A DNA stretch of 41,303 nucleotides. Source: an uncultured Bacilli bacterium. GTDB lineage: Bacteria > Bacillota_I > Bacilli_A > RF39 > UBA660. The DNA is taken from the NCBI GenBank assembly GCA_949440065.1, contig CASRZP010000001.1, positions 1-41,303 of the forward strand, written 5' to 3'. The notes below the pieces were generated by a model. The model was not told where the DNA came from and did no database searches. It saw only the letters and a list, made by a program, of their open reading frames with translations. Of this stretch, positions 1 through 41,303 are shown piece after piece. Both the position numbers and the translations under genes were made by a program. How positions within the stretch are numbered: the stretch's first letter is position 1; each line of letters begins with the position of its first letter.

Positions 1-2
1 GA

Positions 3-428
3 CAAGATTATGTGATAGTAAATCGTTTAACTGATTATAAAAAGACAAATATCAAAACATTAGTGTATCCTGGATTTCCAACGGATTTGCAACAACCATT
101 TATGACGTTATTAACACAATGTGAAGGAACATCTAGGGTAGTTGAAACGATTTTTGAAAAACGTTTTATGCATGTAGAGCAGTTGAATAAAATGGGTGCT
201 TCAATAAAAGTAGATGGTCAAGTAGCGTTGATTAAGGGAAAAACACCTTTAAAAGGTATGGTTGTACAAGCTACTGATTTAAGAGCTGGAGCTTCATTAC
301 TTGCGGCTGCTTTAATTGCAAATGGTACAACTGTGATAGAAAATGTCGAACATATTTTAAGGGGATACGAGGAAATAGTAGAAAAATTGACAAACGTCGG
401 TGCTAAAATAGAGATTAAAGAAATATAG
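3..428 (+). CDS. murA: UDP-N-acetylglucosamine 1-carboxyvinyltransferase (MurA), C-terminal part; the 5' end lies outside the window
   Basis: The frame stays open back to base 3, so the window edge truncates the gene. The translation (PGFPTDLQQPFMTLLTQCEGTS...ATDLRAGASLLAAALIANGTT...ILRGYE) matches conserved C-terminal MurA motifs. Confidence 0.9.
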   Translation, partial: QDYVIVNRLTDYKKTNIKTLVYPGFPTDLQQPFMTLLTQCEGTSRVVETIFEKRFMHVEQLNKMGASIKVDGQVALIKGKTPLKGMVVQATDLRAGASLLAAALIANGTTVIENVEHILRGYEEIVEKLTNVGAKIEIKEI

Positions 429-467
429 TATACTATATTATTATCTCTTTTTTTATGGGAGGATGTT

Positions 468-1193
468 ATGAAATATAGGAAAATTATCATTTGTGTGGTT
501 ATCTTTTTCTCTATTTATTTGATTTATCGTCTAACGACGACACATTCTTTTACTTACCTTGCTTTAGGAGATTCCGTTGCCATAGGTCAAAATCCTTATG
601 GAGTAATCGGTTATGGTTATAGCGATTATGTAGCTAATTATTTAGAAAGAAATAATTTATTAAAATTTTATACCAAAGAATATGCAAAAAGTGGTGCCAG
701 AAGTACAGATTTATTACAAGATATTCAAAATAATAAAGAAATTATCGTTGATGGAAAGGAACAACATTTAAAGGTTTTGTTAAGAGAAGCCGATTTGATT
801 ACTATTTCTATTGGAGCAAATGACTTCTTTCAGGAGATTAATGTAAAGGATCTAAGTAGTATATCTTATGAAGCAATTGAAAAGGCATTAAAAAAGGTGG
901 ATATTCTACTAAAAGAGGTTCGTAAGTATAATAAAAAAGATATTTTTGTTATTGGGTATTATAATCCTTTTCCATTAATTAAAGAGTTTGATCCGATAAT
1001 CGATTATGTAGATTCAAAGTATGAAGATATGTGTAAGAAATATAAAATGACTTATATTAAAGTGTCACAAGATTTTAGAAATACGGAAGATGTTTTACCT
1101 AATCCTTTAGATATTCATCCGAATAATAAAGGGTATTCTATCATTGCAGATAAAATTATTGATGAAATAGAAAATAGTATTTTAAATAAATAA
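468..1193 (+). CDS. SGNH/GDSL-family hydrolase with an N-terminal membrane anchor
   Basis: There is an N-terminal hydrophobic helix. SGNH block I is present (LALGDSVAIGQ), followed by block III (GANDF) and a C-terminal D-x-x-H-like block (DIHPNNKGY). Confidence 0.7.
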   Translation: MKYRKIIICVVIFFSIYLIYRLTTTHSFTYLALGDSVAIGQNPYGVIGYGYSDYVANYLERNNLLKFYTKEYAKSGARSTDLLQDIQNNKEIIVDGKEQHLKVLLREADLITISIGANDFFQEINVKDLSSISYEAIEKALKKVDILLKEVRKYNKKDIFVIGYYNPFPLIKEFDPIIDYVDSKYEDMCKKYKMTYIKVSQDFRNTEDVLPNPLDIHPNNKGYSIIADKIIDEIENSILNK

Positions 1194-1366
1194 AAGTTTC
1201 AAATTTAATATCCATTTCTTTGTCTTTTCATCATCAAATTAAGATATTTAAACAAGTTTTACTAATTTTATTAATTTATATTCTAACATAATAATTTAAA
1301 ACACTCAACAAAAACAAAGATATATTCACTGATATGATAAAAAAAACACAAATCATTCAAATTAAC

Positions 1367-1395
1367 TTGCCAAATGATAATTTTATTGATATACT
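1367..1395 (+). promoter_or_regulatory. Candidate sigma-A promoter for rpmE (TTGCCA-N17-TATACT)
   Basis: The -35 TTGCCA is at 1367-1372, followed by a 17-nt spacer and the -10 TATACT at 1390-1395. This lies about 60 nt upstream of the rpmE start. A 7-bp hairpin (ATGATTA/TAATCAT) sits in the leader. Confidence 0.4.
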
Positions 1396-1454
1396 ATTGT
1401 CGCTAGTGAATTTACTATGATTAGTATTAATCATGGCGGAAGGAGAGATGAAAA

Positions 1455-1664
1455 ATGAAAGCTAATATTCATCCAAATTATTGTGATACCAAAGTAATTT
1501 GTTCTTGTGGTGAAACATTTATGACAAAGTCAACAAAACCTGAAATTCATGTAGAAGTATGTTCAAAATGTCATCCTTTTTATACAGGAAAACAGAGTAG
1601 ATCATCTAAAGCAGGACGTGTTGATAAATTTAATAAAAAATTTGGTTTCACAGAACAAGCTTAA
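1455..1664 (+). CDS. rpmE: 50S ribosomal protein L31 (Zn-binding type, CxxC...CxxC)
   Basis: MKANIHPNY...CSCG...[12 protein letters not shown] is the canonical L31 signature. A strong RBS (GGAAGGAGAG) lies upstream. Confidence 0.95.
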
Positions 1665-1691
1665 ACTTAGATTGAATTCTAAGTTTTTTTC
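1665..1691 (+). terminator. Rho-independent terminator of rpmE
   Basis: The stem ACTTAGA (1665-1671) pairs with TCTAAGT (1678-1684) around a 6-nt loop. A T-run follows. Confidence 0.6.
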
Positions 1692-1729
1692 TATATTCTT
1701 GTGGTATAATAAGTAAGGAAGGTGAAGAA

Positions 1730-2176
1730 ATGAAAGTAGGAATAGTTAGCGATCATCGTGGATTTGAATTGAAGCAAAAATTAATAGAACATTTGTTAAC
1801 ACAATATGAATGTGTTGATTTAGGAACCAATGATAAGACTTCTGTAGATTATCCTGATTATGCCTTTTTATTAGGAGAAAAGGTAGCTCAAGGCGAGCTT
1901 GATTTTGGTATTGCTATTTGTGGTAGTGGCATTGGGATTAGTATTGCATGCAATAAAGTAAAAGGAGTAAGATGTGCTAAAGTATCTAATCAAGAAGAAG
2001 CAAAATATACAAGATTAGATAATGATGCTAATATTATTGCTTTAGCTGCCTCAATACCATTAGAAGAAGCAATAAAATATGTAGAAACTTTTCTTACTAC
2101 TAGATTTTCCAAGGAAGAACGACATATTCGTCGCATAGAGAAAATAACTTTTTATGAAAATGGTGAAAGAGGATGA
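1730..2176 (+). CDS. rpiB: Ribose-5-phosphate isomerase B (RpiB/LacAB family)
   Basis: MKVGIVSDHRGFELKQKL...GIAICGSGIGISIACNKVKGVRCA is the typical RpiB active-site region. Confidence 0.9.
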   Translation: MKVGIVSDHRGFELKQKLIEHLLTQYECVDLGTNDKTSVDYPDYAFLLGEKVAQGELDFGIAICGSGIGISIACNKVKGVRCAKVSNQEEAKYTRLDNDANIIALAASIPLEEAIKYVETFLTTRFSKEERHIRRIEKITFYENGERG

Positions 2177-2373
2177 GCGTAAAAGTTTATTTATATGCCT
2201 TAGTAACTATTTTTGTCATTTTTGCTATGGATGGTATAAATATTAATGCCATTTTTAAAAAAAATCAAATTTTTAAAGCAAGGTTAGTATACTTTTTTCT
2301 TTGTCTATCTATATCATACTTAGTAACTAATTTTTTATACGACATATTTGAAGCAACAAAAATATATTATTAA
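2173..2373 (+). CDS. Small two-TM membrane protein, possibly DUF1146/YwzB-like
   Basis: The start overlaps the rpiB stop (ATGA), which suggests translational coupling. The protein has two hydrophobic helices separated by a basic loop (FKKNQIFKAR). The family assignment is from memory of the YwzB architecture. Confidence 0.45.
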   Translation: MSVKVYLYALVTIFVIFAMDGININAIFKKNQIFKARLVYFFLCLSISYLVTNFLYDIFEATKIYY

Positions 2374-2419
2374 TGTATATTTTTTTCATTTTGGTAAACA
2401 CTTTTACTGAGGTGGAAAA

Positions 2420-3058
2420 ATGAAAAAGAAACTAAAATTAAAACCCTTTGTATTACCTAGTATTTATTTATTAGCAGTATTAGCCTTAGTTATTGGTATT
2501 TTTACAACATCAAAGACACTAAAAGAACCAGAAAATGAAAATATAACTTATGTGTCTAATGCTATTTTTGGAACGACAATTCCTGTAATGAATGTAGAGG
2601 ATAACTCTACAGTAAAAGTAATTCATCCATATTTAAAGGAAAATGTAAAAATTGATAAGTATTTTTATGATTATCAAGGAGATGAAGCCAAACAGCAACA
2701 ATCAATAATTGAACATGAAAATACTTATATGCAAAATTCAGGAATTGACTTTGTTAGTGAGGAATCCTTTGATGTTGTATCAGTACTTGATGGAACAGTA
2801 ATTGATGTAAAAACCGATGAAATATTAGGAAAAATTGTTGAAATACGTCACGGAAACAACTTAATTAGTATTTATCAAAGTTTAGGTGATGTAAAAGTTG
2901 CTAAAAATGATACGGTAAAACAAGGACAAGTTATTGGAGTATCAGGAAAAAATGAATTGAGTACTCATGAAAATCAACTTCATTTTGAATTATTTTCTAA
3001 AGGTGTAATAGTAAATCCTGAAAACTATTTTGATAAATCAATTGACAATCAAGACTAA
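2420..3058 (+). CDS. Membrane-anchored degenerate M23/LytM-domain protein, SpoIIQ-like
   Basis: There is an N-terminal TM helix and a C-terminal LytM fold (VEIRHGNNLISIYQSLG...QGQVIGVSG...QLHFELF). The metal-ligand histidines are substituted: NSGIDF replaces HxGID and QLH replaces HxH. The gene sits directly upstream of spoIIID. Confidence 0.55.
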   Translation: MKKKLKLKPFVLPSIYLLAVLALVIGIFTTSKTLKEPENENITYVSNAIFGTTIPVMNVEDNSTVKVIHPYLKENVKIDKYFYDYQGDEAKQQQSIIEHENTYMQNSGIDFVSEESFDVVSVLDGTVIDVKTDEILGKIVEIRHGNNLISIYQSLGDVKVAKNDTVKQGQVIGVSGKNELSTHENQLHFELFSKGVIVNPENYFDKSIDNQD

Positions 3059-3072
3059 AATAGTCTTTTTTT
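3051..3072 (+). terminator. Rho-independent terminator overlapping the stop codon
   Basis: AAGACT (3051-3056) pairs with AGTCTT (3062-3067) around a 5-nt loop. A T-run follows. Confidence 0.5.
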
Positions 3073-3117
3073 CTTCTAGAAAATTAAAAAATTCATATAG
3101 TACAGTAGGAGGAATAT

Positions 3118-3369
3118 ATGAATATTGATTTAGAAAAAATAGTACTTAAGGAGGCAAAGTACATGTTAGAAAATGACGCTACCATAAGAGAAATTGCCAA
3201 AACGAGTAATCGGAGTAAAAGTAGTGTGCATAAAGATTTACAAGTAAGATTAGAAGATATTGATATTACTTTGTATAAACAGGTACAAAAAGTATTAAAA
3301 AAACATTTAGAAATTCGTCATATAAAAGGAGGAGAATCCACTAGGCAAAAATATGCAAAAATAGTATAA
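3118..3369 (+). CDS. spoIIID: Stage III sporulation protein D (SpoIIID), mother-cell transcription factor
   Basis: The 83-aa protein has the characteristic HTH (TIREIAKTSNRSKSSVHKDL) and a C-terminal basic tail (HIKGGESTRQKY). It lies immediately upstream of an mreB-family gene, as in B. subtilis spoIIID-mbl. Confidence 0.9.
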   Translation: MNIDLEKIVLKEAKYMLENDATIREIAKTSNRSKSSVHKDLQVRLEDIDITLYKQVQKVLKKHLEIRHIKGGESTRQKYAKIV

Positions 3370-3413
3370 AGTGTTTATCTTTTGTAAATAATATAGATAT
3401 ACGGAGGTTATTT

Positions 3414-4397
3414 ATGAAAGATATAGGTATCGATTTAGGTACAGCAAATGTATTAGTATACGTTAAAGGTGAAGGAATTGTTGTAAATGAACCTAGCGTG
3501 GTAGCTATTGATAATGAGACAAAAAAGGTTTTAGCTGTTGGAAAAGATGCTAGTGCCATGCTTGGAAGAACACCAGGGAAAATTAAAGCAATTCGTCCTA
3601 TGCAAGATGGGGTGATTGCTGATTTTGAAATGACAGAGATGATGTTAAACCATTTTCTTCAAAAAATTAAAGGAAAAGGGATTATTTCTAAACCTAGAAT
3701 TTTAATTTGTTGTCCCGCGAATATTACCCAAGTAGAAAAAAATGCCATTAAAGAGGCAACAGAACGAACAGGAGCAAGGAAAGTCTATATCGAGGAAGAA
3801 CCAAAAGTTGCAGCCATTGGAGCAGGAATGGACATTTCACAACCGAGTGCTAGTATGGTAATAGATATCGGTGGTGGGACGACAGATATTGCTGTGTTAT
3901 CGTTAAATGGAATTGTCACTAGTACTTCAGTTCGTGTTGCAGGGAATACATTTGATCAAGATATTATTAAGTTTATTAAAGAAAAATATAAATTATTAAT
4001 CGGGGATAGAACAGCAGAAGAAATAAAAATTAAAATAGGTTCAGTATATGAAGGAGATAAAGATAATCGCCTTGAAGTAAAAGGACGAAACATTTCAACA
4101 GGACTCCCTAATACAATTGTTGTTAATTCTAAAGAAATCGAAGAATCACTAAAAGGTAGTGTGGATGTAATTATTAAGGCAGTAAAAAATGTATTGGAGA
4201 TTACTCCCCCTGAGTTATCTGCGGATATTATGGATAAAGGAATTGTCTTAACTGGAGGTGGAGCCTTAGTAAATGGTTTTCCTCAACTTTTAACAGAGCA
4301 ATTAAAGGTTCCTGTATTCATTGCTAGCTCACCATTAACGTGTGTGGCAGAAGGGACAGGCATTCTTTTAGATAACATAAAAATACTAGAGCAATGA
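3414..4397 (+). CDS. mbl: Rod-shape-determining actin homologue MreB/Mbl
   Basis: DIGIDLGTANVLVY...VIDIGGGTTDIAVLS...VLTGGGALV are the actin-fold phosphate and adenosine motifs of MreB. Confidence 0.9.
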   Translation: MKDIGIDLGTANVLVYVKGEGIVVNEPSVVAIDNETKKVLAVGKDASAMLGRTPGKIKAIRPMQDGVIADFEMTEMMLNHFLQKIKGKGIISKPRILICCPANITQVEKNAIKEATERTGARKVYIEEEPKVAAIGAGMDISQPSASMVIDIGGGTTDIAVLSLNGIVTSTSVRVAGNTFDQDIIKFIKEKYKLLIGDRTAEEIKIKIGSVYEGDKDNRLEVKGRNISTGLPNTIVVNSKEIEESLKGSVDVIIKAVKNVLEITPPELSADIMDKGIVLTGGGALVNGFPQLLTEQLKVPVFIASSPLTCVAEGTGILLDNIKILEQ

Positions 4398-4463
4398 GAA
4401 TTTGCTTTTTTTTCTTTGTCATCATAATAAATTTTTGATATAATGCCATTAGAAGGTGATAAA

Positions 4464-5564
4464 ATGGCAAATGAAGAAATTTTAGCAATGATAAAGATTG
4501 TTTTAACCACGATGTTATTTTCAATAGTGGTTATGCCGTTAATGAAACGAATTGCTTCTCACATTGGTGCAATTGATATGCCCCGTGAGGATGAAGGAAA
4601 CCGTCATATTCACCATCGCCCTATACCTAAGTTAGGTGGGGTAGGCATTTTTTTAGGTTTTCTTTTTGGATATATGCTTTTTGGAATTCATAGTATTCAA
4701 ATGAACGCCATTTTAATTGGTAGTTTTGTTATAGTTTTAACAGGAATTATCGATGATATTAAGCCCCTTAGGGCATCCCACAAATTGATTGGACAAGTAT
4801 CAGCAGGATGTATTATTGCCTTTTATGGAAAAATTTTATTAACTGATATTACAGCCTTTGGTTTTTCTTTTAACTTTGGCATAATGGCATATCCGCTAAC
4901 TATTTTATTTGTTGTAGCTTGTGTTAATATTATTAATTTGATTGATGGTCTTGATGGTCTTAGTGGAGGAATTTCTTCAATATTTTATTTGACAATTAGT
5001 ATTATTTGTTATTTTCAAGGGCGTTATGGAAGTTTAGAACTTACATTAGCGTTAATTATGTTAGGATCTACGTTGGGCTTTCTGGTACATAATTTTTATC
5101 CAGCAAGTATATTCGCAGGAGATTGTACAATGTTTATGGGATATATCATTGCCGTAATTTCTTTATTGGGATTTAAAGGAACAGCCCTCACTTCATTTTT
5201 TGTTCCTTTATTAATATTAGCAATTCCCATTTTGGATACTTTATTTGCAATTATAAGACGAGTGCTCAAAAGAAAACCAATATTTTCTGCAGATAAAGAA
5301 CATTTACATCACCAATTGTTAGGAATGAATTTTTCTCATCGTAATACTGTACTTATTATTTATGCGATTAACATCTTATTTGCTTTAGCCTCTATATTCT
5401 ATATTTTAAAAGATCCTGTGTTAGGGAAAATTGTATATATTATATTATTTGTCATAGTTGTTTGGTTTGTTTTCTTTACAAGCGTAATCTCTGATAAAAA
5501 CCCAAGGAATATAAAAAAACTTGAAAAAATGGTAAAAGATAAGTTCACAAAGAAGAAAAAGTAA
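4464..5564 (+). CDS. tagO: Glycosyltransferase family 4 polyprenyl-phosphate HexNAc-1-phosphate transferase (TagO/WecA-like)
   Basis: This is a polytopic membrane protein with MraY/WecA motifs (IIDDIKPL, NLIDGLDGL, FAGDCTMFMGY). I prefer the ATG at 4464 because the RBS GAAGGTGA lies 4 nt upstream. The track ORF starts at 4443. Confidence 0.75.
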   Translation: MANEEILAMIKIVLTTMLFSIVVMPLMKRIASHIGAIDMPREDEGNRHIHHRPIPKLGGVGIFLGFLFGYMLFGIHSIQMNAILIGSFVIVLTGIIDDIKPLRASHKLIGQVSAGCIIAFYGKILLTDITAFGFSFNFGIMAYPLTILFVVACVNIINLIDGLDGLSGGISSIFYLTISIICYFQGRYGSLELTLALIMLGSTLGFLVHNFYPASIFAGDCTMFMGYIIAVISLLGFKGTALTSFFVPLLILAIPILDTLFAIIRRVLKRKPIFSADKEHLHHQLLGMNFSHRNTVLIIYAINILFALASIFYILKDPVLGKIVYIILFVIVVWFVFFTSVISDKNPRNIKKLEKMVKDKFTKKKK

Positions 5565-5648
5565 ACAAATAGTAACTTTTTCTTTTTTCTGCTTTGCATT
5601 ATAGGAAAAATATGGTAAAATACTGTACTAATGAAATGAGGGGTAATT

Positions 5649-6383
5649 GTGATTAATTTTATTATTTATGAAGATGAACTTATATTTAAAGAAGAGTACA
5701 TTAAAGTAATTCACCGTGTTATGGGAAGTGATACTAGTGTATACAAGATTCACCATTTTTCTTCTTATACAGAAAACCTAAAGAATTTGATTGAGAATAA
5801 TCGAGAGAAAAAGATTTATATTTTGGATATTGAAGTACCTAATTCTAAATCTGGGATTGATTTAGCCAGACAAATCCGAAATTGTCATGATTGGACAAGT
5901 CAAATTATTATGGTTACTGCTCATGAAGGACTAAAAGAGGGTGATTTTAGGAGTAAGGTACTAATGCTCAATTTTATTTCTAAGTATGATGATTGTTATA
6001 ATGATTTAATGAAAAGTTTGATGTTAGCACACGAAATATTAACATATGATCGACAGCTATCTATTATGCAGGAAGGAGAAATTTATCAGTTTCCTTATGA
6101 TGATATTCAGTATATTGAAAAAGACTTGGATACTGAATATGCCGTCATTCATACGAGCAAAGACTTATTAAGCGTTCGTCAGTCAATGATTAGCTTATTA
6201 AAACAACTAGATAATGATCCACGCTTTATTAGAACACACCGTAGTTGTATTGTGAATGTTTATAATATTAAAAGCGTGGATTTTCTAAATAGTATCATCA
6301 AGTTTAAAAATGGAAAAACAACAGATTTACTGTCACGAAGATATAAACGAGACTTGAAAGAACATCTATTAGTAAAAATCTAA
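5649..6383 (+). CDS. agrA: LytTR-family response regulator (AgrA-like)
   Basis: The receiver domain has an acidic pocket (YEDE), a phospho-acceptor context (ILDIEVP), T (MVTAH) and K (ISKYD). The C-terminal LytTR DNA-binding domain is present (IQYIEKD...FIRTHRSCIVNVYNI). The start is GTG with a GAGGGG RBS. Confidence 0.85.
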   Translation: MINFIIYEDELIFKEEYIKVIHRVMGSDTSVYKIHHFSSYTENLKNLIENNREKKIYILDIEVPNSKSGIDLARQIRNCHDWTSQIIMVTAHEGLKEGDFRSKVLMLNFISKYDDCYNDLMKSLMLAHEILTYDRQLSIMQEGEIYQFPYDDIQYIEKDLDTEYAVIHTSKDLLSVRQSMISLLKQLDNDPRFIRTHRSCIVNVYNIKSVDFLNSIIKFKNGKTTDLLSRRYKRDLKEHLLVKI

Positions 6384-6403
6384 AGAAAGAGGAGTGATTA
6401 GAT

Positions 6404-7702
6404 ATGTTAGATTTTTTGTATGTTTATGTTTGCTCATTATTTAGTAGTTTAGCAATTTATTATGTTGGATATTCATTATGTGGAAATGGAAAGAAATTTT
6501 TTAGACTAAGAAGTGTAATATTATTATTGATTTTAGCCTTTTTGGTTATGGGATTATATGGTTTTATAGATATGAATTTAAGAATTCCATTGTGTTATTA
6601 TCTTTTTACTATGTTTTTTCTATTTTTCTTTAGACAACCGACTACAAATACAATGGTAGCTTCTTTGATTTCTTATGTGATTATCATTATTAGTGATTTT
6701 CCTATCTTACTTGGTTATATTGGTTTAAATTGGCTAACAGGAAATATGTTCAATTTTATTAACGAAACGATTATTGCTAACATTTTAGTAGTATTGATAT
6801 CAATGGCAATTGTTGGTATTTTTAAGAAACAACTAATAATACTATACAATAAGTTATGTAATACAAAAAAGATTGATCTTATTATATTAGCTCCAATGTT
6901 CTTTGTTACTATTGGTACCATTTTCTTTAAAGCAGGTATTAGTGGTTGGATGTATGATGAAACATTGTGGTTAAACTTACTTTTAGTAGTAACTTTTACT
7001 TCAATAACGATATATTTACTAAAAGAACAAATGAATAATGTTACAATGAAAGAAAATTATGAAGAGCTAGGAAAATATGTTAAGAATAGTGAGCAATTAA
7101 TTGAGGAATATAGGATTACGCAACATGAAAATAAAAATCAATTAGTAGTAATTAAAACAATGGTTAATACTAAAAATGAAGAACTTAATGAATATTTAGA
7201 CAACATCATCAAGGAAAAACATACCATAAAATATAAATGGATTACTTCATTAAAAAATATTCCATTAGGTTGTGTTAAGGGGTTAATTCATTTTAAACTA
7301 TTAACTATGGAAGAGTTAGGAATTTCAATTGATATTAATGTAAGTAAAGAAGTAGAAAATTCTATTTTGAAAGATTTCCCAGTAAAAAATTGGGATAGTT
7401 TAAATAAAATTGTAGGTGTATTTTTAGATAATGCAATAGAAGCAACACAAATGTGTAAAGATAAGAAATTTATTATGGATGTTTATTTAGAAAATGATAC
7501 TGTTGTGTTTGAATTTGCTAATACATTTGATGAAGTAAATCAGGATGAAGATAAGTTTATATCAACGAAAGATAAAAATAGAGGACATGGTTTAATTTTA
7601 GTAAGGCGTATAATAAAATCATCTGAAATTTATAGCAATGAAACAAGTATCAAAGGTGGATATTTTATTCAAGTATTAAAAATCAAAAAGCCTACTGATT
7701 AG
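6404..7702 (+). CDS. agrC: AgrC-like (HPK10-type) membrane sensor histidine kinase
   Basis: The first ~200 aa form a polytopic sensor with about 6-7 TM helices. It has an H-box (RITQHENKNQL), an N-box (FLDNAIEA) and a G-box (NRGHGLILV). It lies directly downstream of the LytTR regulator. Confidence 0.8.
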   Translation: MLDFLYVYVCSLFSSLAIYYVGYSLCGNGKKFFRLRSVILLLILAFLVMGLYGFIDMNLRIPLCYYLFTMFFLFFFRQPTTNTMVASLISYVIIIISDFPILLGYIGLNWLTGNMFNFINETIIANILVVLISMAIVGIFKKQLIILYNKLCNTKKIDLIILAPMFFVTIGTIFFKAGISGWMYDETLWLNLLLVVTFTSITIYLLKEQMNNVTMKENYEELGKYVKNSEQLIEEYRITQHENKNQLVVIKTMVNTKNEELNEYLDNIIKEKHTIKYKWITSLKNIPLGCVKGLIHFKLLTMEELGISIDINVSKEVENSILKDFPVKNWDSLNKIVGVFLDNAIEATQMCKDKKFIMDVYLENDTVVFEFANTFDEVNQDEDKFISTKDKNRGHGLILVRRIIKSSEIYSNETSIKGGYFIQVLKIKKPTD

Positions 7703-7770
7703 ATACCCCAAAGTAAGATTGGTGCAATAAATTTTATTAATCGGTAAAAATAATACACCAAGTAAATAGT

Positions 7771-7806
7771 AAATAAAAAAGCTATCGATAAAATAGCCTT
7801 TTTATT
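7771..7806. terminator. Candidate bidirectional terminator between the convergent agrAC-like and agrBD-like operons
   Basis: GCTAT (7781-7785) pairs with ATAGC (7793-7797). An A-run flanks it on the left and a T-run on the right. The stem is short, so this call is weak. Confidence 0.4.
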
Positions 7807-7821
7807 TACCATATCGTGTAA

Positions 7822-7947
7822 TTATTTAGTTAATAAACTCATTGGTGCTTCTGGTTCATCCATAACTACGATAATGCATGCAGCACTTGCAGCACCAGCA
7901 GCTAAGATACCAAGTCCAGTTAAAACTGAAGCTAATAATTTTTTCAT
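7822..7947 (-). CDS. agrD: AgrD-like autoinducing-peptide precursor (41 aa), absent from the ORF track
   Basis: The minus-strand ATG is at 7947 and the TAA stop at 7822-7824. A GGAGG RBS lies 5 nt upstream. The translation is MKKLLASVLTGLGILAAGAASAACIIVVMDEPEAPMSLLTK. It has a hydrophobic/amphipathic leader, a single Cys core, and an acidic Pro-containing tail (DEPEAP). It lies 55 nt downstream of the agrB-like gene. Confidence 0.8.
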   Translation of the reverse strand: MKKLLASVLTGLGILAAGAASAACIIVVMDEPEAPMSLLTK

Positions 7948-8002
7948 ACGTACCTCCTACTATTATTTTTGTTCAAATATTATTTATAAAAATATTTAAA
8001 CC

Positions 8003-8599
8003 TTATTGATAGTTCTTATAATTGTTATAAGGTTGTCCTGATAACTTATAAGATAATGGACAGATCATTACTGCCTCTAAAATCATAGATGTCAATAAAA
8101 TATTCGATAAAAAGTTATCGTGTATCATAAGCAAGATAATCATAAAGATAATTCCCGTTACTGTCGTCATTATTCGATAAAAAACTCTTTTTTTACGATT
8201 TAAAATTGGTCTTTTCTTAGTATCTGCAGGAGCAAATAATAGAAATAGGATTACACAAATACTAGATAAAATAATTTTTATGGGTGTCGTTAGCATCATG
8301 ATCATACACAAATAGGGTAATAAGATAAAAATTAAAGTGGAAAATATCCAACATATCCAGCTTTTTGTAGCATGTAGTCCAAATCCAGTTAATCGTAAAA
8401 GATTGAAGAAAAACATCAATAATAACGTTTCCTTGAGAGAACCAAGTAATAAAGCACATAGCAATATGGTAACAATTTTTGTTAATGTTAGATATATTGC
8501 TTCTAGTCCATATTTAATTTCAAGAAGTTTCTCTTCTGAAAAATCTGGATTAAAGTTTTTAACTAATTTTAATGAATTACCAATTACATACTGCTTCAT
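8003..8599 (-). CDS. agrB: AgrB-family membrane endopeptidase (AIP-processing)
   Basis: This is a polytopic membrane protein with the AgrB signature LRLTGFGLHATKSWICW. The His and Cys are 7 residues apart, matching the spacing of the catalytic H77/C84 pair in S. aureus AgrB. An AAGGAG RBS is present. Confidence 0.85.
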   Translation of the reverse strand: MKQYVIGNSLKLVKNFNPDFSEEKLLEIKYGLEAIYLTLTKIVTILLCALLLGSLKETLLLMFFFNLLRLTGFGLHATKSWICWIFSTLIFILLPYLCMIMMLTTPIKIILSSICVILFLLFAPADTKKRPILNRKKRVFYRIMTTVTGIIFMIILLMIHDNFLSNILLTSMILEAVMICPLSYKLSGQPYNNYKNYQ

Positions 8600-8860
8600 A
8601 ACTTTCTCCTTTATCTTTACATTTACCAGTGTAACATACTAAAAAACCAGAAAATAAAAATCGGGATAAAAGGTGTAATTTATAAAAGATTTTGTAAAAA
8701 GTGTAAAAAAATCAAAATACAAATTACCGTTTAACCTACTTTTTTGACCATTGATATATATTTTTAAAATGCCGTCCATATTTTTGATAAGCTATTTTTA
8801 CCCCGATGATAGTACTAGTAGTGGTTAAGATGAAAAAAAGAGTAAGGAGGTAAGCAAAGT

Positions 8861-9079
8861 ATGACCGGAAAAGTTAAGTGGTTTAATAACGAAAAGGGAT
8901 ATGGCTTTATTGAGTATAAAGAAAATGAAGATATCTTTGTTCATTATTCTGCTATCAATCAAAATGGTTATAAGACGTTATCTGAAGGACAGTATGTTGA
9001 GTTTGTACTACTTGAAACAGCGAAGGGTTATCAAGCAAACAATGTAACTATCATAAAAGATCCTGTTGAGGTAAAATAA
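8861..9079 (+). CDS. csp: Cold-shock protein (CspA family)
   Basis: [14 protein letters not shown] (RNP1) and DIFVHYSAI (RNP2) are present. A long AT-rich 5' leader is typical of csp genes. Confidence 0.95.
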
Positions 9080-9186
9080 CAAATCTAAAAAAATAAAATT
9101 TTTGAGGTAAATTAAGTAGTAGGGCTACAAATACAAGTAGCTTTTTTATTTGTCCTATGTTATAATAAATTTGGGAGGTTGATGTT

Positions 9187-9717
9187 ATGCAACTAATTAT
9201 TCGAGGAGACAAAATCGAAGTTACAAAAGCAATGAACGATTATGTCAGTGAAAAGATCCAAAAATTAGAAAAGTATTTGGAAGATGCCAACGAAGTAAGA
9301 GCCAATATTTTAATTAAAATAAATGGCTTAAAGCAAAAAGTAGAAATAACGATTCCCTTAAAGTCTGTTATCTTAAGAGCAGAGGCACAAGAAAATGATT
9401 TTTATACTGCAGTAGATTTAATTATTGATAAATTAGAGCGACAAATTAGAAAGAACAAAACAAAGTTAGCAAATCGAGCAATGAAGTTCAATAAGAAGGA
9501 GTTTATTATTGATTCTATCGAGATGCTTGAAGAAGAAAATGATGATATGATTCGTAGAAAAATCATTGAAATGAAACCGATGAATGAAGAGGAAGCTATT
9601 TTACAAATGGAGTTATTGAATCATCAATTTTATTTATATAAGGATGCTACTACCAATAAGCCAATGGTGGTATATAAACGGAATGATGGCGGATATGGTA
9701 TTATAGAAACTGAATAA
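9187..9717 (+). CDS. hpf: Ribosome hibernation-promoting factor, long form (HPF/YvyD)
   Basis: The N-terminal S30AE domain is present (MQLIIRGDKIEVTKAMNDYVSEKIQKLEKYL). The C-terminal dimerisation domain is also present (KPMNEEEAILQMELLNHQFYLYKD...VVYKRNDGGYGIIE). Confidence 0.9.
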   Translation: MQLIIRGDKIEVTKAMNDYVSEKIQKLEKYLEDANEVRANILIKINGLKQKVEITIPLKSVILRAEAQENDFYTAVDLIIDKLERQIRKNKTKLANRAMKFNKKEFIIDSIEMLEEENDDMIRRKIIEMKPMNEEEAILQMELLNHQFYLYKDATTNKPMVVYKRNDGGYGIIETE

Positions 9718-9838
9718 AAAGAGGTTGAGGTAAATGGATATCAAAAAATTAATTGATAGGATACCCTTTACTAAGAAAAACCTAGTTAACCAAAAATTAA
9801 CTAAGGGGATAGCTTATAAAGTAAAACCCTTGTTACAT

Positions 9839-9846
9839 AAGAATGA
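9839..9846. repeat. Left copy of the 8-bp target-site duplication AAGAATGA
   Basis: It is identical to 11255-11262 and lies immediately outside the left terminal inverted repeat of the IS. Confidence 0.8.
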
Positions 9847-11254
9847 GGTTCTTTGTCAAATAGTGTTGGTAAACAATAAATTTGATAAATGAATTGATTA
9901 TGTAGAGTGATTTTTAATCACTCTTTTATAATGCCTTTTATTAAGAATATACGAGCAACGAAATGTTCATATTTTCTATAGCCAAAAGCAATTCTTTTAA
10001 TGCATTTAATTAAATTATTCGTTCCTTCAATAACTCCATTATTAATATCATATTTGAATGAATTTTCTATATATTTTATATTTTCTTTGTATAATTTTAA
10101 AACTTGAATCATTTTTGGAGATAAATATTTATTTTGATTAAATGTTATTGATTTGAATTTGTTAAAGTCTTTTTCTTTTAATGAATTGATTAATCCTTGA
10201 TAGCACTCATAGGTAGCCTTTAAAGTGAAGTTAGTATTTATTAGGTATTGTACAATTTGCTTTTGAGATATTTCTTTTCCTCAGATAAGTCATTTTCCTT
10301 TTTGACAATTAAATTCCAGTAATCTTTTAATTTATTGTAATTAGGATTTGACTTATTGCATAGCTTAACTCTAGTTGAATTTAAAGCAACATAAGCTTGA
10401 AGCACGATATGAAATCTGTCTATTGATATATCTGCATTTTTAAATAATTTCTTAACAAGATAAATATAGCCAGAATAAAAGACGCTAGATATATGCTTCA
10501 CTTGATCTCTTTCCTGTTTAGAATATCGTTTAAAATATTTTTCCAAATCTCTAGACTTTCTAGAATCGTTAATATCAAATATATTGCCATTTTCATTATC
10601 AGTAATAATAAAAGCCATCTTACCTTTAGTATCCTTGGTAGCCTTAAATTCATCCCAGTTCATGGATTTAGGTAAATGAGGATGTCTTAAAACGGTGCGA
10701 GAAGATATTTCGGTAAGCTTTCTGTCTATTTTGGAAACAGAAACGTCCAATCTTTTTGAAATGTCTTTTTCACTTTGCTTTTCCATAAGTTCAAGATTAA
10801 TTTGAAGTTCTAAATTATTAGATTAGTCTCAGCAATAAAAGTGTTATTACAATTCTTACAAAAGAATCTTTGCTTATGAAGAATTAATAAAGAATAGCAA
10901 TTGGAAATTTTAGGAATTTTAATTTTACAATTTTTTCTAAAACCTCATTTAATAATGTCATTAGAAGATTGATTAACACATCCACAGCAAGGACAATAAT
11001 CAGGTATGTAAGTTAAAAATCCTTCAATAATCTTATAATTTCTATTTTTAATCTTTTTATCAGTGATTTTATTAGAAATAAAAATATTTTTGTCTTTAAT
11101 ATTTAATAAATTTAATATATAATCATTAGTGTACATAGATTTGAATCCTTTCAATGTTTTATTAGTCAATTACATTGTATCAAATCTTATGTACTTTTTT
11201 ATTAAATAAAAATAGTATTAGTGAATACTCACCAGCACTATTTATAATACAACC
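9847..11254 (-). mobile_element. ISL3-family insertion sequence (1408 bp), transposase inactivated
   Basis: The left terminal repeat is GGTTCTTTGTCAAATAGTGTTGGTAA (9847-). The reverse complement of the right end is GGTTGTATTATAAATAGTGCTGGTGA (-11254). They match at 19 of 26 positions. The element is flanked by a perfect 8-bp direct repeat. Its size and the 8-bp duplication fit the ISL3 family. The internal ORF fragments are ISL3-like. Confidence 0.8.
9918..11136 (-). pseudogene. ISL3-family transposase, disrupted by one in-frame stop and at least two frameshifts
   Basis: Three fragments are recognisable. The N-terminal zinc-finger part contains YIPDYCPCCGC. The middle part contains WDEFKATKDTKGKMAFIITD...IDRFHIVLQ. 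The C-terminal part contains NGVIEGTNNLIKCIKRIAFGYRKYEHFVARIFL. There is an in-frame TGA at 10945-10947. Frame changes occur near 10810 and near 10245. Confidence 0.8.
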
Positions 11255-11262
11255 AAGAATGA
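11255..11262. repeat. Right copy of the 8-bp target-site duplication AAGAATGA
   Basis: It is identical to 9839-9846 and lies immediately outside the right terminal inverted repeat. Confidence 0.8.
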
Positions 11263-11286
11263 GAAGAGATTCCCATTCTTTTTATT
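11255..11286 (+). terminator. Rho-independent terminator, presumably the original hpf terminator, now displaced 1.4 kb by the IS
   Basis: AAGAATGAGA (11255-11264) pairs with TCCCATTCTT (11271-11280). The stem is 10 bp with one mismatch, and TTTATT follows. The duplicated target AAGAATGA is the left arm of this stem. Confidence 0.6.
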
Positions 11287-11358
11287 GCTTTAAAATAAAT
11301 AAAAAATGATGTAGATAATAGTTTTTAAAGACAATAATGATAATAAGGAGTGATAAAT

Positions 11359-12547
11359 GTGAATAAGAATAGATTAATTATTCCTGTCTTAATGGGAATT
11401 GCTATCTTAGGAATAGTACTCATGTATAAACCGTATGCTTTATTTTCTATCCATGAAATCAGTAAGTCAGCAATTACTATCAAAGTAGGAACCATGAATG
11501 GAACAATAAAAGTAGATGGAGTGGGAGAAACTACTTTAAGCGTTCCAGCAGGAAACAGTAAAACATTTACCGTAACATTAGAAAATTTAAATAATGAATC
11601 AGGAAAGTTTTTATTTTACTATATAGGAAGTCTTTCAACGGGAGTAAAATTTGGATACTTAGAAGATTTTAATGATATTCCTCCTGATAGTGAAGGAATA
11701 GTACTTACTAGCAATGAGAAAAAAACATATTCTTTATATGTAGAAAATAATACTAATATTGATGTATCCATTCATTTAGGTGTATTAGGTGGTTTATCTA
11801 ATCAAAAATTAGAATTACCAAGTGATGGGCATGATATAGAAAAGATAGAATTAATAAAAGATGGTAGAAATCCGAATATTATAAAAATTTTTACTTATGC
11901 TCAATCACCAACTAATCCTTATTTTTGCGTAACAGGTGAAGAAAGTACGTGTGAAGAAAAAAAGGAAGCTCCAAGTTCTTATTACAGTGGTACAATTATA
12001 AAATATAGGGTGAATGATAGTGAAGAAAAATATTTTCATGTATTATCAGAGACTTCTACGACTTTAACCCTTCAACAACGAGAATATAGCATGGTATACA
12101 GTAGATAATAATACGAAAGGACCTACTGTAATATTATCCGCGTTAGAAGAAGCCACAAAGGGATGGACGAATGTATTAGATCAAGTATATACTCTATCAT
12201 ATAGTACAGGTTGTGATTTTAGTTCTTGCACACAAACACAATATAATTTAGGTTCAAGGAGGTCTAAAGCAAGATTAATCACATTAGAAGAAGTAAAAAA
12301 GGTAGGATGTAAGATAACAGATCAATCTGGTCCTATATGGATGTATAATTATTTAAGACGTTCAACAAATTATGGAGGAACGATGAATTCTTTTAGCGAT
12401 AATGGATATTGGACTAGTTCAGCTAGTACAGATTCAACAAATGCTTGGTTTATCTATGATTACGGAAAAACGACAACGCATAATACATCCTATAAATATG
12501 GAGCTAGGGCAGTAATTACGATAAATAAGAAAGCAAATAACACTTAG
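11359..12547 (+). pseudogene. Secreted or membrane-anchored protein of unknown function, split by a frameshift near 12068-12105
   Basis: The 11350/11359-12108 ORF has an N-terminal TM/signal anchor. The reading frame that ends at 12547 is already open from 12068, overlapping the first ORF. The join reads ...TLTLQQRE / NIAWYTVDNNTKGPTV.... The C-terminus (GYWTSSASTDSTNAWFIYDYG...GARAVITI) resembles DUF1566/Lcl-C-terminal-like domains, recalled from memory. Confidence 0.6.
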
Positions 12548-12615
12548 AATATGAGAAAATACTTTTATTCTTTACGTTTTTTTGATAGAATAGTACTAGC
12601 GAGGAGATGGAATAG

Positions 12616-15108
12616 ATGAACATTATAAAAAAATGGTTTGATCATGAGTATAAAGAATTAAATCGTTTTCAAAAAATTGCTGATCAGATTGTAGCATTAG
12701 AAGACGATATGATAAAATTATCCGATGAAGAATTAAAAAATAAGACAATTGAATTTAAAGAACGTTTAAAAAAAGGAGAAACTTTAGATGACTTGCTAGT
12801 AGAAGCATATGCTGTATCAAGAGAAGCTTGTTTTCGTGTTATTGGTGAGAGACCTTTCTATGTGCAGTTATTAGGTGCTATTGCGATTCATTTTGGAAAT
12901 ATTGCCGAAATGAAAACTGGTGAAGGAAAGACCATTACTAGTGTTATGCCAGCTTATTTAAATGCCTTAACTGGTGATGGTGTTCATGTAATTACAGTAA
13001 ATGAGTACTTAGTAAATCGTGATGCTGAATGGATGGGTGGAATTCACCGCTTTCTAGGTCTAACCGTTGGAGCAAATAGTAGGGACTTAACACCAAAAGA
13101 AAAACAAGAACAATATAATTGTGATATTTTGTATACAACCAATAACGAAGTAGGATTTGACTATTTACGAGATAACATGGTGGTAAAAAAAGAAAATCGT
13201 GTCCAACGTGGACTAAATTTTGTTATTATCGATGAAGTGGATTCTGTATTAATCGATGAAGCACGTACACCTTTAATTATTTCCGGGGGTGAAATGAAAA
13301 GTGCTAATCTATATATTGATGCAGACCGTTTTGCCAAAATGTTAAAAGAAAATGAACAATATATCTATGATGAGAAAACTAAAAGTGTTAGCTTAACTGA
13401 TGAAGGTGCTGAACAAGCTGAGAAGTATTTTAAAATTGATAATTTATATGATATCAACCAAACGACTTTAGTACATTACATCAATATGGCTTTAAAAGCA
13501 AATTATACGATGAAGTTAGATGTAGATTACGTGGTTCAAGATGATGAAGTAATTATCGTTGATCAATTCACTGGCCGTTTGATGAAAGGTCGTGCATTTA
13601 GTGATGGACTTCATCAAGCAATAGAGGCTAAAGAAGGCGTTCATATTAATCAAGAAACGAAGACTCTAGCAACGATTACATTCCAAAATTTGTTTAGAAT
13701 GTATAAAAAAATTGCCGGAATGACAGGAACAGCAAAAACGGAAGAAGAAGAATTTAGAAATATTTACAATATGTATGTTATCGAAATTCCTACCAATAAA
13801 CCTATTGCTCGTATCGATGCACCAGATTTAGTGTATGCAACGAAAGATGCTAAATATAAGGCAATTATTCAAGAAATTGTGGAACGTTATCAGCAAGGGC
13901 AACCAGTACTTGTAGGTACAATTGCGATTGAAACGAGTGAATTGATCAGCAAAATGTTAGATAAAAAAGGAATTCCTCATGAGGTATTAAATGCGAAAAA
14001 CCATGCTCGTGAAGCAGAAATTATTGCTAAAGTTGGTTTACATAAATCAGTAACCATTGCAACAAATATGGCAGGACGTGGAACAGATATTAAGTTAAGT
14101 GATGAAATTAGAGAACTTGGTGGATTATGTGTCATTGGAACAGAACGTCATGAATCTCGTCGTATTGATAATCAGTTACGTGGTAGATCAGGTCGTCAAG
14201 GAGACCCTGGATATACGCAATTCTTTGTTTCGATGGAAGATGATTTGATGATTCGTTTCGGGTCAGATAGAATTAGGACCATGATGCAATCTTTAGGTTT
14301 TGGAGAAAATGCTATTCAAAGTAAAACATTTACGAAAGCGATTAGTACAGCACAAACTCGTGTTGAAGGAAATAACTTTGATATTCGTAAACAATTATTA
14401 CAATATGATGATGTAATGAATAATCAAAGGGAAATTATGTACAATAGACGTAATGAAATACTAGATCAAGAAAGTGTTCATCCGATGATTATGGATACTT
14501 TTCACAATCATATTGCTGATTTAGTAAATTCACATATTATGCCAGAAGGATATTTAACGGACAAAGATATAGAAGAAATTGTCGAAGCTGCAAATGGAAA
14601 TCTTTTAAAAAAGGATATTATTGTGGATGAGGCAAAAGGTAAGAAGGAAGAAGAGTTAATTGAATATCTTTATGATAAAGTTGTAGCAGAATATGATGAA
14701 AAATTAAAAGATATTCCAGATGAAGTGAAAAATGAATTTGAAAAAGCATTGAGTTTAAGTGTTGTGGATAACTATTGGATGGAACATATTAATACTTTAT
14801 CTCATTTACGAGAGGGAATTCATTTAAGAAGTTATGCTCAAGAAGATCCATTACGTGCATATACTACTGAAGGTTTTGAATTATTTGATCAAATGCTACA
14901 ACGAATTGATAAAGATGTGACTATTTTCTTATTAAAAGCAGAAGTTCATCATAATATTGAACGTCGTGAGAATACGAAAAAGCAAATTACGAATAGTAAA
15001 GATGAAAGTAATGGAAAAAAGAAGCCAAAACGTGTAGAAAAAATCGGTAGAAATGCTCCTTGTCCTTGTGGTTCGGGGAAAAAATATAAACAATGCTGTG
15101 GAAAGTAG
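12616..15108 (+). CDS. secA: Preprotein translocase ATPase SecA
   Basis: The 830-aa protein has Walker A (MKTGEGKT), a DEAD-like box (IIDEVDSVLIDEARTPLIISG), and TNMAGRGTDI. The C-terminal zinc-binding tail is CPCGSGKKYKQCCG. Confidence 0.97.
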   Translation: MNIIKKWFDHEYKELNRFQKIADQIVALEDDMIKLSDEELKNKTIEFKERLKKGETLDDLLVEAYAVSREACFRVIGERPFYVQLLGAIAIHFGNIAEMKTGEGKTITSVMPAYLNALTGDGVHVITVNEYLVNRDAEWMGGIHRFLGLTVGANSRDLTPKEKQEQYNCDILYTTNNEVGFDYLRDNMVVKKENRVQRGLNFVIIDEVDSVLIDEARTPLIISGGEMKSANLYIDADRFAKMLKENEQYIYDEKTKSVSLTDEGAEQAEKYFKIDNLYDINQTTLVHYINMALKANYTMKLDVDYVVQDDEVIIVDQFTGRLMKGRAFSDGLHQAIEAKEGVHINQETKTLATITFQNLFRMYKKIAGMTGTAKTEEEEFRNIYNMYVIEIPTNKPIARIDAPDLVYATKDAKYKAIIQEIVERYQQGQPVLVGTIAIETSELISKMLDKKGIPHEVLNAKNHAREAEIIAKVGLHKSVTIATNMAGRGTDIKLSDEIRELGGLCVIGTERHESRRIDNQLRGRSGRQGDPGYTQFFVSMEDDLMIRFGSDRIRTMMQSLGFGENAIQSKTFTKAISTAQTRVEGNNFDIRKQLLQYDDVMNNQREIMYNRRNEILDQESVHPMIMDTFHNHIADLVNSHIMPEGYLTDKDIEEIVEAANGNLLKKDIIVDEAKGKKEEELIEYLYDKVVAEYDEKLKDIPDEVKNEFEKALSLSVVDNYWMEHINTLSHLREGIHLRSYAQEDPLRAYTTEGFELFDQMLQRIDKDVTIFLLKAEVHHNIERRENTKKQITNSKDESNGKKKPKRVEKIGRNAPCPCGSGKKYKQCCGK

Positions 15109-15259
15109 CATAAAAAAGGGAAAACGAGAAATTATAAAAAGATAAATTGGTTCGATTTTTATAAACTTGTCCACAACAACTAAAAAAATGTACACAAAAT
15201 AAGGATGTAGACAATGTTTTATTTGTTGACATCCTTTTAATTTAAGAAGGAGGTTTTTA

Positions 15260-16257
15260 ATGGAAGAAAAAAATAACATAGTAATATATCAATTAGAAGA
15301 TGGTAAAACAAAAATAGATGTAAAACTTGAAGATGAAACTGTATGGTTATCCCAACAACAAATGGCAGAATTATTTTCTACATCCAGAACAAATATTGTT
15401 GAACATATAAATAATATTTATAAAGAAGAAGAATTGAATAAGAATTCAACATGTCAAAATTTCCGACAAGTTCGAATAGAAGGTAATAGAACAGTAAATA
15501 GAGAGATTCCATATTACAATTTAGATATGATTATATCTTTAGGATATAGAATAAAATCAAAAGTTGCTACTAATTTCAGAAGATGGGCAACTGAAAGATT
15601 AAAAGAATATATGGTCAAAGGTTTCACTATGGATGATGAAAGACTTAAAGGGAATGGTGGAGGAAATTATTGGAAAGAATTACTTGCTAGAATTAAAGAT
15701 ATAAGATCGTCTGAAAAAGTATTATATAGACAAGTTCTTGATTTGTATGCAACAGCTGTAGATTATGATCCTAAAGACAGTAAGTCAATTGAATTTTTTA
15801 AAATTGTTCAAAATAAACTTCATTATGCGGCACACGGAGAGACTGCTGCTGAAATTGTTTATGAAAGAGCGGATGCTAAAAAAGATAATATCTTACTACA
15901 TGGGAGAATTCGCCTGATGGTAAGATACTAAAATCGGATGTAATAATTGCTAAAAATTATTTAGATGAAAAAGAAATTAAGAACTTGAATAATTTAGTCA
16001 ACTTATTTTTAGATATTGCCGAAAATAATGCTGAAAGAAATATTGCGATGTATATGAATGATTGGAAGAACGAAGTGGAAAATGCGTTAAAAGTATTTCA
16101 TTATGATATTTTAGAGGGAAAAGGTAAAATATCACACAAACAGGCAAAGGAAAAAGCAGAAAGTGAGTATGAAAAGTACAAAGTTATTCAAGACAATAAT
16201 TATGTATCTGATTTTGATAGATTGTTAAGTGAAACAAAGCAAATAGAAAATAGGTAA
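15260..16257 (+). pseudogene. rhuM: RhuM-family (virulence/Fic-associated) protein, frameshifted
   Basis: ORFs 15260-15931 and 15985-16257 are two halves of one RhuM-like protein. The N-terminal half contains IVIYQLEDGKTKIDVKLEDETVWLSQQQMAELF...RRWATERLKEY. The second frame is open from 15889 and reads YLTTWENSPDGKILKSDVIIAKNYL. The frame change is therefore at about 15889-15892 and is not in a homopolymer. Confidence 0.75.
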
Positions 16258-16348
16258 ATTGCACATTTTATAAATTATCAGCCCTCAAATTATACAACAT
16301 AGCAAAAAATTTTAAAATAAATGATATAAAAGTAGAAGGAGAAATATT

Positions 16349-16705
16349 ATGGCAAGGGTATTAAAAAATAAAAAGCTAGTAAATACAAGATTAGCAACTA
16401 ATTATGGTGGATGGATGTATTGTGATAAATGTAATGAAAATATAGGATATTTATGTTATTCAACCTATGATAAATTAGAGCTAAAATATAAATGTAATTG
16501 TGGAAGTCAAGGAAATGTTGTATTGGATTTTGAAGATAGTAAGATAGGACAAAATTGTAATGATGAATTAGTTATGATAAAAAATAGATTTTGTTGTCCT
16601 AAAGATAATGAGCCATTGATTACAATATTAGATAAAAAAGTAGTGAGTTACCAAATGAAAATTACTTGTAAATCATGTTTAAAACTTTATAAAAAAGAAA
16701 AGTAA
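16349..16705 (+). CDS. Cys-rich hypothetical protein (multiple CxxC/CxC pairs, zinc-ribbon-like)
   Basis: The RBS is GAAGGAG. The protein is 118 aa with CDKC...CNC...CC...CKSC motifs. I recognise no family. Confidence 0.5.
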   Translation: MARVLKNKKLVNTRLATNYGGWMYCDKCNENIGYLCYSTYDKLELKYKCNCGSQGNVVLDFEDSKIGQNCNDELVMIKNRFCCPKDNEPLITILDKKVVSYQMKITCKSCLKLYKKEK

Positions 16706-16734
16706 TTGTTAAATTGTTTTAGGAGTGAATTTAT

Positions 16735-17451
16735 ATGGCAATGTGGAATCCTTGGAGAGGATGCAAAAAATGTAGTAATGGATGCTTGCATTGCTATATT
16801 CATAAAGGTGATGCAAAAAGAAATATTAATACGAATGGCATAATAAAAACAAAAGATTTTGAAAAACCAATAGAAAGATTGAATAATGGTAATTTTAAAA
16901 TGAAATCGGGTATTGTATATCTATGTTTTTCTACTGACTTTTTAATTGAAGATGCAGATAAATGGCGAAGTCATTGTTGGAACATGATAAGAGAAAGGCA
17001 AGATTGTACTTTCTTATTTTTAACCAAAAGAATTGATAGGTTTATGAAGTGCATTCCAGAGGATTGGAATGATGGATATGATAATGTAGTTGTATGTTGC
17101 ACGATTGAGGATCAAAAAAATGCTGATTATCGATTATCAATTTTTAAGGAACTACCAATAAAGCATAAATGTATCACCGCTCAACCACTATTAGAGAATA
17201 TAGATATCGAAAAATATCTTGATGAGATTGAACTTGTAGTAGTAGGTGGTGAGTCAGATGTAAATGCAAGACCATTAGAGTTTGATTGGGTTTTAAATAT
17301 TAGGGAGCAATGTATAAGAAAAAATGTTAACTTTGAATTTAGACAATGTGGGACTTATACAATAAAAGAGAAAAAAATATATAAATTGCAAACAAAAGAT
17401 TTATGTAAGCAAGCAAAATTAGCCAATATTGATTATAAAAGTAATCGCTAA
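16735..17451 (+). CDS. DUF5131 (phage Gp37/Gp68-like, three-Cys motif) protein
   Basis: The N-terminus WNPWRGCKKCSNGCLHCY matches the WNPxxGC...S.GCxxCY signature of the Gp37/Gp68 family. The length of about 240 aa is typical. Confidence 0.7.
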   Translation: MAMWNPWRGCKKCSNGCLHCYIHKGDAKRNINTNGIIKTKDFEKPIERLNNGNFKMKSGIVYLCFSTDFLIEDADKWRSHCWNMIRERQDCTFLFLTKRIDRFMKCIPEDWNDGYDNVVVCCTIEDQKNADYRLSIFKELPIKHKCITAQPLLENIDIEKYLDEIELVVVGGESDVNARPLEFDWVLNIREQCIRKNVNFEFRQCGTYTIKEKKIYKLQTKDLCKQAKLANIDYKSNR

Positions 17452-17538
17452 ATTCGTAATTTAATAAACTCAACTTTTAGTTCATGTTATATTGTTATCT
17501 TTTAATATATAGTAAAATTAAGAAAGGAGAAAAACTAT

Positions 17539-18138
17539 ATGGATCAAATGAAAATAGGTAAATTCATCAGTACTAAAAGGAAGGAAAAGAAGATAACACA
17601 AAGTGAGTTAGCAGAAAAGTTAAATATAACAAATAGAGCTATTTCTAAATGGGAAAATGGTTTTTGTTCACCCGATGCTAGTAATATGTTAGATTTATGT
17701 AAAATACTTGATATTAAGATAAATGATCTATTTAGTGGAGAAATTGTAGATATGAAAGATAACGAAAAAATATTGGAAGAAAATTTACTAGAAATGACAA
17801 GAATGAAAGAGCAAAGAGATAAAGAACTTTTATGGTTAGAATTGTTTATTGGAATAATTGTATCCATTTTTATGTTGACTTGTATTTTTCTTGCCACATT
17901 TATTGATATGCCAAATTGGTTAAAAGTTAGTATCATTATTATATCAATTGTCCAATTTGCTTTTGGTATAAGTTACGTTATTAGAATTGAACAAATTGCA
18001 GGGTATTATGAATGTGATAAATATCATTATCAATATATTCCATCATACAAAAGTGTATTATTCGCTTGTCATATTAATCGAACAAGAAAAATGAAATGTC
18101 CTCAGTGTCATAAAAAACTTGGCATAAAAAAATATTGA
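17539..18138 (+). CDS. Membrane-anchored XRE-family HTH regulator with a C-terminal CxxC element
   Basis: The N-terminal HTH_3 is ITQSELAEKLNITNRAISKWENG. Two TM helices lie around residues 97-150. The C-terminus contains CPQCHKK. Confidence 0.7.
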   Translation: MDQMKIGKFISTKRKEKKITQSELAEKLNITNRAISKWENGFCSPDASNMLDLCKILDIKINDLFSGEIVDMKDNEKILEENLLEMTRMKEQRDKELLWLELFIGIIVSIFMLTCIFLATFIDMPNWLKVSIIIISIVQFAFGISYVIRIEQIAGYYECDKYHYQYIPSYKSVLFACHINRTRKMKCPQCHKKLGIKKY

Positions 18139-18275
18139 CAAAATAACGAATTACAAATAAAAAGTAGTAAAAATTTTAATTTTAATGCAAAAGAGAAATT
18201 CTATATATTGAATATTTTCAAATCTTATTATATAATATGTAATGAACAGAGATGTTTAATTTATGAGGAGGAAAT

Positions 18276-18752
18276 ATGAAGAAAATATTAGGAATTGGTT
18301 TAGCAGCAGTATGTGTGTTAGGCTTAGCAACAGGATGTGGTGCAAGTGAAGAACAAAAAACAATGACTTGTACTTTAGAACGTAAAGATGTTACGAATGG
18401 ATATGAGTTAGCATCTACTTACAAAGTATATTACACAGGAAAAGCAGTAGATAAGGTTGAAACTGTAGAGACAGTAACTTCTGATGACGATGAAATTCTA
18501 GAAACATTTAAAACAACACTAAATACAACTTATGATTCAATGAATAAGGCTTACGGTGGTTATACGTTCAATGTTACAAAAAAAGACAAAGAAGTAAAAT
18601 CAGAAACTACAATTGATTATAGCAAATTAGATGTAGAACAATTAATTAAAGATGAACCAACAATGAAAAATTATGTTGATTCAAAAAATAAAATTACATT
18701 GAGCGGAATTACTTCTATGTATGAAGCACAAGGTGCTACTTGTAAAAAGTAA
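18276..18752 (+). CDS. Lipoprotein (YehR/DUF1307-like)
   Basis: The signal peptide has the lipobox LATGC. The mature part resembles DUF1307 lipoproteins, recalled from memory. Confidence 0.7.
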   Translation: MKKILGIGLAAVCVLGLATGCGASEEQKTMTCTLERKDVTNGYELASTYKVYYTGKAVDKVETVETVTSDDDEILETFKTTLNTTYDSMNKAYGGYTFNVTKKDKEVKSETTIDYSKLDVEQLIKDEPTMKNYVDSKNKITLSGITSMYEAQGATCKK

Positions 18753-18776
18753 AAGCGGAGAAATCCGTTTTTTTTA
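18753..18776 (+). terminator. Rho-independent terminator
   Basis: GCGGA (18755-18759) pairs with TCCGT (18764-18768, closing G-U pair) around a GAAA loop. A T8 run follows. Confidence 0.55.
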
Positions 18777-19282
18777 TATGATAGGAAAGTTCTCATAAAG
18801 GTGAAAAACAATGAAAAAAATAACGGATTTATTCACTAGAAAAACAATTCAAAATTATAGATAAATTTAGTTGATAAACTTAAGTAAAAGACTTAGTATA
18901 AATAGCATCGAAAGAAGGTGGCACCATCTGTAGTTGTCTGTGGAGTGTTTTTTAAGCACGTTGAATCAGAAAAAGCCAACCGTGAGGTTTGTTATGGAAT
19001 TTTTAAAATTTATTTTGAAAATTTCATTTTTGTTCTATAGAAATTTAGTTATTTGTAATAGATCTTTACTTATAGGAACACATATAAAAGTTTGAGCATA
19101 TTTCTCTACCAATTTACTACCTTTCCAAGTGAAAATATTAAAACTGATAAAAAGTTATTTAAAAATATATTACTTTTTGGTTGGGAAAACAAAAAATGTA
19201 AAAAATTAACACAAAAAAACTACTGTAATTTTATGACGTTCCCTTTATAATAATATTGAAGGGAGCAAGTGATGAGAAAAAT

Positions 19283-19311
19283 TTGATTGATTGGGCTAAT
19301 TCATGTATAAT
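19283..19311 (+). promoter_or_regulatory. Candidate sigma-A promoter of prfB (TTGATT-N17-TATAAT with extended -10 TG)
   Basis: The -35 is at 19283-19288. The -10 TATAAT at 19306-19311 is preceded by TGT. It lies about 33 nt upstream of the prfB ATG. Confidence 0.5.
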
Positions 19312-19343
19312 AAAAGTCATGATAATAGAAATGAGGTTCAATA

Positions 19344-20442
19344 ATGGAATTAAATGAAGAAAAACGTTTATTAGAAAGACAAGAAAAAGAAATCAATGAA
19401 TTATGGAGGTCTCTTTGACGGAGAATCACTAAATCAATTGATAAATCAGTTAGAAAATAAAACTCATGAAGAAAACTTTTGGACTGATCCTAATGAAGCG
19501 GAAAAGGTGATTAAAGAATTAAATGAAGTTAAAAGTACAGTAGGAATTATCACTAATTTGCGTGCTTTAGTAGAAGAGATAAATACTTTGATAGATTTAT
19601 TAACATTAGAATTTGATAGTGAGTTACAAAATCAATTTATCAATAAAAAAGAAGAATTAGAAAAGACTTTACAAGAAGCAAGAGTACTTCTATTACTTTC
19701 TGGACCCTATGATGCTAAAGATTGCATTTTAGAAATTCACGCTGGCGCTGGAGGAACGGAAGCTTGTGATTGGGCATTAATGTTATACCGAATGTATTTA
19801 CGTTGGTGTGAAAAACATCACTTTAAAGTTGAACTACTTGAATATTTAGATGGAGAAGAGGCAGGGGTAAAAAGTGTAGCTATAATGGTGAAGGGAATTC
19901 ATGCCTATGGTTATTTAAAAGGCGAAAAAGGGGTTCATCGTTTAGTTAGATTATCTCCATTTGATGCGAATAATAAGCGTCATACCTCCTTTGCTTCTAT
20001 TGATATTACACCAGAGTTTGATAAGGATATTGAAGTAAATATACAAGAGTCTGATTTAAAAATTGATGTATATCGTGCATCAGGTGCTGGAGGACAACAC
20101 GTCAATACCACAGATAGTGCTGTTCGTATTACGCATTTACCAACGAAAATTGTAGTTACTTGCCAAAATGAGAGAAGTCAAATACAAAATCGGGAAATGG
20201 CTATGCGAATGCTAAAAAATAAGCTTTATTTGCTAGAAATGGAAAAACAGAATGAGCAATTAAATGCCGTTAAAGGAGTTCATCAAAATATTGAATTTGG
20301 ATCTCAAATTAGAAGTTATGTAATGCATCCATATTCTTTAGTAAAAGACCATCGAAGTAATATCGAAACAAGCAATGTAGGAAAAGTGTTAGATGGGGAG
20401 ATAGACCTATTTATCGAAGGTTATTTAAAAGGAGGTAATTAG
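19344..20442 (+). CDS. prfB: Peptide chain release factor 2, with a programmed +1 ribosomal frameshift at 19413-19419
   Basis: ORF0 runs from the ATG at 19344 (MELNEEKRLLERQEKEINELWRSL) to an in-frame TGA at 19416-19418. It lies within the canonical CTT TGA C slippery context. An internal SD-like GGAGG (19406-19410) precedes it. The +1 frame continues DGESLNQ... into the SPF and GGQ (SGAGGQHVNTTDSAVR) motifs. Confidence 0.9.
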
Positions 20443-21327
20443 ATGGACTTACTAAAAAATGAGAACAATCCTGTTGAAATTATTAAAAAGATTTATCAAA
20501 AGTCAAGGATCAGTCGATATATTCAATTTACATTGGGTGTATTGCTTATGGCTTTAGCATTTAATTTATTTTTAGAGCCAAATTCACTAGTTTCTGGAGG
20601 ATTAAGTGGGATATCTATTATTGTAAAACGTTTAATAGGTATACAACCATCTACGTTTATTTTCTTTGGTTCCATTGTCTTACTTGGTGTTAGTTATATC
20701 TTTTTAGGAAAAGAAAAAACTATTTTGTCTATCATCGGCTCAATTCTTTTTCCTTTATTTGTTCATGTAACCCAAAATATTCATGTATACATTGACATAG
20801 ATAATTCTCAATTATTATTAAGTGCCATTTTTGGTGGTGTAATGACAGGAATTGGTAGTGGAATGATTTTTAAATCAGGTTTTACTACGGGAGGAACTGA
20901 TATTCTAAATCAAATTGCCGCTAAATATATCAAAATTAGTTTAGGAAAAGCAGTGCTAATTATTGATGGAACCGTTGTGTTAAGTGGAATTTTTCTTTTT
21001 GGAATTACCAAATGTATGTATGGACTCATCGTCTTATACATCATCAGTATTATGATTGATAAAGTGATTTTAGGTATATCAGATAGTAAAGCCTTTTATA
21101 TTATTACAAGCGAGGAGAAAAAGGTTGAACAATTTATCTTAGAGGTATTAAATCACGGTGTAACCATTTTTAATGCTAAGGGAGGATTTTCTAAGGAAAA
21201 ACAAAATGTTTTAATGTGTGTTGTTCCAACGAAAGAATATTTTAAATTGAAAGAGGGCATTCACGAGATAGATGATAAAGCATTCTTTGTGGTAACAGAT
21301 GCTTATGAAGTCTTTGGAGGAGAGTAA
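20443..21327 (+). CDS. YitT-family membrane protein (DUF2179 C-terminal domain)
   Basis: The polytopic N-terminus contains GGLSGISIIV and GFTTGGTDIL. The C-terminal DUF2179-like domain contains GVTIFNAKGGFSKEKQNVLMCVV...FFVVTDAYEVFG. The start abuts the prfB stop. Confidence 0.8.
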   Translation: MDLLKNENNPVEIIKKIYQKSRISRYIQFTLGVLLMALAFNLFLEPNSLVSGGLSGISIIVKRLIGIQPSTFIFFGSIVLLGVSYIFLGKEKTILSIIGSILFPLFVHVTQNIHVYIDIDNSQLLLSAIFGGVMTGIGSGMIFKSGFTTGGTDILNQIAAKYIKISLGKAVLIIDGTVVLSGIFLFGITKCMYGLIVLYIISIMIDKVILGISDSKAFYIITSEEKKVEQFILEVLNHGVTIFNAKGGFSKEKQNVLMCVVPTKEYFKLKEGIHEIDDKAFFVVTDAYEVFGGE

Positions 21328-22199
21328 TGGAGAAGATACTTTCTAAAATAAAAAAGAAACACTTAGTAAAAAGATTCATTTTATTAACAATTGCCTTATT
21401 GATTTCTGCGATATTATTTAATTTATTCTTACTTCCTAGTAAAATTGTATCAGGAGGGACGCCAGGATTATCCATCATTTTAGATTATGCATTTGGTTTT
21501 AGACCTTCCTTAGTTGTCTTTTGGGTATCTTTAATTTTACTCTTATTTAGTTTTTTCTTTCTTGGCGTAGAAAAAACTTCTGGTTCTGTGTTAGCAACGT
21601 TCATATATCCTATATTTATTGATTTGACTGCTCCTATTGGAAGTGTAATTAAGTTTGATATGACAGACTTAGTTTTAGTTGCTGTTATTGTAGGTGTCGT
21701 TGGAGGGATTGCTAATGGCATTATTTTTAAAACAGGATTTACTAACGGTGGTTTAGCAATTATTAGTCAAATTCTTTATCAATACTTTCGAATATCGATT
21801 AGCAAAAGTAACTTTGTTTTAAATGGGCTAGTGATGTTAGTTGGTGGAATTTACTTTGGATGGACTAATGTGATGTATGCAATTATTATTTTGTATATTA
21901 ATAGCTTAATGGTGGATAGAGTCTTACTTGGAATTAGTAGAAACAAAACATTTTATTTAATTACCGATAAAGAAGATGAAATAGAAGAATTTTTAATGAA
22001 AGTCATTGGTAGAAAATTTACTATTTTTCAAGTGACAGGAGGATTTAAAAAGAAAAAAAAACATGTATTTATGTGTGTTGTTCCAATGAGAGATTACTTT
22101 AAAATAACCGAAGCCATTAGGATAATGGATAAAGATGCCTTTTTTGTTGTAACAGACTCTTATGAAGTATCTTATCAACAAAAAACGACAAATTCGTGA
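21327..22199 (+). CDS. YitT-family membrane protein, tandem paralogue
   Basis: The architecture is the same as the upstream gene (GGTPGLSIIL, GFTNGGLAII, FQVTGGFKKKKKHVFMCVV...FFVVTDSYEV). The ATG overlaps the upstream TAA (TAATG). Confidence 0.8.
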   Translation: MEKILSKIKKKHLVKRFILLTIALLISAILFNLFLLPSKIVSGGTPGLSIILDYAFGFRPSLVVFWVSLILLLFSFFFLGVEKTSGSVLATFIYPIFIDLTAPIGSVIKFDMTDLVLVAVIVGVVGGIANGIIFKTGFTNGGLAIISQILYQYFRISISKSNFVLNGLVMLVGGIYFGWTNVMYAIIILYINSLMVDRVLLGISRNKTFYLITDKEDEIEEFLMKVIGRKFTIFQVTGGFKKKKKHVFMCVVPMRDYFKITEAIRIMDKDAFFVVTDSYEVSYQQKTTNS

Positions 22200-22243
22200 A
22201 TATATGTTATAATGATATAGTGAAAGTAAAAGAAGGTGGTAAA

Positions 22244-22942
22244 ATGGATTTAATTCGCATGAAAAATGTGAAAAAACAATATAAAAATGGTGTTACCGCG
22301 ATTTATGATTTAAATTTAAAAATTGCTAAAGGTGATTTTGTCTTTTTAATCGGTGGTTCGGGAAGTGGAAAAAGTACTTTGATTAAAATGTTGTATCGAG
22401 AAGAAAAGCCAACGGAAGGTGAAATTATCGTAGGTGGCATTAATGTAGCGAAGTTAAGAAATAAAAAGGTATATAAATTAAGGCGAAAACTAGGTATTGT
22501 CTTTCAAGATTATCGTTTATTGCCTAAGCTAAATGTTTATGAAAATGTATGTTTTGCGATGGAAGCGATAGGTGCTAAGAAAGATGAAATTAGAACAAAG
22601 ACCTTAAGAGCAATTGAACTTGTTGGGCTAAAGGCAAAAATACATAATTATCCTGATCAATTATCGGGGGGTGAACAACAACGTGTAGCTATAGCTAGAG
22701 CTATAGTAAATGAACCAAAGTTACTAATTTGCGATGAACCAACGGGAAATTTAGATCCTGAGCGTAGTATGGAAATTGTAAAAGTATTAGAGGATATCAA
22801 TAAAACTTGTAGTACCACAATCATCATGGCGACTCATGATCGAGATATTGTCAATCAAATGCAAAAGAGAGTAATCGTGTTAAAAGATGGACATTTGGCC
22901 AAAGATTATGAGAAAGGAACGTATGATAATGAGAATATTTAG
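22244..22942 (+). CDS. ftsE: Cell-division ABC transporter ATP-binding protein FtsE
   Basis: Walker A (GGSGSGKST), the signature motif (LSGGEQQRVAIARA) and Walker B (LLICDEPTGNLD) are all present. I prefer the ATG at 22244 because the RBS GAAGGTGG lies upstream. The track ORF starts at 22196. Confidence 0.9.
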   Translation: MDLIRMKNVKKQYKNGVTAIYDLNLKIAKGDFVFLIGGSGSGKSTLIKMLYREEKPTEGEIIVGGINVAKLRNKKVYKLRRKLGIVFQDYRLLPKLNVYENVCFAMEAIGAKKDEIRTKTLRAIELVGLKAKIHNYPDQLSGGEQQRVAIARAIVNEPKLLICDEPTGNLDPERSMEIVKVLEDINKTCSTTIIMATHDRDIVNQMQKRVIVLKDGHLAKDYEKGTYDNENI

Positions 22943-23828
22943 AATGTTTGCTCGCAATATTCGCGATGCATTTAAAAGTGTTTTTAGAAATTTTAGTTTA
23001 TCACTAGCTTCCATTTCTTGTATTTCTGTAACACTAATTATCGTTGCTGTAGCTTTAGTAGCATCAGTTAACGTCAAGAATTTCACCAAAGAATTAGAAC
23101 GAACCGTAACCATTAATGTCTTTCTTGAAGAGGATGTTACCGATGAAGTCATAAAAGAGTTAGATGAGAAAATAAAAAAGCTAGATAATTTAGCAAGTTA
23201 CTATTTCCAAACCAAAGAAGAAGCAACAAAAGAGTTTCAATCATCTAGTGAAATTTTAGATGGTGTGGTGAATAGTTGGAAAGAAGGGGAAACCCCACTT
23301 CTTAATAACTTTAGAATTAAAGTAAAAGATATTAACTATATTGATGATACGGTAAAAGAGTTGAGAACCTTTAGTGGAATTAAGGCGATTAAATATGGTG
23401 AAGAGTGGGTAGGACAAATGGCAACAGCCTTTGGAGCAATTGAAAAAGTAACGTATGGAATTGTTATTGCCTTAACCATTGTTACCGTTTTCTTAATTAT
23501 GAATACCATCAAATTAACTATCTTTTCAAGAAAAAGAGAAATTTCTATCATGCGTCTTGTTGGGGCAAGTAATATTAATATAAAAATGCCATTTATTATC
23601 GAAGGTATGGTACTTGGTGCTCTAGGTTCAATTGTACCAATTATCATTATCACCTTTGGATATTTAAAATTTTATCATCATTTTGATGGTTATTTATATT
23701 TTAAAGTAATTCAATTAGTAAAACCAGAACCATTTATGTATTATGCTAGTGCCATTGTCTTAGTCATTGGTATGTTAGTTGGTATGATTGGTAGTGCTAG
23801 CGCTGTTAAAAAATATTTAAAAGTATAG
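22923..23828 (+). CDS. ftsX: Cell-division permease-like protein FtsX
   Basis: The topology is TM1, a large extracellular loop, then three C-terminal TM helices. The FtsX motif REISIMRLVGAS is present. The start overlaps the end of ftsE. Either 22923 or 22929 could be the start. Confidence 0.85.
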   Translation: MIMRIFRMFARNIRDAFKSVFRNFSLSLASISCISVTLIIVAVALVASVNVKNFTKELERTVTINVFLEEDVTDEVIKELDEKIKKLDNLASYYFQTKEEATKEFQSSSEILDGVVNSWKEGETPLLNNFRIKVKDINYIDDTVKELRTFSGIKAIKYGEEWVGQMATAFGAIEKVTYGIVIALTIVTVFLIMNTIKLTIFSRKREISIMRLVGASNINIKMPFIIEGMVLGALGSIVPIIIITFGYLKFYHHFDGYLYFKVIQLVKPEPFMYYASAIVLVIGMLVGMIGSASAVKKYLKV

Positions 23829-23838
23829 AAGGTGTAAG

Positions 23839-25026
23839 ATGAAGAAGAAAATAAATATATGTTGTTGCCTTTTTCTAGCTCTTAGTGTGTTTATTCTACC
23901 CTTTGAAGCAAAAGCAGAAACATTAAAAGATTATCAAGATAAATTGAATGCTTATATTAATGAAGTGAATAGTGCAAAAGATGCGATTAATAAAAATCAA
24001 CAAGAAATCAAGAAAATTGAACAACAAATAGAAACGATTAAAAGTGAAATGAAAGCATTAACGCTAGAAATTGAGAAAATGAAAGAAGAAGTTGCTAAGT
24101 ATAATGAAGAAATTCGCCAAAAGTCTTGGGAAACTAAGGAGTTATTACAATACTTGCAAATTGCTAATGGTGAAAATATTTACTTAGAATATGCTCTTCA
24201 AGCAGATACAATGAGTGATTTTATATATCGTATGGCAGTAGTTGAGCAATTAACGGATTACAATGCGAAAATGGTAAAAGAGCTAGAAGGACTAATTCAA
24301 GCTAACATCAAAAGAGAAGAAGAAATACATGTTCGTGAAGGAGAATTAACAGCAAAACAAAATGATTTAAACAGTAAGATGAAAAGCATTGGTCAAGAAA
24401 ATATTGCCTTAAGTGAATCAGCAGTATCTAGTGAACAACAAGTAAAAATCTATCAAGATATTGTTAATCGTTATATTAATGCTGGATGTAAACCTAATGA
24501 TGTGATTGGCGTTGATTGTGCAAAAAATGTAAGTGCAGCAGGATTTAGAATACCAATTAGTTTCGGATATGTGACTAGTGAATATGAATGGCGTTGGGGA
24601 ACTCTTCACCAAGGAATCGATATGTCTAATGGAAATCCTTATAACACAAGAATTTATCCCATTGCAGATGGTGTTGTTAGTGCTAAGTATACCGATTACT
24701 ATGGTGCCTTAGTAGTAGCTGTAGAACATTATTATAATGGAAAATATTACACGTCACTTTATGCTCACTTAAGTAGTTATGCACCAAATATTTATGTAGG
24801 TAGAGTAGTAACAACGGATGATTATTTAGGATATATGGGAGATACTGGATGGGCAACAGGACCTCATTTACATTTGGAAGTTGCTGATTGTAGGTTATAT
24901 AATGCATATGATCCAAATTGTAATACATGGAATAACTATGCTGCATACCAAATGAAGTTATACAACCAAGGCTTTAAAGGGGCAAGGGAATTTATCTATT
25001 TCCCAGACTCATGGTCATCACGTTAA
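23839..25026 (+). CDS. Secreted coiled-coil M23 metallopeptidase (EnvC/PcsB-type FtsEX-partner architecture)
   Basis: It has a signal peptide and about 200 aa of heptad-rich coiled coil. The C-terminal LytM domain has intact ligands (HQGID; GPHLHLE). It lies immediately downstream of ftsEX. Confidence 0.8.
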   Translation: MKKKINICCCLFLALSVFILPFEAKAETLKDYQDKLNAYINEVNSAKDAINKNQQEIKKIEQQIETIKSEMKALTLEIEKMKEEVAKYNEEIRQKSWETKELLQYLQIANGENIYLEYALQADTMSDFIYRMAVVEQLTDYNAKMVKELEGLIQANIKREEEIHVREGELTAKQNDLNSKMKSIGQENIALSESAVSSEQQVKIYQDIVNRYINAGCKPNDVIGVDCAKNVSAAGFRIPISFGYVTSEYEWRWGTLHQGIDMSNGNPYNTRIYPIADGVVSAKYTDYYGALVVAVEHYYNGKYYTSLYAHLSSYAPNIYVGRVVTTDDYLGYMGDTGWATGPHLHLEVADCRLYNAYDPNCNTWNNYAAYQMKLYNQGFKGAREFIYFPDSWSSR

Positions 25027-25046
25027 AAGAAAATAGGTGATTGTTC

Positions 25047-25748
25047 ATGAATCAAGAAAAAATGGCTCAGTGGATAAAAGACATCAGAAAACAAAATCAT
25101 TTAACACAACAGGACTTAGCTAAGCGTTTAGGCGTAACGTATCAAGCCGTTTCCAAGTGGGAAAATGGAAAAAATATTCCCGATATTGCCATTATTCAAA
25201 AGATATGTCAGGATTATTCACTAGATATTCAAGAAATTTTAGTAGGAACACCACGTAAAAAGGTTAAGTTTTCAAAAAAATGGTATATTTTTGCTAGTTG
25301 TTTTCTAATTATATTTGTCATTGGTATAGTAGGGATAGCGAACCATTTACAAAATGATAAGAGTTTTGAATTTAAAACCTTAACGGCAATGTGTGATGAA
25401 TTTAATATTACTGGTAGTGCTGCATACGATAAAAATAAAACTTCCATTTATATCTCTAATATTAACTACTGTGGAACTGAGGACGATACCATATATGATA
25501 AAATTGAATGTAGTTTATATGAATCTAGTGGAAATATAGAAACAAAAATTAAAAGTTGTGAAACTAGTAAAGAAAAGATGACTTTACCAAAATATTTTGA
25601 CCAAGTGACGTTTCATGTTGATGATTATAGTGCACAATGTAAAAATTTAGCGAATGCCAATTTGTATTTATTAATTCATGCTTATCTTAACGGAAAAACG
25701 ATAACTTATAAAGTTCCTTTAGCATTAAGAGAAGATTGTTCGAATTAA
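25047..25748 (+). CDS. Membrane-anchored XRE-family HTH protein with an extracytoplasmic Cys-containing domain
   Basis: The HTH_3 is LTQQDLAKRLGVTYQAVSKWENG. There is a single TM helix (WYIFASCFLIIFVIGIVGI). I prefer the ATG at 25047 because the RBS AGGTGA lies upstream. Confidence 0.7.
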   Translation: MNQEKMAQWIKDIRKQNHLTQQDLAKRLGVTYQAVSKWENGKNIPDIAIIQKICQDYSLDIQEILVGTPRKKVKFSKKWYIFASCFLIIFVIGIVGIANHLQNDKSFEFKTLTAMCDEFNITGSAAYDKNKTSIYISNINYCGTEDDTIYDKIECSLYESSGNIETKIKSCETSKEKMTLPKYFDQVTFHVDDYSAQCKNLANANLYLLIHAYLNGKTITYKVPLALREDCSN

Positions 25749-25775
25749 ACTCAACCCCAAGTTGAGTTTTTTCTA
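25747..25775 (+). terminator. Rho-independent terminator
   Basis: AAACTCAAC (25747-25755) pairs with GTTGAGTTT (25761-25769). A T-run follows. Confidence 0.65.
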
Positions 25776-25840
25776 CCTTAATTTTATTGTAATATTACTA
25801 ATTTCTTGTTAGAATATCCTTAAAAGGAAGGGAATTTGTA

Positions 25841-26443
25841 ATGAAAAAAGGAAAATTAGGAATAGGAATTATTATAGCACTAGCGTTAATTATAGTTGCT
25901 GCGTCTGTCTTTAGAATGATAAATCCAGTAGAAACTCACGAAAATGACCATCAAAAGTTTGCGAAGGAATATCAAGAAGTAACAGAAGATAATGTTTTCG
26001 TCTATCGTGATGCTAACCAAATTATAAAAATTTTAGAAAATGGCAAAGGAGTAGTATATTTAGGTTTTCCTGAATGTCCATGGTGCCAAAGATATGTTAA
26101 ATATTTAAATGAAGTAGCAAAAGATATTGGTATTGAAAAAATTTATTATTATAATATTCGTGAAGCTCGTAACAATAATACAGAAGAATATCAAAAAATG
26201 GTATCTATCTTGGAAGAACATTTACAATTTGATGAAGAAGGAAATAAAAGAATATATGCACCTAGTATTATTGCGGTAGACTCATCTAAAATTATTGGCT
26301 TTGATGATGAGACAGCATGGGATACCAAAGGACATGAAAAACCAAGTGATTATTGGACAGAGGATGAAGTAGGCGATTTAAAAGAAAAATTAAAAGAAAT
26401 GATGAACCCAGTAAACGATAATTTATGTACAAATTGTAATTAA
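25841..26443 (+). CDS. Membrane-anchored thioredoxin-fold protein (CPWC active site)
   Basis: There is an N-terminal TM anchor. The motif GFPECPWCQRY is a CxxC in a thioredoxin-like context. Confidence 0.55.
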   Translation: MKKGKLGIGIIIALALIIVAASVFRMINPVETHENDHQKFAKEYQEVTEDNVFVYRDANQIIKILENGKGVVYLGFPECPWCQRYVKYLNEVAKDIGIEKIYYYNIREARNNNTEEYQKMVSILEEHLQFDEEGNKRIYAPSIIAVDSSKIIGFDDETAWDTKGHEKPSDYWTEDEVGDLKEKLKEMMNPVNDNLCTNCN

Positions 26444-26462
26444 GAAGATTTTTCTTCTTTTT
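26442..26462 (+). terminator. Rho-independent terminator
   Basis: AAGAAGA (26442-26448) pairs with TCTTCTT (26453-26459) around a TTTT loop. A short T tail follows. Confidence 0.5.
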
Positions 26463-26505
26463 AAATGATGCTATGTTATAATAAAGCACACAAGGGGGTA
26501 GTTAT

Positions 26506-28890
26506 ATGATTTCCTATCAAGATTTAGAAAAACTACATGTACCAGAAGATACAAGAAAATTTATTGATGATTTATTGTGTGCCATACACTTTTTTGTAGA
26601 AGAAAAAAGGGGAAACGCTGATTTTAGTGAATATAGTACATATGCTATTCTTTATACCATGTATCATAGTGAAAAGTGGATTAATGTTTTAGGAAATTTA
26701 GTAAAAGATTTTTCTAGTTTGAAAACTACTAATAATGATGATTATCCTGTTGAAATTTCTAATCATCGAAAAATAGAACTTTTTGCCAAATATTCTTATT
26801 TATTTGATTCTTGTAGGATGGAAAATTATCGTTATCTTCATCCATTAGATATTTTACTATCATCACTTAAAGATATTGTTTATGATTATCATTTGGTAAA
26901 TAAAATATATAAGATTCCCTATAATTCTGTTGCCGATATGAAATTTTTCGTAGTAAATCACTTATATCCAAATACAATAAACCAGATGAATGACGAATTG
27001 TTTGAACATTTAAAAGGAACAATAGATGAGTCGCTATTTGTTTATTTACAGATTGCCTCAAAGCTTAACCATAATTGGAATAAAAAAGGAAATTGGTATA
27101 GTGATTCCTTGCCTCTTTTATATGCCATATTTATCAGGTCTAAAACGATATCCATAGAGGAAGAATATATCCGAAATTTGTTACTTGCTAGTGGTTTAAC
27201 CTATAAGAAAATGGCAAATCCAGTTGATTTTCATTTGGAATTATATAAAGATAATGTTGATGCCGATTATTTTTATATCAATAGTCTATTAGAAGGAGAG
27301 TATTCATCTTGTAAAAGTATAACTGACCTTTTTGTAACTATGATTACCAAAGATGAAAAAATAAAAGAGTATTTACGAATGATTAGTACTTCTTCTTATA
27401 ATAAGTTTAGAAAATGTTTACTCGATAAAGATTATGCTAAATCTATGCTATACGTGATGAAATGGAATGATATAAAGGACATCAATATTGAACATTCACT
27501 AGAAAGTATCATGAGTATTCACTTAAGGCTTCAAGCATTGATGAAAGATTCTAATATATTAACGGCTTTACTAAAAAAAGAGAAAGATATCGAAAAATTA
27601 TCCTTTTTTCTAGGATTATATCTAGACCATGATGCTAAACAGGAAGAAGAATACCAACAACGTTTAGAAAAATATGGTTTTTCTCGTTTAGAGATTTTGA
27701 ATACCTTAGGAATAACTTTTGATTTTCCGATAGATGAGGAAAAATTTCCACAGTTATTTGTGGAAAACTATTTAAAGTATCTAATAGACCCTGTGGATAA
27801 AGAAAATTTAAAAATGGATTTTCATCTGATGGATATTTTCTTTGGTTCTACATTAAATGATAGTAAAGTCTTAGAAAAATTAGCCCAAAAGATGAATGTT
27901 GATTTAAAAAAACTAAAAATTGAACTAGAAACAGGACGTGATTATGAAGAGAGCCTAACCCAAGAAGAACGCTTAGTCTTATTATCTAATCAACAAATAG
28001 AAACCCTAGACTCTACCAAACTAGATAGCATTTTATCTTTTGGTTCTACCTTGTTTCATTCTGCTAATTATATACATACCGAAATGCCTAAGTTAATTGC
28101 TAGTGATACAAACGAAAAATCTATTGCAACAATTAATCAAACCTTACAAAATATATATCAACAAGATAACAAAAAACCGTCATTTTTCACTAAATGGTTT
28201 CTAAGAAAAAAAGAAAATAAAGTCGACATAAAAAGAGTGGACTCGTCTCTTCTTGCCCAGTTAAAAGAGTCTATTGAAGAAAATATTCAAATCTTATCAC
28301 AAGAACTACTTGGTTACAATTACCTTCAAGACTATATTGCCGTTTATTATCAGAAAAATTTATCCTATTTGAAAATAGCCAGCATGGAATTAGAAAAAAT
28401 AGAAAAAGAGGTTTCGTTAACTACATCAGATGAAGATTATGCACATCTATTGCAAATGCGTACTAGAGTACAATTATTATCTGATAAAAAGAATCATTTT
28501 GAAGTATCGAATCAATTAATGAAGCAACAACTACTTAAAGTTAATCAAATGATGATGAACCATTCCATTACTTTAAATGCTTTAGAAATGGCAAGAGATG
28601 ATTTAATTCCTTTAATGGGAATAGAACTATCGATTAGTAAAGGTCTATCTACAGAAAATGATTCTAGAGAATTAACGAATGGTATTATGGATTTATTTCA
28701 AACTTTGTTAAATCAAAATCAAGAAGGAATAAAAGAAAATATCAAACGATTAAAGAAATCGGGTGTGTCTGATGAAATTTATGCTCTTATTGATAAAGAT
28801 GCACAATCTTTCTTACAAAAATTAACAGAAAACTCAAATAATGAAATAGAAGATGCTAAGATAAAGCAATTAACAAATAATAAAAAATAA
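26506..28890 (+). CDS. Large (794 aa) uncharacterised cytoplasmic protein with a TelA/YaaN-like C-terminal region
   Basis: The RBS is good and an extended -10 (TGTTATAAT) lies upstream. The last ~230 aa (LLQMRTRVQLLSDKKNHFEVSNQLMKQQLLKVNQMMMNHSITLNALEMARDDLIPL) resemble the conserved TelA helix bundle, recalled from memory. The N-terminal ~500 aa is unassigned. Confidence 0.55.
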   Translation: MISYQDLEKLHVPEDTRKFIDDLLCAIHFFVEEKRGNADFSEYSTYAILYTMYHSEKWINVLGNLVKDFSSLKTTNNDDYPVEISNHRKIELFAKYSYLFDSCRMENYRYLHPLDILLSSLKDIVYDYHLVNKIYKIPYNSVADMKFFVVNHLYPNTINQMNDELFEHLKGTIDESLFVYLQIASKLNHNWNKKGNWYSDSLPLLYAIFIRSKTISIEEEYIRNLLLASGLTYKKMANPVDFHLELYKDNVDADYFYINSLLEGEYSSCKSITDLFVTMITKDEKIKEYLRMISTSSYNKFRKCLLDKDYAKSMLYVMKWNDIKDINIEHSLESIMSIHLRLQALMKDSNILTALLKKEKDIEKLSFFLGLYLDHDAKQEEEYQQRLEKYGFSRLEILNTLGITFDFPIDEEKFPQLFVENYLKYLIDPVDKENLKMDFHLMDIFFGSTLNDSKVLEKLAQKMNVDLKKLKIELETGRDYEESLTQEERLVLLSNQQIETLDSTKLDSILSFGSTLFHSANYIHTEMPKLIASDTNEKSIATINQTLQNIYQQDNKKPSFFTKWFLRKKENKVDIKRVDSSLLAQLKESIEENIQILSQELLGYNYLQDYIAVYYQKNLSYLKIASMELEKIEKEVSLTTSDEDYAHLLQMRTRVQLLSDKKNHFEVSNQLMKQQLLKVNQMMMNHSITLNALEMARDDLIPLMGIELSISKGLSTENDSRELTNGIMDLFQTLLNQNQEGIKENIKRLKKSGVSDEIYALIDKDAQSFLQKLTENSNNEIEDAKIKQLTNNKK

Positions 28891-28910
28891 AAATCCTAAA
28901 TAGGATTTCT
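28891..28910. terminator. Bidirectional hairpin between convergent genes
   Basis: AAATCC pairs with GGATTT around a 6-nt loop, with flanking A and T runs. It overlaps the last codons of the minus-strand gene. Confidence 0.45.
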
Positions 28911-29222
28911 ACGTAACAATTTTGTTAATGTTTTTGGAGAGACTTTTGTCTCTTTTTCATTAATTGCTCTCATTTTCTCTAATATAGGGCGAACTGGCAC
29001 AATTGATTGAGGATCTACCAAAATATCATCAATTCTCGCATCGCACATATTAGATGTATATCTTTTTCGTTTCAAAATATCTACAAAATGAGTAGAATCT
29101 ACTTGATAAAAAACTTTTTTATCAATTACCTTTGTATAATGCGTAGTAACATGATTAATAGAAGTAATATATGTTACTTGCACTAAATTGGCTAAAAAAA
29201 CTTTTTCAATCTCTTTTTTCAT
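28896..29222 (-). CDS. Hypothetical protein (108 aa)
   Basis: This ORF does not overlap any other. It has the RBS-like sequence GAGGAAAAAG upstream and is divergent from the DUF2130-like gene. I recognise no family. Confidence 0.45.
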   Translation of the reverse strand: MKKEIEKVFLANLVQVTYITSINHVTTHYTKVIDKKVFYQVDSTHFVDILKRKRYTSNMCDARIDDILVDPQSIVPVRPILEKMRAINEKETKVSPKTLTKLLRRNPI

Positions 29223-29341
29223 GGTATTCTTTTTCCTCTCGTCTTGTGTATTCTATTATATCATATTGTAATAAAATTAATGTTATTTTGTTCTTGAATT
29301 TTAGAAAAAAATTCCTATAATAATACTAAAGGAGTGATAGT

Positions 29342-30625
29342 GTGAACGAAATAAAATGTCCAAAGTGTGGAACTACTTTTCAAATTAGTGAGGAAAACTA
29401 TGATTCAATCGTCAAACAAATTCGTGATCGAGAGTTTGAAAAGGAATTAGCTCATCAAGAAGAACAATATAAAAAAGATAAAGAAAATGCCATTAAGATA
29501 ACTGAAGCTACTTTAGAGAAGAAATTAGCAGAGGAACTTAATCAAAAAGAGTTAGAAATAACTAAACTAGAAAATGAATTAAAAATAAAAGAAGAAGAAA
29601 CCAAAAATAAATTAGAAAAGAAATTTTTAGAAGAGTTGAACCAAAAATCTAGTGAAATTGTTGAATTAAAACACCAAATTGAATTAAAAGATAATGAAAA
29701 AGAGTTAGCCATTAAGAATACTTTATTAGAAAAAGATAAGCAAATTGATAGTTTAAATAATGAACTGTTATTAAATAAAAGCGAATTTCAATTAAAGGAA
29801 AAAAATATTAAGGAAAGTTATGAAGAAAAACTAAAAAATAAAGAAGAACAACTAGCCTATTATAAAGATTTTAAAGCAAGACAATCCACTAAAATGATTG
29901 GAGAAAGCTTAGAACAACATTGTAATAATGAGTTTAATCAGTTAAGACCATTATTTAAAAATTCCTATTTTGATAAGGATAATGATATTAAAACAGGTTC
30001 TAAAGGTGACTTTATTTTTAGAGATTTTGATGATGATGGATTAGAGATAGTCTCTATTATGTTTGAGATGAAAAATGAAGCCGATGAGACTTCTAGTAAA
30101 CATAAAAATGAGGACTTTTTAAAGGAATTAGATAAAGATAGAAATGAGAAAAATTGTGAGTATGCTGTATTAGTATCGCTACTTGAAATTGATAATGAGT
30201 ATTACAATAATGGCATTGTGGATATGTCTTATAAGTATCCTAAAATGTATGTGATTCGTCCACAGTTTTTTATTCCGTTGATTACTTTAATTAGAAGTAT
30301 GGCCATAAAATCACTTGATTATAAGAAAGAGTTAGAGCTAGTGAAAAATCAAAATATTGATATTGCTCATTTTGAAGAAAATATGAATTCTTTTAAAGAT
30401 GGATTTGCAAGAAATTATCGTTTAGCTAGTGACAAATTTAAAAAAGCGATTGAGGAAATTGATAAGACAATCGATCACTTACAAAAAACAAAGGATGCCT
30501 TAATTTCTAGTGAAAATAATTTACGATTAGCAAATAATAAAGCAAAAGACTTAACGATTAAAAAATTAACTCACAATAGTGAGACTATGGCTAAGATGTT
30601 TGATGAGTTGAAGCAAGTAAGTTAG
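29342..30625 (+). CDS. DUF2130-like protein: N-terminal zinc ribbon, long coiled coil, C-terminal PD-(D/E)xK-like module
   Basis: The start is GTG with an AAGGAG RBS. The N-terminus IKCPKCGTTFQISEENYDSIVKQIRD matches typical DUF2130 starts, from memory. About 150 aa are E/K-rich heptads. A GDFIFRD...IMFEMKNE motif follows. Confidence 0.6.
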   Translation: MNEIKCPKCGTTFQISEENYDSIVKQIRDREFEKELAHQEEQYKKDKENAIKITEATLEKKLAEELNQKELEITKLENELKIKEEETKNKLEKKFLEELNQKSSEIVELKHQIELKDNEKELAIKNTLLEKDKQIDSLNNELLLNKSEFQLKEKNIKESYEEKLKNKEEQLAYYKDFKARQSTKMIGESLEQHCNNEFNQLRPLFKNSYFDKDNDIKTGSKGDFIFRDFDDDGLEIVSIMFEMKNEADETSSKHKNEDFLKELDKDRNEKNCEYAVLVSLLEIDNEYYNNGIVDMSYKYPKMYVIRPQFFIPLITLIRSMAIKSLDYKKELELVKNQNIDIAHFEENMNSFKDGFARNYRLASDKFKKAIEEIDKTIDHLQKTKDALISSENNLRLANNKAKDLTIKKLTHNSETMAKMFDELKQVS

Positions 30626-30699
30626 ATTACATTATGAAAGTTATTAAAAATTTACTAGATTTTTGTTGGATATTTTGCTAAAATAAAAATCATTTTGGG

Positions 30700-31461
30700 G
30701 TGTGGTTGTTGAAAAATCATTGTGTGTATGCTTTTACTAATGAAAATGTAACAAGTTATCAAAAAATATACCATTTTGATGGGGCTAATGTGCTATCTGT
30801 TTTAGGAAGTGGAGATCAATATTTTTCTAGTGTTTTATATGGTGCCAAAAAGATTGATTTATATGATAGCAATCCCAATACCTATCCTTTCTTTGTTCTT
30901 AAATTCTATTGTTTAAAATATTTAAGTAAAGAAGAATTTAAGTCTTTATATTTAACTAAAGATAAAAAGAATAAAGAAATTTTAGAAAAAGTATTTTTCC
31001 ATCTTCCTAGTTTTATTCAAAAACAATTAAATTTTTTATGCCAAGAACAACTGGCAGATTATTTGTTATATTCCATTATTTCAAAGCATCAAGAAAACTA
31101 TCAAACTGGAAGAATTATTCCCTATTTTGAAGAGAATGGTTATGAAATATTACAAGAAAAATTAAAATATAGAAAACTACCTTTAATATACCTTAAAAAT
31201 TTACTTACTTTAGAAAGTGACATTAAAAAAGGAAATTATCAATTGTTATTAACTTCTAATATTTATGATTGGATTTCTCTTAATCCTAAAGAATATCAAG
31301 CTTTTTTAAAAAAGTTAATGGTTGATGAAATTCAGGCGTATTATGGATTTAATGGATTATACAAAGAAAAGGATCAATTTAAAAGTTTAGGAATGGATAT
31401 TACAAAGGTTCCAGCATCATCGACTAAAGGGGTAAATGAAGTTTATACATTAAGGAAATAA
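30700..31461 (+). CDS. Hypothetical protein, possibly DUF3419/BtaA-like SAM-binding fold
   Basis: VLSVLGSGDQYFSSVLYGAKKIDLYDSNPN resembles a class I methyltransferase motif I plus an acidic loop. LLLTSNIYDWIS resembles the DUF3419 C-terminal block. The start codon is uncertain (GTG or TTG between 30700 and 30709). Confidence 0.4.
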   Translation: MWLLKNHCVYAFTNENVTSYQKIYHFDGANVLSVLGSGDQYFSSVLYGAKKIDLYDSNPNTYPFFVLKFYCLKYLSKEEFKSLYLTKDKKNKEILEKVFFHLPSFIQKQLNFLCQEQLADYLLYSIISKHQENYQTGRIIPYFEENGYEILQEKLKYRKLPLIYLKNLLTLESDIKKGNYQLLLTSNIYDWISLNPKEYQAFLKKLMVDEIQAYYGFNGLYKEKDQFKSLGMDITKVPASSTKGVNEVYTLRK

Positions 31462-31480
31462 AAGTTTTTAATAATGAATA

Positions 31481-31970
31481 AATGTGTCAAATTTTTTGAA
31501 AATGTCAGTTTGAAGTATAGTCTTAGTAAGATCAAAAGATAAACTTTTGATGTAAGAAGATTATAAATAAAAGAATCAGAAACTATAATTTTATAATAAT
31601 TTTCTAAAGTGTCGTTAAAATGATAAAAGTTCCATCCCTCATATTTGTTGTGATATAAATTTATAATTTTAATTTTTAATTCTTCCTTATATCCACGACG
31701 AGTGGATCTATTTCTATTTTTATGAGGAATACTTTTACTTCCATCTTTTAAGTAAGCTTTTTTCTTTCTATATATTTGCCTTTCAGATAAACCCGTTAAT
31801 CTTGATGCATCTGATATATTAATTTGATTGGCAAGTAATTTTACTAATATATTATTAATTCTTTCTTCATATTTAATGTAATCCTTTCGCTCATTTTGAT
31901 TACTCCTTTCTCAAGGAGTTTATTATATCATTCAATGACATTTTTAAAAAATGATATATACTGACATTAT
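31481..31970 (-). mobile_element. Internally deleted IS remnant with the N-terminal (HTH) part of an rve-type transposase (IS481/ISNCY-like)
   Basis: The minus strand encodes ...KDYIKYEERINNILVKLLANQINISDASRLTGLSERQIYRKKKAYLKDGSKSIPHKNRNRSTRRGYKEELKIKIINLYHNKYEGWNFYHFNDTL..., with a frameshift just after the ATG at 31894. No catalytic domain follows. The ends are imperfectly inverted. TTTTTTGAAAATGTCAG (31492-31508) matches the reverse complement of 31935-31951 (TTTTTTAAAAATGTCAT) at 15 of 17 positions. A second ATGTCAGT copy occurs at each end. The boundaries are approximate. Confidence 0.5.
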
Positions 31971-32001
31971 CACGAAATGATTACACTTTTGATGTTTTAT
32001 C

Positions 32002-32030
32002 TTGACCGTAAGATGCATTTATAATATAAT
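32002..32030 (+). promoter_or_regulatory. Near-consensus sigma-A promoter (TTGACC-N17-TATAAT)
   Basis: The -35 is at 32002-32007, followed by an exactly 17-nt spacer and the -10 TATAAT at 32025-32030. It lies directly to the right of the IS remnant and upstream of the 32060-33719 gene set. Confidence 0.55.
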
Positions 32031-32059
32031 ATAGCCAATAGCAAAAGGGGATAAAAAAA

Positions 32060-32134
32060 ATGATGAGAAGAATGATCAAGGACAGGGAATATGTAGTAAA
32101 TAGAAAAATTAATGATAAAAAACATAAGAAATAG
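32060..32134 (+). CDS. Possible 24-aa basic leader or micro-peptide (MMRRMIKDREYVVNRKINDKKHKK)
   Basis: It is absent from the ORF track. The RBS-like sequence AAGGGGA lies 7 nt upstream of the ATG at 32060. The stop TAG (32132-32134) overlaps the RBS (TAGGAG) of the next gene. Length and composition alone cannot establish that it codes. Confidence 0.3.
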   Translation: MMRRMIKDREYVVNRKINDKKHKK

Positions 32135-32147
32135 GAGCCTTTTTATC

Positions 32148-32762
32148 ATGAACAAAGAATACACCTATGTAGAGGGGAAAGTTATTGTTATTGATAACTT
32201 CGGGGGACTAACCCAAAGAGAAAATTGTGATCATATAGAAGAAATTTTGATGTTAGAAAACTTGATTGAGACTATAGAATCTCAAATTGATTTGTTAAAG
32301 GAGAAAATGGTGCTTAATCAAAAGAATCAAAAAAAGCCATACGTTCCTACACTTTTATTAAAATCGTTATTGATAGGAATAACGATGGCGATAGCGGTGT
32401 ATTGGATTAGAATAGAACCCATTAAATATTTGGTCTTTATTAGCTATTTATTATCTGTACCAGTAGCTTGTTTAGATGAATTTAGAAGATGGAAAGAAAA
32501 GAGAAGTTTGAATGATTTTTTGCTAGAAGATAAAATAAAATTCGAATTTTTGCAAGAACGTTTAATCAAAGAAAAAAAGCATTTAGAGGAGTTAACGAAA
32601 GAAAAAAAGGCAAGTGTTGTGCTAAAAATGACACGAGTAAACGATAAAAAACGATTAAATCAGTTAAAAGATGAATTAGAAAAATGCTCTATGTTCATGC
32701 ATAATAGGGAAAATAGGGAAGAACAAAGGTTTAAAGTATATGAAAAGCGAAAGAAATATTAA
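32148..32762 (+). CDS. Hypothetical membrane protein: cytoplasmic N-domain, two TM helices, C-terminal coiled coil
   Basis: I prefer the ATG at 32148 because the RBS AGGAG lies 9 nt upstream. The TM helices are LLLKSLLIGITMAIAVYWI and YLVFISYLLSVPVACL. The tail is K/E-rich. I recognise no family. Confidence 0.55.
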   Translation: MNKEYTYVEGKVIVIDNFGGLTQRENCDHIEEILMLENLIETIESQIDLLKEKMVLNQKNQKKPYVPTLLLKSLLIGITMAIAVYWIRIEPIKYLVFISYLLSVPVACLDEFRRWKEKRSLNDFLLEDKIKFEFLQERLIKEKKHLEELTKEKKASVVLKMTRVNDKKRLNQLKDELEKCSMFMHNRENREEQRFKVYEKRKKY

Positions 32763-32777
32763 ATAAAAGGAGTAAAA

Positions 32778-33719
32778 ATGGAAAAAGAAGAAATTATCGG
32801 ATTAGAAAGTTTAATGAAAGTAGACCCCTTTTCAAAATCAAAAATGCAAGCTAAATTAGAAGCATTACACCGCTTAATTGTGGAGTATCATTATCATGTG
32901 ACACTTAATTCTAAATATGATGGATTAGTCACTTTTAATGATGGAACAGATGTTTTTGCGTTTTTATGTTCATTAAAACTAAATCGTTTGTCGATGAAAA
33001 GGATGAACGATATAGATGAAAGACGTATTTCAGAAATTAAGGAAGCACTACAAAGATATAAAGATGGAGAATATGGTTGGAAGAAGATGTTACATTGTCT
33101 TGATTTAATGAAAACTTTTCAAGACCTATCATTATTAGAACAATGGAATAATTTGAATCGATGGGAAAGATCGAGTCTTAGTGTGTTAGCAGATTGTCCT
33201 CCTTTTCAGGATGCAAATAAAGAATACGTTCGTTGTTATTTGGTGGAATGGTTTATCCAAATGCGTGAACAAAAATTTTTAGACTATACGAAGGAATATT
33301 TTGAGTATGTTAAAACTAATCATGCGAATCCTCAACTTTATGATACACCAGTGCAAAAAATAGCCTATTTTTCCGATGGGAAAAAGATGAATTCCCTTGG
33401 TCGAGAATTACAAGCAGGAAAATTGACTCGATATTTTACTGGGGTGAATCAAGAATTAAGACAAATGGTTTTAGCATACTGGAAAGTATTATCTAATCGC
33501 ATCAAGGTTAATACCAATGATTATTTAATTGAATTTTTAGCATCTATTGAGAAATACCAGACGAGTTCTTTATTTTATCAAGAAAAAGAACAAATACAAC
33601 GGTTAATTACTTTTCCTGAAACGAAAGAAAAACGTTTAATGGTACTTGAATTATTAGATCAGGCAAGTGAAACCTATATTTGTCGGGAAAATAGCAAAAA
33701 TAAAACATTAGTAAAATAA
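32778..33719 (+). CDS. Hypothetical cytoplasmic protein (313 aa)
   Basis: The RBS is AAAGGAG. It lies 15 nt downstream of the previous gene, so the two are probably co-transcribed. I recognise no family with confidence. Confidence 0.55.
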   Translation: MEKEEIIGLESLMKVDPFSKSKMQAKLEALHRLIVEYHYHVTLNSKYDGLVTFNDGTDVFAFLCSLKLNRLSMKRMNDIDERRISEIKEALQRYKDGEYGWKKMLHCLDLMKTFQDLSLLEQWNNLNRWERSSLSVLADCPPFQDANKEYVRCYLVEWFIQMREQKFLDYTKEYFEYVKTNHANPQLYDTPVQKIAYFSDGKKMNSLGRELQAGKLTRYFTGVNQELRQMVLAYWKVLSNRIKVNTNDYLIEFLASIEKYQTSSLFYQEKEQIQRLITFPETKEKRLMVLELLDQASETYICRENSKNKTLVK

Positions 33720-34009
33720 AAGGAGTACATGATGAGTAATAAAATGAACAAGATGCAATTTTTATCTAGTCGAGTAGTTTATACTTAAAGTAGGATAAAA
33801 ACTTTAAGAAAAAAATTTATTTACCCGCTTTAGTAGTTTAGTAGTAGCCGCTTTATGTGTAATAGGTGCACTAAATTTGGGGTTCTCCTTTTGGTAATGT
33901 TAGTAGTTACCTTGTTTTTATGGGCTAAAAATGATAAAATTATGTAGTAATTTTACTATTTAATTATGTTTAATGTTATTTAGTCTAGAAAATGAAATTT
34001 GTGATTTTC

Positions 34010-34069
34010 ATTCGTCCCCAAGACAAAGGTTGCATATTAATCACTCATTTTTATCATTTGGGGACGAAT
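34010..34069. repeat. Perfect 12-bp inverted repeat (ATTCGTCCCCAA ... TTGGGGACGAAT) with a 36-nt spacer, upstream of uvrB
   Basis: The left arm is 34010-34021 and the right arm is 34058-34069. These G+C-rich arms stand out in an AT-rich intergenic region about 60 nt upstream of the uvrB start. A second 7-bp inverted repeat (AATGAAA-N8-TTTCATT, 33991-34012) abuts it. Confidence 0.7.
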
Positions 34070-34128
34070 ATAGGGACTAATAATTTGGTTAATAGTAAAC
34101 AAAATAATAATGAATGGAGGCCGCAAAA

Positions 34129-36084
34129 ATGTTTGAATTAGTATCAAAATATACACCTAGTGGAGATCAACCAGAAGCAATTCATCAATTAGTAAAAGGA
34201 ATAAAAGAAGGAAAAAAAGAACAAGTTTTATTAGGCGCAACAGGAACAGGAAAAACTTTTACGATAGCTAACGTCATTAAAGAAGTGAATAAACCTACTT
34301 TAGTTTTAGCTCACAATAAAACCTTAGCAGGACAATTATATTCTGAATTTAAAGAATTATTTCCCAATAATAGAGTAGAATATTTTGTTTCCTATTACGA
34401 TTATTTCCAGCCAGAGGCTTATGTTCCTAGTACTGATACTTATATAGAAAAAGACTCATCCATTAACGATGAAATTGATGAATTAAGACATTCTGCTACT
34501 AGTGCCTTATTATCTCGTCGTGATGTTATAGTCGTTGCTAGTGTATCTTGTATTTATGGAATTGGTGAAGTAGAAGAATATTTAAATAAATTATTAACCA
34601 TTAATGTTGGAGATAAAGTAGAGCGAAACAAAATTTTGGTAAAACTAGTAGAAATGTTATATGAGCGAAACGATTATGATTTTAAACGTGGTACTTTTAG
34701 AGTACGTGGAGATGTTTTAGAAATCATTCCAACATATCAGCGAACAACGGGATATCGTATTGAATTTTTTGGCGATGAAGTAGACCGTATTAGTGAGATT
34801 GATACTTTATCAGGAGCTATTTTAAATAATAAAAAGACCATTAGTATTTTCCCTGCTAGCCTTTTCGTTACCAGCGATGAAAAATTACAACATGCCCTAG
34901 TTACCATTAAAGAAGAGTTAAAAGTGCGTTTAGAAGAATTAAAAGAAGAAAACAATCTTTTAGCATATCAGCGACTTGAACAGCGAACAAGATATGATTT
35001 AGAAATGCTAGAAGAAACAGGTTTTTGTCATGGTGTAGAAAACTATTCAAGACATATGGCGGGCAGAAGTGAAGGGGAAACACCCACGACATTAATTGAT
35101 TTCTTTCCAAAAGATTTTTTGCTTGTTGTAGATGAGTCCCATGTTACCCTACCTCAAGTTAGAGGAATGTATAATGGAGACCGTGCTAGAAAAATGAATC
35201 TTGTTGACTATGGGTTTCGCCTACCTAGCGCCTTAGATAACCGTCCTTTAAAATTTGATGAGTTTGAGAAAAAAATCAATCAAGCCATTTATGTATCAGC
35301 AACCCCTGGAGATTACGAACTAGAAAAAACTAATAATATGTTTATTGAACAAATCATTAGACCTACTGGATTATTAGACCCAACGGTAGAAGTTAGAAAA
35401 ACAGAAGGTCAAATTGATGACTTGATTGAAGAAATTAGAAAACGAATTGAATTAAATGAACGTACCTTAATCACGACATTAACCATTCGTATGGCCGAAG
35501 AGTTAACAAATTATTTAAAAGAATTAGAAATAAAAGTAGCTTATTTACATACCGAAGTTAAGACACTAGAACGTTTACAAATTATTCATGATTTGCGCCA
35601 AGGAAAATATGATGTTGTCGTTGGTATTAATCTTCTGCGTGAAGGAATTGATATTCCAGAAGTATCGTTAATTGCCATACTTGATGCTGATAAAGAAGGG
35701 TTCTTAAGAAGTAATCGAAGCTTAATTCAAACGATAGGAAGATGTGCAAGAAACGCTAAAGGTCATGTAATTATGTATGCTGATAAAATTACTGATAGCA
35801 TGAATCAAGCAATGACAGAGACTGCACGTCGTAGGAAAATTCAAGAAGAATACAATAGAGTTCATGGAATTACGCCACAGACCATTCAAAAAGAAATTAG
35901 AGATGTTGTAAGTAATGTAGATACAAAACAAAATAAGCAAACCAAGAAAAAACAAACAAAACAAGAAAGAGAAAAGATGATAGAAGTACTAGAACAAGAA
36001 ATGAAAGAAGCAGCAAAGAACTTAGACTTTGAAAGGGCAATGGAATTACGTGATGCTTTGTTTGAGTTAAAAAGTGATAAATAA
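34129..36084 (+). CDS. uvrB: Excinuclease ABC subunit B
   Basis: Walker A (GATGTGKTF), the beta-hairpin region ([10 protein letters not shown]), the helicase motifs ([18 protein letters not shown]) and the C-terminal UVR domain ([11 protein letters not shown]) are all present. I prefer the ATG at 34129 because a GGAGG RBS lies 8 nt upstream. Confidence 0.97.
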
Positions 36085-36914
36085 TGAAATTAAAACGAAT
36101 ATATATTGAAATTACCAATCAATGTAACTTAAATTGTTCTTTTTGTCATAATACCAAAAGATTAAAAAAACAGATGAGTAAGGAAGATTTTGAAGAAATT
36201 TTAAAGAAAATTAAAGAATACACCAATATGATTTATCTTCATGTTAAAGGAGAACCTCTACTTCATCAAGATCTTGCTATCTTTTTATCTTTAGCAGAAA
36301 AATATAATTTTTCTGTAAGCATCACCACCAATGGAACTTTATTAAAAGAAAAGTTACCCTTATTAAAATCTAGTTCTTGTATTAAACATATTAATGTATC
36401 CCTACATTGTGAACAAAAAAATCATAATTATTTTAGTGATGTATTTTCTTCTTGCGATGAATTAAAAGAAAAAATAACGATAATTTACCGTATATGGACA
36501 CTAAAAAATCAAAAATTTGATGATAAAACACAAAAGATTATCGATAATCTAGCAAATTATTATCATTTAGACGATAAAAAGTTATCCACAATAGCTGTGG
36601 AAAAAAATATTGAGTTAGCCCCTAGAGTATTTTTAGATAAAGAAAACCAGTTTACATGGCCTAGTTTAGAAAATGAAGTAGAAGAAAGTGGTTATTGCTA
36701 TGGGTTAAAAAGTCATATTGCTATTTTAGTTGATGGCACTATTGTACCATGTTGCCTAGATGGCGAGGGAGAAATAGTTTTAGGAAATATTTTAGAAGAA
36801 GATTTATCTACCATTTTAGATGGTGAAAGAACAAGGAAAATGATAGAGGGCTTTCAAAATCGGTGTGCAATAGAAGCATTGTGTAAGCATTGTAACTATA
36901 AAAATCGTTTTTAA
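36084..36914 (+). CDS. Radical SAM enzyme with a SPASM/twitch-like C-terminal Cys cluster domain
   Basis: The N-terminal CNLNCSFC is a CX3CX2C in an ITNQCNLNCSFCH context. The C-terminus has CYGLKSHIAILVDGTIVPC (CX12GX4C) and CAIEALCKHC (CX5CX2C). The ATG overlaps the uvrB TAA (TAATG). Confidence 0.85.
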   Translation: MKLKRIYIEITNQCNLNCSFCHNTKRLKKQMSKEDFEEILKKIKEYTNMIYLHVKGEPLLHQDLAIFLSLAEKYNFSVSITTNGTLLKEKLPLLKSSSCIKHINVSLHCEQKNHNYFSDVFSSCDELKEKITIIYRIWTLKNQKFDDKTQKIIDNLANYYHLDDKKLSTIAVEKNIELAPRVFLDKENQFTWPSLENEVEESGYCYGLKSHIAILVDGTIVPCCLDGEGEIVLGNILEEDLSTILDGERTRKMIEGFQNRCAIEALCKHCNYKNRF

Positions 36915-37022
36915 ACATTTTGTTAGTATATAGCAAAAATAATTTATCAAATAATCACAAAATCTAATAGCGTTTAAAAGAAGTTTATGATATAATACGA
37001 CCTAGGTGTAGGTGATTATATT

Positions 37023-39830
37023 ATGGATAAAATTATTATTAAAGGTGCTAGAGAAAACAATTTAAAAAATGTGGACTTAGAATTGCCTAAAAATAAATTA
37101 ATTGTAATGACAGGAGTATCAGGAAGCGGAAAAAGTTCTTTGGCTTTTGATACGATTTATGCAGAAGGTCAAAGAAGATATGTAGAAAGTCTATCTGCCT
37201 ATGCACGCCAATTTTTAGGTGGTAGCGAAAAGCCTGATGTTGATAGCATTGAAGGATTATCCCCAGCGATTAGTATTGATCAAAAAACGACGAGCAAAAA
37301 CCCTCGTTCTACCGTTGGAACAGTAACGGAGATTTATGATTATTTGCGTTTATTATTTGCTCGTGTTGGCGTACCATATTGTCCTAATCATCATGTTCCA
37401 ATTACTTCACAAAGTGTAGAAGAAATGACAAATAAGTTACTAGAGTATGATGAGGGAACCAAGTTAGTAATTATGGCTCCTATTGTTCATGGAGAAAAAG
37501 GTACTCATAAAGAAATACTAGATCAGTTGAGACAGGATGGATATATTCGTGTTCGTATTAACGGTGAAATGCATGATTTAAGTGAAGATATTACCTTAGA
37601 GAAAAATAAAAAAGATGCCATCGATGTTGTTGTTGATCGAATTATTATCAAAGACGGAATTCGTAGTAGATTATATGAATCACTAGAAAACGCTACAAAG
37701 CTAGCCGAAGGTAAAGTAGTTATTGAAATTAATGGTGAAAAAGAAGTTGTGTTTTCTGAACAATTTGCTTGTCCTTATTGTGAATTTTCTCTACCAGAAT
37801 TAGAGCCTAGAGTCTTTAGTTTTAACGCCCCTTATGGAGCATGTCCTGATTGTAAAGGTTTAGGAATTAAATTACAAATCGATCCTGATTTAGTGATTCC
37901 CAATAAAGAACTTAGTATTAGTGAAGGTGCTATTACAACCTTAAGTGATGATCAAGAAGGGCTATATTACAAAAAATTAGAATGTGTTTGTCGCCATTTT
38001 AAAATTGATATGGATAAACCGTTTAACAAGCTTACTAAAAAAGAAAGAGAAATTGTTTTATACGGAACCGATGAAACTATTGAATATAAATACAAGTCCA
38101 AAAATGGAAATATGTACAATTCCAAAGATGGTTATGAAGGAGTTATCAATAATTTACAACGTCGTTATATGGAAACTAATAGTGCTTGGATTAGAGATTG
38201 GTTAGAACATTACATGATTGAATATGAATGTGATACTTGTCATGGAGCTAGATTAAACGATGCTGTGTTAGCTGTATTAATTAATAAAAAAAGTATCTAT
38301 GACGTTACTTGTATGAGCATCAAAGACTTACTTCCTTTCTTTCAAAAGTTAAATCTTACCAAAGAACAACAAGAAATTGCCCAGTTAATCATTAAAGAAA
38401 TTGAATCAAGATTACAATTTTTATCTAATGTAGGACTAGAGTATCTTACCTTAAGTAGAACAGCAGGAACTTTGTCTGGTGGAGAATCACAACGAATAAG
38501 ACTAGCGACACAAATTGGCTCAAGATTAACAGGAGTACTTTATGTACTAGATGAACCTAGTATCGGACTACATCAACGAGATAATGAAAAATTAATTGCC
38601 TCTTTACAGGAAATGCGCGATTTAGGAAATACCTTAATTGTTGTTGAACACGATACTGATACGATGTTAGCAAGTGATTACTTAGTAGACATTGGACCTG
38701 GAGCAGGAGATCATGGTGGAGAAGTTATCGCCTTTGGGACACCTTTAGAAGTGATGAAAAACGAAAATAGTGTAACAGGTAGATTCTTGAGTGGAAAAGA
38801 AGTTATCGAAGTTCCTAAAAATAGAAGAAAAGGAAATGGAAATTTTCTTGAAATTAAGGGAGCAAAAGAAAATAATCTAAAAGATATCAACGTTAAAATT
38901 CCCCTTGGAACATTTACTTGTGTAACTGGAGTATCAGGAAGTGGAAAAAGTAGTTTAGTCAATGAAATTTTATGTAAAACCGTTTTATCAAACCTTTATA
39001 AAAGTAAAGTAAAACCTGGTAAACACAAAAAAGTTTTAGGGATTGAACACTTAGACAAATTAGTAGAAATATCGCAAAATCCAATTGGAAGAACACCTAG
39101 AAGTAATCCAGCAACCTATACTGGGGTATTTGATGATATTAGAGATTTGTTTACAAATACCAAAGAAGCAAAAATGTATGGTTATGAGAAAAATCGCTTT
39201 TCCTTTAATGTAAAAGGAGGAAGATGTGAAGCATGTAGAGGTGATGGCGTAAAGAAAATCGAGATGCATTTCTTACCTGATGTGTATGTTCCTTGCGAGG
39301 TGTGCCACGGAACTCGTTATAATCATGAAACCTTACAAATAAAGTACAAAAATAAAAATATTTCTGAAGTACTTGACATGCGTGTTAGTGAAGCCATTGA
39401 GTTTTTTGAAAATGTTCCTAAAATAAAAACTAAATTACAGGTTCTAGATGATGTGGGTTTAGGATATATTAAACTAGGTCAAAGTGCACCAACGTTATCA
39501 GGAGGAGAAGCAGAACGCGTAAAACTTGCTAAAGAATTACAAAAGAAAGCAACAGGAAAGACCTTATTTGTATTAGATGAGCCAACGACAGGATTACATA
39601 GTAAAGATATAAAGCGTCTACTTGCAATTCTTCAAAAAATAGTGGATAATAAGGATACAGTATTAGTCATTGAACATAACCTAGATGTAATTAAAGTAGC
39701 AGATTACATCATTGACTTAGGACCAGAAGGTGGAGATGGCGGAGGAGAAATTGTAACCATAGGAACACCAGAGGAAGTAGCAAAATGCAAAGAATCCTAT
39801 ACTGGATTATTCCTAAAAAAAGTATTATGA
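37023..39830 (+). CDS. uvrA: Excinuclease ABC subunit A
   Basis: The 935-aa protein has two ABC modules (GVSGSGKSSLAFDT and GVSGSGKSSLVNE; LSGGESQRIRLA and LSGGEAERVKLA). Zinc-finger CxxC pairs are present. Its own extended -10 promoter (TGATATAAT) lies upstream. Confidence 0.97.
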   Translation: MDKIIIKGARENNLKNVDLELPKNKLIVMTGVSGSGKSSLAFDTIYAEGQRRYVESLSAYARQFLGGSEKPDVDSIEGLSPAISIDQKTTSKNPRSTVGTVTEIYDYLRLLFARVGVPYCPNHHVPITSQSVEEMTNKLLEYDEGTKLVIMAPIVHGEKGTHKEILDQLRQDGYIRVRINGEMHDLSEDITLEKNKKDAIDVVVDRIIIKDGIRSRLYESLENATKLAEGKVVIEINGEKEVVFSEQFACPYCEFSLPELEPRVFSFNAPYGACPDCKGLGIKLQIDPDLVIPNKELSISEGAITTLSDDQEGLYYKKLECVCRHFKIDMDKPFNKLTKKEREIVLYGTDETIEYKYKSKNGNMYNSKDGYEGVINNLQRRYMETNSAWIRDWLEHYMIEYECDTCHGARLNDAVLAVLINKKSIYDVTCMSIKDLLPFFQKLNLTKEQQEIAQLIIKEIESRLQFLSNVGLEYLTLSRTAGTLSGGESQRIRLATQIGSRLTGVLYVLDEPSIGLHQRDNEKLIASLQEMRDLGNTLIVVEHDTDTMLASDYLVDIGPGAGDHGGEVIAFGTPLEVMKNENSVTGRFLSGKEVIEVPKNRRKGNGNFLEIKGAKENNLKDINVKIPLGTFTCVTGVSGSGKSSLVNEILCKTVLSNLYKSKVKPGKHKKVLGIEHLDKLVEISQNPIGRTPRSNPATYTGVFDDIRDLFTNTKEAKMYGYEKNRFSFNVKGGRCEACRGDGVKKIEMHFLPDVYVPCEVCHGTRYNHETLQIKYKNKNISEVLDMRVSEAIEFFENVPKIKTKLQVLDDVGLGYIKLGQSAPTLSGGEAERVKLAKELQKKATGKTLFVLDEPTTGLHSKDIKRLLAILQKIVDNKDTVLVIEHNLDVIKVADYIIDLGPEGGDGGGEIVTIGTPEEVAKCKESYTGLFLKKVL

Positions 39831-39841
39831 GGTGATTAACT

Positions 39842-40276
39842 TTGCGAGTCATTGAACAAAAGCAAAATTGGGGTAAAGATAAATTATTAAAATTTATCGA
39901 GTGGTTGATTCATATTTTTGCATATACTTTAGTATTTTTGGGCGTATCGTTAATGTTTAAAAGCTTCTATATCGACACATCCCATTATTGTATCTATGGC
40001 TTTTTAGCAGTTATCATTATGTATATACTAAATAAAACCATAAAACCCATTTTAGTAACTTTAACGATACCAATTACTGGAATTACCCTTGGCTTATTTT
40101 ATCCTTTCATCAACGTGTTTATTTTAAAGTTAACTGATTGGATATTAGGAAGCCATTTCCAGTTAAGTAATTTCTATGTTGCTATTGTGATCGCTATTTT
40201 GATATCGATAATGAATTTACTAGTAGAAGGGTTTATCTTAAAACCATTGATGAGGAGATGGAACCGTCATGAGTAA
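39842..40276 (+). CDS. Four-TM membrane protein, YvlD/DUF360 (phage holin family 4-like)
   Basis: The TTG start follows a GAGGTGA RBS. The 144-aa protein has four predicted TM helices. Its position between uvrA and lgt matches the B. subtilis yvlD region, recalled from memory. Confidence 0.5.
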   Translation: MRVIEQKQNWGKDKLLKFIEWLIHIFAYTLVFLGVSLMFKSFYIDTSHYCIYGFLAVIIMYILNKTIKPILVTLTIPITGITLGLFYPFINVFILKLTDWILGSHFQLSNFYVAIVIAILISIMNLLVEGFILKPLMRRWNRHE

Positions 40277-41087
40277 AATAGCACTAGATTTAGGATTTAT
40301 TCAAATTTATTGGTATTCCATTACCATGTTTTTAGGAATACTAGCAGGAAGCATTGTTGCCTATCGTGAGATAAAAAGACAAAAAGTAAGTGAAGATTTC
40401 TTTATTAATTTAATCTTTTATGGCATTTTATTTGGTTTAATTGGGGCAAGATTATATTATGTAGCTTTTCATTTTGATTACTATAGAGAAAATCCCCTAG
40501 AAATTTTAGAAGTGTGGAACGGCGGTTTAGCCATACATGGAGCCATTTTATTTGCTAGTCTTTGGTTTATCATCTATACGAAAAAATATAAGCAAAAGAC
40601 ATTAAAGATATTTGATATTGTTGTAGTAGGGTTAATTTTAGGACAAGCGATAGGTAGATGGGGTAACTTTTTCAACCAAGAAGCCTTTGGAGCAATTACG
40701 ACTAAAGCTGCTTTATTAAAAGATAAAGTACCAGAGTTTATCATTAATCAAATGTACATTGATGGAGTATATCGACAACCTACATTTTTGTATGAATCAC
40801 TTTGGGATATTTTTGGTTTTATTGCCTTATTAATTGTAAGACGTTATAAATACTTAAAAACTGGTCAATTAACAGCCTTTTATTTAATGTGGTATTCCGC
40901 TGGTAGGTTTGTTATTGAAGGATACCGAAGTGATAGCTTAATGTTAGGAAACTTTAAAGTAGCCCAAATTGTATCTGTTATATTATTTATCGTTGGGTTG
41001 TTAATCTTCTTATTAAGACGTCGTGGTAGTAAATTTGAAAATTTATATAGAAATGAGAATGATGAAAAAGATGAAAAAAAAGTATAA
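40269..41087 (+). CDS. lgt: Prolipoprotein diacylglyceryl transferase
   Basis: IYWYSITMFLGILAG, GGLAIHGAI and GRWGNFFNQEAFG are the signature Lgt motifs. Confidence 0.92.
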   Translation: MSKIALDLGFIQIYWYSITMFLGILAGSIVAYREIKRQKVSEDFFINLIFYGILFGLIGARLYYVAFHFDYYRENPLEILEVWNGGLAIHGAILFASLWFIIYTKKYKQKTLKIFDIVVVGLILGQAIGRWGNFFNQEAFGAITTKAALLKDKVPEFIINQMYIDGVYRQPTFLYESLWDIFGFIALLIVRRYKYLKTGQLTAFYLMWYSAGRFVIEGYRSDSLMLGNFKVAQIVSVILFIVGLLIFLLRRRGSKFENLYRNENDEKDEKKV

Positions 41088-41303
41088 CGTCGTAATTATT
41101 GGTGCTGGAGTAGCAGGTATTACTTCAGCCATTTATTTAAAAAGAGCAAATATTTCTTGTTGTATAATTGAAAAAGAAATGATCGGTGGACAAATTAATA
41201 AAACTTCAGTGATTGAAAACTATCCAGGAATAGTATCGATTAATGGAACAGATTTATCTCTTACCTTAATGAAGCAATTAGAATCTTTAGAGATTCCTCT
41301 ATT
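41071..41303 (+). CDS. trxB: FAD-dependent pyridine-nucleotide disulfide oxidoreductase, thioredoxin-reductase-like; the 3' end lies outside the window
   Basis: YNVVIIGAGVAGITSAIYLKR is the GxGxxG FAD-binding fold. GGQINKTSVIENYPG is typical of TrxB. The gene overlaps the end of lgt by 17 nt and is truncated by the window edge. Confidence 0.75.
   Translation, partial: MKKKYNVVIIGAGVAGITSAIYLKRANISCCIIEKEMIGGQINKTSVIENYPGIVSINGTDLSLTLMKQLESLEIPL

Follow-up and report, generated by a model that had tools for sequence, protein, structure and literature searches.

A small-genome, gut-type uncultured bacterium carries what is, by its sequence, a genuine and complete cyclic-peptide (agr-type) signaling system. 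Very probably, this system provides functional autoinducing-peptide quorum sensing that is vertically inherited in an uncultured family of low-GC Bacilli with small genomes. The locus lies in a stretch of 41,303 nucleotides (the window) and comprises four intact open reading frames, agrA and agrC on the forward strand and agrD and agrB on the reverse strand, at exactly the positions given in the initial annotation, which had been made from the DNA letters alone. That annotation proposed that all four agr functions are present, that the regulator precedes the kinase within two convergent units, and that the locus sits in core sequence between tagO and csp/hpf. The first proposal is supported by profile matches to agr families and by retention of the catalytic and phospho-acceptor residues, the second by the ORF positions (agrA-agrC> <agrD-agrB), and the third by profile searches of the flanks, which placed tagO (Glycos_transf_4/WecA-like) on one side and csp with hpf on the other. 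The features of the locus are the following.

5593..5621, forward strand: candidate sigma-70-type promoter of agrA-agrC, of putative function (TTTGCA, 17 nt, TG-extended TAAAAT; pattern scan)
5649..6383, forward strand: agrA, LytTR-family response regulator (244 aa; GTG start; phospho-acceptor Asp60)
6404..7702, forward strand: agrC, HPK10-type sensor histidine kinase (432 aa; H-box His241; N and G boxes)
7766..7812, unstranded: bidirectional intrinsic-terminator-like hairpin common to both units (A-run, 16-21 bp stem, T-run)
7822..7947, reverse strand: agrD, autoinducing-peptide precursor (41 aa, MKKLLASVLTGLGILAAGAASAACIIVVMDEPEAPMSLLTK; predicted ring Cys24-Met29; recognition tail Asp30-Lys41)
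8003..8599, reverse strand: agrB, membrane cysteine endopeptidase/cyclase (198 aa; catalytic His76 and Cys83)
8600..8860, unstranded: divergent control region between agrB (reverse) and csp (forward), 261 bp
8724..8753, reverse strand: candidate AgrA (LytTR) box, imperfect 9-bp direct repeats with a 12-bp spacer, CAATGGTCA-N12-AAACGGTAA in the agrB direction
8861..9717, forward strand: csp (72 aa) and hpf (176 aa), conserved divergent neighbors and candidate output

AgrB matches the Pfam AgrB family (8e-31) and is the sole AgrB above the Pfam cut-off in the genome. The His-x6-Cys spacing pointed out in the initial annotation is formed by His76 and Cys83, which are invariant across 23 aligned orthologues. 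A protein search with AgrB gave matches limited to close family members, and a sequence search found no relative with known structure. AgrD scores 19.7 bits against TIGR04223, just over the cut-off of 19. The kinase has a HATPase_c_5 match (7.5e-10), at least five TM-like hydrophobic segments within residues 1-206 by a crude hydropathy scan, and AgrC as its best NCBIfam match with an end-to-end alignment (residues 33-423). Its best PDB match is the S. aureus AgrC kinase module (6e52, 3e-12), and in that structure the AgrC H-box aligns with His241, in agreement with the earlier assignment of QHENKNQL as an HPK10-type H-box. The regulator has a LytTR match of 8.9e-18, AgrA as its best NCBIfam match, and S. 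aureus AgrA as the best structural match of its LytTR domain. Its receiver domain is weak (28.1 bits, slightly below the 30.2 cut-off), with Asp60 and the acidic pocket conserved. The start codon of agrA is GTG in the source genome and ATG in G001, another genome of the same genus. The scores against the NCBIfam equivalog models are 49.9 for AgrA (cut-off 400) and 68.9 for AgrC (cut-off 500); since they are far under the cut-offs, the two proteins are not orthologues of the staphylococcal ones.

By sequence alone, the regulator is barely nearer to AgrA than to ComE (1.3e-6 versus 5.9e-6), which bears on a different identification, namely that the kinase and regulator form a non-agr LytTR system of the ComDE/PlnBCD bacteriocin type, with its peptide encoded elsewhere and agrBD as unrelated neighbors. 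Two further LytTR regulators in the genome would also fit this, but both are orphans, lacking an adjacent kinase or peptide gene. Moreover, the kinase gives a full-length alignment with the AgrC model and with the S. aureus AgrC structure, the four genes are kept together in about 33 genera and on clostridial plasmids, and neither a ComC-type double-glycine peptide nor an ABC exporter adjoins the agr locus in the ORF list. The agr assignment therefore held in the profile searches that had been proposed as a check on it, and the bacteriocin-type identity, largely refuted by the AgrC alignment and the four-gene linkage, is hardly credible.

The arrangement agrA-agrC> <agrD-agrB between tagO and csp-hpf was found in about 33 genera related to the source within its uncultured Bacilli family; this count covers the family loci with enough contig, none of which departs from this gene order or chromosomal site. 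AgrB is present in 27 of 34 family genomes, as against about 25 of the 265 other Bacilli sampled, and the family AgrC sequences form one clade on the AgrC tree (support 99/96). Key residues of the agr proteins are invariant in about 20 orthologues. Members of the family are low-GC Bacilli with genomes of 0.8-1.4 Mb.

Partial losses within the family raise the question of whether the source locus itself is a decaying remnant that has lost signaling: G022 retains an orphan agrA, G012 has agrAC without agrBD, and G198 lacks agrA. Compared with G001, moreover, the source locus is about 85 nt longer from the agrC stop codon to the terminator. However, its four frames are intact with their catalytic residues, dN/dS values between the two same-genus genomes are 0.01-0.13 (0.012 for agrA), indicating purifying selection, and independent metagenome contigs carry exactly this locus. 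We consider decay very improbable in the source genome, and a functional system remains the preferred interpretation.

The initial annotation presented the layout as something special, which is not the case. Because about 33 related genera carry the same order at the same site, the layout is not peculiar to the source genome; judged from these loci, the two-operon, tail-to-tail arrangement is the norm for the whole lineage, and the locus is hence an ordinary member of a well-known system type. Nor is it new biology, as it recurs in Clostridia. Our comparison with the latter covered plasmids (RefSeq annotation), and the loci on C. estertheticum pCEST-001C, C. tagluense pCM022-183, and Alkaliphilus sp. 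B6464 pB6464 are likewise convergent (agrB-agrD> <kinase-regulator, with the regulator first), their stop codons being just 6-18 nt apart. The AgrD proteins of these plasmids have the same spacing, C/S-x5-E-E-P-x-x-P, with a tail ending in P(K/D)SLLKK. They differ from the source locus in being plasmid-borne and clostridial, with AgrB about 31-34% identical to the source AgrB and with radical-SAM/ABC genes as neighbors instead of tagO and csp-hpf, and their AgrC proteins are not a specific sister of the source family on the AgrC tree.

The better-known systems show partial likeness. The S. aureus agr system matches the source locus in its four protein functions and in its catalytic residues, and its autoinduction logic is presumably shared. 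However, it is encoded by one co-directional B-D-C-A operon with divergent P2/P3 promoters, a five-residue ring, and the RNAIII effector, whereas the source locus is built of two convergent units with agrA preceding agrC, its predicted ring has six residues, and an RNAIII-like element is lacking. The last point had already been made in the initial annotation and agrees with an Rfam search of positions 5300-9900, which returned zero matches to any family, including RNAIII. In C. acetobutylicum, the signal and receptor genes of agr likewise occupy separate operons, and the AIP, R6T0, is six-membered (PMC10301443), but there agrBD is followed by agrCA, kinase first, and a LanM-like effector is encoded directly downstream of the cluster (PMC10301443). 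The source operons are convergent with the regulator first, and no ORF of LanM size adjoins the cluster, the neighbors being tagO and csp/hpf. The agr2 locus of C. difficile ('agrACDB') has the order regulator-kinase-peptide-processing, the reverse of S. aureus (PMC3754575), and resembles the source locus in gene order. In the literature it is treated as one transcript: polar effects on the whole set of four genes were expected from a transposon insertion in agrA2, and in an agrA mutant each of the four was under-represented. The source locus consists of two convergent units.

These two units meet at a single A-run/hairpin/T-run element, as the initial annotation described; its arms lie at 7766-7785 and 7793-7812. 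The predicted folding energy is -13.2 kcal/mol (z -5.3) on the forward strand and -21.8 kcal/mol (z -8.8) on the reverse strand; read in either direction, the hairpin is preceded by an A-run and followed by a T-run. An equivalent hairpin occupies the 12-50 nt between the stop codons in most family loci. A 37-aa ORF at 7699-7812 on the reverse strand was rejected as a gene, having no family match and no counterpart sequence in G001, and overlapping the terminator.

The same annotation suggested that convergence could couple signal production to sensing by antisense RNA or collision. Stated fully, convergence itself would be regulatory, with polymerase collision or pairing of the 3' ends causing mutual repression of signal production and sensing. 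In line with this, the convergent layout is strictly conserved, and with stop codons 12-50 nt apart in most family loci any read-through would immediately produce antisense RNA. However, bidirectional intrinsic terminators are recognizable by just such a hairpin between an A-run and a T-run, and a terminator of this kind confines the overlap to the hairpin. Convergent genes in compact reduced genomes often share terminators, which would make a special function unnecessary. Thus we regard mutual repression as improbable and the suggested coupling as not upheld; the strong bidirectional terminator conserved across the family suggests, on the contrary, that agrAC and agrBD are insulated from each other.

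AgrD provides the most specific prediction. The precursor gene directly follows agrB, and the peptide has a hydrophobic leader, a Cys nucleophile, and an acidic tail with the motif E-P-x-x-P. This motif is conserved in about 35 family genera, and in the family the spacing is nucleophile-x5-[D/E]-E-P (C-IIVVM-DEP in the source genome), whereas control loci with the canonical BDCA order have C-x4-YEP. The Cys-x5-Asp-Glu-Pro spacing therefore predicts a six-residue thiolactone ring, CIIVVM, assuming cleavage immediately before the conserved Asp. Rings of this size are less common among AIPs but have precedents, having been documented for C. acetobutylicum-type systems (PMC10301443). The source AgrD is 100% identical in G001, and between genera of the family the ring sequences are hypervariable, which suggests species-specific signaling. 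A small-residue A-S-A motif stands ahead of Ala23-Cys24.

By homology to S. aureus and clostridial agr, we infer the peptide structure, phosphorelay, autoinduction, and regulon as follows. AgrB, using His76 and Cys83, would cut the acidic C-terminal tail Asp30-Lys41 off AgrD and close the thiolactone between Cys24 and the new C-terminus, Met29, to form the ring C-I-I-V-V-M; removal of the hydrophobic leader would leave the AIP with little or no tail at its N-terminus. The polytopic N-terminal domain of AgrC would sense the secreted peptide, and the kinase would autophosphorylate at His241 and pass the phosphate to Asp60 of AgrA. Phosphorylated AgrA may then bind the direct repeats in the agrB-csp spacer and increase agrBD transcription in a positive feedback loop, while both transcripts would end at the bidirectional intrinsic terminator. 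The promoter block of agrA-agrC is near-identical in G001, and no LytTR-type repeats were found near the candidate promoter. Since the receptor half thus appears to have a sigma-70-like promoter of its own without repeats, it is probably constitutive, only the signal half being auto-induced.

The candidate AgrA box faces agrB, whose ATG is 125 nt away; on the other side, the ATG of csp lies at a distance of 107 nt. In G001 its repeats are conserved and its spacer differs; the box is weak, the repeats matching each other at only 6 of 9 positions. A similar pair, AATGGTA-N-TGGTAATT, is found equally far from agrB in genus g11; by shuffling, about 0.045 such matches are expected. As a regulon predictor, the box gave chance-level matches only in a genome-wide pattern scan, and a family-wide search for LytTR repeats (9-mer pairs, 20-22 bp spacing) gave no common consensus, with counts near the shuffled expectation in most loci. 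Most genera do not have the candidate box. The sigma-70-like agrB promoter as drawn is not conserved in G001.

In the initial annotation csp was a mere neighbor, with the output regulon unknown. Its adjacency is confirmed, but this description may undersell csp, given that the divergence is conserved and the candidate AgrA box lies in between. Indeed, among family loci with both on the contig, essentially all have agrB and csp(-hpf) pointing away from each other. It is conceivable, though unlikely, that csp-hpf is the direct output of the system, an analogue of P3/RNAIII, with phosphorylated AgrA in the 261-bp spacer activating both directions. Besides the conserved agrB-csp divergence and the position of the box at 8724-8753, such a role would fit the two agr-less family genomes that also lack csp here, tagO adjoining hpf. 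However, synteny may persist in reduced genomes without a regulatory link, csp-hpf is retained in G012 after loss of agrBD and in G022 after loss of agrBD and agrC, and the box is weak and faces agrB. Perfect Spo0A boxes, moreover, occur in the agrB-csp spacer of one third of family loci, so that another regulator may control csp; such boxes are enriched in relatives, and none was found in the window. If csp-hpf were the output, high cell density would be linked to an RNA chaperone and ribosome hibernation. Slightly less likely still is the extended version, in which csp-hpf would be a built-in, protein-coding counterpart of P3/RNAIII and the two orphan AgrA paralogues would extend the regulon; cell density would then directly set the levels of the RNA chaperone and of ribosome hibernation.

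Taken as a functional agr-type system, the locus would mean that cyclic-peptide quorum sensing has been conserved and passed on vertically across a whole family of uncultured gut-type Bacilli whose genomes are very small, and kept where most regulatory systems have been lost. The predicted peptide, with its ring CIIVVM, would offer a concrete handle for studying, and even cultivating, these bacteria.

Profile searches match the four genes of the locus to the AgrA, AgrC, AgrD and AgrB families, and their coordinates agree with those in the initial annotation:

5649-6383, plus strand: agrA, 244 aa; LytTR domain (8.9e-18) and a weak receiver domain; top NCBIfam match AgrA
6404-7702, plus strand: agrC, 432 aa; HATPase_c_5 GHKL domain; residues 33-423 align to the AgrC model
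7822-7947, minus strand: agrD, 41 aa; narrowly over the TIGR04223 cut-off (19.7 bits vs 19)
8003-8599, minus strand: agrB, 198 aa; a clear AgrB (8e-31)

Alignment of about 20 orthologues revealed that His76 and Cys83 of AgrB, His241 of AgrC (HExKNQL) and Asp60 of AgrA are all invariant, which bears out the catalytic His-x6-Cys spacing and the HPK10-type H-box noted initially. In sequence searches against solved structures, AgrC comes closest to the kinase module of S. aureus AgrC (6e52, 3e-12), and AgrA matches the S. aureus AgrA LytTR domain (1.3e-6), with ComE nearly as close (5.9e-6); no relative of AgrB with a solved structure was found. Judged by its sequence, the locus is a genuine, intact agr-type quorum-sensing system, as had been proposed. 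No RNAIII-like transcript had been seen, and Rfam likewise gave zero matches in 5300-9900.

The arrangement described for the window, two convergent units with the regulator before the kinase, is followed by the divergent csp-hpf pair wherever a family contig is long enough to show it. This holds for about 33 loci, which represent almost as many genera, and for a genome of a second family in the order; tagO and mreB often lie on the other side. Two samples of family genomes had AgrB in 16 of 24 and 27 of 34 members, against about 25 of 265 for the other Bacilli sampled. In family genomes that lack AgrB, this site has decayed: G022 (L086) has tagO, an orphan agrA, csp and hpf; G012 (L090), a possible eavesdropper, has agrA-agrC, csp and hpf without agrBD; and in G021 and G008 tagO adjoins hpf directly. 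Another genome, G198 (L069), carries agrC-agrB there, with agrA missing. The 33 AgrC sequences of the family form one clade (support 99/96). Between the window genome (a 1.33-Mb MAG, 30% GC, 153 contigs) and the same-genus genome G001, dN/dS is 0.012 for agrA, 0.13 for agrC and 0.084 for agrB, and AgrD is identical. From the conserved site and order, the decay remnants, the AgrC clade and the dN/dS values we conclude that the family ancestor already had the locus, which has since passed down vertically, been lost several times, and is under selection in the window genome.

Database entries for relatives of the window genome name them as uncultured Tenericutes, Erysipelotrichaceae or Bacilli bacteria. 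Compared with its G001 counterpart (L022, 6503-7237), agrA (5649-6383) has a dS of about 2.3, against 0.1-0.8 for its neighbours, at 95% protein identity; this could reflect saturation, noise or a recombined segment. ISL3-family transposase fragments lie just 3' of hpf, at 9918-10786, and were also found on an independent metagenome contig (L098, Pfam DDE_Tnp_ISL3).

An A-run/hairpin/T-run element common to both units had also been described, and the inverted repeat at 7766-7812, which lies between an A-run and a T-run, indeed folds strongly: the plus strand gives -13.2 kcal/mol (z -5.3) and the minus strand -21.8 kcal/mol (z -8.8). Across the family, the agrC and agrD stop codons usually lie 12-50 nt apart, and a single strong hairpin between A and T runs occupies the gap, often extending into the Lys-rich agrC end; such an element bears the hallmarks of an intrinsic terminator acting in both directions. 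That it is conserved suggests that agrAC and agrBD each terminate there and are insulated from one another, which would argue against the antisense or collision coupling initially envisaged.

Between the end of agrC and the hairpin, the window has about 85 nt (7703-7790) with no counterpart in G001, whose hairpin overlaps the agrC stop codon; a 37-aa ORF within this extra stretch (7699-7812, minus strand) has no family match and is probably spurious. In L062 (genome G061), a 1.7-kb transposase-like insertion lies between agrD and agrC, flanked by two copies of the terminator hairpin (AAACCCTTTTATAGGGTTT).

Candidate AgrD peptides of about 35 genera share the pattern nucleophile-x5-[D/E]-E-P-x-x-P; canonical B-D-C-A loci, used for comparison, have C-x4-Y-E-P-x-x-P. 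If the AgrB cut falls immediately N-terminal to the conserved acidic residue, the window ring would be a six-residue thiolactone, C-I-I-V-V-M, and we infer this AIP ring size. Rings of six residues are reported to be the rarer type, known from systems like that of C. acetobutylicum (PMC10301443). Most genera have Cys as the nucleophile; it is Ser in three (L034, L062, L079) and Thr in two, where the core lacks Cys (L037 of G009, 4836-4964; L038 of G024, 4816-4935). We know of no description of Thr-lactone AIPs. In L019, a single agrB is followed by two tandem agrD genes (5514-5636 and 5980-6102) with rings CIVLWI and CMLLWL.

Convergence was not seen in any of about 20 AgrB loci that come from other families of Bacilli: the order is canonical B-D-C-A in five and co-directional A-C-B in four or five, one locus is divergent, and the rest are orphan or odd. 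The window AgrB also matched plasmid loci of Clostridium estertheticum (pCEST-001C), C. tagluense (pCM022-183) and Alkaliphilus sp. B6464, where, as in the window, AgrB and AgrD converge on a GHKL kinase and LytTR regulator (RefSeq annotation), with stop codons 6-18 nt apart; AgrD spacing in the convergent clostridial plasmid loci is that of the window family. Other clostridial plasmids have still different orders, C. difficile agr2 has a reversed one (PMC3754575), and C. acetobutylicum has split agrBD and agrCA operons (PMC10301443). A literature search found no description of the convergent form, a little-discussed variant that recurs outside the family. The two-operon layout with its common terminator is real and conserved, neither unique nor evidence for a new mechanism.

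Profile search of the window genome identified a single true AgrB and three LytTR regulators, two of them orphan AgrA paralogues that share 37% and 29% identity with AgrA, have no neighbouring kinase and may be extra outputs of AgrC. These and the candidate control elements are:

C11:11420-12223, minus strand: orphan AgrA-like LytTR response regulator
C23:6223-7029, minus strand: orphan AgrA-like LytTR response regulator, adjoining a large serine-recombinase-like gene
5593-5621, plus strand: candidate sigma-70-like promoter of agrA (TTTGCA, 17 nt, TG-TAAAAT), conserved, without repeats
8724-8753, read towards agrB: candidate LytTR-type site, CAATGGTCA-N12-AAACGGTAA, within the 261 bp that separate agrB from csp

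The pair at 8724-8753 has LytTR-site geometry, and both repeats are kept in G001, where the intervening spacer differs; they match each other at only 6/9 positions. Another genus of the family (g11) has a similar pair at the same distance from agrB (0.045 such hits expected by shuffling), a scan of family loci found none in other genera, and a genome scan with the candidate box found no regulon, so that the pair is a weak candidate AgrA site. Perfect Spo0A boxes (TTCGACA), almost always in the same orientation, occur in the agrB-csp spacer of 12 of 37 family loci (14 observed vs 0.8 expected; e.g. L025, L027, L036, L061, L065, L067, L069, L071, L074, L075 and L080). The spacers of the window and G001 lack this box; the window genome encodes Spo0A (C153). 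The point of most interest at the locus is csp-hpf as a possible direct agr output: this invariable divergent neighbour is a plausible, though unproven, first agr target.

Follow-up and report, generated by a model that had tools for sequence, protein, structure and literature searches.

In the agr system of Staphylococcus aureus (agrBDCA), which yields the autoinducing peptide (AIP) AIP-I, YSTCDFIM, with its five-residue ring, AgrB cuts the precursor AgrD1 between M32 and D33, the ring cysteine being C28 (PMC10196373). For this cleavage, the two acidic residues right after the cut, D33 and E34, are indispensable, and on the side of AgrB, residues R70, G75, H77, and C84 are required (PMC10196373). 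A larger ring has been described in Clostridium acetobutylicum, whose AgrD reads ...GKCVLVTLYEPKMPEELL (PMC10301443, supplement) and whose native AIP was identified by HRMS as a tail-less, 6-membered macrocycle (PMC8251862). Rc-AIP1 of R. cellulolyticum, CWFWSY, was also detected by HRMS and is six-membered and tail-less, and all clostridial AIPs detected so far are devoid of an N-terminal extension. Tail-less thiolactones rearrange fast to homodetic cyclopeptides by an S-to-N acyl shift; for the Listeria pentamer thiolactone, the half-life of this rearrangement is 1.3 min at 37 °C. From gut microbiomes, numerous families of AIP precursors are already known through large surveys (PMC11953309).

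Here, we describe a locus of this kind in a stretch of DNA of 41,303 nucleotides (the window) from an uncultured gut lineage. A 41-codon ORF on the minus strand (7822-7947, stop codon included) follows agrB directly and faces the genes of a sensor kinase and a response regulator. We read it as agrD, encoding the ribosomally made precursor of a cyclic autoinducing peptide, within a complete agr module of the layout agrB>agrD> <agrC<agrA, and assign to this reading a probability of roughly 0.88. The AgrD/AgrB/AgrC/AgrA system found here is of a known kind, and its precursor is an unexceptional member of an established family.

The small gene and its partners

Direct reading of the minus strand places the ATG start codon of agrD at 7947-7945 and its TAA stop codon at 7824-7822; a Shine-Dalgarno sequence, GGAGG (7957-7953), precedes the gene, separated from the ATG by the 5-nt spacer 7952-7948. 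The product is MKKLLASVLTGLGILAAGAASAACIIVVMDEPEAPMSLLTK. ORF, GGAGG, spacing, stop codon, and peptide had all been given in an earlier note on this DNA, and on re-reading they proved exact. The same note had called the gene unannotated, which is true only with respect to an ORF track limited to at least 60 aa, since public gene callers already predict it: a gene for exactly this 41-aa peptide has been called on 14 public contigs (NCBI, JGI, ENA, and Logan assemblies), with no name recorded for it in the searched sequence collection. The gene is, in other words, already in public databases and was missed only by that track, a reminder for annotation that ORF-length cut-offs hide agrD genes.

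A size of 41 codons alone proves nothing, because the AT-rich window contains many ORFs of 30-45 codons, and an ORF this short could in principle be a chance product or a degenerate, unexpressed remnant. Against such an origin stand the strong ribosome-binding site, the terminator right after the stop codon, and above all the comparison with relatives. The peptide is kept across lineages whose AgrB proteins are just 40-50% identical, and agrD of the window differs from that of the sister lineage by three bases only, all of them at third codon positions and silent; the AgrB proteins of the two are 91% identical. These comparative data exclude a chance ORF, to which we give a negligible probability. 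As evidenced by public gene calls, homologues, AgrB-linked orthologues, and silent differences, the agrD ORF is real, far beyond chance.

Membership in the AgrD family was assessed with profile models. In the comparison with NCBIfam TIGR04223 (AgrD family cyclic lactone autoinducer peptide), the peptide reached 19.7 bits at a cut-off of 19.0 (E 6.8e-4), a narrow pass by only 0.7 bits that is backed by its relatives, 33 of 34 of which also match the model when scanned one by one (best E 7.5e-9). The threshold of Pfam PF05931 was not reached (12.7 bits vs. a gathering score of 22.7); we take this model as narrower than TIGR04223, since Pfam names it "Staphylococcal AgrD protein". The profile-HMM search that had been proposed as a check on the ORF consequently gave a split outcome, positive for TIGR04223 and negative for the staphylococcal Pfam model, and the former, together with the matching relatives, supports the description of the product as an AgrD-type precursor.

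The orientation of agrD is that of agrB (8003-8599, minus strand), whose stop codon lies 55 nt upstream, and the same arrangement is present in 74 related loci. The agrB product, the predicted membrane peptidase/cyclase for AgrD, matches PF04647 with 107.2 bits (threshold 23; E 8.1e-31), so that the neighbour which the earlier note had named agrB-like is a bona fide AgrB. Its residues R69, G74, H76, and C83, invariant in an alignment of 20 homologues, have exactly the spacing of R70, G75, H77, and C84 of S. aureus. Searching the PDB sequences with AgrB returned nothing at E <= 0.01. That the ORF encodes an AgrD processed by this adjacent AgrB is, in our judgement, very likely.

On the plus strand, and converging on agrBD, two further genes complete the module. 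The agrA-like gene (5649-6383) encodes a LytTR response regulator (LytTR E 8.9e-18; Response_reg E 2.4e-6), and the agrC-like gene (6404-7702) a GHKL sensor histidine kinase (HATPase_c_5, E 7.5e-10). The kinase aligns over its full length to NF046015 (staphylococcal AgrC) with E 4.5e-19 and the regulator matches NF046049 (AgrA) with E 3e-13, both far below the equivalog cut-offs; judged by these matches, the AgrC-like and AgrA-like proteins are homologues, rather than orthologues of proven function.

Compared to S. aureus, the locus has in common the AgrB residues R, G, H, and C at identical spacing, an HPK10-type AgrC-homologue kinase, and a LytTR regulator, but differs in gene order and orientation as well as in an AgrD that stays below the staphylococcal Pfam model. 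No RNAIII-like effector was found by an Rfam search of the window. With C. acetobutylicum it shares the separate transcription of agrBD from the kinase and regulator genes, whereas the window has the regulator gene ahead of the kinase gene, both pointing towards agrBD. A further difference concerns the LanM-like CA_C0082, reported downstream of the C. acetobutylicum agr cluster: no such gene was found among the genes flanking the module, where a Glycos_transf_4/MreB set adjoins one end and CSD/HPF/SecA the other. Of 81 loci, 65 keep the convergent layout; in the majority of the others, downstream sequence is missing.

Conservation of the precursor in related genomes

A search with the agrD peptide uncovered 19 homologues at 61-76% identity, in all of which the leader end ...AAGAASAAC, with its Cys, and the D-E pair six and seven residues past this Cys are invariant. 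For a broader view, the AgrB alignment was scanned against one genome per species, resulting in 80 loci, all from uncultured gut MAGs carrying the labels Bacilli, "Tenericutes", Ca. Scybalousia, Ca. Coprosoma, or Ca. Faecisoma; Ca. Coprosoma and Ca. Faecisoma have been placed in the GTDB order RF39, family CAG-822 (PMC8035907). By script, AgrD-like ORFs directly downstream of agrB were recovered at 74 of these approximately 80 loci. Cys24 is without exception in both collections (21/21 in the close-homologue alignment, 74/74 among the agrB-linked orthologues), and the AgrD peptides were anchored on it for column statistics, with residues counted over the 72 peptides that read C-x5-[DE]E.

The distance from Cys to [DE]-E is remarkably uniform, with five intervening residues in 72 of the 74 peptides and six in the other two. 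Between these fixed points the sequences diverge strongly: entropy amounts to 2.3-3.3 bits at C+1 to C+5 (3.33 at C+1, 2.48 at C+4, and 2.33 at C+5), then drops to 0.18 bits at C+6 (D in 70/72) and to 0 at C+7 (E in 72/72). Proline follows at C+8 in 62/72 and at C+11 in 60/72. On the other side of the Cys, S or T is found at C-3 in 70/72 and A, G, or S at C-1 in 71/72. The 74 peptides have 69 distinct cores, in which residues other than I, L, V, F, W, and M are rare. The family as a whole displays a conserved leader, a hypervariable core, and a conserved acidic, Pro-containing tail, in line with the three-part layout described in the earlier note for the single peptide; its proposal that the Cys and an E-P-x-x-P tail should be conserved in related genomes also withstood the comparison of the 74 loci. 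A hypervariable core that defines pherotypes, as well as a tail beginning with D-E and containing a conserved Pro, are likewise features of S. aureus.

Two deviations within the family were recorded. A second Cys occurs in the tail at C+10 (DEPECPKSLIK) in 34 of the 72 peptides, including L030, L032, L038, and about 30 other loci, a position at which the subfamily of the window carries M or A. The two peptides with six residues between Cys and D-E belong to L043 (CIIWFLF) and L070 (CIFLLIA), and for these, seven-membered rings are predicted from the C-x6-DE spacing.

Ring, leader, and predicted signal

The predicted core of the window peptide is CIIVVM (residues 24-29; 7861-7878, minus strand), as delimited by the invariant Cys, the variable positions C+1 to C+5, and the alignment to C. 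acetobutylicum AgrD. The codon of Cys24 occupies 7876-7878, and the carboxyl group of Met29 is its predicted thiolactone partner. The remaining residues, 30-41, form the C-terminal recognition tail DEPEAPMSLLTK (7825-7860, minus strand), marked by its conserved D, E, and P residues and predicted to be removed by AgrB. Cleavage is predicted at M29|D30, as the S. aureus enzyme cuts directly before D-E and this pair stands here at C+6/C+7 and not at C+5/C+6.

Aligned with hhalign, the AgrD family profile and C. acetobutylicum AgrD match without a gap, pairing C24 with C34, D30 with Y40, E31 with E41, P32 with P42, and P35 with P45. Both share the pattern C-x5-[Y/D]-E-P-x-x-P-x-x-L-L and a hydrophobic core, which in C. 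acetobutylicum gives the six-membered tail-less AIP CVLVTL, and differ in the first tail residue, Y there and D in the window. The window peptide, with C24-x5-D30-E31-P32-x-x-P35, has the spacing of the six-ring subclass; by this alignment, the six-ring type of C. acetobutylicum is the nearest match to its core geometry.

In the earlier note, a canonical five-residue ring, CIIVV, had been proposed, with AgrB cutting four residues past the Cys and before MDEPEAP. Most characterised AIPs do have 5-membered rings, as does S. aureus, and C+4 is somewhat less variable than C+1. Position C+5, however, is as variable as the ring positions, and conservation sets in abruptly from C+6, so that the conserved tail starts at D30. 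A five-residue ring is also difficult to reconcile with the ungapped alignment to a precursor whose AIP is 6-membered, with a S. aureus cut located immediately before the essential D-E, and with the C-x6-DE relatives, which show that the Cys-to-tail distance varies, the ring changing in length while the tail stays fixed. We regard the shorter ring as unlikely. The start of the tail at D30, the alignment, and the position of the S. aureus cut favour CIIVVM, and a ring of six residues rather than five is probable; being the more likely size, it rests on alignment logic and on one or two characterised 6-ring systems. The spacing from Cys to tail should accordingly serve as the guide to AIP ring size, in place of a presumed five residues. 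The view that the signal is unusually hydrophobic also had to be given up, since all-aliphatic cores are normal in this family.

The leader (residues 1-23, MKKLLASVLTGLGILAAGAASAA; 7879-7947, minus strand) is invariant or nearly so in close homologues. After MKK, it continues with some 20 residues that are hydrophobic or small, and it looks more like a signal peptide of the Sec or lipoprotein type than like an amphipathic helix, the form that the leader takes in S. aureus AgrD. The C. acetobutylicum leader is different again, being long (approximately 33 residues), charged, and unrelated.

This resemblance raises the question of whether the product might be a tiny secreted lipoprotein or Sec-exported peptide, with an MKK n-region, an h-region, and a lipobox ...SAAC, whose adjacency to agrB would be coincidental; 3 of 34 relatives do show weak matches to mollicute lipoprotein signal models (spiralin_LP, E 0.02). 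The lipobox consensus is [LVI][ASTVI][GAS]C, with a large hydrophobic residue (L, V, or I) at -3. The S or T that occupies this position in nearly all of the AgrD relatives does not agree with it, and about half of the family begins without an N-terminal K or R (e.g., MTFIASLL...). Moreover, the mature part would comprise just 17 residues, the conserved portion of which is exactly the AgrB recognition motif D-E-P-x-x-P, and neither the linkage to agrB in 74 loci nor the matches of the relatives to TIGR04223 would be expected from a coincidental neighbour. On account of the residue at -3, the missing basic n-regions, the AgrB motif, and the agrB linkage, we rejected this explanation as highly improbable.

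For the AgrD reading, the same residues carry information on the N-terminal end of the signal. Type I signal peptidases follow the -3/-1 rule. The leader ends with S-A-A, which puts small residues at -3 and -1 relative to the Cys, and S/T at C-3 and A/G/S at C-1 throughout the family fit this rule, which suggests a cut directly before the Cys. Whether the signal peptide is tail-less, as predicted from these positions, we consider an even question. If it is, with the leader removed at the predicted site directly before the Cys, the free alpha-amine would drive an S-to-N acyl shift as in the homodetic cyclic AIPs of Clostridia and Listeria, and the mature signal may be homodetic cyclo(CIIVVM). 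Its computed [M+H]+ is 659.3619, that of a peptide with one Ala exotail 730.3990.

The course of events proposed here takes the genes, their family, their conservation, and their neighbours from the present data and models the processing and sensing steps on the S. aureus and clostridial systems. AgrB, by means of Cys83 and His76, would recognise the D-E-P-x-x-P tail and cut AgrD between Met29 and Asp30, and the acyl-enzyme would be resolved by Cys24, giving the six-residue thiolactone C-I-I-V-V-M. A second protease would remove the leader, the conserved S-x-A suggesting a cut directly at the Cys, and the tail-less ring ([M+H]+ 659.362) may then turn into a homodetic cyclopeptide through the acyl shift. 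Outside the cell, the peptide would be sensed by the AgrC-like kinase, which would phosphorylate the LytTR regulator, and the latter probably binds 21-bp-spaced repeats upstream of agrB, closing an autoinduction loop.

Putative regulatory sequences, surroundings, and meaning of the locus

A terminator-like hairpin with a T-run, computed on the window sequence, lies directly after the agrD stop codon (7767-7811, minus strand). A 37-aa ORF on the same strand (7699-7812) was weighed as a possible further gene of the module, the fifth, but discarded, having no family match and no counterpart in the sister lineage; it is probably spurious, as the hairpin overlaps it. The gap between the convergent stops of agrD and agrC (7703-7821) is 119 nt long in the window, compared with 28 nt for the sister lineage, and the additional DNA contains this ORF and a 20-pair hairpin.

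Upstream of agrB, direct repeats were sought as 10-mers with at least eight matches and at least three G/C at spacings from 10 to 44. Repeats spaced by 21 bp were present in 16 of 78 loci, against approximately one expected in shuffled sequence, and at any other spacing the number of loci was 0-4; the 21-bp-spaced repeats are mostly located 150-180 nt upstream of the agrB start codon. Paired sites 21 bp apart are typical of LytTR regulators. The window has such a candidate LytTR-type box pair at 8723-8755 (minus strand), made up of ATCAATGGTCAA (8755-8744) and TTAAACGGTAAT (8734-8723), about 150 nt upstream of agrB and 21 bp apart; with a weak match of just 7/12, this pair is put forward as a candidate site only. 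At the corresponding position, L009, L012, and L015 reveal 9-10 of 12 repeat matches.

Analysis of k-mer enrichment upstream of agrB provided lineage-specific words (TTCGACA, TTGCGCA, and TGATATCA) and no family-wide motif. Another 12-nt direct repeat, TTACACYTTTTA, occurs at 8706-8695 and 8678-8667 (8667-8706, minus strand) with a spacing of 28, and a third TTACAC stands near the agrB start at 8634-8629. As the sister lineage L009 lacks the first copy, this repeat was not counted as a regulator site. In front of agrA, a promoter-like element with a TG extension is located at 5593-5621, after an inverted repeat behind the upstream gene.

The lineage of the window has a G+C content of 28%, is labelled "Tenericutes", and encodes SpoIIID, MreB, and two Peptidase_M23 proteins, one of which has a PcsB coiled-coil domain and adjoins an FtsX-family permease and an ABC ATPase. 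Almost every ORF of at least 100 aa is on the plus strand, agrBD and transposase fragments being the main exceptions, and GC skew is positive throughout the window. The transposase, of the ISL3 family (DDE_Tnp_ISL3), is split into three ORF fragments and apparently broken (9918-11169, minus strand); together with the ORFs 11350-12108 and 12341-12547, these fragments sit between hpf (9187-9717) and secA (12616-15108). Since secA directly follows hpf in the sister lineage (L002 and L003), this region represents a lineage-specific insertion of approximately 2.7 kb. Four plus-strand ORFs gave no Pfam match at E <= 0.001, namely 26506-28890 (794 aa), 25841-26443 (200 aa), 11350-12108 (252 aa), and 16349-16705 (118 aa). 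The sole Rfam match in the window was an L31-Firmicutes ribosomal protein leader (1415-1445, plus strand; 34.6 bits vs. a gathering score of 33.3), and the 41 kb yielded no tRNA genes.

Neither agr nor quorum sensing is mentioned in a phylogenomic paper on uncultured Tenericutes, RF39, and RFN20, for which reason the lineage-wide presence of agr may be undescribed, although it holds no conceptual surprise. Tentatively, and at somewhat less than even odds, we suggest that a large undescribed lineage of AgrD, spread over uncultured, reduced-genome gut Bacilli of the order RF39, makes tail-less, all-hydrophobic macrocycles of six, occasionally seven, residues which turn into homodetic cyclopeptides. 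If this is true, 69 rings in 74 species-level genomes would point to dense pherotype partitioning or cross-inhibition among uncultured gut relatives. The complete agr module is conserved in many RF39-type genomes, and cyclo-CIIVVM is a concrete, synthesizable prediction of a quorum signal for an uncultured gut lineage; with module and prediction in hand, synthetic peptides could serve to study or influence organisms whose cultivation is not yet possible.
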